Shown here piece by piece: positions 1-64,000 of a stretch of 64,000 nt of DNA. Made by a program: the position numbers and the translations under genes. The stretch's first letter is position 1. Every line of letters starts with the position of its first letter. The notes beneath the pieces are model-generated. The model was not told where the DNA came from. It did not search any database and saw only the letters and a program-made list of their open reading frames with translations. The DNA comes from an uncultured delta proteobacterium. GTDB lineage: Bacteria > Myxococcota_A > Polyangia > Polyangiales > Polyangiaceae. Location: assembly GCA_963841435.1 (NCBI GenBank), contig CAWJCS010000004.1:845934-909933 (forward strand). Reading direction: 5' to 3'.

Positions 1-484
1 GGGCGACATGGCCCGAGAGATACCGTTGGTCGTCCTCGTCAATGCCGGCTCCGCATCGGCGTCCGAGATCGTCGCCGCGGCGCTGCAGGATCACAATCGG
101 GCAACGGTGATGGGTGCGCGCACCTTCGGCAAAGGCTCGGTGCAGACGGTCATGCGGCTGCCGATCGAAGGTGCGTTGAAGCTGACGACGGCGCTGTATT
201 ACGCGCCTTCCGGCGAGGCGATCCAGGCGCAGGGAGTGGTTCCCGATATCCAGCTCGTCGGCGCCCCCGCCGCCGAGGACGAATCGCACGAGGCCGACCT
301 TCCGCACGCACTGCCGCCGCAGAGCCAGAACCGCCACGTCTCGCGGGCGACCGTCGAGGTCTCCAAGTGCCCGGAGATCGGCGAGGCCAAGGACCGCGAA
401 CTCGGCTGCGCGCTGTCGTTCCTGCACGCCGGCGGCTCGACCGATCGCTTTCTCGCCGCCCTCGCTCAAAAGGCGAAACTGTAG
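1..484 (+). CDS. ctpA: S41 family C-terminal processing protease, 3' part (truncated by window edge)
   Basis: Motifs [54 protein letters not shown]. Confidence 0.9.
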
Positions 485-499
485 GCGCTCCGCGGGCCT

Positions 500-1331
500 T
501 CAGTAGCCCCACTCGGTGGCTCGCTGACGCAGCGTCGCTTGCGGAACGGCAACGACCGACGCTCGTCGATAGCGGGCGAGCAGGCGATTGTAGGTGCCGT
601 CTTCCTGCATCGCCCGGAACGCCGCCTGCCAGCGCGCCGCTTCGTCGTCGGAAACGTCCTTTGAAGCGGCGAGGTAGATGTCGCTCTGCCGGACGATTTC
701 GCCGAAATTCAGGGCCGCCGTGTCGCCGCCGACGAGCCGCGTGGCGTAGAAAATCATCAGCCGTGGCGCCAACCAGCCGTCGATCAGCCGCTCACGGAGG
801 TCGAGCGCATTCAGCCATTCCTCCGGGCGGGCCACGATGCGGGTGAAGCCACGTTCCTCGAGCAGCCGCTCCGCCCCGCTCGTGCGCAGAACGCCGACCG
901 GCCGGTTTTTCAACGCATCGAGCGTCGAGACATCGACTCCGGTGCCGCCGACGACAACCAGGTCGTCGACGACGATCCGAACCAGCCAGCGGTAATGATC
1001 TTCCCGCTCGGGGCTGCGGGTCAGGGCCAGTATGCCGATGTTCGGCTGCGACATCGCCAGTTGCTGCGCCGCCGTCCAGCCCATGAACTCGATTTGTCCG
1101 GAGTGGCCGATACGTGCGGCCATTTCCCGCACCGTGTCGTAGACCACGCCTTCGGCCCGGCCGCGGGTTTCGCTCACCGCGGTCATCAGCGGCGGCGGGT
1201 CGTGGTAGCAATAGGGCGGCAACTCGGCGGTCACCAGCCGAAGCTCTTCGGCGCGTGGCTGCGGTGCAGCCAGAAGATTGGAGCCAGAAGATGAGGAGGA
1301 GGACGGGGAGCGTGGCCAGGCGGAGACGCAT
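500..1331 (-). CDS. Extracytoplasmic solute-binding protein, family 3 (amino-acid type); frameshift near N-terminus
   Basis: ORF 500-1234 (TAELPPY, LTRSPERE..YRW, IYLAASK, MQEDGTYNRL); signal-peptide-like MRLRLATLPVLLLIFWL from ATG 1331 in another frame. Confidence 0.75.
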
Positions 1332-1342
1332 CGGCGGATTCC

Positions 1343-2728
1343 TCAAAACGAGCCGAAGGTGATTCCGAGCACCATGACGACGACGGTCGCCAACACCGGG
1401 CCGATGACGCTGCAGACCAGGATGTCGAGATACGACTGACGGTGCGTCAGCCCGCAGATGGCGAGCAAGGTGATCACCGCGCCGTTGTGCGGCAGCGAAT
1501 CGAAGCCGCCGGACGACATCGAGGCGACCCGGGCGAGCAGTTCGAGCGATGTCCCGTCGACCCGCGCCTCGCCGATGAACTGTTCGCTCATCGCCTGCAA
1601 CGCGATCGAAAGCCCACCCGACGCGGACCCGGTGATCCCGGCGAGGACATTGACGGCGAGGAAGACGCCGACCACCGGGTTGGTGGCGACCGTTGCCATC
1701 GCATCGCGGACGATGGCGAAGGCCGGCAAGCTGGCGATCACAGACCCATAGCCGACCTCGGACGCCGTGTTGAAGATCGGCAGCATGGCGCCGAACGTGC
1801 CTTTGTTGATGGTTTCCACCACGCTCTTGAGGCGCGACCAGTTGAGCAGCACGCAAACGAGGGAGGCAATCAGCACCGCGCTGACGATCGACCAGATGGT
1901 CAGCACGCCGGAGAGCTTGGTCGCGCCATATCTCGGTTCGGCGAGGAAGCCGGTGTCCATCGCCGGAAACACGACCTTCGAGAAGAGATAATTGAGGCCG
2001 ATGACGAGAAGGATCGGGATGATTGCGACGAAGAACGGCGGCAGCGGGCCGGTTTCGGCCGCCGCTGCCGGCGCCTCGTCGTGGATGCCGTAGCCCTCGC
2101 CCTTCCTGCGCGCCGAGTGCGCCCGCCACTGCAGCCAGAGCATGCCGAGGACGAACATCAAGACGCCGCCGATGGCGCCGAGACCGGGGGCGGCGAACGG
2201 AGTGGTACCGAAGAACGGCCCTGGAATGGCGTTCTGGATGGAGGGGGTGCCGGGCAAGGCCGTCATCGTGAAGGTAAACGCGCCGAGGGCGATGGCGCCC
2301 GGCAAAAGACGCTTCGGCACATCACCCGCTTTGAGCAGTGCGGCGCCGACCGGATAAACGGCAAAGGCCACGACGAACAGGGACACGCCGCCGTAGGTGA
2401 GGACACCGCAGGCGAGCACGATGGCGAGAAGCGCCCTCTCGGCGCCGACATGTTCGGCGATGCGTTCGGCAATGACGCGCGCCGAGCCGGAATCGTCCAT
2501 CACCTTGCCGAAGATCGCGCCAAGCATGAACAACGGGAAGAACTTGGCGAGATATTTGCCGAGTTCGACCATGAAAACCTGCGTGTAGGTGCCGAGCAGC
2601 GGCGTGTCACCGGCGAAAATCACCGCCACGGTCGCACAGATCGGTGCCAGAAACAGGACGTTGATGCCCCTGTAGGCGAGATAGATAAGGAGGGCGAGGG
2701 AAAGGACGATGCCGATAACGCCGAGCAT
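1343..2728 (-). CDS. GntP-family permease (short-chain organic acid/hydroxybutyrate-type)
   Basis: Highly hydrophobic; FPLFMLGAIFGKVMDDSGSA, LTYGGVSLFVV, TALPGTPSIQNAIP, DSLPHNGAVITLL. Confidence 0.85.
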   Translation of the reverse strand: MLGVIGIVLSLALLIYLAYRGINVLFLAPICATVAVIFAGDTPLLGTYTQVFMVELGKYLAKFFPLFMLGAIFGKVMDDSGSARVIAERIAEHVGAERALLAIVLACGVLTYGGVSLFVVAFAVYPVGAALLKAGDVPKRLLPGAIALGAFTFTMTALPGTPSIQNAIPGPFFGTTPFAAPGLGAIGGVLMFVLGMLWLQWRAHSARRKGEGYGIHDEAPAAAAETGPLPPFFVAIIPILLVIGLNYLFSKVVFPAMDTGFLAEPRYGATKLSGVLTIWSIVSAVLIASLVCVLLNWSRLKSVVETINKGTFGAMLPIFNTASEVGYGSVIASLPAFAIVRDAMATVATNPVVGVFLAVNVLAGITGSASGGLSIALQAMSEQFIGEARVDGTSLELLARVASMSSGGFDSLPHNGAVITLLAICGLTHRQSYLDILVCSVIGPVLATVVVMVLGITFGSF

Positions 2729-2856
2729 GATGAGTGCCTCCTGCGCGCTTTTTTTTCCGCGATCGGGTCGGTCCCGCGATCGGGTCGGGACGAACGGTCC
2801 CGTTCGTATTCGGCCTTGATCCAAGCGTAGCAGCGGCAACCCGCAGAGTCTCGCGT

Positions 2857-3422
2857 TCAGGGACGCGGACCCGGCGGCGGGCGCAACAGATCCGAGGTGA
2901 CCTGGCGGACAAGGGCGAGAAAGTGCCGATCGTTCGGCCCGTCGCTTCGGCCGAGGCGGCCGCTCACGTCGGCGAGCAACCGGTCTCCGTCGCAGAACAC
3001 CGCCTGCATGCGAATCCCGCCCGCGACCTCAGGCGAGCCCCCGCCTCGACGTCGCCGCAGCCGGCCCTGCCGCCGCCGTTGAAGACGACGACGATGCGCA
3101 GGCCGCGGCCGACGCTTTCCGCCGGAACGAGAACGAAGCGGGCGTTGCGGTTCCAGGTGATCGCCTCGGCCATCGTTTTGACCACGGTTTCGGCGACACG
3201 CGCCGGCGCCTCGGCGAACGCCCGGCCGGCGACGACGACGGGCAGCGGCATGGCCCCTTGCGCGATCGCCCACGGATCCTCGATGCGGAAGGCGACCGTC
3301 GTGATCGGCACGTCGTCGCAGCCGGCGACGAGCGCAGGCAGGAGGAAGGTCAGCAGGCGGAGAACAGACCGGCCAAGAACGCGCATCGCCGACCTCCGCA
3401 ACCAAATCCGCGGGGCCCGCAT
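2857..3422 (-). CDS. Hypothetical lipoprotein (frameshifted)
   Basis: Lipobox-like LLPALVAGC; C-terminal part continues in the ORF 2857-3405 frame (MQAVFCDGDRLLADVSG). Confidence 0.5.
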
Positions 3423-3443
3423 CGCCAGGCGCCGAGGCCGGCC

Positions 3444-4190
3444 TCAGTAGGTGCGGATGAGGGCGACGAGACGGCCCTGAACCTTGACCTGCTCGGGGCC
3501 GCAGATGCGGGTCTCGTACTTGGGGTTGGCGGGTTCGAGGGCAATCGAGTTGCCGCGCCGGCGCAGACGCTTCAGCGTCACCTCCTCGTTGTCGACGAGG
3601 GCGACGACGATCGCGCCGTTATCGGCATTGTCGGTGCGCTCGATGATCACCGTATCGCCGTCGAAGATTCCGGCCTCGATCATCGAATCGCCTTCGACCT
3701 CGAGCGCGTAGTGCTCGTTGCGGGAGATCAGCTCCTGCGAGACATCGATACTCCTCGACTGGTCGCGCAGCGCCGTGATCGGCGTTCCGGCGGCGATCTT
3801 CCCGTACAGCGGCAAGGTGACGATGCCCCGCGGCGGCGCCGCTTCCGGTTCCGGCTCGGGCGAGCGGAAATCGTGGCGGATGACGTTCGACGGCAGCCGT
3901 TCCGAGGGCGGGAGAGCCCGGATGCCGCGGTTGCGGCAGAGGCCGGGCCTGTTGCCGGTTCGCTGCCGCCGATGTTGCTCGGCATGCGAATGATTTCGAG
4001 CGCGCGCGCCCGATGCGGCAGGCGGCGGATGAACCCCCGTTCCTCAAGGCCGGTGATCAGCCGATGGATTCCCGACTTTGAGCGCAGCCCGAGCGCCTCC
4101 TTCATCTCGTCGAAGGAGGGTGGCACCCCAGCCTCCTGCAGAGCGCCGACTGATGAACATCAAGAGCTCATGCTGTTTGCGTGTGAGCAT
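3444..4190 (-). CDS. lexA: SOS transcriptional repressor LexA (frameshifted)
   Basis: MLTRKQ start; [44 protein letters not shown]24 domain [23 protein letters not shown]. Confidence 0.95.
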
Positions 4191-4275
4191 CGACCTCTCC
4201 TACCAACCCTGTAATTCCCCGTGGGCCACGCACCGGTTGAGTCCGGTCGCGCCGAGTTCCTTTGCGCAGAATTTA

Positions 4276-4315
4276 GAACAAAAACCAAACCGGGCGCAAT
4301 GTTCTATTTTGGTTC
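4276..4315. promoter_or_regulatory. LexA (SOS) operator(s) upstream of lexA
   Basis: GTTC-TATTTTG-GTTC at 4301-4315 matches the alphaproteobacterial GTTC-N7-GTTC box; degenerate GAAC-N7-AAAC at 4276-4290. Confidence 0.85.
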
Positions 4316-4422
4316 CGCAAATGCGTAAGAAAAAATCAGCGGATTTCCGGCCGCTCCGCCTCGGAAAATCACCGGACAGGTGCAGGAGGCGATGAATTCC
4401 GCAGCCGGGTCGGCGCGGGCGA

Positions 4423-5644
4423 TCAGCCGAGAAGCAGAATCGGCACGGTTTCGCCGGCGGCGGCGGCGGGGGCCGAGGGCGGGCGGACGATCAGGGCGTC
4501 GGCCGCGGCGTAGAGGCGGAGCAGGGCGCTGTCCTGGCGCAAGAACGGTGCGGCCAGCGGCAATCGGCCGGGACGTGGCGTCAGGGTCGCGCGCAGGTAG
4601 TCCTCGCGGGCATCGTTGGCGGCGAGGTTTTCGGCGAGTTCGGCCGGGTGTTCGATCAGGCGGGCCGCCTCGGCCGGTTCCCAAGGCCGAGGAGGGCGGC
4701 GATCAGCGGGACGAGGAAGAGCCGCGCGGTGACGCCGGCGGAAACCGGATTGCCCGGCAGCACGAGCACCGGCATCGCCGGGAGGGCCTGGGTCAGATGG
4801 CCGAAGCCGAGCGGTTTGCCGGGGCGCATCGCTACCCGGTTGAACGCCGGCCGGAAGCCGGCGTCGTTGAGGACGCCCCGAACCAGGTCGTAGTCGCCGA
4901 CCGAGGCGCCACCGATGGTGACGAGCGCATCGGCGCCGGCGGCCTCCGCCAGGGCGCGCGGCGATGGCGTCGCGATCGTCGCCGACTACACCGAGGTCAA
5001 TGGGCAGGCCGCCGGCCCGACGGACCTCTCCCGCGAGGAGGAGCGAGTTGGCGTTGACCAGCCGGCCGGTGCCGTCGGCCTCGCCCGGCAGAGCCAGTTC
5101 GTCGCCGGTGGCGAGGATGGCGATGCGGGGCCGGCGCCGGACTTTCAGCCAGACCGCACCGGCGGCGGCGGCGAGGGCGACGCCGCGGGCATCGAGGCGC
5201 CGGCCGGCGGCGAGCAGACTTTCGCCGGCCCGAAAATCGCCGGCCGCCGGGCGAACGAAGCGACCGGGCGGCGGCGCCGCGCGGATGGTCACCCAGCCCT
5301 CGGCCGCCTCGGTCTCCTCCTGGATGACGATGGTATCGGCATCCGCCGGCAGCGCCGCGCCGGTAAAGATGCGCATCGCCTCGCCCGAGCCCACGGCGGG
5401 GGTCTCGCCGCCGCCGGCCTGGGCAACGCCGACGACGCGCAGCCGGGTCGGCAGAGATCGCCACATCCGGGCCGCGCACGGCATAGCCGTCCATCGCCGA
5501 GACCGCCGCCGCCGGCTGGTCACGGCGGGCGACGACATCATCGGCAAGGACGCGATCGAAGGCATCGCCGAGGCCGACCAGTTCTCCCGGCAACGGCTTC
5601 ACCCCGGCAACGACCAGGCGCCGCGCCGTCCGCACATCGATCAA
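4423..5644 (-). CDS. moeA: Molybdopterin molybdotransferase MoeA (frameshifted)
   Basis: SAMDGYAVR, AMRIFTGA.LP..ADTIVIQE, RPRIAILATGDEL, QDSALL.L..ADALIVRP. Confidence 0.9.
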
Positions 5645-6121
5645 GGTTCGCCCCGGAAGCTGCCTGAGCGGCCGCCCGCCTTCTCCAGCAGACGCAGATC
5701 GGTGATCCGCATGTCGCGGTCGAGCGCCTTGCACATGTCGTAGAGGGTCAGTGCCGCCACCGCCGCCGCGGTCAGCGCCTCCATCTCGACCCCGGTGCGG
5801 CCGGCGACCCGGCATGTGGTCCGGACATGAATGGCGGGACCGGCCGGATCAAGTTCGAAGCCACCGAGATGTCGGTCAGCGCCAGCGGGATGGCAGAGCG
5901 GGATCAGCTCATGCGTGCGCTTCGCCGCCAGAATGCCGGCGATGCGGGCGGTGGCGAAGATGTCGCCCTTCGCGGTTTCGCCACCGGCGATCGCCCGGAA
6001 GGTCGGCTCGGCCATCACCAGTGAGGCGCCGGCGACGGCATGGCGGTCGCTGATCGCTCTTCGCCGAGACATCGACCATCCGTACCCGGCCGGCCGCGTC
6101 AACGTGGGTAAAGCCGCTCAT
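5641..6121 (-). CDS. moaC: Cyclic pyranopterin monophosphate synthase MoaC (frameshifted)
   Basis: FTHVDAAGRVRMVDVSAK, KGD..ATARIAGI.AAKRTHELIPLCHP, TGVEMEALTA, LTLYDMCKA. Confidence 0.95.
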
Positions 6122-6858
6122 TCGGCCGACGCAGCACTCGCCTCGGCCGGTTCCCATCCCTGTCCGGTGTAGAGCTGCAGCGGCTGGAACCTGGTCTTGT
6201 AGGCCATTTTCGTCGTCTCGGCGATCCAGAAGCCGAGGTAGACGTAGCCGAGCGGTATCGCCCGCGTCTTCTTGATCAGCTCGAGAATAAGGAACGTCCC
6301 GAGGCTGCGCCGCGGCTGATCCGCGGCAAAGAAGCTGTAGACGGCGGACAGGCCGTCGCAGACGACGTCGAAGATGGCGCAGGCGACCAGCTTTCCGCAG
6401 CGATCGCGGGCTTCGAGGACGCCGGTGCGCACCGGGGTCTGCTCGATCAGCGACTGGTAATCGGGGAACGCCATCTTTGCCATCTCGCCCTGGTCGTGAC
6501 GGATGTTCTGATAGGTGATGAACAGCCGGTACTGCTCCTTTGTCGCGATCGCCGCGCGTTCGCTGATGACGAGATCGGCGTTGCGGGCGAGCACCCGGCG
6601 GTGTCCGCGGCCCGGCCGGAAACGGACGGCGTCGACGCGGACCGGGACGCAGGCCTGACAGCCATGGCAGATCGGCGCGTAGGCCAACGTGTGACTGCGC
6701 CGGAAGCCGGCTTGCGACAGGGCATCGTGGATGGCGACGGCGTCGCGGCGCGAGAGATCGGTCACCAGCCGTCGTTCATGCCGGTCCGGCAGATAGGGGC
6801 ACGGCTGCGGCGAGGTCGCGAAAAAGGCGAGCGGGGCAGGGGCGAGCAGAGAGTTCAT
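6118..6858 (-). CDS. bpt: Arginyl-tRNA-protein transferase-like (Asp/Glu leucyltransferase Bpt family)
   Basis: PCPYLPDRHER, GFRRSH..AY.P.C..C.AC, GLSAVYSFF, SLGTFLIL, YVYLGFWI....KMAYK. Confidence 0.85.
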   Translation of the reverse strand: MNSLLAPAPLAFFATSPQPCPYLPDRHERRLVTDLSRRDAVAIHDALSQAGFRRSHTLAYAPICHGCQACVPVRVDAVRFRPGRGHRRVLARNADLVISERAAIATKEQYRLFITYQNIRHDQGEMAKMAFPDYQSLIEQTPVRTGVLEARDRCGKLVACAIFDVVCDGLSAVYSFFAADQPRRSLGTFLILELIKKTRAIPLGYVYLGFWIAETTKMAYKTRFQPLQLYTGQGWEPAEASAASAE

Positions 6859-6955
6859 GCGGCGCGCTCTGGATTCCCTCCACGTCTCGGGCCCGCGCGG
6901 GCAAGGGAAGCGACGCAGCCCGACCGCCTCTAGAAGTGATCGAACCTTACGCATG

Positions 6956-7862
6956 CTAACTCACCCCGGTTCCGCGCAGAAGCGTAATCGACAAGCCGGC
7001 GATTGCCCGGCGCCTCGGGAGCGTCGGGGAACAAGCGGCACCGTCGCCGCGCGGCCGATCGACCTTGTCGACGCGGGCGTCCGCGAGCCCCATCTCGACC
7101 AGCGCCCGGCGGGCGGCGTTCGCCCGATCGGACGACAGTTCCCAGTTGCCGTAGCCCGGACAGGTTGGCGAACGGCTTGGCGTCGGTATGGCCGGCGACC
7201 TCGATGTGCTGCGGCATCGTCCGGATCGCATTGGCGACGAGTTCGAGGATCTTGCGCGTGTACTGGTACATGACCGCCTCGCCGCTCGGAAACATCGGCA
7301 GCCCGTCCTGATCGACGATCTGGATCCGCAGCCCCTCCGGCGTCTCTTCGATGATCAGGCTCTTGGCCAGGGCCTTCAGTTCGGGGTTGCTTTCGAGCCC
7401 CTTGCGAATGGCGTTCTCGACCTCGGCGAACTGGGCGCGATCGGAGACGGCCGGCCGCTGCCGGGCCGCCGTACGGGCGACCGGCCCCGGCGCCGCTCGC
7501 GTCCGCGCGCGTCGTCGTCGGCGGCACCGGCGTTCGATCCGCCTCCGTCGTCCGCTGCCCGGGCGCGAATGGCGATGTGCGGCCGACGGATCGCGGCTGT
7601 CGAACACGCCCTTGGCGGCGACGACGTTGCCGGCGAGGAGACCGCCGCCACCGCTCGTCGTCGTGTGCTTGTTGATCGGCGCGAAATAGTCGGAAATGCC
7701 TTCCAGCTGCTCCTGGCTGACCGCGTTCAGAAGCCAGAGCAAGAGGAAGAACGCCATCATCGCGGTGACGAAGTCGGCATAGGCGACCTTCCAGGCTCCG
7801 CCGTGATGGCCGCCGCCGTGTCCCTTGCCGTTCCGCCGCCGATGGGGCCCGCCACCCGTCAT
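6956..7862 (-). CDS. motB: Flagellar stator protein MotB (frameshifted)
   Basis: HHGGAWKVAYADFVTAMMAFFLLLWL; OmpA-like GHTDAKPF, NWELSSDRANAARRAL. Confidence 0.92.
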
Positions 7863-7885
7863 ATCGTCGGCCTCAGACCTGGATC

Positions 7886-8732
7886 GTGCTCAGCTTCTCG
7901 TCGAGCTCGACGAACGTCGGTCTGCAGCTTGGTTGCGATCGTCTTCCGCGCGAACTCGACCGAGATCTGCGGAGCGTAGCCCTGGGTGTGGGCGACGAGC
8001 GCCGTCTTCGTTGCCTCCAGAACGTGTTCGTCGGCGCCGAGCCGGGCCTCGAGCGCCTTGCCGATCGGTGCGACGAATCCGTACGCGGCGAGCACGCCCG
8101 AGAACGTGCCGACAAGGGCGGCGCCGATGAGATGGCCGAGGACCTCGGGCGGCTCGGTGATCGCGCCCATCGTGTGGATGACGCCGAGCACGGCGGCGAC
8201 GATCCCGAGCGCCGGCAGACCGTCGGCGGCGGTGGACGACGACACCGGAGACGGCGCCGTGGTGGTGGCGGTGCGCGTCGATCTCGGCGTCCATGATCGC
8301 CTCGAGCTCATAGGGATTGTGCGAGCCGAGGGTGAGCAGGCGAAGATTGTCGCAGATGAACTCCATCAGCACGCCACGCCTGGCGATCTCCCCATAGGCC
8401 TGGAAGATCGCGCTTTCGGCAGGCTTCTCGATGTGCGCTTCGAGAGCGATGTCGCCCTTGCTCTTCGCCACCTTGAACAGCGAATAAAGCGTCGAGAGGA
8501 GATCGACGTAGGTGGCCTTGCTGGCGGCGCCGCCCTTGACGATCAGCGGCAGCGACGCCAGCAGCGATTTCAGCACCGGCGCCGGCGTGCCGGTGATCAT
8601 GCCGCCCAGCATCGCGCCGAAGATGATCAGAAACTCGAACGGCTGCCAGAGAACGGCGATGTGGCCGCCGCCTGCGAGGAAGCCGCCGGCGACACAGCCG
8701 AGAACGACGATGATACCGATCAGAACGAGCAT
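7886..8732 (-). CDS. motA: Flagellar stator protein MotA (frameshifted)
   Basis: GGHIAVLWQPFEFLIIFGA; ADGLPALGIVAAVLGVIHTMG; IGAALVGTFSG...AYGFVAP; GYAPQISVEFARK. Confidence 0.92.
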
Positions 8733-9013
8733 GTCTGCCTATGCGCCGGAGCCCGGAACCGCGTGGTCCCGGCCGCCGGGCGCGACCGGTTGCGGCCGAA
8801 CTTGCCGGCCGCGCCCTCGTGTTTAGGGCAGATCGGCTTTGTGATTGGTTAACCGGTGCGCGAAGACCGCATAGGCAAGGCAGTTCCGGCACCGGTGAGC
8901 GACGCTGCGCCACCGGGGTCGCGAGCGGTCGGGGGCGGTCGGGCCGCGGCGCTTGTGTTTCAGAATTCCTCGCAATAGCATCGGAGCATACGGCGCCGCC
9001 GGGGGCGTCGGCG

Positions 9014-9052
9014 AAGGCGCAAAGCCATCGGGACAAGGCGCAAAGCCATCGG
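9014..9052. repeat. 18-bp direct repeat, two copies with 21-bp period, upstream of pdhA
   Basis: AAGGCGCAAAGCCATCGG at 9014-9031 and 9035-9052. Confidence 0.85.
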
Positions 9053-9085
9053 TTTTCTGTGCTTCCCAGCTGAGGAGATGATGCG

Positions 9086-10118
9086 GTGACGGATGCAAAG
9101 TCCGCGAAGGCAGCCGACAATCGCGCAACGCCCGCGGCGGGCACGGCACCGGCGTACGATCGCGACGAACTGCTCGGTTACTACCGGCAGATGCTGCTGA
9201 TCCGCCGGTTCGAGGAAAAGGCCGGCCAGCTCTATGGCATGGGTCTGATCGCCGGCTTCTGCCATCTCTACATCGGCCAGGAGGCGGTGGTCGTCGGCCT
9301 GCAGGCCAATGCGACCGAGGCCGATTCCGTCATCACCACCTACCGCGATCACGGCCACATGCTCGCCACCGGCATGGATGCCGAAGGGCGTCATGGCGGA
9401 ACTGACCGGGCGCATCGACGGCTATTCGAAGGGCAAGGGCGGCTCGATGCACATGTTCAGCCGCGAGAAGAAGTTCTACGGCGGCCATGGCATCGTCGGC
9501 GCCTCGGTGCCGCTCGGCGCCGGACTCGCCTTCGCCCACAAGTATCGCGAGGACGGCGGGATCAACTTCTGCTACTTCGGCGACGGCGCCGCCAACCAGG
9601 GCCAGGTCTACGAAGCCTTCAACATGGCCTCGTTGTGGAAGCTGCCGGTGATCTTCGTCATCGAGAACAACCGCTACGGCATGGGGACGTCGATCCAGCG
9701 AGCCTCGGCCTCGACCGAATTCTATCGGCGCGGCGAGGCGTTCGGCATCCCGGGCGTCATGGTCGACGGCATGAACGTGCTGGAGGTGAAGAAGGCCGGC
9801 GCCGAGGTCGTCGCCCATGTCCGCGGCGGCAAGGGCCCATACGTCATGGAGCTGAGCACCTACCGCTATCGCGGCCACTCGATGTCGGATCCGGCCAAGT
9901 ACCGGACCAAGGAAGAGGTCTCGACGATGCGCAAGGAGCACGATCCGATCGATCGTCTCCGCCAGTTCATGCTGGACGAAGGGCTGGCCGACGATGCGGC
10001 GTTCAAGGAGATGGACCGGCAGACCAAGGACATCATCAACGAGGCGGCGGAATTCGCGCAGAAGAGCCCCGAGCCCGATCCGTCGGAGCTGTGGACGGAT
10101 GTCCTGATCGAAGCCTAG
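9086..10118 (+). CDS. pdhA: Pyruvate dehydrogenase E1 alpha (frameshifted)
   Basis: MLLIRRFEEKAGQLYGMGLIAGFCHLYIGQEA; GKGGSMH; GDGAANQGQVYE; YRYRGHSMSDP. Confidence 0.96.
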
Positions 10119-10164
10119 TCGCCGAAAAGTAAAGTCGCGGGTCGTCGCTGAGGGAGGATGCCTG

Positions 10165-11546
<1,382 letters not shown>

Positions 11547-11563
11547 ACGAGGGAGCGGATCCC

Positions 11564-14367
<2,804 letters not shown>

Positions 14368-14436
14368 CGCCGGCCGGGCACACGCGGCGGCGCGCCAGGC
14401 CGACGCCGCGGGAACAGCGGCATTGATGTCGCCGCG

Positions 14437-15406
14437 ATGGGGAGCCACATCCAGACCATGCCCGACAGCGCCCCCCTGAGACACCCCGAGAAGGCCGGCC
14501 GCCCCGACCAGCCGTCGCCGCGCAAGCCCGACTGGATCCGCGTCCGGGTGCCGGCGTCGTCGGCCGGCTACGGCGAGACGCGGGCGGTGTTGCGGACGCA
14601 CGGCCTGCACACCGTCTGCGAGGAGGCGGCGTGCCCGAACATCGGCGAATGCTGGGCGCGCAAGCACGCGACCGTACATGATCCTCGGCGCCATCTGCAC
14701 CCGGGCGTGCGCCTTCTGCAACGTCGCCACCGGCAGGCCGGGGCCCGTCGATGCGATGGAGCCGGAGCGGCTGGCGCGGTCGGTCGGCGAGCTCGGGCCT
14801 GAAGCACGTGGTGATCACCTCGGTCGATCGCGACGACCTCGCCGACGGCGGCGCGGCCCAGTTCGTCGCGCTGCATCGAGCGGATCCGCGAGCTCTCGCC
14901 CGGCACCACGATCGAGGTGCTGACGCCCGACTTCCGCGGCAAGGACGGCGCGGCCGAGCAGGTCTTCGCGGCCGCGCCCGACGTCTTCAACCACAACCTG
15001 GAGACGGTGCCGCGGCTCTATCCCGGCATCCGCCCGGGCGCCCGCTACTACCTGTCGCTGAAGCTGCTGGATAAGGCGAAGGAGGCGAACCCGGCGCTGT
15101 TCACCAAGTCCGGGATCATGGTCGGCCTCGGCGAGGAGCGGGCGGAGGTGCTGGCGGTGATGGACGACCTGCGCGCGGCCGGCGTCGATTTCCTCACCAT
15201 CGGCCAGTACCTGCAGCCGACGCCGAAGCACGCCGCCGTCGCCCGCTTCGTGCCGCCGGACGAGTTCGCCGAATTCAAGCGAGTGGCGCTGGCGAAGGGC
15301 TTCCTGGTGGTGGCGTCGACGCCCTTGACCCGATCCTCCTACCACGCCGATCGCGACTTCGCCGCAGCTCAGGGCGGCGCGCGTCGCCGGCGTCGCGGCC
15401 GGCTGA
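14437..15406 (+). CDS. lipA: Lipoyl synthase (frameshifted)
   Basis: [59 protein letters not shown]. Confidence 0.96.
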
Positions 15407-15411
15407 GGGCG

Positions 15412-15911
15412 ATGCCGACCCATGCGGAAATGCGCCGCCTGCCGTACAGCCGCGAGCAGATGTTCGATCTGGTCGCCGATGTCGAGCGGTATCCCGAGTT
15501 CCTGCCGTGGTGCGCCGCCTGCCGGATCAAGCGGCGGGAATCGCCGTCCGCCTTCACCGCCGACCTGATCATCGGCTTCAAGATGTTCCGCGAGCGCTTC
15601 ACCTCGCGGGTCGGCCTCGACCGGCCGCAGAGCGGATCGACGTGTCCTATCAGGACGGCCCGTTCCGCTATCTCAACAACCACTGGCGGTTCGAGGAGGC
15701 CGACGACGGCGGCTGCACCATCGACTTCTACATCGACTTCGAGTTCAAGTCGAAAACCCTGCAGAAGATGATCGGCACCCTGTTCAACGAGGCGGTGCAG
15801 CGGATGGTCAACGCCTTCGAGAACCGGGCGATCGCCCTTTACGATGCGGACGCTTCGCCGCGCCGCCGCCGGCCGGTGCCGGCGAAACCGGGCGCCCCGC
15901 GGCTGTCCTGA
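15412..15911 (+). CDS. RatA/COQ10-like START-domain protein (frameshifted)
   Basis: [40 protein letters not shown]. Confidence 0.9.
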
Positions 15912-15925
15912 GGCGGGCACGCGCC

Positions 15926-16418
15926 TCAGCCGGCAAGCGTCTCGCGCAGCAGCGCCACCGCCCGCCGCACGGTGGCGAGGCGGACGGCCTGGCGGTCGCC
16001 GGGGAAGACCTCGCGGTGGTGGCGAATGGGGCCGCCCTTCACCGCCGCCGCCATGTGGACGAGGCCGACCGGCCGGCCGGGTGAGCCGCCGCCCGGCCCG
16101 GCGATGCCGGTGACGGCGAGGCCGACGTAGGCATGCGAGCGGGCGAGCGCGCCTTCCGCCATCGCCCGCGCCACCTCCTCCGACACCGCGCCCTTCGTCC
16201 GCAGCAGCTCCCGCCGGCACGCCGAGCAGCTCCTCCTTCGCCTCGTTCGAATAGGTGACGAACCCGCGGTCGAACACATCCGACGACCCGGCGATCGCGG
16301 TCAGCAGCCCGGCGATCAGCCCGCCCGTACACGACTCCGCCACCGCCAGCGTCATCCCCCGCGCCCGGCAGCGGTCGAGAATATCGGCGGCCAGCGCCAG
16401 GTCTTCATCGGTGAACAT
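15926..16418 (-). CDS. cinA: CinA C-terminal / NMN deamidase family protein (frameshifted)
   Basis: [54 protein letters not shown]. Confidence 0.9.
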
Positions 16419-16476
16419 ATGTGCATTCCATCCGCAACATTTCTACAGATTAGTTTTCCGAGCTTTCTCATATGCC

Positions 16477-17661
16477 TCACGGATTTGGTGCGGGAATAGG
16501 GAATTGACCTGCGGACTGCGACTGCTCAGGAGGCGTACCTTGTTCTCCCTTCTGCCCGACGGAAGACGTTGCCGCCGCGTACGTGCCCGCCCGTCGCTGA
16601 GCGGAGCGGTTAGCCCAGCCGGCCGGAAGAAAGGATGGGATTTCCTGCGGCTGTTGGAAAAAAATGTAGTTTATGAAGGTGCCGAAACGCGCCTCCGCAT
16701 CGTTCAGCAGCGACTGGCAGCTTAGGATCCCGTCCAGATTGTTGCCTACCGATTTCCAATGGATGCGCTGATCTTTCTTTTTCTTAAGTGAGAACCCCAC
16801 CGCTGTTCGCAAAACAAGTTGGGCATGGGTCATGTCGCCTGACGCCACAAAAGAGAGAGCAAAACCATCGTCCGTGACTTCGTGGTAATCCTTCAAAGTT
16901 GAAAGTATCGCCCAGACAACCGAGCGCGGCACTCCCTCAGTCCGCACGCCCGCGGCGTCGTGCAGGTATGCATCAGACACCCGAAACTTGGCTCGGTACC
17001 CATCCGACGTTGAGTGCTTCTCACCGATCCACTCGCCTTCGATGCGCAGACCAGCCCCCTCCCTCGGGACAATCCAATAATCGCCGGCTAGGAAATTCAT
17101 CAGATCATGTTTGACCGCCAGCTCGAAATCGACTGTTACGGAGTGGCCGTCAACGGGCGCCGCAATGTCAGGATCGAACAATATCCAGAAACCGAGGGCG
17201 CGCGGACGCCACGCAATCAGCAACGGCTTTTGCATCAACGAGGCATAGGCTTGGAGACGCTGCAGGTAAGATTTTTTGAGTTTCAGGAACATATCTTTGC
17301 TGGTCTTGACCTCAATCAGCGTGCTGCACTTCTGGTCGCCAATTTGGAAAACCGCAAACAGATCTGGCACCTTCCACAAACTGCGCGCCGAGTTTTCAAG
17401 CACATCTTCGCTAAGTCTATGGACGAAAGTGCAACAGCCGAGCCAGCGGAGAATGGCAGCGAACTCTATTTCTGAGGACAGTCCATATTCAACGTGCTGA
17501 ACTTGACGGATAAACTTCTTAACATCCGAAAAATTCCAGTTAAGGTGCTCCGCTGCTTTAACAACAGTGTGTGCGGCATCTGTTGCCGCAAATGGTTCGG
17601 CCATTCTGTCGAACTGAGGTCGTTGAGCCGTCGGTGGCCGACTTGTGGGCGGATCGCTCAT
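16477..17661 (-). CDS. Hypothetical protein with PD-(D/E)xK (REase/Hjc-like) nuclease domain
   Basis: Intact 394-aa ORF in a visibly AT-richer segment; GLSSEIEF...VPDLFAVF...LIEVKTS. Confidence 0.7.
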   Translation of the reverse strand: MSDPPTSRPPTAQRPQFDRMAEPFAATDAAHTVVKAAEHLNWNFSDVKKFIRQVQHVEYGLSSEIEFAAILRWLGCCTFVHRLSEDVLENSARSLWKVPDLFAVFQIGDQKCSTLIEVKTSKDMFLKLKKSYLQRLQAYASLMQKPLLIAWRPRALGFWILFDPDIAAPVDGHSVTVDFELAVKHDLMNFLAGDYWIVPREGAGLRIEGEWIGEKHSTSDGYRAKFRVSDAYLHDAAGVRTEGVPRSVVWAILSTLKDYHEVTDDGFALSFVASGDMTHAQLVLRTAVGFSLKKKKDQRIHWKSVGNNLDGILSCQSLLNDAEARFGTFINYIFFQQPQEIPSFLPAGWANRSAQRRAGTYAAATSSVGQKGEQGTPPEQSQSAGQFPIPAPNP

Positions 17662-17877
17662 TGTACCACGTTCAACATCAAGGCCATTGTTCGACAGTCT
17701 TTGTTCCTCTCGTAGCGTGGCTGACGACCACGCTCCGTAGAAATCACGGCTCGCACAGGGTGTAATAGCATCAGCGTATTGCGCCGGATGAGGCGTGGAT
17801 CACACTTTGATGATCCTGCCCCTACCGTTCTCCGACGCCGGAGGTTTCACGAGCGTGCCCGAAGGTCCGAGGTCGCG

Positions 17878-18429
17878 TCAGTGCATGCGGATGAGTTGAT
17901 CGGCCTTCTGCCGCTGCTCCGGCGTCAGCGCCTGGTAGAGGGCATCGAAGGCCGGCTTGATCTTCTTCATCGCGGCGAGATGCTCTTCCATCATCTGCAG
18001 GTGCCGGTCGAGCCACTGCGGCAGTGTCGCGTCCGGCTGGCCGGGTGTCGGCATCCACTTCTGCTGGGACTCGGCCAGGCTCTTCATCTGCGCGCGGACG
18101 ACGTCGGCGAAGGCGTTCCAGGGGCCGCTCTGCGCCTCGGTGATGCCGAGCCACGACTTGAGGAAGGCGAGTTTGCCCTCGGCGAAGGCCTGGATCATGC
18201 CGGGCGCCATCATCATCCCGTGATGCCCGCCTGGACCCATCATCCACGGAGCCCATCATCCACGGACCCCAGTCCCGTGACCCATTCCGGGCCCCATCAT
18301 ACCCGGCCCCATCATCGGCCCGGGCTGCCGGGCCGGTGCCTGCGGCTCCGCCGGCGGCTGCTGGGCGAAGGCGCTGCCGGCGAGGATCAGCGAGGCTGCG
18401 GCGAGCGAAGCGGCGAATTTTCCGGTCAT
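17878..18429 (-). CDS. Spy/CpxP-like (LTXXQ motif) periplasmic protein with Met/Gly-rich repeats (frameshifted)
   Basis: Signal peptide MTGKFAASLAAASLILAGSAFAQ; MMGPG repeats; LGITEAQ..W.AF; LYQALTPEQRQKADQL. Confidence 0.75.
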
Positions 18430-18606
18430 GTCTGATCTTCCTGCTTTCGTGGGGCTATGCTTGTCAGGGCTCGGCGACAGGCAGTGGCGCGTTGGCCTTC
18501 AAGATCAACACGCCATATGCGGAAATGGGGCTTCGACGGCGACGACCGCAAGCGGCGGCGGATGAAGATGCGGACATGCGGCGGATCACGCTCTCGCTGA
18601 TCCGCC

Positions 18607-19131
18607 CTACGGTTGCGGAGCTGCATCGAGCTTTGCCTGCAATTCGCCGAGCCATGCGCGCAGGCGGTTGCGGTTGACGCCTAAGTCCCAGTAGCCGGTT
18701 TCGGCGCGGCTGTAGGCGCAGAGCGTCGAGCGGGTGGGGGTGAGCGGGACGGCCCGGAAGCTGATGCGGTCGACGAAGCCGAAGACGGCCGTCTTCTGCT
18801 GGGATTCGATCTGCAGGCCGTCGGCGGAGACGGCGGTGATTCGCGTCCGCGGCTGGCTCTGAACGACGACGGTCCAGGCCTCGGCGAGACGTTCGGCCGG
18901 GACATCGAACGTGGGCGCGGTCTCGTCCGGGGTCGCCGGGGTGAAAGCAGAGGGCGCGATCAGCCAGCGGTTCGGGCTTGCGGGCAGGGTGAGCCGGCTG
19001 AAGTCCGTCAGATTCGCCTCAAAAGGGGTTTCAGCCTCGGCGGTCATCGCGGCGGTCGCGATCGAAGCAGCGAGGACGACAAACGCCACCCGATGCCCCC
19101 GGCACTGCCCCGGAGCGGAAAAGATCTGCAA
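18607..19131 (-). CDS. DUF1499 family protein
   Basis: FSRLTLPASPNRWL; FGFVDRISF; YSRAETGYWDLGVNRNRL. Confidence 0.75.
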   Translation of the reverse strand: MQIFSAPGQCRGHRVAFVVLAASIATAAMTAEAETPFEANLTDFSRLTLPASPNRWLIAPSAFTPATPDETAPTFDVPAERLAEAWTVVVQSQPRTRITAVSADGLQIESQQKTAVFGFVDRISFRAVPLTPTRSTLCAYSRAETGYWDLGVNRNRLRAWLGELQAKLDAAPQP

Positions 19132-19208
19132 CGCAGATCATCTCCGGGGTCGGCGCCGAGCGTGCGCCCCGCCGATCAGCGAGGCGCCGCCGCATCCGTC
19201 GGGCGGAG

Positions 19209-19667
19209 TTATTTGTAATAACCGACGCCGCACACCTGGTCGCCGATTTTGGTGATGTAGGACTCTTTCGGCACCGGTGTGGTCTCACCCGGTTTCGCAA
19301 TCATGTAAGACGCTTCCGAAAGCTTTCCTTCCTGGGCGATTTTGTAGAATTCCTCGCCGTAAGCCTTGCCGGTCGGGTCTTTACGATCCTTCATGCTCTG
19401 TCCGACCAGAGAAGCGTTGGCGCCGTGCGCCGAAAAGTTGCCGTCCGGACCGCCGCAAAACGGATAGAGATCCTTCTCCTTGAACTTGCCGGCCGTGATC
19501 TCCTCCAACGTCTTTGCCTTGTTGGCCTTCATGTCGGCAACGACTTTCTCCAGCATGGCTTTCGCTTCCGCCGCCGTTCCGGCTTGCTGCGCCGACGCCG
19601 GCGTGACCGCAAACATCAGAAGTGCGAGCACGAGCATCGACACCCATCGCAAGAGCTTCATGTCCAT
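19209..19667 (-). CDS. Stand-alone secreted single Cache-domain protein
   Basis: Signal peptide; GTAAEAKAMLEK; FKEKDLYPFC; LVGQ...KDPTGK; PK.SYI...CGVGYYK. Confidence 0.8.
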   Translation of the reverse strand: MDMKLLRWVSMLVLALLMFAVTPASAQQAGTAAEAKAMLEKVVADMKANKAKTLEEITAGKFKEKDLYPFCGGPDGNFSAHGANASLVGQSMKDRKDPTGKAYGEEFYKIAQEGKLSEASYMIAKPGETTPVPKESYITKIGDQVCGVGYYK

Positions 19668-19877
19668 TCCTCCATATCGTTGGTTTCGTAAGACTTGTGC
19701 GCAATCGTGTACTGTCTGCGGGAGCCGAGGGCAAGTCCTCCATACCACCTAATGGGGAATGCCGAGGGATCCTTAAGAGCATACGCTGATGCCCGAACGG
19801 CGCCGGGCTGCGCGAGCCGAAATTGCCCGGTCCGCTTGGAGCATGTCGTTGCCCGTAGCGCGGCCGGGGAGCGGGAG

Positions 19878-19953
<76 letters not shown>

Positions 19954-20181
19954 ATCGCCGCGGGTGGGGGCGAGGGGCGATCCGACCCGGCCCACGATGC
20001 GCCGCTTATAACAAGCCGGGCGGCTTTGTGTCCAGCCGCCCCGGCCGCGGCGCGGTCGGCGGCGGTCGGTGAGCACACCGGTCCGGCCGCGTTGCCTTTT
20101 CATGAGAGGACGAGTGCCTTTCGGGCGGTTCGAGATCCGGAGTTTAGGCCTAACCCATTGATGACAAGCCATACCCGCGAA

Positions 20182-20341
20182 GTGCGCGGCGAAAATGTCG
20201 TCATTCGTCGTCATTTGTCGGCAAACGTCGTCATCGGCAGCCGGTGCGCGGCGAAAATGTCGTCATCGAGGCACCCACCGCGGCCCACAATGTCGTCATT
20301 CGTTCGTCAAATGTCGTCATGTGTCGGCACGATGTCGTCAT
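20182..20341. repeat. Helically phased array of GTCGTCAT octamers
   Basis: Exact copies at 20197, 20207, 20227, 20259, 20292, 20313, 20334; variants at 20217, 20303, 20323; 23-bp repeat GTGCGCGGCGAAAATGTCGTCAT at 20182 and 20244. Confidence 0.9.
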
Positions 20342-20397
20342 ACCGGTTCGCCCGCCTGGGATCCGAATCGCCGGACGATTGCTGCGCGCCGGGAATG

Positions 20398-20438
20398 GAA
20401 CATAATACGAACATACGCGAAGCCGCGGCGCCGGTCAA
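20398..20438 (-). promoter_or_regulatory. Putative sigma70 promoter overlapped by a LexA box
   Basis: Minus strand TTGACC-17bp-TATGTT; GAAC-ATAATAC-GAAC at 20398-20412 (GTTC-N7-GTTC on the minus strand) overlaps the -10. Confidence 0.7.
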
Positions 20439-20473
20439 CGCCCCCGCCCGACTGCGCGGAATCGCCAAGACAG

Positions 20474-20929
20474 TTACTTGTCGAAGGTCGTCAGGGGCGC
20501 CCCGTCGTCGGCGACGAACACGGCCAACAGGCTCGCCGGCTCGGTCGCACTCGCGTTCTCGCTGACGAGGTGCTCGCTGCCCGGCGGCTCGAAGAAGCTC
20601 TCGCCGGCGCTATAGACCCGGGCCGGTCCGGTCGCGGAGTTTTCCGAGCGAATTGTTCCCGAGAGCACGTAGGCGAATACGCTTCCGGCGTGGTGGTGCG
20701 CGCTGGAGTGTCCGCCGGGGCCATAGGTGACGACGAGTGCTGTGAGGGTCTTGCCCGGAACGTTCGGCAGTTTCTCCGCGAATGCCTGCTTCACCTCGGC
20801 GCCCGCGCCCTCGGCGGATGCGCTCGACGTGGGGCCGGCCAACACTATTCCGGCCAGTATCACACCGGTCGACAGCAACGCCGCCGCAGCCGGCAAACGG
20901 CGGTGCGTCCGATACCCTTGTCTCATCAT
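20474..20929 (-). CDS. Secreted cupin-domain protein
   Basis: LPNVPGKTLTALVVTYGPGG.S.AHHH; AYVLSG; Y.AGESFFEPPGSEH..SENAS. Confidence 0.85.
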   Translation of the reverse strand: MMRQGYRTHRRLPAAAALLSTGVILAGIVLAGPTSSASAEGAGAEVKQAFAEKLPNVPGKTLTALVVTYGPGGHSSAHHHAGSVFAYVLSGTIRSENSATGPARVYSAGESFFEPPGSEHLVSENASATEPASLLAVFVADDGAPLTTFDK

Positions 20930-21413
20930 TGCGCCCCCCGTTGAGCCTCTTCGGGCGCTCGCGTGGGCAGGTGCCGGCGGATGCACCGAGCGGAAGCCGA
21001 TGGCGATCCGGTTCCAGGCATTGATGGTGCCGATGAGCACCGTCAGCTTGACCAGCTCGTCCTCCGCGAAGTGCCGGCGCGACCTCCTCGAAGACGGCAT
21101 CCGGGGCGTGCGTCTCGGAGATCAGGGTGAGTGCTTCCGTCCAGGCCAGGGCCGCCCGCTCGCGCTCGCTGTAGAGCGGCGATTCTCGCCAGGCGTCGAG
21201 CAGGTACAGGCGTTCCTCCGTCTCGCCGCGGGCGCGGGCGTCGCGCGTATGCATCTGGATGCAGAAGGCGCAGCCGTTGATCTGCGACGCGCGCGTCTTC
21301 ACCAGCTCGATGAGCGACGATTCCAGCCCGCAGTTGCGCACGTGGTTTTCGAGCGCGCCCATCGCCTTCATCGTCTCCGGCGCCGCCTGATAGGGGTTCA
21401 GTCTCGGTTGCAT
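20926..21413 (-). CDS. Carboxymuconolactone decarboxylase / AhpD-like protein (frameshifted)
   Basis: ELVKTRASQINGCAFCIQMH; AWRESPLYSERERAALAWTE; INAWNRIAI. Confidence 0.9.
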
Positions 21414-21467
21414 CGTCTCGCCCTCCCCGATTGACTATGTGGGAGCCGCCGACATCGAGGACGCGTT

Positions 21468-24292
21468 CTAATGCGCGGAGCCCCAGTCGCGGCCGGTGCC
21501 GGTGTCGACGACGAGCGGGACGGAGAGGTCGGCGACCGACTGCATCGTCCGCACCACTACCTCGCGGGTCGGCTCGACCTCGGCGTCCGCCACCTCGAAG
21601 ATCAGCTCGTCATGCACCTGCAAGAGCATTTTTGCAGCGAGCCCGGCCGCTTCGAGCGCCGCCGGCAGCCGGATCATCGCCCGCTTGATGATATCGGCGG
21701 CGCCGCCCTGGATCGGCGCGTTGATCGCCGCCCGTTCGGCAAACGCCGCGCGCCGCCGGGTTCTTGTCGGCGATCCCCTTGCGTATGGCAGCGCCGGCCG
21801 AACAGCGTCGTCACGAACCCCTTCGTCCGGGCGTCGCGCTTGGTCCGTTCCATGTAATCGCGGATGCCGGGGTAGCGGGCGAAGTAGGCGTCGATGTAGG
21901 CGCCGGCTTCGCCGCGGCCGATGCCGAGCTGGCGGGCGAGGCCGAAGGCGGAGATGCCGTAGATGATGCCGAAGTTGATCGCCTTCGCCTTCCTGCGGAC
22001 GAACGGGTCCATGCCCTCGATCGGCACGCCGAACACCTGGCTCGCCGTCATCGCGTGGATGTCGTGGCCGTCGCGGAAGGCGTCCTTGAGCTGGCCGATG
22101 TCGGCGACGTGGGCGAGCAGCCGCAGCTCGATCTGCGAATAGTCGGCACTCAGCAGGACGTGCCCGGCGGGGCGACGAAGGCACTGCGGATCTTCCGTCC
22201 CTCCTCGGTGCGGACGGGGATGTTCTGCAGGTTCGGATCGGACGACGACAGCCGGCCGGTCGACGCCACGGCCTGCTGATAGGAGGTGTGGACGCGGCCC
22301 GTTTGCGGGTCGATCTGGCCGATCAGCGCATCGGCGTAGGTGCGTCTTCAGCTTGGCGAGCTGCCGCCAGTCGAGCACCTTGGCCGGCAGCGGCTGGCCT
22401 TCGAGCGCCAGCAGTTCGAGGATATCGGCGCCGGTGGCATAGGCGCCCGTCTTGCCCTTCCGGCCGACGCCGAGGCCCATCTCGTCGAACAGCACCTCGC
22501 CCAGCTGCTTCGGCGAGCCGATGTTGAAAGGACGGCCGGCAAGGCCGTAGATCTCGCGTTCCAGATCGCCGAGGCGCGCGGCGAAGTCCTCGCTCAGGCG
22601 GTGCAGCGCGTCCCGATCGACGAGGATGCCGTGCGCGCTCCATCGCCGCCAGCACCGGCACCAGCGGCCGCTCCAGCGTCTCGTAGACGGTGACCAGCCG
22701 CTCCGCCAGCAGCCGCGGCTTGAGGGCGGCGTGCAGTGCGAGCGTCACCTCGGCGTCCTCGGCGGCATAGGCGAGGGCCCGGTCGGGCGGCACCCGGTCG
22801 AAGCGGAGCTGCGCCTTGCCGGTGCCGGCGACTTCCGCGTAGCTGATCGTCGTCCGGCCGAGATGCAGGGATGCCAGCTCGTCTATGCCGTGGCCGTGCA
22901 GGCCGCCTTCGAGCACGTAGGACAGCAGCATGGTGTCGTCGAACGGCGCGAGCGCGATGCCGTGGCCGGCGAAGACATGGGCGTCGAACTTGATGTCGTG
23001 GCCGATCTTGAGGACCGAGTGCGTCTTCCAGCAGCGGCTTCAGCAGCTGCAGCGCCCGATCCGGCGTCGAGCTGCGGCAGGACGCGAGCGCCGCCGGCAT
23101 CGGTGTGGGCGAGCGGGATGTAGCACGCCTCGCCGGCAGCAATCGCCAGCGACACGCCGACGAGCGGCCGCCGTAAGCGGGTCGCGCGCCGTCGTCTCGG
23201 TCTCGACGGCGACGCATCCTGCCTCGTGCGCGCGGGCGATCAAGAGGGCGAGTTGGGCCTCCTCGGTGACGAGCGCGTAGGCGGCCGGAGCGGCGGGCGC
23301 CGGCGTCGGCGATGTCGAGGGCGAGCTGGGCCTGCGCCGCCTTCGCCGGCGTGCGACGGCGCCGGGATCGCCGCAGGTCGAGGCGGGCGATCAGCGAGCG
23401 GAACGCCTGCGCCTGCAAGAACGCCTTCAGCGCCGCGCGGTCCGGCTCGCGCTTGGCCAGCGCCGAAAGCGGCTCCGGCACCGCCACGTCGTCGGCGAGC
23501 GTCACCAGCCGCTTCGACAGCCGCGCGTTCTCGGCGTGCGCGATCAGCGCCTCGCGCCGCTTCGGCTGAGCGATCGAGCCGGCGCCGGCGAGCAGCGTCT
23601 CCAGATCGCCGAACTCGCGGATGAGCTGGGCGGCGGTCTTGACGCCGATGCCGGGGACGCCGGGTACGTTGTCGGTCGGATCGCCGGCGAGCGCCTGCAC
23701 GTCGATGACCTTCTCCGGGCCGACACCGAACTTCTCCTCCACCTCGGCGGCGCCGATCGCCCGGTTGTTGACCGGGTCCCACATGCCGACGCCGTCGCCG
23801 ACGAGCTGCATCAGGTCCTTGTCGGACGAGACGATGGTCACCTCGGCGCCGGCCTCGCGGGCGAGGCGCGCGTATGTCGCGATCAGGTCGTCCGCCTCGA
23901 AGCCTTCGGATTCGACGCAGGCGACGTTGAAGGCGCGCACCGCCTCGCGGATCAGCGGGAACTGCGGCACCAGCGCGTCCGGCGGCTCCGGCACGGTTGG
24001 CCTTGTAGGCGGGATAGAGGTCGTCGCGGAAGGTGCGACGGGCGGCATCGAAGACGACGGCGATGTGATCGGCGTCGGTCTCCTTGAGGAGCTTGATCAG
24101 CATCGTGGTGAAGCCGAAGACGGCGTTGACCGGCGTGCCGTCCGGCCGGGTCATCGGCGGCAGCTTGTGGAAGGCGCGGAAGATGAAGCCCGAGCCGTCG
24201 ACCAGATAGACGTGGCGAGGTGCGGGGCGGGAAGGGGCCGCCGACGGCTCGGCCGCCGGCGCGGGCCGGCGGCGGTGCTTCGGCGTCGATCA
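21468..24292 (-). CDS. polA: DNA polymerase I (many frameshifts; start approximate)
   Basis: [77 protein letters not shown]. Confidence 0.96.
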
Positions 24293-24514
24293 GTGGTCGT
24301 CCGCGGCGCCGTCGGCGCCGGTGAAAACGAAGTGCCGCGAGCAGTAGGGGCAGACGACGTCGCCCGCGGCGCCGATCGGCAGATAGACGAGCGGATGCCC
24401 GAGCGCGCCGCCGCCGCCGTCGCAGCCGACCTTGCGCGCATCGACGAAGATCGTCTCGTCATACTCGCTGGCGAGAGCGGGCGTCTCCGGCATCGTCGTC
24501 GTCAGGTCCTGCAT
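24290..24514 (-). CDS. zf-CHCC zinc-finger protein
   Basis: VGCDGGGGALGHPLVYL...VVCPYCSRHF. Confidence 0.85.
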   Translation of the reverse strand: MQDLTTTMPETPALASEYDETIFVDARKVGCDGGGGALGHPLVYLPIGAAGDVVCPYCSRHFVFTGADGAADDH

Positions 24515-24591
24515 GGCGGCTCGATCGGTTCGGATAGACGACAAGGCGCGCCCGCCCCGCCGCCCGGATGATAGCGAATGCCGCGAGAGGG

Positions 24592-26111
24592 TCAATCGGC
24601 GGCGGAGCGGCATTCACGGCCCGAAGCAGCTTCGGTTCGACGCAAGATCTCCCGCATGACCTCCTCATCTGGATGGGCGGACCGCCGAACGCCGGACTCG
24701 TCGAGCAGGGCATCGCGGCGGCGAGATCGTCCTCCGCCTTGGCATCGAGCGTGTTGAAGAGGCCATGCGAGCAAGGGGACGGCGGTGGAACAAACGTTCG
24801 CGCCTTCGCGCGGTGAGGAGCTGATCGTGATCAGCGCATCGGCGAACAGGTTGCCGCGGCAGCGGTCAGGCGGAGCGGCATAGGCGGGAGCCCGCTTACG
24901 GGGCCGTCGCTGCCAGTGTGCGCAGACCCATCAGTGCTGGAACGGCATCCGGCGTCGTGCCGCGGACACGACCGGCAGCGCGAGATCAGCGCCTCGGCTT
25001 CCTTTCGGACCGTCGCCTTGCGGTTCCCGCTCAGCCACGCGAGCACCGCCTCGGCCCGTTTCGCATGGCCGAACCGGGGGAATCGACCTGTTCCAGGACA
25101 CCGGCCGCCAATCGGATCATCGCAGGACTTCCTCGCCCAGTCCCGCGAGCACGTGCCTCCCTCAACGCCGCCAGACATCGGCGTTGGCGACGATCGGCAG
25201 CCGCGAGTGCGCATCGCCAGCGAGCTGAATCTCGTTAGGTTTCCCCAGCGCTTTCGAATCCGGCAGCGAAATGCGTTGCGCGTCATCGGCAACGGTGCGC
25301 TAGGTCATCCAGCGACTGCATCCGCTGTCGCTTGCCCGGCTGGTCCAGCGGCCGAGTTACGCCGGCGTAGCCGCCGATCGTGGCAATGACGACCGGTGTC
25401 GTCCACGGCCACGTTGCCGGAACCTGGCAACGGAGATGATCGACAGCCGTCGTTTCCATCGTCAGGGAGCCACATGGGTCGTAGCGGGTAGCATCCGACC
25501 GCCGGGATCATGCCTGCTCCAGTTCGTCCGACACATCGCTGGCCGGCAATTCCGATCGGTTGCCGATCGAAGATGTGGCAGTCGGGCCATTCTTCCAGAT
25601 GGCGAAGGAAGGCATCGAGGATATCGCCTCAAGCGCGGATCGGCGATTTCTCCCGCTGATCGAGAAGAGTAGCGATTGGCCGTTCGCTGGATCTTCGCCA
25701 CTGCGTCGACCAGGTCGCGTGCCTGTTCGTACTGCAGGCGTCGGAGCTGCACGCCACGGAGGTCAGCGTCTGGTTGGCGGCGAGGAAAGTCGATCGGTCT
25801 TCGACAACATCTCCGACGAAGTTCCTGCCGGAGACAGGGTCGGTCAGGATCATTCCGAGTGGTCGGCGACCGAGCCTGTGCAGCTCCGGCCGCTGCTGCC
25901 GCCAGCCCAGTCGAATTCCGTTGTGCCCAGCGGCGGACCCATAGCGGCAAGCCGCTGGGCAGAGAACCCGATTGTCGAGCAGATCGGCGCAGCAGCCCCA
26001 AGGCTCGAGTGAGGCCCGAAGCAAGGTTCCCGGCCGTCGGCCGAGGCCGTTACCCTTCGGAGCCGGTCCTACCGATCCCCGGTGTCGGAGATGATGACGG
26101 GAACTCTTCAT
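24592..26111 (-). other. Unresolved hypothetical coding region (probably one frameshifted gene)
   Basis: RBS-like AAGGGGG before ATG 26111; protein-like fragments across minus frames; no recognisable motif. Confidence 0.3.
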
Positions 26112-26243
26112 GATAACCCCCTTGTGCGCTGTCCGGCCGGCGCTCGATGGCGGTGATGCTCAGGCCACGGCCGTGCTACCCGGTTGCCTCAGATCCTCGA
26201 CAGCGGAATGGGTCCGATTGGGATCCCTTCGTAAGCCGCTCTC

Positions 26244-26768
26244 TTAGCCTTGGATAATTGATTCGACCGTGACGCCTATCGTTTGGCCCCCACAGGCGGT
26301 AGGGGTGGCGGGCGAGGTTGATGTTGAGGTAGCGGGGATCGTCGGTGACCTCGCGGCCGGCCCAGGGGGGGAGGTCGACCGGCTGGTCGGCGCGGTCCAG
26401 TTCGACCTCGGCGAGCACCAGGCCGGTATTTTCGCCGGCAAAGACATCGACCACCCATTCGAGGCCGGCGTAGGTGAAGGGTGTGGCGGACCTTCTCGAT
26501 CAGCGGCCGGCGGCAGAGGTTTGCCAGCAGCTCTTCGGCATCGCTTGCAGGGATCGGGTATTCGTACTCCGGCCGGCTGACGCCCTGCTTGCCGCCCTTG
26601 ATGGTAAGGAAGGCGTCGTCGCCGAAGACGCGGACGCGGACGGCGAGCGTCGCCCCCACCGCCGCCGTCGCCGTGGCAGAGGTAGCCCTGGCGGATCGGC
26701 AGGGCGACGGCGCCCTCCGCCAGCCATCGCCCTTCGACCAGGAATTTGCGTTCGGTCTCGACCGCCAT
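26244..26768 (-). CDS. CYTH domain protein (frameshifted)
   Basis: ETERKFLV; IRQGYL; VRVR....AFLTIKG; RPEYEYPIP; IEKVR; GLVLAEVEL; GREVTDDPRY.N..LA. Confidence 0.9.
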   Translation of the reverse strand: MAVETERKFLVEGRWLAEGAVALPIRQGYLCHGDGGGGGDARRPRPRLRRRRLPYHQGRQAGRQPAGVRIPDPCKRCRRAAGKPLPPAADREGPPHPSPTPASNGWSMSLPAKIPAWCSPRSNWTAPTSRSTSPPGPAARSPTIPATSTSTSPATPTACGGQTIGVTVESIIQG

Positions 26769-26800
26769 CGCGTCGCTTCCGCGTTTATGGTCTCGTTGTT

Positions 26801-28709
26801 TCAGTCGTCGGCGCCGCCTCCGATCGTCGCATCCGCCGGATCGTCGCCGGCGGCATCGTCGACGACCACGGTCGTTATCGGGCGGCTCGTCATCGTCATG
26901 ATCACCGGCATCGCCCGCGGCATCCGTCGGATCGAGGCGGCGGATGCTGTCGATCGTCGCCCCCGGGAATGCCTCGATGATGGCGGCGATCATCGGCGTC
27001 GCCAGCACCCGCTCGCGCAGCTCGGCAGCGTCCTGCCGCCTTTGCGCCAGAACCGACGGGCGCCGCCCTGCGTCGGCGGAGAGCGTCACCAGCCACGGCC
27101 GGCCGGTGCGCCCCGAAAGGAAGCGGCTCAGCCGCTGCGGCAGATCGGCCGGCGCATCCCGCTCCAGCGCCAGCTCCAGATGCCCGATCTCGAAGCGGAC
27201 GAGGCGAACGCTGCCGATCAGATGGCCGTGCAGCAGCATCTCGCGCTGGGATTCCGCCAGCGCGATCACCTGGGCGAAGCTCGTCGGCAGCGGCGTCGGC
27301 ACGGCGAGGAGGGCGTCGCCGGTCTGCGGCGGCGTCCGCGGGCCATCGGGCTCCGCCGGCACCGCGGTGGGCCGGCGCCACGGACGACACGGCGCCGGAC
27401 GGCGGCCGCGGCGCCTGGACGTCGCCGCCGGGGGGTGCGGCCGGCGCAACGCCAGGCGGAATCTCGATGCGCCGGTTCCCCCGGTCCGCCCTCGGCCGCT
27501 GGCGCCGGACGGCATCCGGGCGAGCGCTTCCGCCGGGGTCGGCAGCGGCGCCGTATAGGCGAGGCGGATCAGCACCATGTCCGCGGCCTTGATCGGCATC
27601 GGCGCCTGCCGCGTCTCAGCCAGCCCCTTCAAAAGCATTTGCCAGGCGCGGGCGAGCTGCGGGATGGCGAGACGGCCGGCGAGGGTCTGGCCGCGCACCC
27701 GCTCCGCCTCCGGAACGCCGGGAGCGGCGGCGACCTCGGGTGTGATTTTGATCCGCGTCAGCCAGTGGGTCAGTTCGAGGAGTCTTCCAGCACCGCCGCC
27801 GGATCGGCGCCGGCCTCGTACTGCCCCCGCAACAGCGCCACCGCCGCCGCCGCATCGCCGCCCATCACCGCCTCGAACAGATCGAAACCGGCGATGCGGT
27901 CGGCGAGGCCGAGCATGTCGCGCACCGCCGCCTCGTCGATGTCCGTTGCCGGCATGGGCGATCGCCTGATCGAGAAGCGACAGGGCATCGCGGACGCTGC
28001 CGTCGGCGGCGCGGGCGATGAGCTGCAGCGCCGCGCGTCGACGGCGACGCCCTCGGCCGCGGCGATCGCGGCCGAGATGGCGAGGCGAGCGTCGCCTGCT
28101 CGACACGGCGCAGGTCGAAGCGTTGGCAGCGCGACAGCACGGTGACCGGCACCTTGCGGATCTCGGTGGTGGCGAAGATGAACTTGACGTGCTCCGGCGG
28201 CTCTTCGAGGGTCTTCAGGAGGGCGTTGAAGGCCTGCGTCGACAGCATGTGCACTTCGTCGATGATGTAGACCTTGAAGCGCGCCGACGCCGGCCGGTAG
28301 CGGACGCCGTCGAGCAGCTCGCGCATGGCATCGACGCCGGTGCGGCTGGCGGCGTCCATCTCGATGCACGTCCAGGTGGCGGTCCTGGGCGATGGCGACG
28401 CACGGCTCGCAGGCACCGCACGGCTGGACGGTAATGCCGCCCTCGCCGTCGGCGCCGATGCAGTTGAGGGCGCGGGCGATGATCCGGGCGGTCGTCGTCT
28501 TGCCGATGCCGCGGACGCCGGCGAGCATGTAGGCGTGGGCGATGCGGCCGGAGCGAAAGGCGTTGCGTCAGCGTGCGCACCAGGGCGTCCTGGCCGATCA
28601 GGGCCTCGAACGTCGACGGCCGGTATTTGCGGGCGAGGACCCGGTAGGGCGATCGCGGCTCCTTGGTCGGCGGCGGAAGAAGTCGCGCAGGCGTATCGCG
28701 TCGGTCCAT
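26801..28709 (-). CDS. dnaX: DNA polymerase III gamma/tau (frameshifted)
   Basis: [61 protein letters not shown]. Confidence 0.96.
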
Positions 28710-28736
28710 GGCAGCGGGCAGGTCAGGCCGAAGGGT

Positions 28737-28833
28737 GGGAGACTGATCGAACGACCCGGACCGAAACTCGTTACGGCTGCTTCCTTCCGGACCTGACCGG
28801 GTTGGCGAGGAGCCCGTCCGCCGTCAGCCTCCC
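28737..28833 (-). ncRNA. ffs: Signal recognition particle 4.5S RNA
   Basis: Minus strand contains the SRP core CCGGTCAGGTCCGGAAGGAAGCAGCC in a long hairpin; directly upstream of dnaX. Confidence 0.93.
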
Positions 28834-28951
28834 AATCGCTCAATATCCGCCGCGCGCGCAACCGACGCAAGGGGGGAGGGGGTGCCAAGGGTGTCGGCCC
28901 GCCGCCGTCGCACGTTGCCGAAGGGCCTGCGCTATGGCACGCTCGCCGGCG

Positions 28952-29929
28952 ATGATCGCGCCGCTCGCCTACGCCGACTGCCCGCTCGACCGCGCCACCC
29001 ATCTCCGCGCCGATCCGCTGTGGATCGAGGCGCGGCGGCGCGACCCCGGCAGCGTCTTCGTCGTCGTCTGCCGCGATCGCAATCTTGTCGCGGGCGAGCC
29101 GCCGCGGGCGGTGCGGCTCTCGGGGGCGGCTGGCGTCGGCGACAGCGAAGCCTTCGCCTTTCTCGGCATATCCCGGTCCGGCGCCTCGGGGAATGGCACC
29201 GCCTGGTTCGCGGTCGAACCGGAGGCTTCGGTCGCCGCGCAGAACTGGCGGGTGCCGTCGCGCGGCGTCTTCATGGAACTGAGGCGGGTGAGCGTCCGGC
29301 TGCCGGCCGGCGAGGCGGCGATCCTCGCCTACGCCCGGGCGCTGATGAACTGGCACCGGCGGCACCGCCACTGCGGCGTCTGCGGCGGGCCGACCATCGT
29401 CCGCGAGGGCGGCCACATGCCGGGTCTGCCTCGACGCCGCCTGCGGCACCCTGCATTTTCCGCGCACCGATCCGGCGATCATCGTCCTCGTCACCCGCGA
29501 TGGACCGGACGGGGAGGCGTGCCTGCTCGCCCGCCAGCCCGGCTGGCCGAAGGGGCTGATGTCGACGCTCGCCGGCTTCGTCGAGCCCGGGGAGACGGTG
29601 GAGGGCGCCGTCGTCCGCGAGGTCCGGGAGGAAGCGGGCATCGGCGTCGCCGCGTCCGCTACACCGGCTCCCAGCCGTGGCCGTTTCCATCGTCGCTGAT
29701 GCTGGCGTTCCGCGCTTCTGCCGAGCCCGCTGCCGAAATTGCGTTCGATTCGCGCGAGATTGAGGACGGCCGCTGGTTCAGCCCGCGCGGAGGTCCTCCG
29801 CCTGGCGGACATGGGCCTGAAGCTGCCGACGGCGGATTCGGTCGCAAGGAGGCTGATCGAGGACTGGCTCGGCCGAAGGCGACGCCGCCGGCGCGATCGG
29901 CTGCTGACGCGCATGGAGGCGGGCGATGA
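28952..29929 (+). CDS. nudC: NAD(+)/NADH diphosphatase NudC (frameshifted)
   Basis: [55 protein letters not shown]. Confidence 0.92.
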
Positions 29930-30483
29930 TGGCGGCAGACCGCGCGCATCCGGCCGGCGCGGCCGGGCGATGCCGAGGCCATCGCCGAGGTCCATATCGA
30001 TGCATGGCGCTCCGCCTATCCGGGACTGGTGCCGACGGTCGTCCTGGTTCGCTGTCGAAGCGGGCGCAGACACGCGAATGGTCGCAGCAGATCGCGCGAC
30101 AGGGGCTATCCGGCCGGTGTCCTCGTCGCCGATCTTCCCGGCCAGGGGGTCATCGGCTTCGGCAGTTGCGGCCGGGCGAGGCCACCAGCCTCGCCTGGGT
30201 CGCCGAGATCTATACCCTCTACGTCTCGCCCGAACACCAGGAGTGTGGTGTCGGCCGGGCGCTGCTGTTCGGCCTGTTCCAGGGCCTCGCCGACCGAGGC
30301 CTGACCTCCGCCCTGGTCTGGGTCCTGAAGGAGAATCCGGCGCGGTTCTTCTACGAAGCGATGGGCGGACGGCGGGTCGCCGAACGGGAGGAGCACCTGT
30401 GGAACACCCTCGTCCCGCAGGCCGCATATGCGTGGGACGACGTCCGCCTGCTCGAGGCGCGCTCCCGCACGGACGATATCTAG
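29926..30483 (+). CDS. GNAT family acetyltransferase (frameshifted)
   Basis: AEIYTLYVSPEHQ..GVGRALL; LVWVLKENPARFFYEAMGG. Confidence 0.85.
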   Translation: MMAADRAHPAGAAGRCRGHRRGPYRCMALRLSGTGADGRPGSLSKRAQTREWSQQIARQGLSGRCPRRRSSRPGGHRLRQLRPGEATSLAWVAEIYTLYVSPEHQECGVGRALLFGLFQGLADRGLTSALVWVLKENPARFFYEAMGGRRVAEREEHLWNTLVPQAAYAWDDVRLLEARSRTDDI

Positions 30484-30506
30484 CAGTTTCCGTTGATCTG
30501 AACTCG

Positions 30507-30567
30507 CCCTCACCCTCCCGCGCCGCGGTCCCTCCCTCTCCCGCCGGGAGAGGGCTGGGGTGAGGGG
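30507..30567. repeat. REP/RIME-like palindromic intergenic element
   Basis: CCCTCACCC...CCCTCTCCC-GCC-GGGAGAGGG..GGGGTGAGGGG nested inverted repeats between convergent genes. Confidence 0.7.
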
Positions 30568-30681
30568 CGGCGCCGGCAGCGGTGTGCGTCCGTCCAGCCG
30601 AACGGAATGTTAGACCGGCGACCTGAGAGCGGCGATACGGCGTGCCTCCGCCGTCATTTGCCGCGGTCACCGCGCCCGGCG

Positions 30682-31597
30682 TCAATCCCCGTCGTCGTCG
30701 AGGCTGCGGCTGTCGAAGCGGTAGGAGTGCTGCGGATAGACGCCGAGGATGCGTACCTCGCGGGTGAAGAAATCGAGCTCTTCCAAGGCGAGGCGCAAAC
30801 CCGGCTCGTCCGGGTGGCCTTCCACCTCGGCATAGAATTGCGCCGCGTTGAAGCGGCCGCCGACCAGATAGCTCTCCAGCTTGGTCATGTTGACGCCGTT
30901 GGTGGCGAAGCCGCCGAGCGCCTTGTACAGCGCCGCCGGAACGTTGCGGACGCGGAAGACGAAACTGGTCATCACCGGTCCCGACTTCGGATGCGGGACC
31001 AGCGGCGCCTTGGCCATGATCAGAAAGCGGGTGGTGTTGTGCTCGGCGTCCTCGATGTTGGCCCTCAAGGTGATCAGCCCGTTGATGGCGCCGGCGAGTT
31101 CGGAGGCGATGACGGCCTGCGTCGGATCGCCGGCGGCGGCGATCTCGGCGGCGGCGCCGGCGGTGTCGATGCGGACGACCGCCTCGACGGCCGAGTTCGC
31201 GGAGAAGGACGCGGCACTGGTTGAGGGCGTGAATGTGGCTGTGGACATGGGTGATGTCGGCGATGCGGGCGCCCGGCAGCGCCGAGGAGGAAGTGGTTCA
31301 CCCGCTGGTAGTGCTCGCCGATGATATGCAGGCCCGAACGCCGGCAGCAGGTGATGGATGTCGGCGACGCGACCGGCGACCGAATTCTCGATCGGAATCA
31401 TCGCCAGCGCCGCCCGGCCTTCGTGCACGGCGCCGATGGTGTCTTCGAAGGACCGGCACGGCAAGGTCGCCAGTTCCGGCCGGGCGGCCCGGCAGGCGAG
31501 ATCGGAATAGGCGCCGGGGGCTCCCTGGAAGGCGATGGTATGACCGGGGTCGGCGGCACGCGTCCGGCGCAACGGCGGGTGCCGGCGCCGTCGTCAC
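30682..31597 (-). CDS. pheA: Prephenate dehydratase (frameshifted)
   Basis: IAFQGAPGAYS; MIPIENSVAGRVADIH; NIED.EHNTTRF; FRVRNVPAALYKALGGFATNGVNMTKLES. Confidence 0.95.
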
Positions 31598-32357
31598 TGC
31601 GGCGGCGGACGCTGATGTTGCGTCGTATCTTGCACCCATTCCGGCGGTCTCAGATCCTCGACGTTAAGAAGGACGGGGAGATAGTGCCTGCGCGACGTGG
31701 CATGGAAGAGCTGACCGCGGGCGACTACCCGTTTCTTGAGGAGCGGACGTAAGCCGGGCTCAAGCTCCTTGTCCACGATCAACTGCAACTGCCTGACATT
31801 TTTTTCCGGCCGGTTGATCAGGTCGCCGGCCTCGATGCTGACGCAGACCGGTTTTGCCAGGGTGATGACCCAGACCGCCTCCGGCGGCGGCGGCTTCGCG
31901 ACCGGACGCGCCCGTAAGAGCACCGGGTCGGGAGCGAGCAGCTCCGGCGGGATCGGCGGGCCGATGAAGTCGGCGAGCTACCTCCGCGGCGAGGGGGGAG
32001 GGGGCGCCGGGGAGGCAGGGGACGAGGGCGCGGCCGCGGGTGGCCCCGTGGCAGCCGCATCGCCCTTCGCCGGCGCGCCGGCGCCGGCCGGCGGTGTCGC
32101 GGCGGCGACGGCACCGGCCGCGCCGGGCGGCGGCACGCCTTCCACCTCAACGTCGTCGGGATCGACGAACAGGTCCTCGATCGGCTCCGGCCAGAAGCTC
32201 TGGCGGCCGAGCGTGCCGATCAGCTCGACGGGCTCGGGGGCATAGGCGAAACAGGAAACGGGGGTCGGCGGCCTTCCCGAAGGCGGCCACGACCAGGGCT
32301 CCGGCGACGACGATCGCCCTAGGCAGGACGGACGAGCGAGCGCCGGAGCACCGGCAC
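31594..32357 (-). CDS. Secreted DUF4431-like protein with Pro/Ala-rich insert (frameshifted)
   Basis: CFAYAPEPVELIGTL...WVITLAKPVCV...QLQL...VVARGQLFHA..RHYLPVLL. Confidence 0.55.
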
Positions 32358-32360
32358 CGC

Positions 32361-33114
32361 CTAACGCTCGGCAAGAAGGGCGCGCGCCCGGTCCAGATCG
32401 GCTTCGGTGTCGACCCCGAGCGGCACCGTCGTCGACCCGGGCGACGTCGATGCGCATGCCGTTTTCCAGGGCGCGCAGCTGTTCCAGGCGCTCGCGCCGC
32501 TCGAGCGACGCCGCACGGCAGAGCCGACGAAGCGGGCAAGGGCGGCGCGGCGATAGGCATAGAGCCCGATGTGATGCCAGCGTCGGCCCGTCGCCCCACG
32601 GCACCGGATTGCGGCTGAAGTAGAGGGCGCGGCCGATGTCGTTGCCGTCGGCAAAGGCGACGGCGGCCTTGACGACGTTCGGATCGGCGCGCTCTTCCGC
32701 ATCGATCGATCGGCGCAACGAGGCGTGGCGATGTCGACGGCCGGCTCGGCGAGCGGTCGCAGCGCCGCCTGCACCAGACCCGGGATCGAGCGTCGGCAGA
32801 TCACCTTGCAGATTGACGACGATGTCGTACCGGCCGGCCTCGTCGACGCGCTGCAAGGCTTCGAATATGCGGTCGGACCCGGACGGATGGTCCGGCGCGG
32901 TCGCGACCGCCCGGCCGCCGGCGGCGGTCACCGCGTCGATGATCTCCTGTTCGGCACAGGCGACGACGACGGGGCCGACATCCGCCTCCATCGCCCGTCG
33001 CCAGACGTGAACGATCATCGGCAGGCCGGCGATGTCGGCAAGCGGCTTGCCCGGCAACCGCGTCGACGCCATCCGCGCCGGCACCAGGACGATCGCGTTT
33101 TGAGGCGTGATCAT
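32361..33114 (-). CDS. kdsB: 3-deoxy-manno-octulosonate cytidylyltransferase (frameshifted)
   Basis: VPARMASTRLPGKPLA; HPSGSDRI; VVNLQGDLP; RALYFSR; HHIGLYAYRR; ERLEQLRALENG; GVDTEADL. Confidence 0.95.
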
Positions 33115-33269
33115 TCCGCAGATCCTTAGCACATGTGGCCCGGCGCCACCAGATGGCGGTCGGCTGGGCATTGAAGCCGCTGGTGTCTTACGGCTATTGT
33201 GCGGCCGCGTCATGGGGCATCGCGGCACCCGCCCGAGCACCGGCAACGGGCCGAAAAAAGGAAACGGGA

Positions 33270-33808
33270 ATGCACTTCTCTGTCATGGAAAAGCTCGGGG
33301 CGTCGGTCCTGATCGTCGCGTGGCTGATTTACGGGGCGAACTTCCTCGGCAACACCCTGGTCAACGTGCAGCAGCACGCATCGACGATGCCGGTTGCGGA
33401 AAAGGCGGGCGCCGGCCAGGCGGCGGCACCGGAAGCCCCGGCGGCGCCGGTCGACATCCTGCCGCTGATCGCCGCTGCCGATCCGGCCGCCGGGGAGAAG
33501 ATCTTCGGCAAGTGCAAGGCATGCCACACGGTGGCAAAGGGCGGCTCCGGCCGGTGTCGGTCCGAATCTGTGGAACGTCGTCGGCGGGCCGCACGCGCAC
33601 ATGGAGGGGTTCAACTATTCGTCGGTGATGGCCGGGATGCACGACAAGAAGTGGACGTACGAGGAATTGAACGCCTTCCTCACCTCGCCGAAAACCTATG
33701 CCCCCGGCACCAAGATGACGTTTGCGGGCTTGAAGAAGCCGGAGGAGAGGGCCGACGTCATCGCCTACCTGCGCACCCAGTCCGACAACCCGATCGCCGC
33801 TGCCGTGA
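33270..33808 (+). CDS. Membrane-anchored class I cytochrome c (CycM/cY-like) (frameshifted)
   Basis: N-terminal [35 protein letters not shown]. Confidence 0.88.
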
Positions 33809-34580
33809 TCGATCTCGACGCCTTCGTCGGCCTGGCGGCGGCGATGGCCGACGCCGTTCGCCCGGTGGTCCTCGAGGCGTTCCCGACCCGGTCGCCTTTC
33901 AGAGGAAGGCCGACGACACCCCGGTGACCGCCGCCGATCGGGCGGCGGAGGCGACGATGCGGCGGATGATCGAGACCGCCTGGCCGGAGCACGGCATCCT
34001 CGGCGAGGAATACGGCGCCGCCCGCAGCGAAGCGCCGTTCGTCTGGGTGCTCGATCCGATCGACGGCACCAAGTCGTTCGTCACCGGCAAGCCGCTGTTC
34101 GGCACGCTTGATCGCGCTGACCCGGAACGGCGAGCCGATCCTGGGCGTCATCGACATGCCGGCTCTCGACGAGCGCTGGATCGGCGCCGCCGGCCGTCCG
34201 ACAATGCGCAACGGCCGGGCAGGTCAAGGGGCGCGCCTGCGCGTCCCTGGCCGATGCCTGGCTCTTCGCAACGTCACCGCAGATGTTCGAGGGAGACGAT
34301 GTCGCCGCCTTCGAGCGCCTGCGCGCACGCTGCTACGCCGCCGTGTGGGGCGCCGATCTCTACGCCTACGGGCTGCTCGCCAGGGGTCGCGTCGATCTCG
34401 TCTGCGAGGCGTCGCTGCAGCCCTACGACTACTGCGCCGTCGTCCCGGTCGTCGCCGGGGCCGGCGGGATCATCACCGATTGGCACGGCCGGCCGCTCGC
34501 ACATCCGCTCCGATGGCCGGGTGCTCGCCGCCGGCGATCCGCAGGCGCATCAGGCGGCGCTCGCCGCCCTCGCCGGGTGA
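33805..34580 (+). CDS. hisN: Histidinol-phosphatase, inositol monophosphatase family (frameshifted)
   Basis: [56 protein letters not shown]. Confidence 0.85.
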
Positions 34581-36526
34581 CCGGTATCGGACGGCGACCG
34601 CACCGGCTCCGGATTGCTGTTGCTGGCGCTGGTGCCGGTGCTCGCCCTTTGCGCGGCATACCGGCGCCGGCGAGCGCGGCGGCGGCCAGGACCGGCGGCG
34701 GGGAGAAGACCCAGCCGATCCACTCCGGGTCACGCCATCGCCATGTTCGGCGAGCCGAAATACGGCCCGACTTCCGCCATTTCGACTACGTCAATCCGGA
34801 CGCCCCGAAGGGGGGGCTGATGCGCCTCGGCGTCGCCGGCACCTTCGATTCGTTCAACCCCTACATCGTCCGCGGCAATCCCGCCGCCGGCATCGATGCG
34901 GAGAGCCTCACCGTCGCCAGCCAGGACGAGCCGTTCACCCAGTACGGGCTGATCGCCGAACGAATCGAATGGCCCGAGGACAGGTCCTGGGTCGCCTTCA
35001 CCCTGCGGCCCGAGGCGCGCTGGCACGATGGCCAGCCGATCACCGTCGATGACGTGATCTTCTCGCTCGACACCCTGAAGAGCAAGGGCCAGCCCTTCTA
35101 CCGGTTCTATTACCGGAGCATCGTCCGGGCCGAGAAGGTGGGCGAACGCACCGTCAGGTTCGTCTTCAGCGAGGCCGGCAATCGCGAATTGCCGCTGATC
35201 GCCGGCCAGATCCCGATCCTGCCGAAGCATTACTGGGAAGACCCGCGACTTCGAGCGCTCGACCCTGGAGCCGCCGCTCGGCAGCGGCCCCTACCGGATA
35301 TCGACCTTCGAGGCCGGCCGCTACGTCGTCGTCGAGCGCGTCGACGACTACTGGGGCAAGGATCTTCCGGTCAACATCGGCCAGAACAACTTCGACCGGA
35401 TGCGCTTCGAGTATTTCCGCGACGAGACGGTGTTGCGGCAGGCCCTCAAGGCCGGCGTCCTCGACTTCCGCATCGAGAACCAGGCGAAGGCCTGGGCCCT
35501 CGACTACGATATCCCGGCGGTGCGCGACGGCTGGCTGAAGAAGGTCGCGTTCCCGCACAAGCGGCCGGCCGGGACTGCAGGCGTTCGTTTACAATACCCG
35601 CCGGCCGGTGTTTGCCGACGCGCGCGTCCGCGAGGCGCTGGGATATGCCTTCGATTTCGAGTGGACCAACCGCATCCTGTTCTTCGGCCAGTACACGCGG
35701 GCGACCAGCTATTTCAATAACTCGGAACTCGCCGCCGAGCGGCCCGCCGAGCGAGGCCGAGCGCGCCATTCTCGAACCGTTTCGAGGGCAGGTGCCGGAC
35801 CGGGTGTTCGGCCCGGCCTACCGGCCGCCGACGACCGACGGCTCCGGCTGGCCGCGCGCCAATCTCGAGCACGCGTTTCAGCTGCTGCGCGAGGCCGGCT
35901 GGGTGGTGCGCGACATGAAGCTCGTCAACGAGACGACGCGGCGAGCCGATGGCCTTCGAGATCCTCATCGACACCCCGACCTTCGAGCGCATCATGCTTC
36001 CCTTCGTCCGCAACCTGAAGCGGCTCGGCATCGATGCGCGCATCCGTCTCGTCGACGATTCGCAATACATCAACCGGCTGCGTTCGTTCGATTTCGACAT
36101 GGCGATGCTGGTCTGGGGACAGTCGGAATCGCCCGGCAACGAGCAACGTGACTTCTGGAGTTCGGCCGCGGCCGATCAGGAGGGCAGCCGCAACTATGCC
36201 GGCATCAAGGATCCCGTCGTCGACAAGCTGATCGAAATGTTGATCACCGCGCCCGACCGCGAGGGCCTCGTCGCCCGCAGCCGCGCCCTCGACCGGGTCC
36301 TGACCTGGGGCTTCTACGTCATCCCCGCCTGGTACTCGAACATGGACCGCGTGCTCTATTGGGACAAGTATGATTACCCCGCCGTCTCCCCCGACCGCGG
36401 CGTCATCGTCGGCACCTGGTGGTTCGATGCGGAAAAGGCGGCGCAGGCTCGCCGCCCGCGTGGCGCGAACAGCCGGGCGCCGAGCGTCCCGGAATGCGGT
36501 CGATGCCGCAAGTCGGAGAGCGATGA
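34577..36526 (+). CDS. yejA: Peptide ABC transporter substrate-binding protein, YejA type (frameshifted)
   Basis: [59 protein letters not shown]. Confidence 0.88.
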
Positions 36527-37647
36527 TGGGCGCCTACATCGTCCGCCGCCTGCTCCTGATCGTGCCGACGCTGCTGGCGATCATGCTGATCAATTTCCTG
36601 ATCATCCAGACCGCCCCCGGCGGCCCGGTCGAGCAGATGATCGCCCGGGTGACCGGCGAAGGGCCAGGCGATGACCGAGCGGGTGAGCCGCGGCGGCGGC
36701 GGCGAGACGGTCGCCGGGCAGGCGGCGGCTCCCGGCAGTCAGGCGGCGCGGCAGTCGACCGGCCGCTACCGCGGCGCCCAGGGCCTCGATCCCGAGTTCA
36801 TCAAGGAGCTCGAGAAGCAGTTCGGCTTCGACAAGCCGCTGTGGGAGCGGTTCGTCACCATGATCGGCAAGTACATCGTCTTCGACTTCGGCGAGAGCTA
36901 CTTCCGCAACCGGCCGGTCGTCGACCTGGTTCTGGAGAAGATGCCGGTTTCGATCTCGCTCGGCCTGTGGACGACGCTGATCACCTACCTGATCTCGATC
37001 CCGCTCGGCGTGGCGAAGGCGGTGCGCGACGGCTCGCGCTTCGATGTCTGGACCTCCGTCGTCATCGTCGTCGGCAACGCCGTCCCCGCCTTCCTCTTCG
37101 CCGTGCTGCTGCTCGTCCTCTTCGCCGGCGGCAGCTACGTGCAGTGGTTTCCCCTGCGCGGCCTCGTCTCGGAGAACTGGGCGGACCTCTCGTGGCCGGC
37201 AGCGCATCCTCGATTATTTCTGGCATCTGGTGCTGCCGGTGACGGCGATGGTGATCGGCGGCTTCGCCACGCTGACGATGCTGACGAAGAACTCGTTTCT
37301 CGATCAGATCAATCAGCAGTACGTGCTGACCGCCCGCGCCAAGGGCCTGTCCGAGCGCCGCGTGCTCTACGGCCACGTCTTCCGCAACGCCATGCTGATC
37401 GTCATCGCCGGATTTCCCGGCGCGCTGGTCAGCATCCTGTTCACCGGCACCGTCTTCATCGAGATCATCTTCTCGCTCGACGGGCTCGGTCTGCTCGGAC
37501 TTCGAGGCGGCGTTCGCCCGCGACTATCCGCTGATGTTCGGTACCCTCTATTTCTTTTCGCTGGTCGGCCTCGTCCTCAACCTCGTCGGCGACGTGATGT
37601 ACACGATCGTCGATCCGCGCATCGATTTCGAAGCGAGGCGGATGTGA
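36523..37647 (+). CDS. yejB: Peptide ABC transporter permease YejB (frameshifted)
   Basis: [51 protein letters not shown]. Confidence 0.92.
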
Positions 37648-37684
37648 GTCCGGCGTCTCCCGTACCGCCGACCGCATCCTCGGG

Positions 37685-38783
37685 ATGGCCATCACGCCGC
37701 TCACCCGGCGGCGGATCGACAACTTCAAGGGGAACCGGCGCGGCGTCTGGTCGCTCTGGATCTTCCTCGCGCTGTTCGTCGTCTCGCTGTTTGCCGAGTT
37801 CATCGCCAACGACCGGCCGATCGTCGTCTCTTACGATGGCGCCTTCTATTTCCCGATCCTCGACGCGCTATCCGGAGACGACCTTCGGCGGGACGTTCGC
37901 CACCGAGACCGACTACAGCGATCCGGAGGTGCGGCGGCTGATCGACGCCCGCGGCTGGATGCTCCTGCCGCCGATCCCCTACGACTACCGGACCGTAGCC
38001 TGGGACCTGCCGGTCCCGGCGCCCTCGCCGCCCGACGCCGTGCACTGGCTCGGCACCGACGATCAGGCCCGCGACGTGCTCGCCCGGACCATCTACGGCT
38101 TCCGCCTGTCGGTCCTGTTCGGCTTCACCCTGACCATCGTCTCCGCCGTCATCGGCGTCGCCGCCGGCGCGGTCCAGGGCTATTTCGGCGGCTGGATCGA
38201 TCTCGCCTTTCAGCGGTTCATGGAGGTGTGGTCGTCGGTGCCGACGCTCTACGTGCTGATCATCCTCGCCAGCATCATCGAGCCGACGTTCTGGTGGCTC
38301 CTGATCATCCTTCTCTTGTTCCAGTGGATGGGCTTCGTCGGCGTCGTCCGCGCCGAGTTCCTGCGCGCCCGCAACTTCGACTACGTCCGTGCCGCCCGCG
38401 CGCTCGGCGCGTCCGATGCGACGATCATCGTCCGCCATGTCCTTCCCAACGCGACGGTGGCGACGATGACCTTCCTGCCGTTCATCCTCGCCGGCTCGGT
38501 GACCGCGCTCACCGGGCTCGATTTCCTCGGCATCGGCCTGCCGCCCGGCTCGCCCTCGCTCGGCGAAATCCTGGCCCAGGGCAAGGCCAACCTGCAGGCG
38601 CCGTGGCTCGGCATCACCGGCTTCGTCGTCATCGCGCTGATGCTGTCGCTGTTGATCTTCATCGGCGAGGCGGTGCGCGACGCCTTCGATCCGCGGAAGG
38701 CGCTGGGCGCGGCGCCGCCGACCCCCGGATTCGCCTCCGGCGCGCCCCAGCCGACGCGGCCGCTGGCCAGGCCGGCGGAGTAG
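37685..38783 (+). CDS. yejE: Peptide ABC transporter permease YejE (frameshifted)
   Basis: [53 protein letters not shown]. Confidence 0.92.
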
Positions 38784-38839
38784 GGTGCAGATGCGAACGG
38801 ACAAGAGCGGTCGGGAGCATAGCGGCGGGGACGGGTGCG

Positions 38840-40509
<1,670 letters not shown>

Positions 40510-40547
40510 TCAGCGAGTCGCGCGACGAAGCAAAGGACGCAGGGACC

Positions 40548-41231
40548 ATGGCCGACGATGCACTCACGATCGCTTTCGATGTCTACGGAACGCTGGTCGA
40601 TCCGGCCGGGATGGCGGAGCACCTGCGCGCCGACGTGGGCGACGATGCGGTGGCCTTCGCTACGCTGTGGCGGGAGAAGCAGCTCGAATACTCCTTCCGG
40701 CGCGGGCTGATGCAGCACTATGCGACGTTCTTCGTCTGCATCGCCGAAGCGCTCGAGTTTTGCGCCGAGCGCTTCCGGGTGGGCATGTCGCCGCAGCGGC
40801 GGGCGGAACTGATGGAGGCCTACGAGTGGCTGCCGGCGTTCGCCGATGCGGAGCGAGGGCTGAGCCGATTGCGCGCCGCCGGCCACCGGCTGTTCGCATT
40901 CTCCAACGGGACCGCCGGCCATGTGGATACGGTTCTGAACTATTCCGGTCTGCGCGGTTTGCTCGAAGGCGTGATCAGCGTCGACGATCTGAAGACATTC
41001 AAGCCGGCTCCCGCCGTCTACGCCCACGTGCGGCGTGCGACCGGGGCCTGGTCGCAGCCTTGCTGGCTCGTCTCCGGCAATGCCTTCGATGTCATCGGTG
41101 CCCGCGCCGCCGGTCTGGATGCGGCCTGGGTGCGGCGGTCGGACGCGCACCTCTTCGACCCCTGGGGGATCGAGCCGACGCTGACCGTCTCCGGCCTCGA
41201 TGATCTCGCCGACGGCTGGCGCCCGGCGTGA
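40548..41231 (+). CDS. Haloacid dehalogenase type II
   Basis: AFDVYGTLVD; WREKQLEYS; FSNG; KTFKPAPAVY; LVSGNAFDV.GA. Confidence 0.88.
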   Translation: MADDALTIAFDVYGTLVDPAGMAEHLRADVGDDAVAFATLWREKQLEYSFRRGLMQHYATFFVCIAEALEFCAERFRVGMSPQRRAELMEAYEWLPAFADAERGLSRLRAAGHRLFAFSNGTAGHVDTVLNYSGLRGLLEGVISVDDLKTFKPAPAVYAHVRRATGAWSQPCWLVSGNAFDVIGARAAGLDAAWVRRSDAHLFDPWGIEPTLTVSGLDDLADGWRPA

Positions 41232-41238
41232 ACCGATC

Positions 41239-44200
41239 CTAGAACTCGATATCGACGCGCGGCGGCCCGGTGTCGTCGGCTGCGTAGACCGCCGGCAGTC
41301 GAGGACCTGGTCGCCGCGGACGCCGTAGCTTGTCGATCAGCGCCCGCCGGACGGCGAGCGTCCTCGCCTCGGCGAGGCCGCGCAAGGCGCCTTCCGCCGC
41401 TGCCGGATCGGCCGCCGTCGCGGCGGTGCGATCGGCGCCCGTCGCCCGGCCGCAGACCTTGACGCGGACCTTGTCGTGCTCGCCGAGAACCCCCGCCAGG
41501 CGCTCGAGGGCGGCGTTGGCCTGAGCGTCGAGGGTGGCCTCGCCCGCCGTGAACGGGATCGGCGGCAGCTGCGGCGTGCCCGCGTCCGGCGACGCCGGCG
41601 ATGACGGTGACCGGCAGCAGGGCGAGGCGGAAGGGGGCCAGCACCGCCCCCTTCAGCACGTTGGTGACGGCCTGGCCGATGGCGTCGCCGAAGTCGAACG
41701 ACGGCGCGGTGAGATCGCCCGAGAGCGGGATATCGAGTTTGATCCGTCCTTCGTCGTCCTGAATCAGCCCGATCGCCGCCCCGACCGGCAGGCCGATGGT
41801 CTGTTCGACCTTGGAGGCCTCCTCGGCAGACGCCGATTGCACGGCAAGATCGCCGACGTTGAGCCTGAGCACGCCCGCGAGCTTGCCGGCGTCGGCCGTC
41901 GCGTCGGCATCGACCTTGAGGCTGCCGCTCTCGAAGTTGAGCCCGGCGGCGCGCAGCGTGTACGGCGACAGCGGCGGCAACTGCAACTGCTGAACCCGAA
42001 CGGCCAGGGCGAAATCGGGCTTTTTGGCGATGGGTGAGGCCCAGCCCTGGATTTCGATCGGTGTGAACTCGTTCAGCGTCGCGCGAAGGTAGAGATCGGT
42101 GCGCCCGTCCGGCTTGGTCGTATCGAGTGTGCCGAGATCAAGCGCCTTGACCTGCAGCTTGAAGCGTTCCGGCGGTTTGATCGAGGTATCGAGGAAAGTC
42201 GATGGTGGCGCCGTTGACGACGCGGACTTCCTCGATCCGCACCGGCTTTGTCTCGGCGGTCTTTTCCACTTTCGCTGCCACCTCTTTCGCCGCCGGATTG
42301 CCGCCGAGCTCCGAAATCCACGCCGTCGAGATCGCCGCGTCCACGTTGTCGAGGGTGAGCGCGCCTAAGTTGATGGCGCCGCGATCGTTGGTGGAGAAGC
42401 CTTCGGTCTCGACGCGGGCGGCCTTGAAGCGGGGGATCGGCGCCTGACCGCCGGCGCGGAGGTCCGACAGCGCGGCGTCGATGGCGACGCGCCAGCTCTC
42501 CGGCTTCGGCTTGCCCTGCTGCAACTCGCGCAGCTTGATCTGCGCCGCACCGAGATCGATGGCGCCCCCCGCCATCGTATCCAGCGCCGGCGACCGTATC
42601 GCCAGCCGATCGGCGGCGAGGTGAGGTCGCCGTCGAGGTCGAGGCCGGCGCCGCCGGTGCGCACACCGACGGATGGCGCATCGATGCGCACCGCGTCGGC
42701 GCCGGCGGTGCTGCCGGTCGGCTTGCCGCTTGGTCCGGGCAGAACCGCGCGCCAGCCCGCGTTCGGCTGCTTGATCTCCGCCTTCAGCCGGCCTTTTAGC
42801 TGCATCGCCTCCGGCTTGATCGACCCGTCCAGCTCGGAGACCTGGAACGTCAGGCCCGTCGCGTGCACCGTCGGCTGCACGGGGACCGCCGGCAGGCCAG
42901 ATCGATGCTTTCGGCGGTGAGGTTGGCGGCGCCGGAAACGCTCGTCGCCGATGGTGCGGCGGTGAGACCGAGATCATTGACATCGAGTGCGATCGCTTCC
43001 GCCGCGAGATTGGCCGCATCCCCGGAGCCGGTTTTGCCCCCCGGTTGAGCGGAGGGAGCGTGTTGGGTTGCCTTTGCCGCCGAAGCGGACGCCGACAGCG
43101 ACGTCTTCACTTGCGTCGAATTTGGGCCGATGCGCAGCGATAGATCGTGGATATCGACGCCGGGGCTGGTCAGGTTCACCTCGGCCGGCTGGGGTCCAGT
43201 CTGCGCGAGGCTGAGCGTGTCGGCGGTAAATTTGGCCTGCGCGGTGATCGTGTTGGCATCGCCGTCTCCTTCGACGCCGACGCGGGCGAGATCGAGCTTG
43301 GTCCCGTTCAGCTCGATCGTCTGCGCCGCCGCCTGCTCGCCGCCGGCGGCCAGCGTCACGGCCAGCATCGGGCTGGTGAGCGTTGACGCGGCCGCCCACC
43401 TTGAGCCGCTTATCCTCCTTCTCGATGCTGAGTTCGCCGATCTCCGTGTCGATCCCGGATGAGCGGAAGGACGTGGCACCGCCGTCCCGCCGCCGGGCGG
43501 TGCCGCCTTAGATCTCCGTTCCCTTCAGGGTTCCCGCGGTGTTCAGCGACAGCGCTCCCTTCGGCGACGATCGTCAGATCGACCGGCGTCAAGCGCGAGG
43601 TTCAGCTCGCCGCCGAGGCGACGGCCGGACCGCTCAGTGCCGCATCGGCGACATCGAGCGCGGTTTGGCCTGCAAGGCGAGGCTGTCGTCGGTCCCGATG
43701 TCCAGCTTGAGATCGGTCGGCGACAGGACCGCCCGGCCGAACGTCAACCGCCAGCCCGTCCGGCAGCTCGATCTTGCCGGTTGCCGCCTGGAAGCCGAGG
43801 GACCCGGCGGTGCCGGCCTCGCCCGCCGGCGAAATGCGGGTGCGCAGGGAATAATTACCGGACGCCCGCTGCATCGCCAGGTGCCCCATCTCGGCGCGGG
43901 CCACGTCGACGTCGGCGACGGACAGGTCACCCGTAACCGAGAAATCGGCGCCCGTCTTGGGCTCATGGGTCAGTTCGCCGGCGCCGCTCACGTTCAGTCG
44001 TCCGGCGCTCGGCTTCAGACCCAGATCGCCGGTGAAACGCTCGATCTTCGCCCATTCCACGTCTTTGAGGCGAAAACGCCAGACGCACGTGCGTCTCCTC
44101 GGCGAACGGCCACGCTTCGCCTTCGATTTGCAGAGGAATTTCGTTCAGGCTGCCGTCGACGGCGAACGTTCCCGGCTTGTCCGGCTGCCACGTTCGAAAA

Positions 44201-44783
44201 CCGATCAGATCGAGCCGGTTGATCGCCAGTCGCGCCTCGCCGCGATCGGGAATGGCGTAGACGACCTGCGAGTTGCGAAGCTCGAACAAGTCCAGCCCCG
44301 CTCCCCAGCCGCTCTCCTCCTTCTGCTTGTTCGCCGCTGCTTCCTCCGGCGGCGGAAGCAGCTTCTTCAGGGGCACGCCGTTAATGGTGATCTTGTGCTC
44401 CGCATCCTCGGCGACCCGTCAACTGCAATCCCTCGATGACGAGCGTCGTCAGAAGCGCGTGGCGCTGGAAGATCGGAGGCAGCGAGAACTGGAGGGCCAT
44501 ACTGGTGATTTGTCCCGGATCGGCGTCGCCGAGACTGAACCGCGCCGGCCCGAAGGTGATGCGGCCCTTCCAGAGCTCGACGTCGAGGGTCCGCGTGCCC
44601 TGGACATCGATGCCGAGACCTTCGACATAATGAGCGAGCACGAGGCGGCCGACGTAGCGGGGAGCGACGACGAGGATAGCGGCAAGGACCAGGACGATCG
44701 CGCCGACGATCAGGAGGATGCGGCGGAGTCTATGTTTTTCTGCGATCGCTGGACGTGGTCCTGGGTTGCGTTTCGCCCGCCAC
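41239..44783 (-). CDS. Large DUF748-type envelope protein (many frameshifts)
   Basis: N-terminal TM (RRILLIVGAIVLVLAAILVV); beta-rich repeats; LPPLSPY..AAG..FESG.L; IKLDIPLSGDLTAPSF. Confidence 0.7.
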
Positions 44784-46138
44784 CGTTCCTCCTCTCCCTG
44801 TCCCCGCCTGCCGGCTCGCTCGGCGGCGCCGACACCGCCAGCTCCTTTAACGTGAGGCCGTCGAGCGCGCTCGCCACGGCATCTTCGATCCGCTGCTGGC
44901 ACATCCCGACGCTGGGCACCTCCGTCTCCGCGGTTTCACCCCCGTGCACCCCGGCCCGCATGGCATCCCACACCGCCGTGACCGAAGTCTGCTCGAGAGG
45001 CTTCGTCGCCACCAGGCGGGGCGGATGGTCGGCCGTGCGGGCGACAAGGCCGGAGCTTTCCAGCCGTTCTAACGTGGTGCAGACCGCATCGTGCGTAAAG
45101 CCAATTCGATTGACCAGCGTTTCGACGGCGAGCGGCGGCTCGCCCTTGTATTGAGCCGCGCCGATGGCCTGCATGACCGACAACGCGATCTTCTCCTGCA
45201 CCCGGCCGCTGACGTGGCGCGCCCGGCTCACCAGGGTCGCCCGCGGGTACTGGACGTAGAAGGCGACGGCACACCCGGCGAGCAGGATCAGCCAGTTCAC
45301 GTTGAGCCAGATCAACAGCAGGATCAGGGCGGCGAACGCCGAGTAGATGGCGGTGTAGCTCGTCGAGCCGGCGACGAAGCGGGAAAAGAACCAGGCGGCG
45401 AGCGCCCAGGCGGCGCCGGCGACGATGCCGCCGGCAAGCGCGGCGGTGAAGTGGACGCGGGTGTTCGGGATGAGCCAGTAGAGGAGGACGGAGCCGAACA
45501 TGACGACGACGATCGGCAGCAGCTCGGTGAGTATTGCTGGATCAGCTGGCCCACGGGGCCGATGGTCGTCATTTCCGAAACGAAGGCCGAACTCATGATC
45601 GAGCCGGTGAGGGCGAGATGCGGTGAACAGGAGGATCGGTCCGACGACGATGATGGTGAGATAGCGGGTGAACGACTGGGTGATCGAGCGCCCCTCGCTG
45701 ACGTGCCAGATCGTATTCGCCGCGTCCTCCAGCTTCCGGCCCATCGAAATCGAGGTGTACAGCAAGAAGACGACACCGATGGCGCCGAGCACGCCGACAT
45801 TGACGTTTTCGACGAACGATATGATGCGATCGGTGATCTCGCCCGCCTTCGGCCCGATCGGCGCCAGCGCCTGTTTCAGCAAGGGGGCGAGCTGGTTGTG
45901 GCCGCCGAGACCCTTCAGCACCGAAAAGGCCAGCGCCAGCAGCGGCACCACCGACAGCAGCGTCGTATAGACGAGACTGGACGCATGCAGCGGCAACAGT
46001 CCCTGGACGATGTCGCGGGCGACCGCATAGCCGATGAAATAGACATGGCGGAGGTGGCGGCGCCACACACCTTCCCCGTAGAGGAAGGACGGGGTGTATT
46101 TGTTCGGCTATGGGCGGGCCGCCCGCTGTCTTTCGGCA
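44710..46138 (-). CDS. YihY/BrkB family inner-membrane protein with C-terminal wHTH
   Basis: ASSLVYTTLLSVVPLLA; ANTIW.V...R; LYWLIPNTRV; IYSAFAAL.LLLIWL...W.I.L.G. Confidence 0.88.
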
Positions 46139-46178
46139 TGAGGGGCACAACGCAGCCAAAACCGCGCAAAGTGCCAGA

Positions 46179-46993
46179 CTAATGCGATCCGCGGCTCAAC
46201 AAAATGCCGACCATGATCACGCCGATGACGATGCGGTAGTAGGCGAAGGGGGCGAAGCCGTTGCGCGAGACGAAGCGGATGAGGGTGCGGACGACGACGA
46301 GGGCGGCGAGGAACGCAGCAATGAAGCCGGTGGCGATCAAGGTGCTCGTCGTCGAAGCTGAGAAACGCCCAGTTCTTGTAGAGATCGTACACCGTCGCCG
46401 CCAGCATCGTCGGGATGGCGAGAAAGAAGGAGAACTCGGTCGCCGCCTCGCGACCGACGCCCAACAGCATCGCTCCCATGATCGTCGCGCCGGAGCGGGA
46501 GACGCCGGGGATCATGGCGACGCACTGGCAAAGCCCGATCTTCAGCGCCAGTCCCGGCGTCACCTGATCGATATGCGCCACCGTCGGCTGCCGCCGGAAG
46601 CGCTCGATCAGGAGAATGGCGATGCCGCCGAGGACGAGCATGGTCGATACCACCCAGGGGGTGAACAGCACGCCCTTGATGAAATCGTGGGCCAGCGCAC
46701 CGATCACCATCGCCGGCAGAAATGCCCAAGAGGATGTTGGTCGCGAACCGCTGCGCCGCGTGATCGGTAAAAAGGCCGAGCGCCACATGCGTCAGCCGCC
46801 GCCAATAAAGGACGCAGACGGCGAGGATCGCGCCCGAGCTGGATCGAAATCTCGAAGACCTTGCCCGGCGGCCCGTGGAACCCGAGGAGTCGACGAGAAG
46901 GATCAGATGACCGGTCGACGAGACCGGAATGAACTCGGTCAGCCCTTCGACCAGACCGAGGAGAGCGGCGAAGACATACGACGTATGGTCCAC
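46179..46993 (-). CDS. uppP: Undecaprenyl-diphosphate phosphatase (frameshifted)
   Basis: LGLVEGLTEFIPVSSTGHL; QCVAMIPGVSRSGATI; EFSFFLAIP. Confidence 0.95.
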
Positions 46994-47221
46994 GGGCGGC
47001 GATCCCGGCGGTAGAGGAGGGCGAGGAAACATCCCCGAACGGGGCGGCAAGGATGTAGCGCGTCAACGCCGCGTTGTCCAATCAAGACGGCGTCGAGGCG
47101 AGGCGGCGGCGTACGCGGGGCGGTTGCCCGATAGATCCCAATGGCCCACTGCTCTCAAAGGTGATACGGGAGTGGCTGCAGAGAAGCGTTAGCGTTCTGG
47201 AAGTACCACGGCGTTTGATAC

Positions 47222-47425
47222 TTAGTTGTCCTGCCCTTCGCCGATGCGCGGTGGGCCCGGCCGACGCTGGGCTATTTCCACCAGCGTTTCTATCCGGATC
47301 AGCCGGCCTTCGTGATCGATCACGCGCTTGCTCACGTCCTGCAGGCCGTCCGCCAGTTGCTGAAGCTTGCTCTCCATCAGTATCACCTGGCGGATGCTCT
47401 TGAGCAGGCTGTCGATCGTGCTCAT
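47222..47425 (-). CDS. Small coiled-coil hypothetical protein (reads in frame with the upstream RHH gene in this assembly)
   Basis: MSTIDSLLKSIRQVILMESKLQQLADGLQDVSKRVIDHEGRLIRIETLVE; ATGA junction at 47422-47425. Confidence 0.55.
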   Translation of the reverse strand: MSTIDSLLKSIRQVILMESKLQQLADGLQDVSKRVIDHEGRLIRIETLVEIAQRRPGPPRIGEGQDN

Positions 47426-47704
47426 CCGAAGCGCCCGTGAGCGGCCCAGGTCGATCTCCTCAAAGTAATGCCGCATGGCTTGCAGCTCGGCGAGGGCGGC
47501 ATCCACTTTTGCTTCGGTCTGTTCGACCACGGCGGCCAGTTCCTCGGCGAGAAGTCGCAAGGTCCCGTCATTGCGATCGGGATCGTAAGCTTCGACCGCC
47601 CTGCGCACCAACTCGCTAGAGGTGATCCCCAGTGCCTTGGCCTGCGCCTCGATTGACGCCTTCGCCTCGGGCGTGAGCAGGATGGTCAGGCGTGCGGACC
47701 GCAT
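47422..47704 (-). CDS. CopG/ribbon-helix-helix protein with coiled-coil tail
   Basis: RLTILLTPEAKASIEAQAKALGITSSELVRRAVEAY, typical RHH pattern. Confidence 0.7.
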
Positions 47705-47735
47705 CGGGGGGTGTTCCGACCGGACATTGCGGATG

Positions 47736-47753
47736 TTATCATGTGCATGATAA
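47736..47753. promoter_or_regulatory. Palindromic putative operator upstream of the RHH gene
   Basis: TTATCATG-TG-CATGATAA perfect 8-bp inverted repeat ~30 bp upstream of ATG 47704. Confidence 0.6.
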
Positions 47754-48098
47754 TGGCGGCGGCGATCTCAGGCAATCGGATTACGGGCATAGCGCGGCCA
47801 CACCGGCGGCCAAAGAAAACCTTGCGGGCATCGGACAAGTTTGTAATCTGCGAGGCCGGCCCATGTCCAGCGCGCGTATTCAGTGCATATGCGTGCGTCC
47901 GATGGGCACCTGCCGATCTGCCGATCGGGCCGAACGGATCGCGGCACCTCAAACGTCGGGGGCGAGGCGCATGTCGGGAAGCGGAAGTGCGGCGACAACG
48001 ACGCCGAACCGCGGGCAACGCGGAGGCGACCGGGACATTTGGACCGGAGCCGGGTCTTCTCAGGGCTGACGACGGACGAGCGGCGATCATAGACGAGG

Positions 48099-52763
<4,665 letters not shown>

Positions 52764-52765
52764 GC

Positions 52766-54219
52766 ATGGGAAAACCCACGGGTTTCAAGGAAATCGCCCG
52801 CCGCGACCGGCCTTACGAGCCGATCGGCCAGCGCATCAAGCACTGGCGGGAGTTCGTGCTGCCGCTGCCGGAGGCGGAGCTGAGCCGGCAGGGCGCGCGC
52901 TGCATGGATTGCGGCATTCCCTTCTGTCACACCGGCTGCCCGATCAACAACATCATCCCCGACTGGAACGATCTGGTCTTCCACGGCAACTGGCGCGACG
53001 CGCTCGACGTCCTGCACTCGACGAACAATTTCCCGGAGTTCACCGGCCGCATCTGTCCGGCGCCATGCGAGGCCGCCTGCACGCTCAACATCAACGACCA
53101 GCCGGTGACGATCAAGTCGATCGAATACGCGATCATCGACAAGGGCTGGGAAGAGGGCTGGGTCCGGCCGCAGATCCCGGCGGCACCGCACCGGCAAGCG
53201 GGTGGCCGTGGTGGGATCCGGGCCGGCCGGCCTCGCCTGCGCCCAGCAGCTCGCCCGTGCCGGCCACACCGTCGTCGTCTACGAAAAGCGCGACCGGATC
53301 GGCGGCCTGCTCCGCTACGGCATTCCCGACTTCAAGATGGAGAAGCACTGGATCGACAAGCGGATGGCGCAGATGCAGGCGGAAGGGGTGGAGTTCCGCC
53401 CGAACAGCCATGTGGGGGCGAGCATCCCGGTCGCCAGGCTGCTCCGCGAATGCAATGCGGTGGTCCTCGCCGGCGGCGCCGAGCAGCCCCGCGATCTGCC
53501 GGTGCCGGGGCGCGAACTGGACGGCATCCACTTCGCCATGGATTTCCTCACCCAGCAGAACGCCCGCGTCGCCGGCGCGGCCGGGGACGATGACGGGGCG
53601 ATTCTCGCCACCGGCCGTAAAGTGGTGGTGATCGGCGGTGGCGATACCGGTTCGGACTGCGTCGGCACGTCGATCCGCCAGGGTGCCGCGTCGGTGACGC
53701 AGCTCGAGATCCTGGCGCGGCCGCCGGAGAAGGAAGACAAGAGCCCTGACGTGGCCGAACTGGCCGCTGAAGCTGCGCACCTCCACGTCGCAGGAGGAAG
53801 GCTGCGAGCGCGACTGGGCGGTGTCGACCCGCCGGATCATCGGCAACGGCCGCATCGAAGCGCTGGAACTGGTCCGGGTCGACTGGCGGAAGGACGAAAA
53901 GGGCGGCTGGCGGCTGGTCGAAATGCCGGACAGCGCATTCATCATCGAAACCGACCTGGTGCTGCTGGCGATGGGCTTCGTCCACCCGGCGCACGACGCG
54001 CTGATCGAGGACCTGAACGTCGCCCTCGACGAACGCGGCAACGTCAGGGCCGACACCGAGGTCGAACCCGGCGCCTACCAGACCAACCAGCCGAAGGTGT
54101 TCGCCTGCGGCGACATGCGCCGCGGCCAGTCGCTGGTCGTCTGGGCGATCCGCGAGGGCCGCCAGTGCGCCCGCTCGGTCGATCAATTCCTGATGGGCTC
54201 CTCGGAACTGCCGCGGTAG
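52766..54219 (+). CDS. gltD: Glutamate synthase small subunit (frameshifted)
   Basis: [57 protein letters not shown]. Confidence 0.97.
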
Positions 54220-54245
54220 GAGGTAGGACCTTCGGATGCCGCTCA

Positions 54246-54509
54246 ATGCCGACGGTGGCAATCGTTTTCGGAATGGCGATTATCTTCTATTATGACGACC
54301 ATGATCCTCCGCATTTCCACGTCAGGGCGCCCGGTTTTCGCGCCAGGTTCGATCTGGAAGAGCTAACCGTGGTCGAAGTTGAAGGTCACATGCGCCCCCA
54401 CGACTACATTCGTCTTCGCAACTGGGCGAGGCGCCATCAACCGGCGCTTCAGGCCAATTGGGAGAGAGCCAGACGAAAGGAGCCTGTGCTGAAGATCGAG
54501 GACCGCTGA
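54246..54509 (+). CDS. DUF4160 family protein (putative toxin)
   Basis: [26 protein letters not shown]...W...HQ.AL..NWE. Confidence 0.85.
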
Positions 54510-54811
54510 TGTTGCATCGCATCATCGCTGCGAGCGCACGCCCGGACTTTACGATCGAGGTCGTGTTCGAACAGAACGAACGGGCCGTTATTGACGTCTC
54601 GGATTTCGTTGCCACCGGCGAGGTGACGGCGCCTCTGCGAAACGACCCCGGCTTCTTCGAGTCGGCGCTGAGGGTCGTCGACGACGGCGATGCGATCGGC
54701 TGGCCGGGAGGCGTGGAGATCGATGCCGACGCCGTATGGTACAAGGCGCACCCTGAGCACTGGGAGCGGGATTACCGTCCGCGAGAGCGGCGAGAAGAAC
54801 AGGCGGGCTGA
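54509..54811 (+). CDS. DUF2442 family protein (putative antitoxin)
   Basis: Coupled via TGATG; IEVVFE...IDV..F...PLRNDPGFF....V...AIGWPGGVEIDADAVW. Confidence 0.8.
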   Translation: MLHRIIAASARPDFTIEVVFEQNERAVIDVSDFVATGEVTAPLRNDPGFFESALRVVDDGDAIGWPGGVEIDADAVWYKAHPEHWERDYRPRERREEQAG

Positions 54812-54829
54812 TCCGAAGGATGTTAACCA

Positions 54830-55066
54830 ATGATCGTCTTTGATCTGAAGTGTCGGCAGGGGCACGGCTTCGAGGAGTGGTTCGCCAGCTCCGACGAGTT
54901 CGAGACCAGGCGCACGACGGACGACATCGCTTGCCCGGAATGCGGTGATACGCATATCGAGAAAGGGTTGATGGCACCGCGGGTCAACGGCGGGGCGCCG
55001 GGGCCGGCCACCCCGTGCGGGATGCCGGCCTGCGGCGCCGGAGCGTGCGCGATGATGGACGACTGA
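54830..55066 (+). CDS. DUF1178/FmdB-like zinc-ribbon protein
   Basis: MIVFDLKCRQGHGFEEWFASS...CPECG...IEK.LMAP. Confidence 0.8.
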   Translation: MIVFDLKCRQGHGFEEWFASSDEFETRRTTDDIACPECGDTHIEKGLMAPRVNGGAPGPATPCGMPACGAGACAMMDD

Positions 55067-55101
55067 GGTAAATCGCGGCATCGCTGTCTCCACGTCCCCG
55101 A

Positions 55102-55479
55102 ATGTTCCGGGTGTTTCTCTTCCTCGGCTCGCTCAACGGGCTTGTTTCCGTTGCTGCCGGCGCCTACGGACGGCACGGCCCGTTCGACGACTACGGCCGC
55201 GAGATGTTCGCGATCGCATCGCAGTACCAGATCACCCACGCGCTCGCGCTTCTCGCTGTCGCCTGGCTGGCGAGCCGGCCCGAGAGCTGTCGGCGGCTGA
55301 CGATCGCCGCCGGCGCCTGCTTCGCGATCGGCATCGTCTTGTTCTCCGGCACGCTTTACTGGTTCGGCATCAGCCGCGTCGTCCCGCTCCCGGGTGCGGC
55401 GCCAGTCGGCGGCGCGCTCCTCGGGGCCGGCTGGCTCGCCCTGATGATCGAGGCGCTTCGTGGCTTGCGTCGCCGCTGA
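55102..55479 (+). CDS. DUF423 family membrane protein
   Basis: GAYGRH; YQITHALALL; GIVLFSGTLY; APVGG..L..GW. Confidence 0.85.
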   Translation: MFRVFLFLGSLNGLVSVAAGAYGRHGPFDDYGREMFAIASQYQITHALALLAVAWLASRPESCRRLTIAAGACFAIGIVLFSGTLYWFGISRVVPLPGAAPVGGALLGAGWLALMIEALRGLRRR

Positions 55480-55504
55480 AGCCGACCGCTGAGCGGCCTC
55501 TAAC

Positions 55505-55532
55505 AAAAAAGCCGGCCCGAAGGCCGGCTTTT
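55505..55532. terminator. Bidirectional intrinsic terminator
   Basis: AAAAAAGCCGGCC-CGAA-GGCCGGCTTTT between convergent genes. Confidence 0.85.
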
Positions 55533-55550
55533 CGTCGCAATGGTGGTCGC

Positions 55551-57395
55551 TTAGGCGGCGGACGAGATCGTCCACACCTCGGGCGACTTGGAGGCGCGCT
55601 CCTCGAGTTCTTGACGCTGTTTCTCAAGTTCGGGCGGTAAGTGGTTGCCGAACTTGGCGAAGTAGCCCTTGATTTCCGCCGCTTCGGCGAGCGCGCCCTC
55701 GCGGCTGATGTCCATGATGTGGGCGTACTTGTCGGGCGAGAAGTCGAGGCCGGCCCAGGTGATGTCCTCGTAGCGCGGGCTCAGCCCGAATGGGCTCTCG
55801 ACCGCGCCGGAGCGGCCGCGGACCCGATCGACGATCCACTTCAGGACGCGCATGTTCTGGCCATATCCCGGCCAGATGAACTTGCCGTTCTCGTCCTTGC
55901 GGAACCAGTTGACGCGGAAGATCTTCGGCAGTTTCAGGGCGGCGTTGGTTCCCGTCTTCACCCAGTGCGCCCAGTAATCGGCCATGTTGTAGCCGATGAA
56001 CGGCAGCATGGCGAACGGATCGCGACGGATGGCGGCCTGGCCGATGGCCGCGGCCGTCGCTTCCGATCCCATGGTCGCCGCCATGAAGACGCCGTGGTTC
56101 CAGTTGAACGACTTCGTAGACGAGCGGGAACGTCTTCGACAGCCGGCCGCCGAAGAGGAACGCCGAGATCGGCACGCCCGGCCGGGTCTTCCCACGCCGG
56201 ATCGATCGTCGGGCACTGTCCCGCCGGCGCGGTGAATCGCGCGTTCGGATGGGCGCCGGGCTGGCCGCGACTCCGGGCGTCCAGTCGTTGCCCTTCCAGT
56301 CGATCCCGTGCGCCGGCGGCGGGCCCATGCCCTCCCACCAGACATCGCCGTCGTCGGTGAGGACGACGTTGGTGAAGATGCAGTTGCCGGGCTTCATCGT
56401 GTCCATCGCCATCGGATTGGACGCATACGACGTGCCGGGGGCGACGCCGAAGAAGCCGTACTCGGGATTGATGGCGCGCAAGCGAGCCGTCGGGGCCCGG
56501 CTTGATCCAGGCGATGTCGTCGCCGACGGTATACGCCTTCCAGCCCTCGAAGCCGTCCGGCGGCAGGATCATCGCCAGGTTGGTCTTGCCGCAGGCCGAT
56601 GGGAAGGCGGCAGCGACGTAGGTCTTCTCACCCTGCGGCGATTCCAGGCCCAAGATCAGCATGTGCTCGGCGAGCCAGCTTTCGTCGCGGGCCATCGTCG
56701 AGGCGATGCGCAGTGCCAGACACTTCTTGCCGAGCAGCGCATTGCCGCCGTAGCCGGAGCCGTACGACCAGATCTCGCGGGTCTCCGGGAAGTGGCAGAT
56801 GTACTTGCGGCTGATGTCCGGCTCGCACGGCCACGGCACATCCTTCTGCCCGGGTGCGAGCGGCGCCCCGATCGAATGCACGCAAGGGATGAATTCGCCG
56901 TCGCCCAGCACATCGAGCACCGCTTTGCCCATCCGCGTCATGATCCGCATGTTGGTCGACAACGTAAGCGCTGTCGGTGATCTGGACGCCGATCTTGGCG
57001 ATCGGTGAGCCGAGCGGCCCCATCGAGAAGGGGATCACGTACATCGTCCGGCCGCGCATGCAGCCGTCGAACTGGCCGCGGAGGATGCCCTTCATCTTTT
57101 CGGCATCTTCCCAGTTGTTGGTCGGCCCGGCCTCTTCCTTGGTCTTCGAGCAGATGTAGGTGCGATCCTCGACGCGGGCGACATCCGACGGGTGCGAGCG
57201 CGCAAGGAAGGAGTTGGGCCGCTTTTCCGGGTTGAGGCGGGTAAAGGTGCCGGCTTGCACCATCTCCTCGCACAGCCGGTCGTATTCCGCTTGTGAGCCG
57301 TCAGCCCAGTGCACCCGATCCGGTTTGCACAGGGCCTCCCATTCCTTGACCCACGCGAGCAGTTTCGCGTTGTTGGTTGGTCCAGTTGCCGTCAT
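55551..57395 (-). CDS. pckG: Phosphoenolpyruvate carboxykinase, GTP-dependent (frameshifted)
   Basis: [71 protein letters not shown]. Confidence 0.95.
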
Positions 57396-57847
57396 GACAG
57401 TCCCTCGCAGCATATTGATGTTGACGCTCCGCCGATCCCTCCTCGCCAGGAGCATGAAAGTGCGGATGAAAGCGCTGATTGCCGAATGTTATTGCGCAGA
57501 TTGGCGTTCGTATAACTCTAGATTAAACGTTCCGCGGTGGCTTTCAAGGTAAAGCGGGCGGCGGCACTCCCGCCGGTTATCCGCAGGAACATCTCTGGGG
57601 ACAACCTCGGCCACGGGCGGTGCCGACGCACGTTCATGGCGTCGTCGCATGAGCGATGACCCGCGGCGGATGTTGCAAAAGAAAACGGTTCGGTAACAGC
57701 CGCACTTGAAGCGTTAGATGAGGAAAAAATGGAGCCGGCAGAGGCGGCTTTTCCAGTGCTTACTTGTAACCCGTCGGAAGCAGTCGGCCGGAGTTATCCC
57801 GTCGAACGCCGGCGCGCTTTTGAGCGCGCTAATCGCTCCGTCGCCGC

Positions 57848-58599
57848 TCACGTTGGGGATGGTGCCGGTCCTCTTCGCGCCTCGTCGGCCTGCTCGAGGA
57901 GCAGGGTTACGAGGCTTTCGGCGTCGGTGGCGGGACGGGGAAAGGCGAGGCGGGCGAGCGATGCGCCGCGGCGGAAATCAACACCGGCGGGATCGACGCC
58001 GATGATCCGCCAGCCGGTACCGCGGCGGCCCAAGAGACGCGTCGCGATCAGCTGAACCGCGTCCGCGTGCTCGGCGTTCAGGCGGGCGAGCACGTCATCC
58101 TCGCAAGCGGCAAGGGCATCGGCAGCGGCGCGGTCGGCGAGCACGTCGGCGGCGGCAAGCCAGCGGGCGCGACCGAAGCCGCCGACGTAGTGCACCCGCT
58201 CGATGGTCATCCGGAAGACGTGGAAGTCGGCGAAGCCGGCGTAGAACGCGGCACCCGGGTGACGGGCGAGGAAGCGCCGGCGCAGGCGCGGCTCATCGTC
58301 GCGGGCGATGCGGCCGACGAGGGTGACCCGCGGCGCCGTCTGCGGATTGGCGTGGCGCGACGCTTCTTCGACCAAGAGCGAGGCGCGGGCGTCGGCGGCG
58401 AGGTTCTTCGTGTGATCGGAAAGATCGGAGAAGAGGAAGATCGGGCGCCGTCGAGATCGAGGGCGACGGTGACGAGCGAGGCGTAGGGGCGGCCGCCGTC
58501 GGCGGCAAGCGCCGTAGCCAGCGTCCCCGACCGCGCCCGCCGCAACAGCGCCGCCGGCTCCTTCTTCACGCCATCGTCTCCGATCGGCTTGAGGTTCAT
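57848..58599 (-). CDS. HugZ / pyridoxamine 5'-phosphate oxidase-like protein (frameshifted)
   Basis: GTLAT...PYASLV; SDLSDHTKNL..D.RASLL; RFLARHP.A.FY..F.DF; YVGGFGRA; GVDPAGVD. Confidence 0.85.
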
Positions 58600-58831
58600 T
58601 GGCGAGTTTCCCGCCGGAAAGGCTCAACCGCGGCGCCATCCGATCGGCAACGGCGGCGCAGGCCAGCCCAGACATAATGAGACTCATGAAGGCGAACGCA
58701 ACCTGTCCGGGAGCGTCGGCGAGCCGCGTTTCGAGCGGCCGGAGACATTCATGCGACGCGTGCGGACCCACGGGCGGCAGTGCTAGCATTTCGGGCTGTT
58801 TGGTTCGCGCAGCTGTAGCCGAATCCGGAGA

Positions 58832-59869
58832 AGTGGGTATCCCCTTCGCTCCCCCAATTCGGCTGATACTGTGGACGGATGGAGGTCGGAAAGCATCCGG
58901 TGGCGGGCGCTGACTACCCAAGCACCTTCCAGGAGCTGGACGAGTGGTTTCGGGGTGAGGTTGCCTGCCGCGCCTATATCCGCCGGCTCCGCTGGCCGGG
59001 GGGCTTTTGCTGCCCACACTGTGGAGTTGTCGGCGAGCCGTGGGAAATGGCCGGTGGCTGGCTGCGGTGCCGGGCATGTCGCAGGGAGACCTCGGTGACC
59101 GCCGGCACGATTTTCGAAGGGACCCGCAAGCCGCTGCGGACATGGTTCCTGGCGATGTGGTTCGTGACCAGCCAGAAGAACGGGGTGAGCGCCCTGGGGC
59201 TGCAGCGTGCCCTCGGCCTCGGCAGCTACGAGACCTCCTGGACCTGGCTGCACAAGCTGCGGCGGGCCATGGTGCGGCCCGGTCGCGACCGCCTTGTCGG
59301 CGAGATCGAGGCCGACGAAACCTATGTGGGCGGCCCGGAAGAAGGCAAGCGGGGCCGCGAGGTCGAGAGGAAAGCCATCGTCGCGGTGGCGGCTGAAAAG
59401 CGCGGGCGCGGTATCGGGCGCATCCGTCTTCGGCGCGTTAAGGACGTCTCCGCCGAGAGCCTGTTGGCCTTCCTGCAAGAAGCCGTGGAGCCGGGGGCGA
59501 CAATTCACACCGACGGCTGGAGAGGCTATGCCGGGCTGCCGGCCGCCGGCTACCGCCACCAGGTCACGGTGATAAGCGACGGCTCGGAACCGGCTCACGA
59601 GGTCATGCCACGCGTCCACAAAGTCGCCGCCTTGCTCAAACGGTGGTTGTTGGGATTCTCCAGGGCGGCATCCAGCACCAACATCTCGACTACTACCTCG
59701 ACGAATTCACTTTTCGCTTCAATCGACGTCGATCACAGGCCCGTGGACTCCTGTTCCACCGCCTCGTCCAGCAGGCGGCGGCCGTCGGACCGGCCCCCTA
59801 CCACTCCATCATCAAACCCAGCATTTCCGCCAATCTCGCCGAATTGGGGGAATGAAAGGGATACCCACT
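58832..59869 (+). mobile_element. IS1595-family insertion sequence with TIRs and 8-bp TSD
   Basis: Left end AGTGGGTATCCCCTTCGCTCCCCCAATTCGGC; right end revcomp AGTGGGTATCCCTTTCATTCCCCCAATTCGGC; TCCGGAGA duplicated at 58824-58831 and 59870-59877. Confidence 0.93.
58879..59855 (+). CDS. IS1595-family transposase (one frameshift near 59650)
   Basis: RWPGGFCCPHC..CRAC zinc ribbon; WLHKLRRAM; EADETYVGG; IHTDGWRGY; HLDYYLDEFTFRFNRR. Confidence 0.93.
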
Positions 59870-59886
59870 TCCGGAGAAAGAAGCCG

Positions 59887-61593
59887 ATGCCGGGAAAAGA
59901 ACCGTTACATAAGCCGTGGGGTGATCAGCCGAGCGGGGGCCGGCTGCTGGCGGACGCGCTGGTCGCACACGGCATCGACAGCCTCTACTGCGTGCCGGGG
60001 GAAAGCTTCCTGGGTCTGCTCGACGCGCTTTACGACCTGGAGGGTCGCATCCGCGTCGTCGCCTGCCGGCACGAGCACGGTGCGGCGATGATGGCCGAGG
60101 CGACCGGCAAGCTGCGCGGCCGGCCGGGCGTCTGCGCGGTCACCCGCGGCCCCGGCGCCTGCAACGCGGCGATCGGCGTGCATACCGCCTTCCAGGAACT
60201 CGACGCCGATGCTGCTTGCTCGTCGGTCAGGTGGCGCGCGCTCATCTCGGCCGCGAGGCGTTCCAGGAGGTCGATCTCGTGGCGATGTTCCGGCCGCTCG
60301 CCAAGCACGTCGAACAGGTCGAAGACGCATCGGCGCTGCCGGACGCGGTCGTCCGCGCCATGCACACGGCGGTCGTCCGGGCGGCCGGGGCCGGTCGTGC
60401 TGGCCGTTCCCGAGGACGTTTCTCGCGGCAGGCGGGACGCCGCCCCGGACCCGCTGCCGATCGGCGCCCGGGACGCCGGAGGCCGGGCTGATGGAGCGGC
60501 TGCACCGCATCCTCGGCGATGCCGAGCGGCCGATGATGCTTCTCGGCGGCGGCGGATGGAGCGAGCAGGCGCGCGCGCGGACATCGTCGCCTTCGCCGAC
60601 GGCAACGGGCTGCCGGTCGGCTCCGGCTTCCGTCGCAACGATCTGTTCCCGAACAACGATCCGCACTGGATCGGCGAACTCGGCATCGGCGCCAACCCGG
60701 CGCTGGTCGCGCGCGTCCGCGCCGCCGATCGTGCTGCTCGTCGTCGGCGCCCGGCTCGGCGAGGCGACCTCGCAGGGCTACACGCTGTTCGATGCGGACG
60801 AGCCGACCGGAGCTCGTTCACGTCCATCCCGATCCGGCGAAATCGGCCGGGTGTTCCCGGCCGCGCTGGCCATTGCCGCCGAGTCAGCGCGCTTCGCCGC
60901 CGCGGCGTCGCGGGCTCGCACCCTTCAAGGTCGAGCGGCTGGCGGGACGTGGACCGAGGCGGCGCGCCACGATTACGAGCGCGATCGGCGGGCGGACCCG
61001 ATGGCGGCGCGCGCTCGATCTGCGGCGCGGTGATGGCGACGCTCGATGCCGGCGCTGCCGGACGATGCGATCGTCACCGTCGATGCCGGCAACTTCTCCG
61101 GATGGCCGCAACGCTTCCTGCGCTTCGGCGGCGGCTCGCCGGCTGCTCGGCGCGACCAACGGCGCGATGGGCTACGGCGTGCCGGCGGCGATCGCGGCGA
61201 AGCCTTGCGCACCCCGGACGCAGCGTCGTCGCCTGCGTCGGCGACGGCGGCTTCGGGATGACCGGCCAGGAGCTGGCGACGGCGGTGCAGGCGGGCGCCG
61301 CGCCGATCGTGCTCGTCTTCGACAACGGCATGTACGGCACCATCCGCATGCATCAGGAGCGGCATTATCCGCGCCGGCCGCTCGCTACCACCCTTGGCAC
61401 CGCCGATTTTGCCGCCGTCGCAAGGGGCCTCGGCGCCGAAGCGGAGACGGTGACGAAGACGGCGGAGTTTGCTCCCGCCTTCGGCCGCGCGCTCGGCGCC
61501 GGCCGTGCCTCGGTCATTCTCCTCAAGTGCGATCCGCGGCAACTGTCGACGCGGCTGACGTTCGCCGACCTTGCCGCCGAAACGGGCCGCTGA
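59887..61593 (+). CDS. Thiamine pyrophosphate-dependent enzyme, acetolactate synthase-like (frameshifted)
   Basis: CVPGESFL; CRHEHGAAMMAEA; VTRGPGACNA; GAMGYGVPAA; GDGGFGMTGQE; DNGMYGTIRMHQE. Confidence 0.9.
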   Translation: MPGKEPLHKPWGDQPSGGRLLADALVAHGIDSLYCVPGESFLGLLDALYDLEGRIRVVACRHEHGAAMMAEATGKLRGRPGVCAVTRGPGACNAAIGVHTAFQELDADAACSSVRWRALISAARRSRRSISWRCSGRSPSTSNRSKTHRRCRTRSSAPCTRRSSGRPGPVVLAVPEDVSRGRRDAAPDPLPIGARDAGGRADGAAAPHPRRCRAADDASRRRRMERAGARADIVAFADGNGLPVGSGFRRNDLFPNNDPHWIGELGIGANPALVARVRAADRAARRRRPARRGDLAGLHAVRCGRADRSSFTSIPIRRNRPGVPGRAGHCRRVSALRRRGVAGSHPSRSSGWRDVDRGGAPRLRARSAGGPDGGARSICGAVMATLDAGAAGRCDRHRRCRQLLRMAATLPALRRRLAGCSARPTARWATACRRRSRRSLAHPGRSVVACVGDGGFGMTGQELATAVQAGAAPIVLVFDNGMYGTIRMHQERHYPRRPLATTLGTADFAAVARGLGAEAETVTKTAEFAPAFGRALGAGRASVILLKCDPRQLSTRLTFADLAAETGR

Positions 61594-61664
61594 TGCGGGT
61601 TGCCGGCGGCCCGCGGCTCGCCTAGCCTGATCATCCACGAAGGACATAGACAGCGGGACCGGCC

Positions 61665-62688
61665 ATGCCCGAGATGCACGCGATGGTGCTCGATGCCCCC
61701 GGCCGTCCGCTTGTACGGCGGCGGCTGCCGCGGCCGCAGGCAGGGCGGGGCGAGGTGCTGGTGCAAGTCGCCGCCTGCGGCGTCTGCCGCACCGATCTGC
61801 ACGTCGTCGACGGCGAGCTGCCGGAACCTCCGGCTGCCGGTCGTGCCGGGCCACGAGATCGTCGGCCGCGTCGACGCGCTGCGGCGCAGGCGTCGAGGGT
61901 TCCGCGCCGGGCGAGCGGGTGGGCATGCCCTGGCTCGGCTAGACCTGCGGCGTCTGCCCCTATTGCCGCGAGGGCACGCGAGAATCTCTGCGACCGTCCG
62001 CTCTTCACCGGCTACCACGATCGACGGCGGCTACGCCGAGCCACGTCGTCGCCGATGCGCGCTATGCTTTCCGCTCCGGCGACGGCTACGACGATGCCGA
62101 GGCGGCGCCGCTGTTGTGCGCCGGCCTGATCGGCTGGCGGTCGCTGGTGATGGCCGGCGACGGCCGGCGCCTCGGCCTCTACGGCTTCGGCGCCGCCGCC
62201 CACATCGTCGCCCAGGTCGCGCCGCCAGCAGGGGCGCGCAGGTCTATCGCCTTCACGCGCCCCGGCGACGGCGACGGCGCAGGCGTTCGCGCCTCGCGCT
62301 GGGCGCGCGTCTGGGCCGGCGGCTCGGACAGTCTGCCGCCCGAGCCGCTCGATGCCGCGATCCTGTTCGCGCCCGTCGGCGCGCTGGTGCCGGCCGCGCT
62401 CGCGCGCCGTGCGCAAGGGCGGCATCGTGGTCTGCGGCGGCATCCACATGAGCGACATCCCGTCGTTCCCCTACGATCTGCTCTGGGGGAGGAGCGCAGA
62501 TCGTCTCGGTCGCCAATCTGACGCGGCAGGACGGCGTGGCGTTCCTGGCGCTTGCGCCGGCGATCCCCGTCCGTACCGAGGTGGAAACCCTGCCGCTCGC
62601 CCGCGCCAACGAAGCCCTCGATCGCCTGCGCGCCGGCCGGCTGACCGGCGCCCTCGTTCTCGTTCCGGCAGGCGGAGGCCGGACATGA
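61665..62688 (+). CDS. Zinc-dependent alcohol dehydrogenase family protein (frameshifted)
   Basis: CGVCRTDLH; PGHEIVG; LCAGLIGWR; GLYGFGAAAH; VCGGIHMSDIP. Confidence 0.9.
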
Positions 62689-63345
62689 CCGGAAAACGTT
62701 GGCGCTGACCGATGCGCTCTACGGTTATCTGCTCGACGTGTCCTTGCGCGAGGCGCCGATCCTCGCCCGGCTGCGCGAGGAGACCGCCGCACTGCCCGAG
62801 GCCGGAATGCAGATCGCGGCCGAGCAGGGGAGTCATGGCGCTACTCGTCCGCCTCACCGGCGCAAGGCGGATTATCGAGGTCGGCACGTTCACCGGCTAC
62901 AGCTCCCTCGTCATGGCGCTGGCGTTGCCGGAGGGCGGCCACATCCTCACCTGCGATGCGAGCGAGGAGTGGACGGCGATCGCCCGCCGCTACTGGGCGG
63001 AGGCGGGTGTCGCCGACAAGGTGGCGCTACGGCTGGCTCCGGCGCTCGTCAGCCTCGACGCAGCTGGCGGCGGGCGAGGCCGGCTCCTGGGACATGGTCT
63101 TCCTTGATGCCGACAAGGAGAACTACACGGGCTATTACGAGCGTGCGCTTGCTCTGCTGCGCGCAGGCGGCCTGCTTCTCGCCGACAATACGCTGTGGGA
63201 CGGCCGCGTCATCGATGCCGAGGATCGGTCGCCCACGACCGAGGGCATCCGCGCCTTCAACCGAGTCTTGGCGAACGACGCGCGGATCGATCTCAGCCTG
63301 GTGCCGATCGGCGACGGCCTGACCCTCGCCCGCAACCAGCGGTGA
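62685..63345 (+). CDS. Class I SAM-dependent O-methyltransferase, caffeoyl-CoA type (frameshifted)
   Basis: IIEVGTFTGYS; FLDADKENY..YYE; LADNTLWDG; VPIGDGLTL. Confidence 0.9.
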
Positions 63346-63353
63346 CCGCGGCA

Positions 63354-63985
63354 CTAGTCTCCCTCGAAGCGGACGGCCTCGGCCGCCGCCGCCAGCCGCT
63401 CGGCCGACCACGGCTGCGGCTGCGGCGGAGCCGCGCCGGCAACGACGGTGAGGCCGGTTCCGGGCTCCGTCATTTCGACCGAAGCCTCGGGCGTGACCAC
63501 GACAACGCTGGTGCCGGAGAGGAATGCGACTCGACCGAGGTCGCCTCGGCGATGCGGCCCCAGACTCGGTGCCGCGGACGCCGAGAACGGCCGACGGCGT
63601 CTCGATGGTAAGGCGGTCGGGAGCGAGCTTCGCGATCGCCCCGCTCGTCGCCAGGAAGACACCGCCGACCGCTTTCAGGACGGCGAGGCCCTCGCTTCGA
63701 CCTCGCCGTAAATGTCGATCGTCATGAAGCTGTTCTCGCCGAGGGTGAGGGTCCCGCCGTCGTTGAACCGGACCTGCAGGCGGGCCCTTCGGCCGGCTGC
63801 AGTTCGTCGCCGACGAGGATCGTCGATCCGACATAAAGCGACCGCGCGAAGCCCGTCGGCATCGTCGCCGTGGCCAACCCCTGCAGGCGGGTGACGGTGC
63901 CGCATTGTTCGATGCGGGGCCGCTGCCGGCCGGAACGGCCAGCACGAAGAGGAGCACGGTCAAAGGCGGTGCATCGAGACCTCAT
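63354..63985 (-). CDS. FecR-domain protein (frameshifted)
   Basis: RLQVRFNDGGTLTLGENS; IETPSAVLGVRGT. Confidence 0.7.
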
Positions 63986-64000
63986 CTCCGAAGTGGAAGC

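What the first reader, a model, noticed from the sequence alone, without database searches (positions are those of the whole stretch)
20150..20440. SOS-boxed promoter driving a helically phased GTCGTCAT array with no recognisable gene, next to tRNA-Phe
Seen: on the minus strand TTGACC-17bp-TATGTT, with a perfect GTTC-N7-GTTC overlapping the -10 (the same motif lies upstream of lexA at 4301-4315). About 55 bp downstream of the box begins an array of ten GTCGTCAT-type octamers spaced at near multiples of 10-11 bp (20197, 20207, 20217, 20227, 20259, 20292, 20303, 20313, 20323, 20334), including a 23-bp exact duplication. The array is followed by TAACCCATTGAT (20151-20162), close to the reverse IHF consensus YAANNNNTTGATW. 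Known: GTTC-N7-GTTC is the alphaproteobacterial LexA box, and phased repeats with an IHF site typify protein-loading platforms (iterons, centromere-like or recombination sites). Inference: an unannotated DNA-damage-inducible unit, either a repetitive ncRNA, a micropeptide gene or a nucleoprotein site, possibly a dispersed element family.
Basis: partly seen in the sequence, partly recalled or inferred. Interest (0 to 1): 0.8.

Follow-up and report, generated by a model that had tools for sequence, protein, structure and literature searches.

The report
SOS-gated docking array for terminase-like protein
Ten evenly spaced DNA repeats behind a DNA-damage-controlled promoter are a gene-less copy of a docking site that, in related bacteria, sits at the end of a small phage-terminase-like gene, pointing to an undescribed chromosomal use of a virus DNA-packaging protein.

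Summary
In detail: promoter, LexA-type box, ten phased GTCGTCA repeats, the 23-bp duplication and the IHF-consensus site are all at the stated coordinates. It is not an RNA gene, a micropeptide gene or a tRNA leader.

It is one copy of a repeat family found in two alphaproteobacterial families:
- GTCGTCA iterons at 10-11 bp on both sides of an IHF consensus.
- In 15 of 58 copies, a LexA-boxed promoter that always fires into the array.

In full copies the promoter drives a 124-168 aa protein homologous to the SF6/SPP1 small terminase (HTH plus oligomerisation helix). Its stop codon abuts the first iteron. Paralogues carry different iterons, and their putative recognition helix changes with the iteron. 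The array is therefore most likely the docking site of a terminase-like ring bent by IHF, like lambda cosB or SPP1 pac.

The window copy has lost the gene. These genes are solitary among housekeeping genes, with no large terminase nearby, so the cellular role is unknown.

The window lies in a chimeric, error-prone contig end, so searches of its "own genome" and "same genus" say nothing about the real host.

Earlier notes of this scan reported the same kind of terminase-like/repeat pairing on other DNA. My paper searches found no published description.

The parts
20433..20438 (-). -35 hexamer TTGACC
   Evidence: Promoter scan. The same CTTGAC/GTTGAC element sits at the same place in 15 related copies.
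20410..20415 (-). -10 hexamer TATGTT, 17-nt spacer; predicted start about 20403
   Evidence: The start site is inferred, not shown.
20398..20412 (-). LexA-type operator GTTCGTATTATGTTC overlapping the -10
   Evidence: Same motif type upstream of lexA here and in G063, G064 and G066. Motif definition: PMC9578287 Table 1.
20292..20341 (+). Promoter-proximal arm: five iterons (20292, 20303 degenerate, 20313, 20323 degenerate, 20334), spacing 11, 10, 10, 11
   Evidence: The spacing pattern matches the five-iteron arm of the Defluviicoccus copies.
20244..20266 (+). Second copy of the 23-bp duplication, carrying a single iteron (20259-20265)
20182..20234 (+). R-arm-type block: boundary 'gcggcgaaaat' followed by four iterons at exactly 10 bp (20197, 20207, 20217 degenerate, 20227)
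   Evidence: Same boundary and arm as in G064, G065 and metagenome copies.
20151..20162 (+). IHF-consensus site TAACCCATTGAT (YAA-N4-TTGAT), 34 bp from the first iteron
   Evidence: In 17 aligned Defluviicoccus copies only the IHF consensus positions are conserved and the N positions vary. The ~35-bp distance is the same in G064, G065 and G066 copies.
19878..19953 (-). tRNA-Phe: a neighbour, not part of the element; likely own promoter TGGACA-18-TATAAG at 20034-20005
   Evidence: A tRNA lies near only 2 of 59 other copies. The promoter is my reading.

Best explanation
The feature is a gene-less copy of a chromosomal 'terminase-like protein plus docking array' module.

The full module, in the direction of transcription:
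1. A sigma70 promoter with a LexA-type box.
2. [quoted passage not shown]
3. The stop codon, in or next to the first of 2-4 iterons spaced 10 bp apart.
4. About 35 bp of spacer.
5. An IHF-consensus site.
6. A second arm of 5-10 iterons at 11 bp.

Proposed mechanism: the protein forms a ring, as small terminases do. Its DNA-binding domains each dock on one GTCGTCA iteron. Because the iterons lie on one face of the helix and IHF makes a sharp bend, roughly 100-190 bp wraps around the ring, as at lambda cosB (R3-IHF-R2-R1) or SPP1 pac.

In the window the open reading frame is gone: only 57 bp separate the box from the array. The ten iterons and the IHF site would therefore be served in trans by a protein encoded elsewhere in the unsampled host genome. 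LexA cleavage after DNA damage would send transcription into the array.

Shown: the anatomy, the family, the gene-array adjacency, and the protein-iteron covariation.
Inferred: binding itself, the ring, the IHF bend, SOS induction, and any downstream role such as packaging or other.
For: 1. Family.
- GTCGTCANNNGTCGTCA (up to 1 mismatch) occurs 68, 32, 65 and 26 times in four alphaproteobacterial genomes. The reversed-pattern control gives 0-4.
- All copies inspected share the layout iteron arm, IHF consensus, iteron arm.
- In 17 Defluviicoccus copies the iteron columns carry 1.85 bits against 0.86 bits elsewhere.

2. Promoter.
- A LexA-type box plus GTCAA lies on one side only and always points inward in 15 of 58 copies, against 0 of 58 in each of two controls.
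- Two spacing classes both give TTGAC-17-(-10) with the box over the -10.

3. Gene.
- A Pfam scan of 113 flanking ORFs found Terminase_2 in 3 G064 loci, lying exactly between box and array, with the stop codon at the first iteron.
- All 6 of 6 proteins tested hit phrog_51 'terminase small subunit', E 7e-13 to 7e-17.
- A profile of 7 proteins hits PDB 3zqp/3zqq 'terminase small subunit' at E 2.3e-11 over DNA-binding domain plus core.

4. Generality.
- Of 30 such genes in the G064 family, 12 are followed by 3 or more phased 7-mers. Controls: 0 of 29 upstream and 0 of 28 far downstream.
- The strict IHF 13-mer occurs in 5 of 30, against 0 and 0.

5. Covariation.
- The iteron differs by paralogue: GACGAC, GCGTAC, TGTCTAC, TGACATT, CACAAAA, AATGACC.
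- The segment after AGY reads [KR]N.GYRL in 9 of 9 proteins tied to GACGAC/GTCGTCA iterons and in 0 of 18 others (24 of the 30 loci plus 3 G063-family proteins were used).

6. Co-occurrence in the G063 family (41 genomes).
- All 12 genomes with 3 or more double iterons have the gene.
- The 12 genomes without the gene have 0 hits (11 genomes) or 2 hits (1 genome).

7. Precedents.
- Lambda cosB has TerS sites R3, R2, R1 plus an IHF site (PMC4856287, passage and reference list).
- A TerS ring of 8-11 subunits is proposed to wrap about 100 bp (PMC6854486, passage).
- The SaPI terS lies in a LexA-regulated operon (PMC3152322, passage).
Against: - No terminase-like gene is in the window or anywhere in the assembly held. 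Only about 100 kb of the true host is present.
- The window copy is rearranged: no iteron arm on the far side of the IHF site, a 23-bp duplication, and 3 of 10 iterons degenerate.
- In the G063 family the single terminase-like gene has no array behind it. There the link rests on co-occurrence and helix similarity alone.
- 11 of 29 gene-positive genomes in that family have no GTCGTCA double iteron.
- Only 12 of 30 genes pass the strict phased-repeat test.
- The LexA-type promoter is present in 15 of 58 copies and in 0 of 18 Defluviicoccus copies.
- In the intact G064 genes the box lies upstream of the -35 and has a G+C-rich spacer.
- No large terminase was found in G064 or G066 with three Pfam families, and none next to any of the genes. 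The C-terminal tails are unconserved. A packaging role is therefore unsupported.
- There are no binding, expression or structural data. Co-occurrence was not corrected for phylogeny.
Confidence: 0.68

Rival explanations
1. Dead relic. The window copy is a decaying remnant of a module whose gene was deleted. Nothing binds it any more and the promoter fires into nothing useful.
For: - The copy is rearranged and has no open reading frame.
- At the pckA locus one relative (G542) holds a decayed remnant with one iteron and a degenerate box, and three others hold nothing.
- Distribution within a family is patchy.
Against: - Seven of ten iterons, both promoter hexamers, the LexA box and the IHF consensus are all intact.
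- Gene-less copies far outnumber intact genes: at least 18 arrays to 1 gene in Defluviicoccus.
- Those copies keep motif columns while spacers drift, which suggests selection on the sites.
Confidence: 0.2
2. SOS-induced non-coding RNA whose repeated UGACGAC motifs act as a sponge for a protein or RNA.
For: - There is a good promoter with a LexA-type box and no ORF behind it.
- Transcription must enter the array, both here and in full copies.
Against: - No Rfam family matches.
- The fold is no better than shuffles, z = +1.07.
- The only terminator-like hairpin in 19700-20700 lies ~110 bp beyond the IHF site, has a T-poor tail and overlaps the likely tRNA-Phe promoter.
- The conserved core matches the IHF DNA consensus with free N positions.
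- 43 of 58 copies lack this promoter.
- The iterons co-vary with a DNA-binding helix.
Confidence: 0.05
3. Plasmid-type or phage-type replication origin, centromere (parC/parS-like), or integrase arm-site region left by an element integrated at tRNA-Phe.
For: - Phased iterons with an IHF site are the common anatomy of such sites (recalled: pSC101 ori, P1 parS, R1 parC, lambda attP).
- A tRNA gene lies 200 bp away.
Against: - No rep, par, integrase or transposase gene lies beside this copy or recurrently beside the copies checked: (one copy, L144, has an IS110-family transposase in its flank and L156 an IS91 zinc-finger domain).
- There is no plasmid match.
- A tRNA lies near only 2 of 59 other copies.
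- There are no inverted terminal repeats.
- The gene that does pair with the arrays is terminase-like.
Confidence: 0.04
4. Micropeptide gene, or SOS-controlled leader of tRNA-Phe.
For: - Short ORFs start at the repeated ATGACGAC.
- tRNA-Phe lies downstream on the same strand.
Against: - ORFs crossing the array have no Pfam match.
- Their peptides are not conserved between copies.
- The tRNA has its own promoter-like site (my reading).
- Downstream genes differ from copy to copy.
Confidence: 0.03

Closest known systems
SPP1/SF6 pac site with small terminase G1P (Bacillus phages)
   Same: - The protein is homologous: Pfam Terminase_2, phrog_51, and PDB 3zqp/3zqq and 2cmp.
- Short repeated boxes lie beside the terS gene, and a ring protein is thought to wrap bent DNA (PMC6854486 passages; box layout recalled).
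   Different: - The gene is solitary in the chromosome among housekeeping genes, with no terL, portal or capsid genes nearby.
- The C-terminal tail is unconserved.
- The array lies after the stop codon.
- There are many gene-less copies, and a LexA-type promoter.
Lambda cosB (R3, IHF site I1, R2, R1) bound by gpNu1
   Same: TerS-binding repeats on both sides of an IHF site that bends the DNA (PMC4856287, passage and reference list).
   Different: - gpNu1 is a dimeric winged-helix protein of another family.
- Lambda has three 16-bp sites rather than about ten 7-bp iterons.
- cosB is a single site in a phage genome, next to cosN.
SaPI operon I (LexA-regulated, encodes the island's own terS)
   Same: A chromosomal terS under LexA control, outside a complete phage (PMC3152322, passage).
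   Different: - SaPIs are 15-kb mobile islands with integrase, replication and capsid-remodelling genes.
- Here the unit is under 1 kb, sits at conserved housekeeping loci, and mostly lacks the gene.
RcGTA small terminase gp1
   Same: A domesticated terminase subunit in Alphaproteobacteria.
   Different: - gp1 lacks the N-terminal DNA-binding domain and no binding sites are known for it (PMC6854486 passages).
- The proteins here keep that domain and have cognate arrays.
- No terL was found in G064 or G066.
IHF-containing dispersed repeats of E. coli (RIP/BIME-type; recalled, not checked in a paper here)
   Same: Multi-copy intergenic elements with a central IHF consensus.
   Different: - Those are flanked by palindromic REP units and have no cognate adjacent gene.
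- Here the flanks are direct, phased iterons tied to a terminase-like protein.

Membership tests
Alphaproteobacterial LexA operator | Direct repeat GTTC-N7-GTTC | tested here: met
   GTTCGTATTATGTTC at 20398-20412. Motif as in PMC9578287 Table 1.
Alphaproteobacterial LexA operator | Placed over core promoter elements, and the same motif at the host's lexA | tested here: met
   The box overlaps the -10. The lexA upstream box is at 4301-4315. These two are the only boxes with 6 of 7 A/T in the spacer among 178 in the assembly.
Alphaproteobacterial LexA operator | LexA binding and induction by DNA damage | not testable with these tools
   No RNA holder was listed. An EMSA is needed.
Small-terminase recognition site (pac/cosB type) | Cognate terS gene next to the site | tested here: not met
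   Not met in the window: only 57 bp between box and array, and no homologue in the assembly. Met in relatives: L137, L214, L215 and 12 of 30 genes of the G064 family.
Small-terminase recognition site (pac/cosB type) | Several phased copies of a short box, with a bend or IHF site | tested here: met
   Ten units at multiples of 10-11 bp plus the IHF consensus.
Small-terminase recognition site (pac/cosB type) | Site specificity follows the protein | tested here: met
   Iteron type co-varies with the putative recognition helix: 9 of 9 against 0 of 18. This was shown in relatives, not for the window's host.
Small-terminase recognition site (pac/cosB type) | Large terminase partner, cleavage site and packaging into capsids | tested here: not met
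   No terL next to any of the genes. None in G064 or G066 with PF03237, PF03354 or PF04466. Packaging itself is not testable here.
SF6/SPP1 G1P-type small terminase (the protein, in relatives) | N-terminal HTH domain plus oligomerisation core | tested here: met
   Profile against PDB 3zqp: E 2.3e-11, query positions 14-123 to chain positions 21-131. Pfam and PHROG hits.
Iteron replication origin or plasmid centromere | Adjacent rep or par gene | tested here: not met
   Flanking genes are cupin, CMD and polA on one side and tRNA-Phe and an sCache protein on the other. There is no plasmid match.
MITE | Terminal inverted repeats and target-site duplication | tested here: not met
   Zero inverted-repeat pairs in 20100-20480. 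Aligned copies end at iterons with no inverted repeats.
Known RNA family | Rfam covariance-model match or a stable conserved fold | tested here: not met
   Only tRNA matched. Fold z = +1.07.

The most novel reading that the evidence does not exclude
Dispersed iteron-IHF arrays could be chromosomal 'pac beacons'. After DNA damage, LexA release lets a domesticated small-terminase-like ring load at one to thirty chromosomal sites. There it would recruit, or decoy, the large terminase of an induced prophage, an infecting phage or a gene transfer agent. Packaging would then start on host DNA. The outcome would be either host-controlled lateral transduction from defined sites or an anti-phage packaging diversion. 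Paralogues with different iterons would give separate addressing channels within one genome.
Probability: 0.15. Interest if true: 0.9.

Novelty: new variant of a known kind. Interest (0 to 1): 0.7.

Why it matters
Small terminases are known as phage, satellite and GTA proteins that mark DNA for packaging. Here homologues that keep the DNA-binding domain sit alone at conserved housekeeping loci. Each has its own co-varying, IHF-bent iteron array. In some genomes there are dozens of gene-less arrays, and some arrays lie behind SOS-controlled promoters.

If the arrays are bound as proposed, this is a compact natural set of orthogonal protein-DNA address pairs. It would also be a new, possibly DNA-damage-gated, chromosomal function for a virus packaging protein. 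Candidate functions are directed transduction, anti-phage decoy, or chromosome handling. All three are directly testable by ChIP-seq and by sequencing capsid-packaged DNA.

For annotation, it explains a class of puzzling phased repeat arrays in Alphaproteobacteria.

Tried and rejected
- Own-genome and same-genus searches found no second copy. I set them aside because the contig is chimeric, so they do not sample the true host.
- Rfam and RNA folding: nothing.
- Pfam on seven ORFs crossing the array: nothing.
- Plasmid blastn with three queries: no match.
- Viral-contig scan for three iterons at 10 bp: 13 loci of very different G+C, none with the IHF architecture. Judged unrelated or uninformative.
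- Sequencing runs: one DNA run holding 5% of the words, and no RNA holder listed.
- tRNA adjacency as a family trait: 2 of 59 loci. Rejected.
- A conserved 'LFDIVN' peptide in G064 short copies: equally explained by a TTGAC-N3-GTGAA palindrome or a leftover promoter/5'UTR. Not pursued.
- Integron attC or cassette idea, raised by toxin-antitoxin pairs and a duplicated segment around hicBA: core-site motifs do not fit, and homologous recombination explains the duplication.
- The palindrome ATAGG-N8-CCTAT beside Defluviicoccus arrays and upstream of that genome's terminase-like gene: operator or hairpin, undecided.
- All-against-all blastp of flanking ORFs: no recurrent family other than element translations and one segmental repeat.
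- PADLOC and NCBIfam on the proteins: no hit.
- Empty-site search at the pckA locus: the flanks on one side are not conserved, so boundaries could not be fixed.
- Literature: no description of this element or of orphan terminase-like genes with arrays was found in the library searched.

Full report
**What is in the window.**
- Seven exact GTCGTCAT lie between 20197 and 20341. The whole window has 15; shuffles gave a mean of 2.59 and a maximum of 7.
- Three degenerate copies sit in register, giving ten units at spacings 10, 10, 10, 32, 33, 11, 10, 10, 11.
- The exact 23-bp duplication is at 20182-20204 and 20244-20266.
- TAACCCATTGAT is at 20151-20162.
- On the minus strand, TTGACC-17-TATGTT is the only sigma70-like match in 1 kb.
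- GTTCGTATTATGTTC lies over the -10.
- Of 178 perfect GTTC-N7-GTTC in the assembly, only lexA's box and this one have 6 of 7 A/T in the spacer.
- ORFs that cross the array have no Pfam match. Rfam finds only the tRNA. The putative transcript folds no better than shuffles, z = +1.07.

**A warning about the source.**
- Tetranucleotide composition switches at about 810 kb of contig C4.
- The last ~100 kb, which holds the window, carries an alphaproteobacterial lexA with GTTC boxes. Its pdh and polA genes and lexA itself are broken by frameshifts.
- The rest of the assembly has its own MoaC and two recA genes without such boxes.
- MoaC of the window is only ~50% identical to 'same-genus' genomes.
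- The contig is therefore a chimera or carries a foreign end. My early negative results in the own genome and genus say nothing about the real host.
- PolA places that host nearest to, but far from, Defluviicoccus: 67% identity, the best match in the 365 of 401 sampled Alphaproteobacteria that matched (the sample includes two unpublished genomes, G306 and G106, used only as rows).

**The family.**
- A scan of one genome per species for two ATGTCGTCAT within 5-30 bp led to loci in Defluviicoccus (G063), a Thalassospiraceae MAG (G064) and two Rhodospirillales genomes (G065, G066). All show the same anatomy.
- The double iteron occurs 68, 32, 65 and 26 times in these genomes, against 0-4 for the reversed pattern.
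- Eighteen Defluviicoccus loci were fetched; 17 were aligned, and one of a duplicated pair (L175) was left out. They read: three iterons, YAA-N4-TTGATTT, one inverted plus one direct iterons, then five iterons.
- Iteron columns carry 1.85 bits against 0.86 elsewhere. In the central site only the IHF consensus positions are conserved.
- G064, G065 and metagenome copies read: long arm at 11 bp, IHF consensus, ~35 bp ending in 'ggcgaaaat', then 2-4 iterons at 10 bp.
- The window has that IHF site, the 34-bp spacer with the same boundary and a four-iteron arm. It lacks the far arm, and carries a duplication and a second five-iteron arm.
- Distribution is narrow and patchy. In the G063 family, 6 of 41 genomes have 9 or more hits and 22 have none. 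None of 400 other sampled Alphaproteobacteria has three iterons in a row.

**The box-plus-array arrangement is conserved.**
- A LexA-type box (up to 1 mismatch, A/T-rich spacer) followed by GTCAA lies within 450 bp of the short arm and points inward in these proportions: 8 of 14 G064 copies, 4 of 6 G066, 1 of 15 G065, 1 of 4 metagenome copies, the window, and 0 of 18 G063 copies.
- That totals 15 of 58, against 0 of 58 on the other flank and 0 of 58 in the reverse orientation.
- Two spacing classes both give TTGAC-17-(-10) with the box over the -10.
- The lexA genes of G063, G064 and G066 carry the same motif type.
- A tRNA is near only 2 of 59 other copies.

**The missing gene.**
- A Pfam scan of 113 flanking ORFs found Terminase_2 in three G064 loci.
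- In each, the 136-157 aa gene lies exactly between the box and the short arm and reads toward it. It ends in or 4 nt before the first iteron.
- All six homologues tested hit phrog_51 'terminase small subunit'.
- A seven-sequence profile hits the solved small terminase 3zqp/3zqq at E 2.3e-11, across the DNA-binding domain and the oligomerisation core.
- Each array-bearing genome has the gene: four copies in G064 and one each in G063, G065 and G066. None was found in the assembly that holds the window.

**The link is general and specific.**
- In the G064 family 14 of 41 genomes carry 1-4 copies.
- Of 30 genes, 12 are followed by three or more phased 7-mers, against 0 of 29 upstream and 0 of 28 far-downstream controls. 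A strict IHF 13-mer follows 5 of 30, against 0 and 0.
- The iteron differs between paralogues.
- The segment after the conserved AGY, where the SF6 protein has its recognition helix (position recalled), reads [KR]N.GYRL in all six GACGAC-type proteins. The three G063-family proteins, whose genomes hold GTCGTCA arrays in trans, read the same. None of 18 others does.
- That comparison is. Six of the 30 loci (L283, L305, L287, L298, L288, L300) were left out because they had no iteron label.
- In the G063 family all 12 genomes with three or more double iterons have the gene, and the 12 without the gene have 0 or 2 hits. However, 11 gene-positive genomes have none (not corrected for phylogeny).

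**What it is not.**
- The genes are solitary among housekeeping genes. Examples are beside DAHP synthase in three genomes and upstream of polA in two.
- None is next to a large terminase, portal or capsid gene.
- G064 and G066 show no large terminase with three Pfam families.
- The C-terminal tails are unconserved.
- There is no PADLOC or NCBIfam hit.
- A capsid-packaging role is therefore an analogy, not a finding.

**Comparison with the known.**
- The nearest systems are SPP1/SF6 pac with G1P, and lambda cosB with its R sites and IHF site (PMC4856287, passage).
- A TerS ring of 8-11 subunits is proposed to wrap ~100 bp (PMC6854486, passage). That fits about ten phased iterons, but this is inference.
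- A LexA-controlled chromosomal terS is known from SaPI operon I (PMC3152322, passage).
- The RcGTA small terminase lacks the DNA-binding domain that these proteins keep.
- Five paper searches found no description of this element.
- Earlier AI notes of this scan, seen after my own result, report terminase-like genes capped by 10-bp repeats in sponge alphaproteobacteria and in Chloroflexota.

**Verdict.** The window holds a gene-less, SOS-promoter-bearing copy of a terminase-like docking array. Binding, SOS induction and cellular role remain to be shown.

Noticed in passing
G000 contig C4, about 810,000 to 909,933 (window = 845,934-909,933): Tetranucleotide composition switches sharply at about 810 kb. 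The terminal ~100 kb is alphaproteobacterial and full of frameshifts, while the rest of the assembly is another lineage. This is probably a chimeric join of a low-coverage organism.
   Followed up: partly
window 3444-4150 (lexA), 11111-12370 (pdhB/pdhC fused ORF), 20474-21413 (CMD/cupin), 21468-24300 (polA): Several core genes are split or fused by single frameshifts, consistent with unpolished long-read sequence. Coordinates of short spacings in this window should be treated with care.
   Followed up: no
L223 (G065:C82:21200-23800), minus orientation 700-2000: A hicBA toxin-antitoxin pair is flanked by two ~190-bp near-identical copies of the segment 'short arm to CAACCCGCC...GGCGGCTTGAC palindrome'. 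Other G065/G064 copies also have toxin-antitoxin pairs on that side (L224 hicBA, L225 phd/PIN, L143 hicB, L141 higBA).
   Followed up: partly
L137, L214, L215, L267 (G064), 5' of the terminase-like genes: A ~16-bp inverted repeat places the ATG of the terminase-like gene inside a hairpin, and a conserved box GAACGRAKWGGGAAC abuts the -35. This suggests translational as well as transcriptional control.
   Followed up: no
L153 (G064), L238 (metagenome), L283 (G510), L305 (G509); window 21468-24300: The module, with or without its gene, sits directly upstream of polA in four relatives. In the window polA lies 1 kb upstream on the same strand. This may be coincidence or an old linkage.
   Followed up: no
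L086 (Sphingobium MAG contig, 2200-2800): A phage-like locus has GTCGTCA arrays in both orientations around an AT-rich stretch, between a GIY-YIG endonuclease gene and a DUF3987 gene. An Sf6-type small-terminase-like gene lies 1.4 kb away.
   Followed up: no
L185-L197 (viral contigs): Arrays of three to many GTCGTCA at a 10-bp period occur in viral contigs of 40-71% G+C, for example directly upstream of an excisionase-like gene in L188. None has the IHF architecture.
   Followed up: partly
L169, L171, L172, L174, L176 (G063), and L262 upstream of the terminase-like gene: The palindrome ATAGG-N8-CCTAT next to GTCAAC/GTTGAC lies ~75 bp from several Defluviicoccus arrays. It also lies just upstream of that genome's single terminase-like gene. 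It could be an operator or a hairpin; this is undecided.
   Followed up: partly
window 20041-20005, minus strand: A terminator-like hairpin, GGGCGGC...GCCGCCC, overlaps a likely tRNA-Phe promoter TGGACA-18-TATAAG.
   Followed up: no
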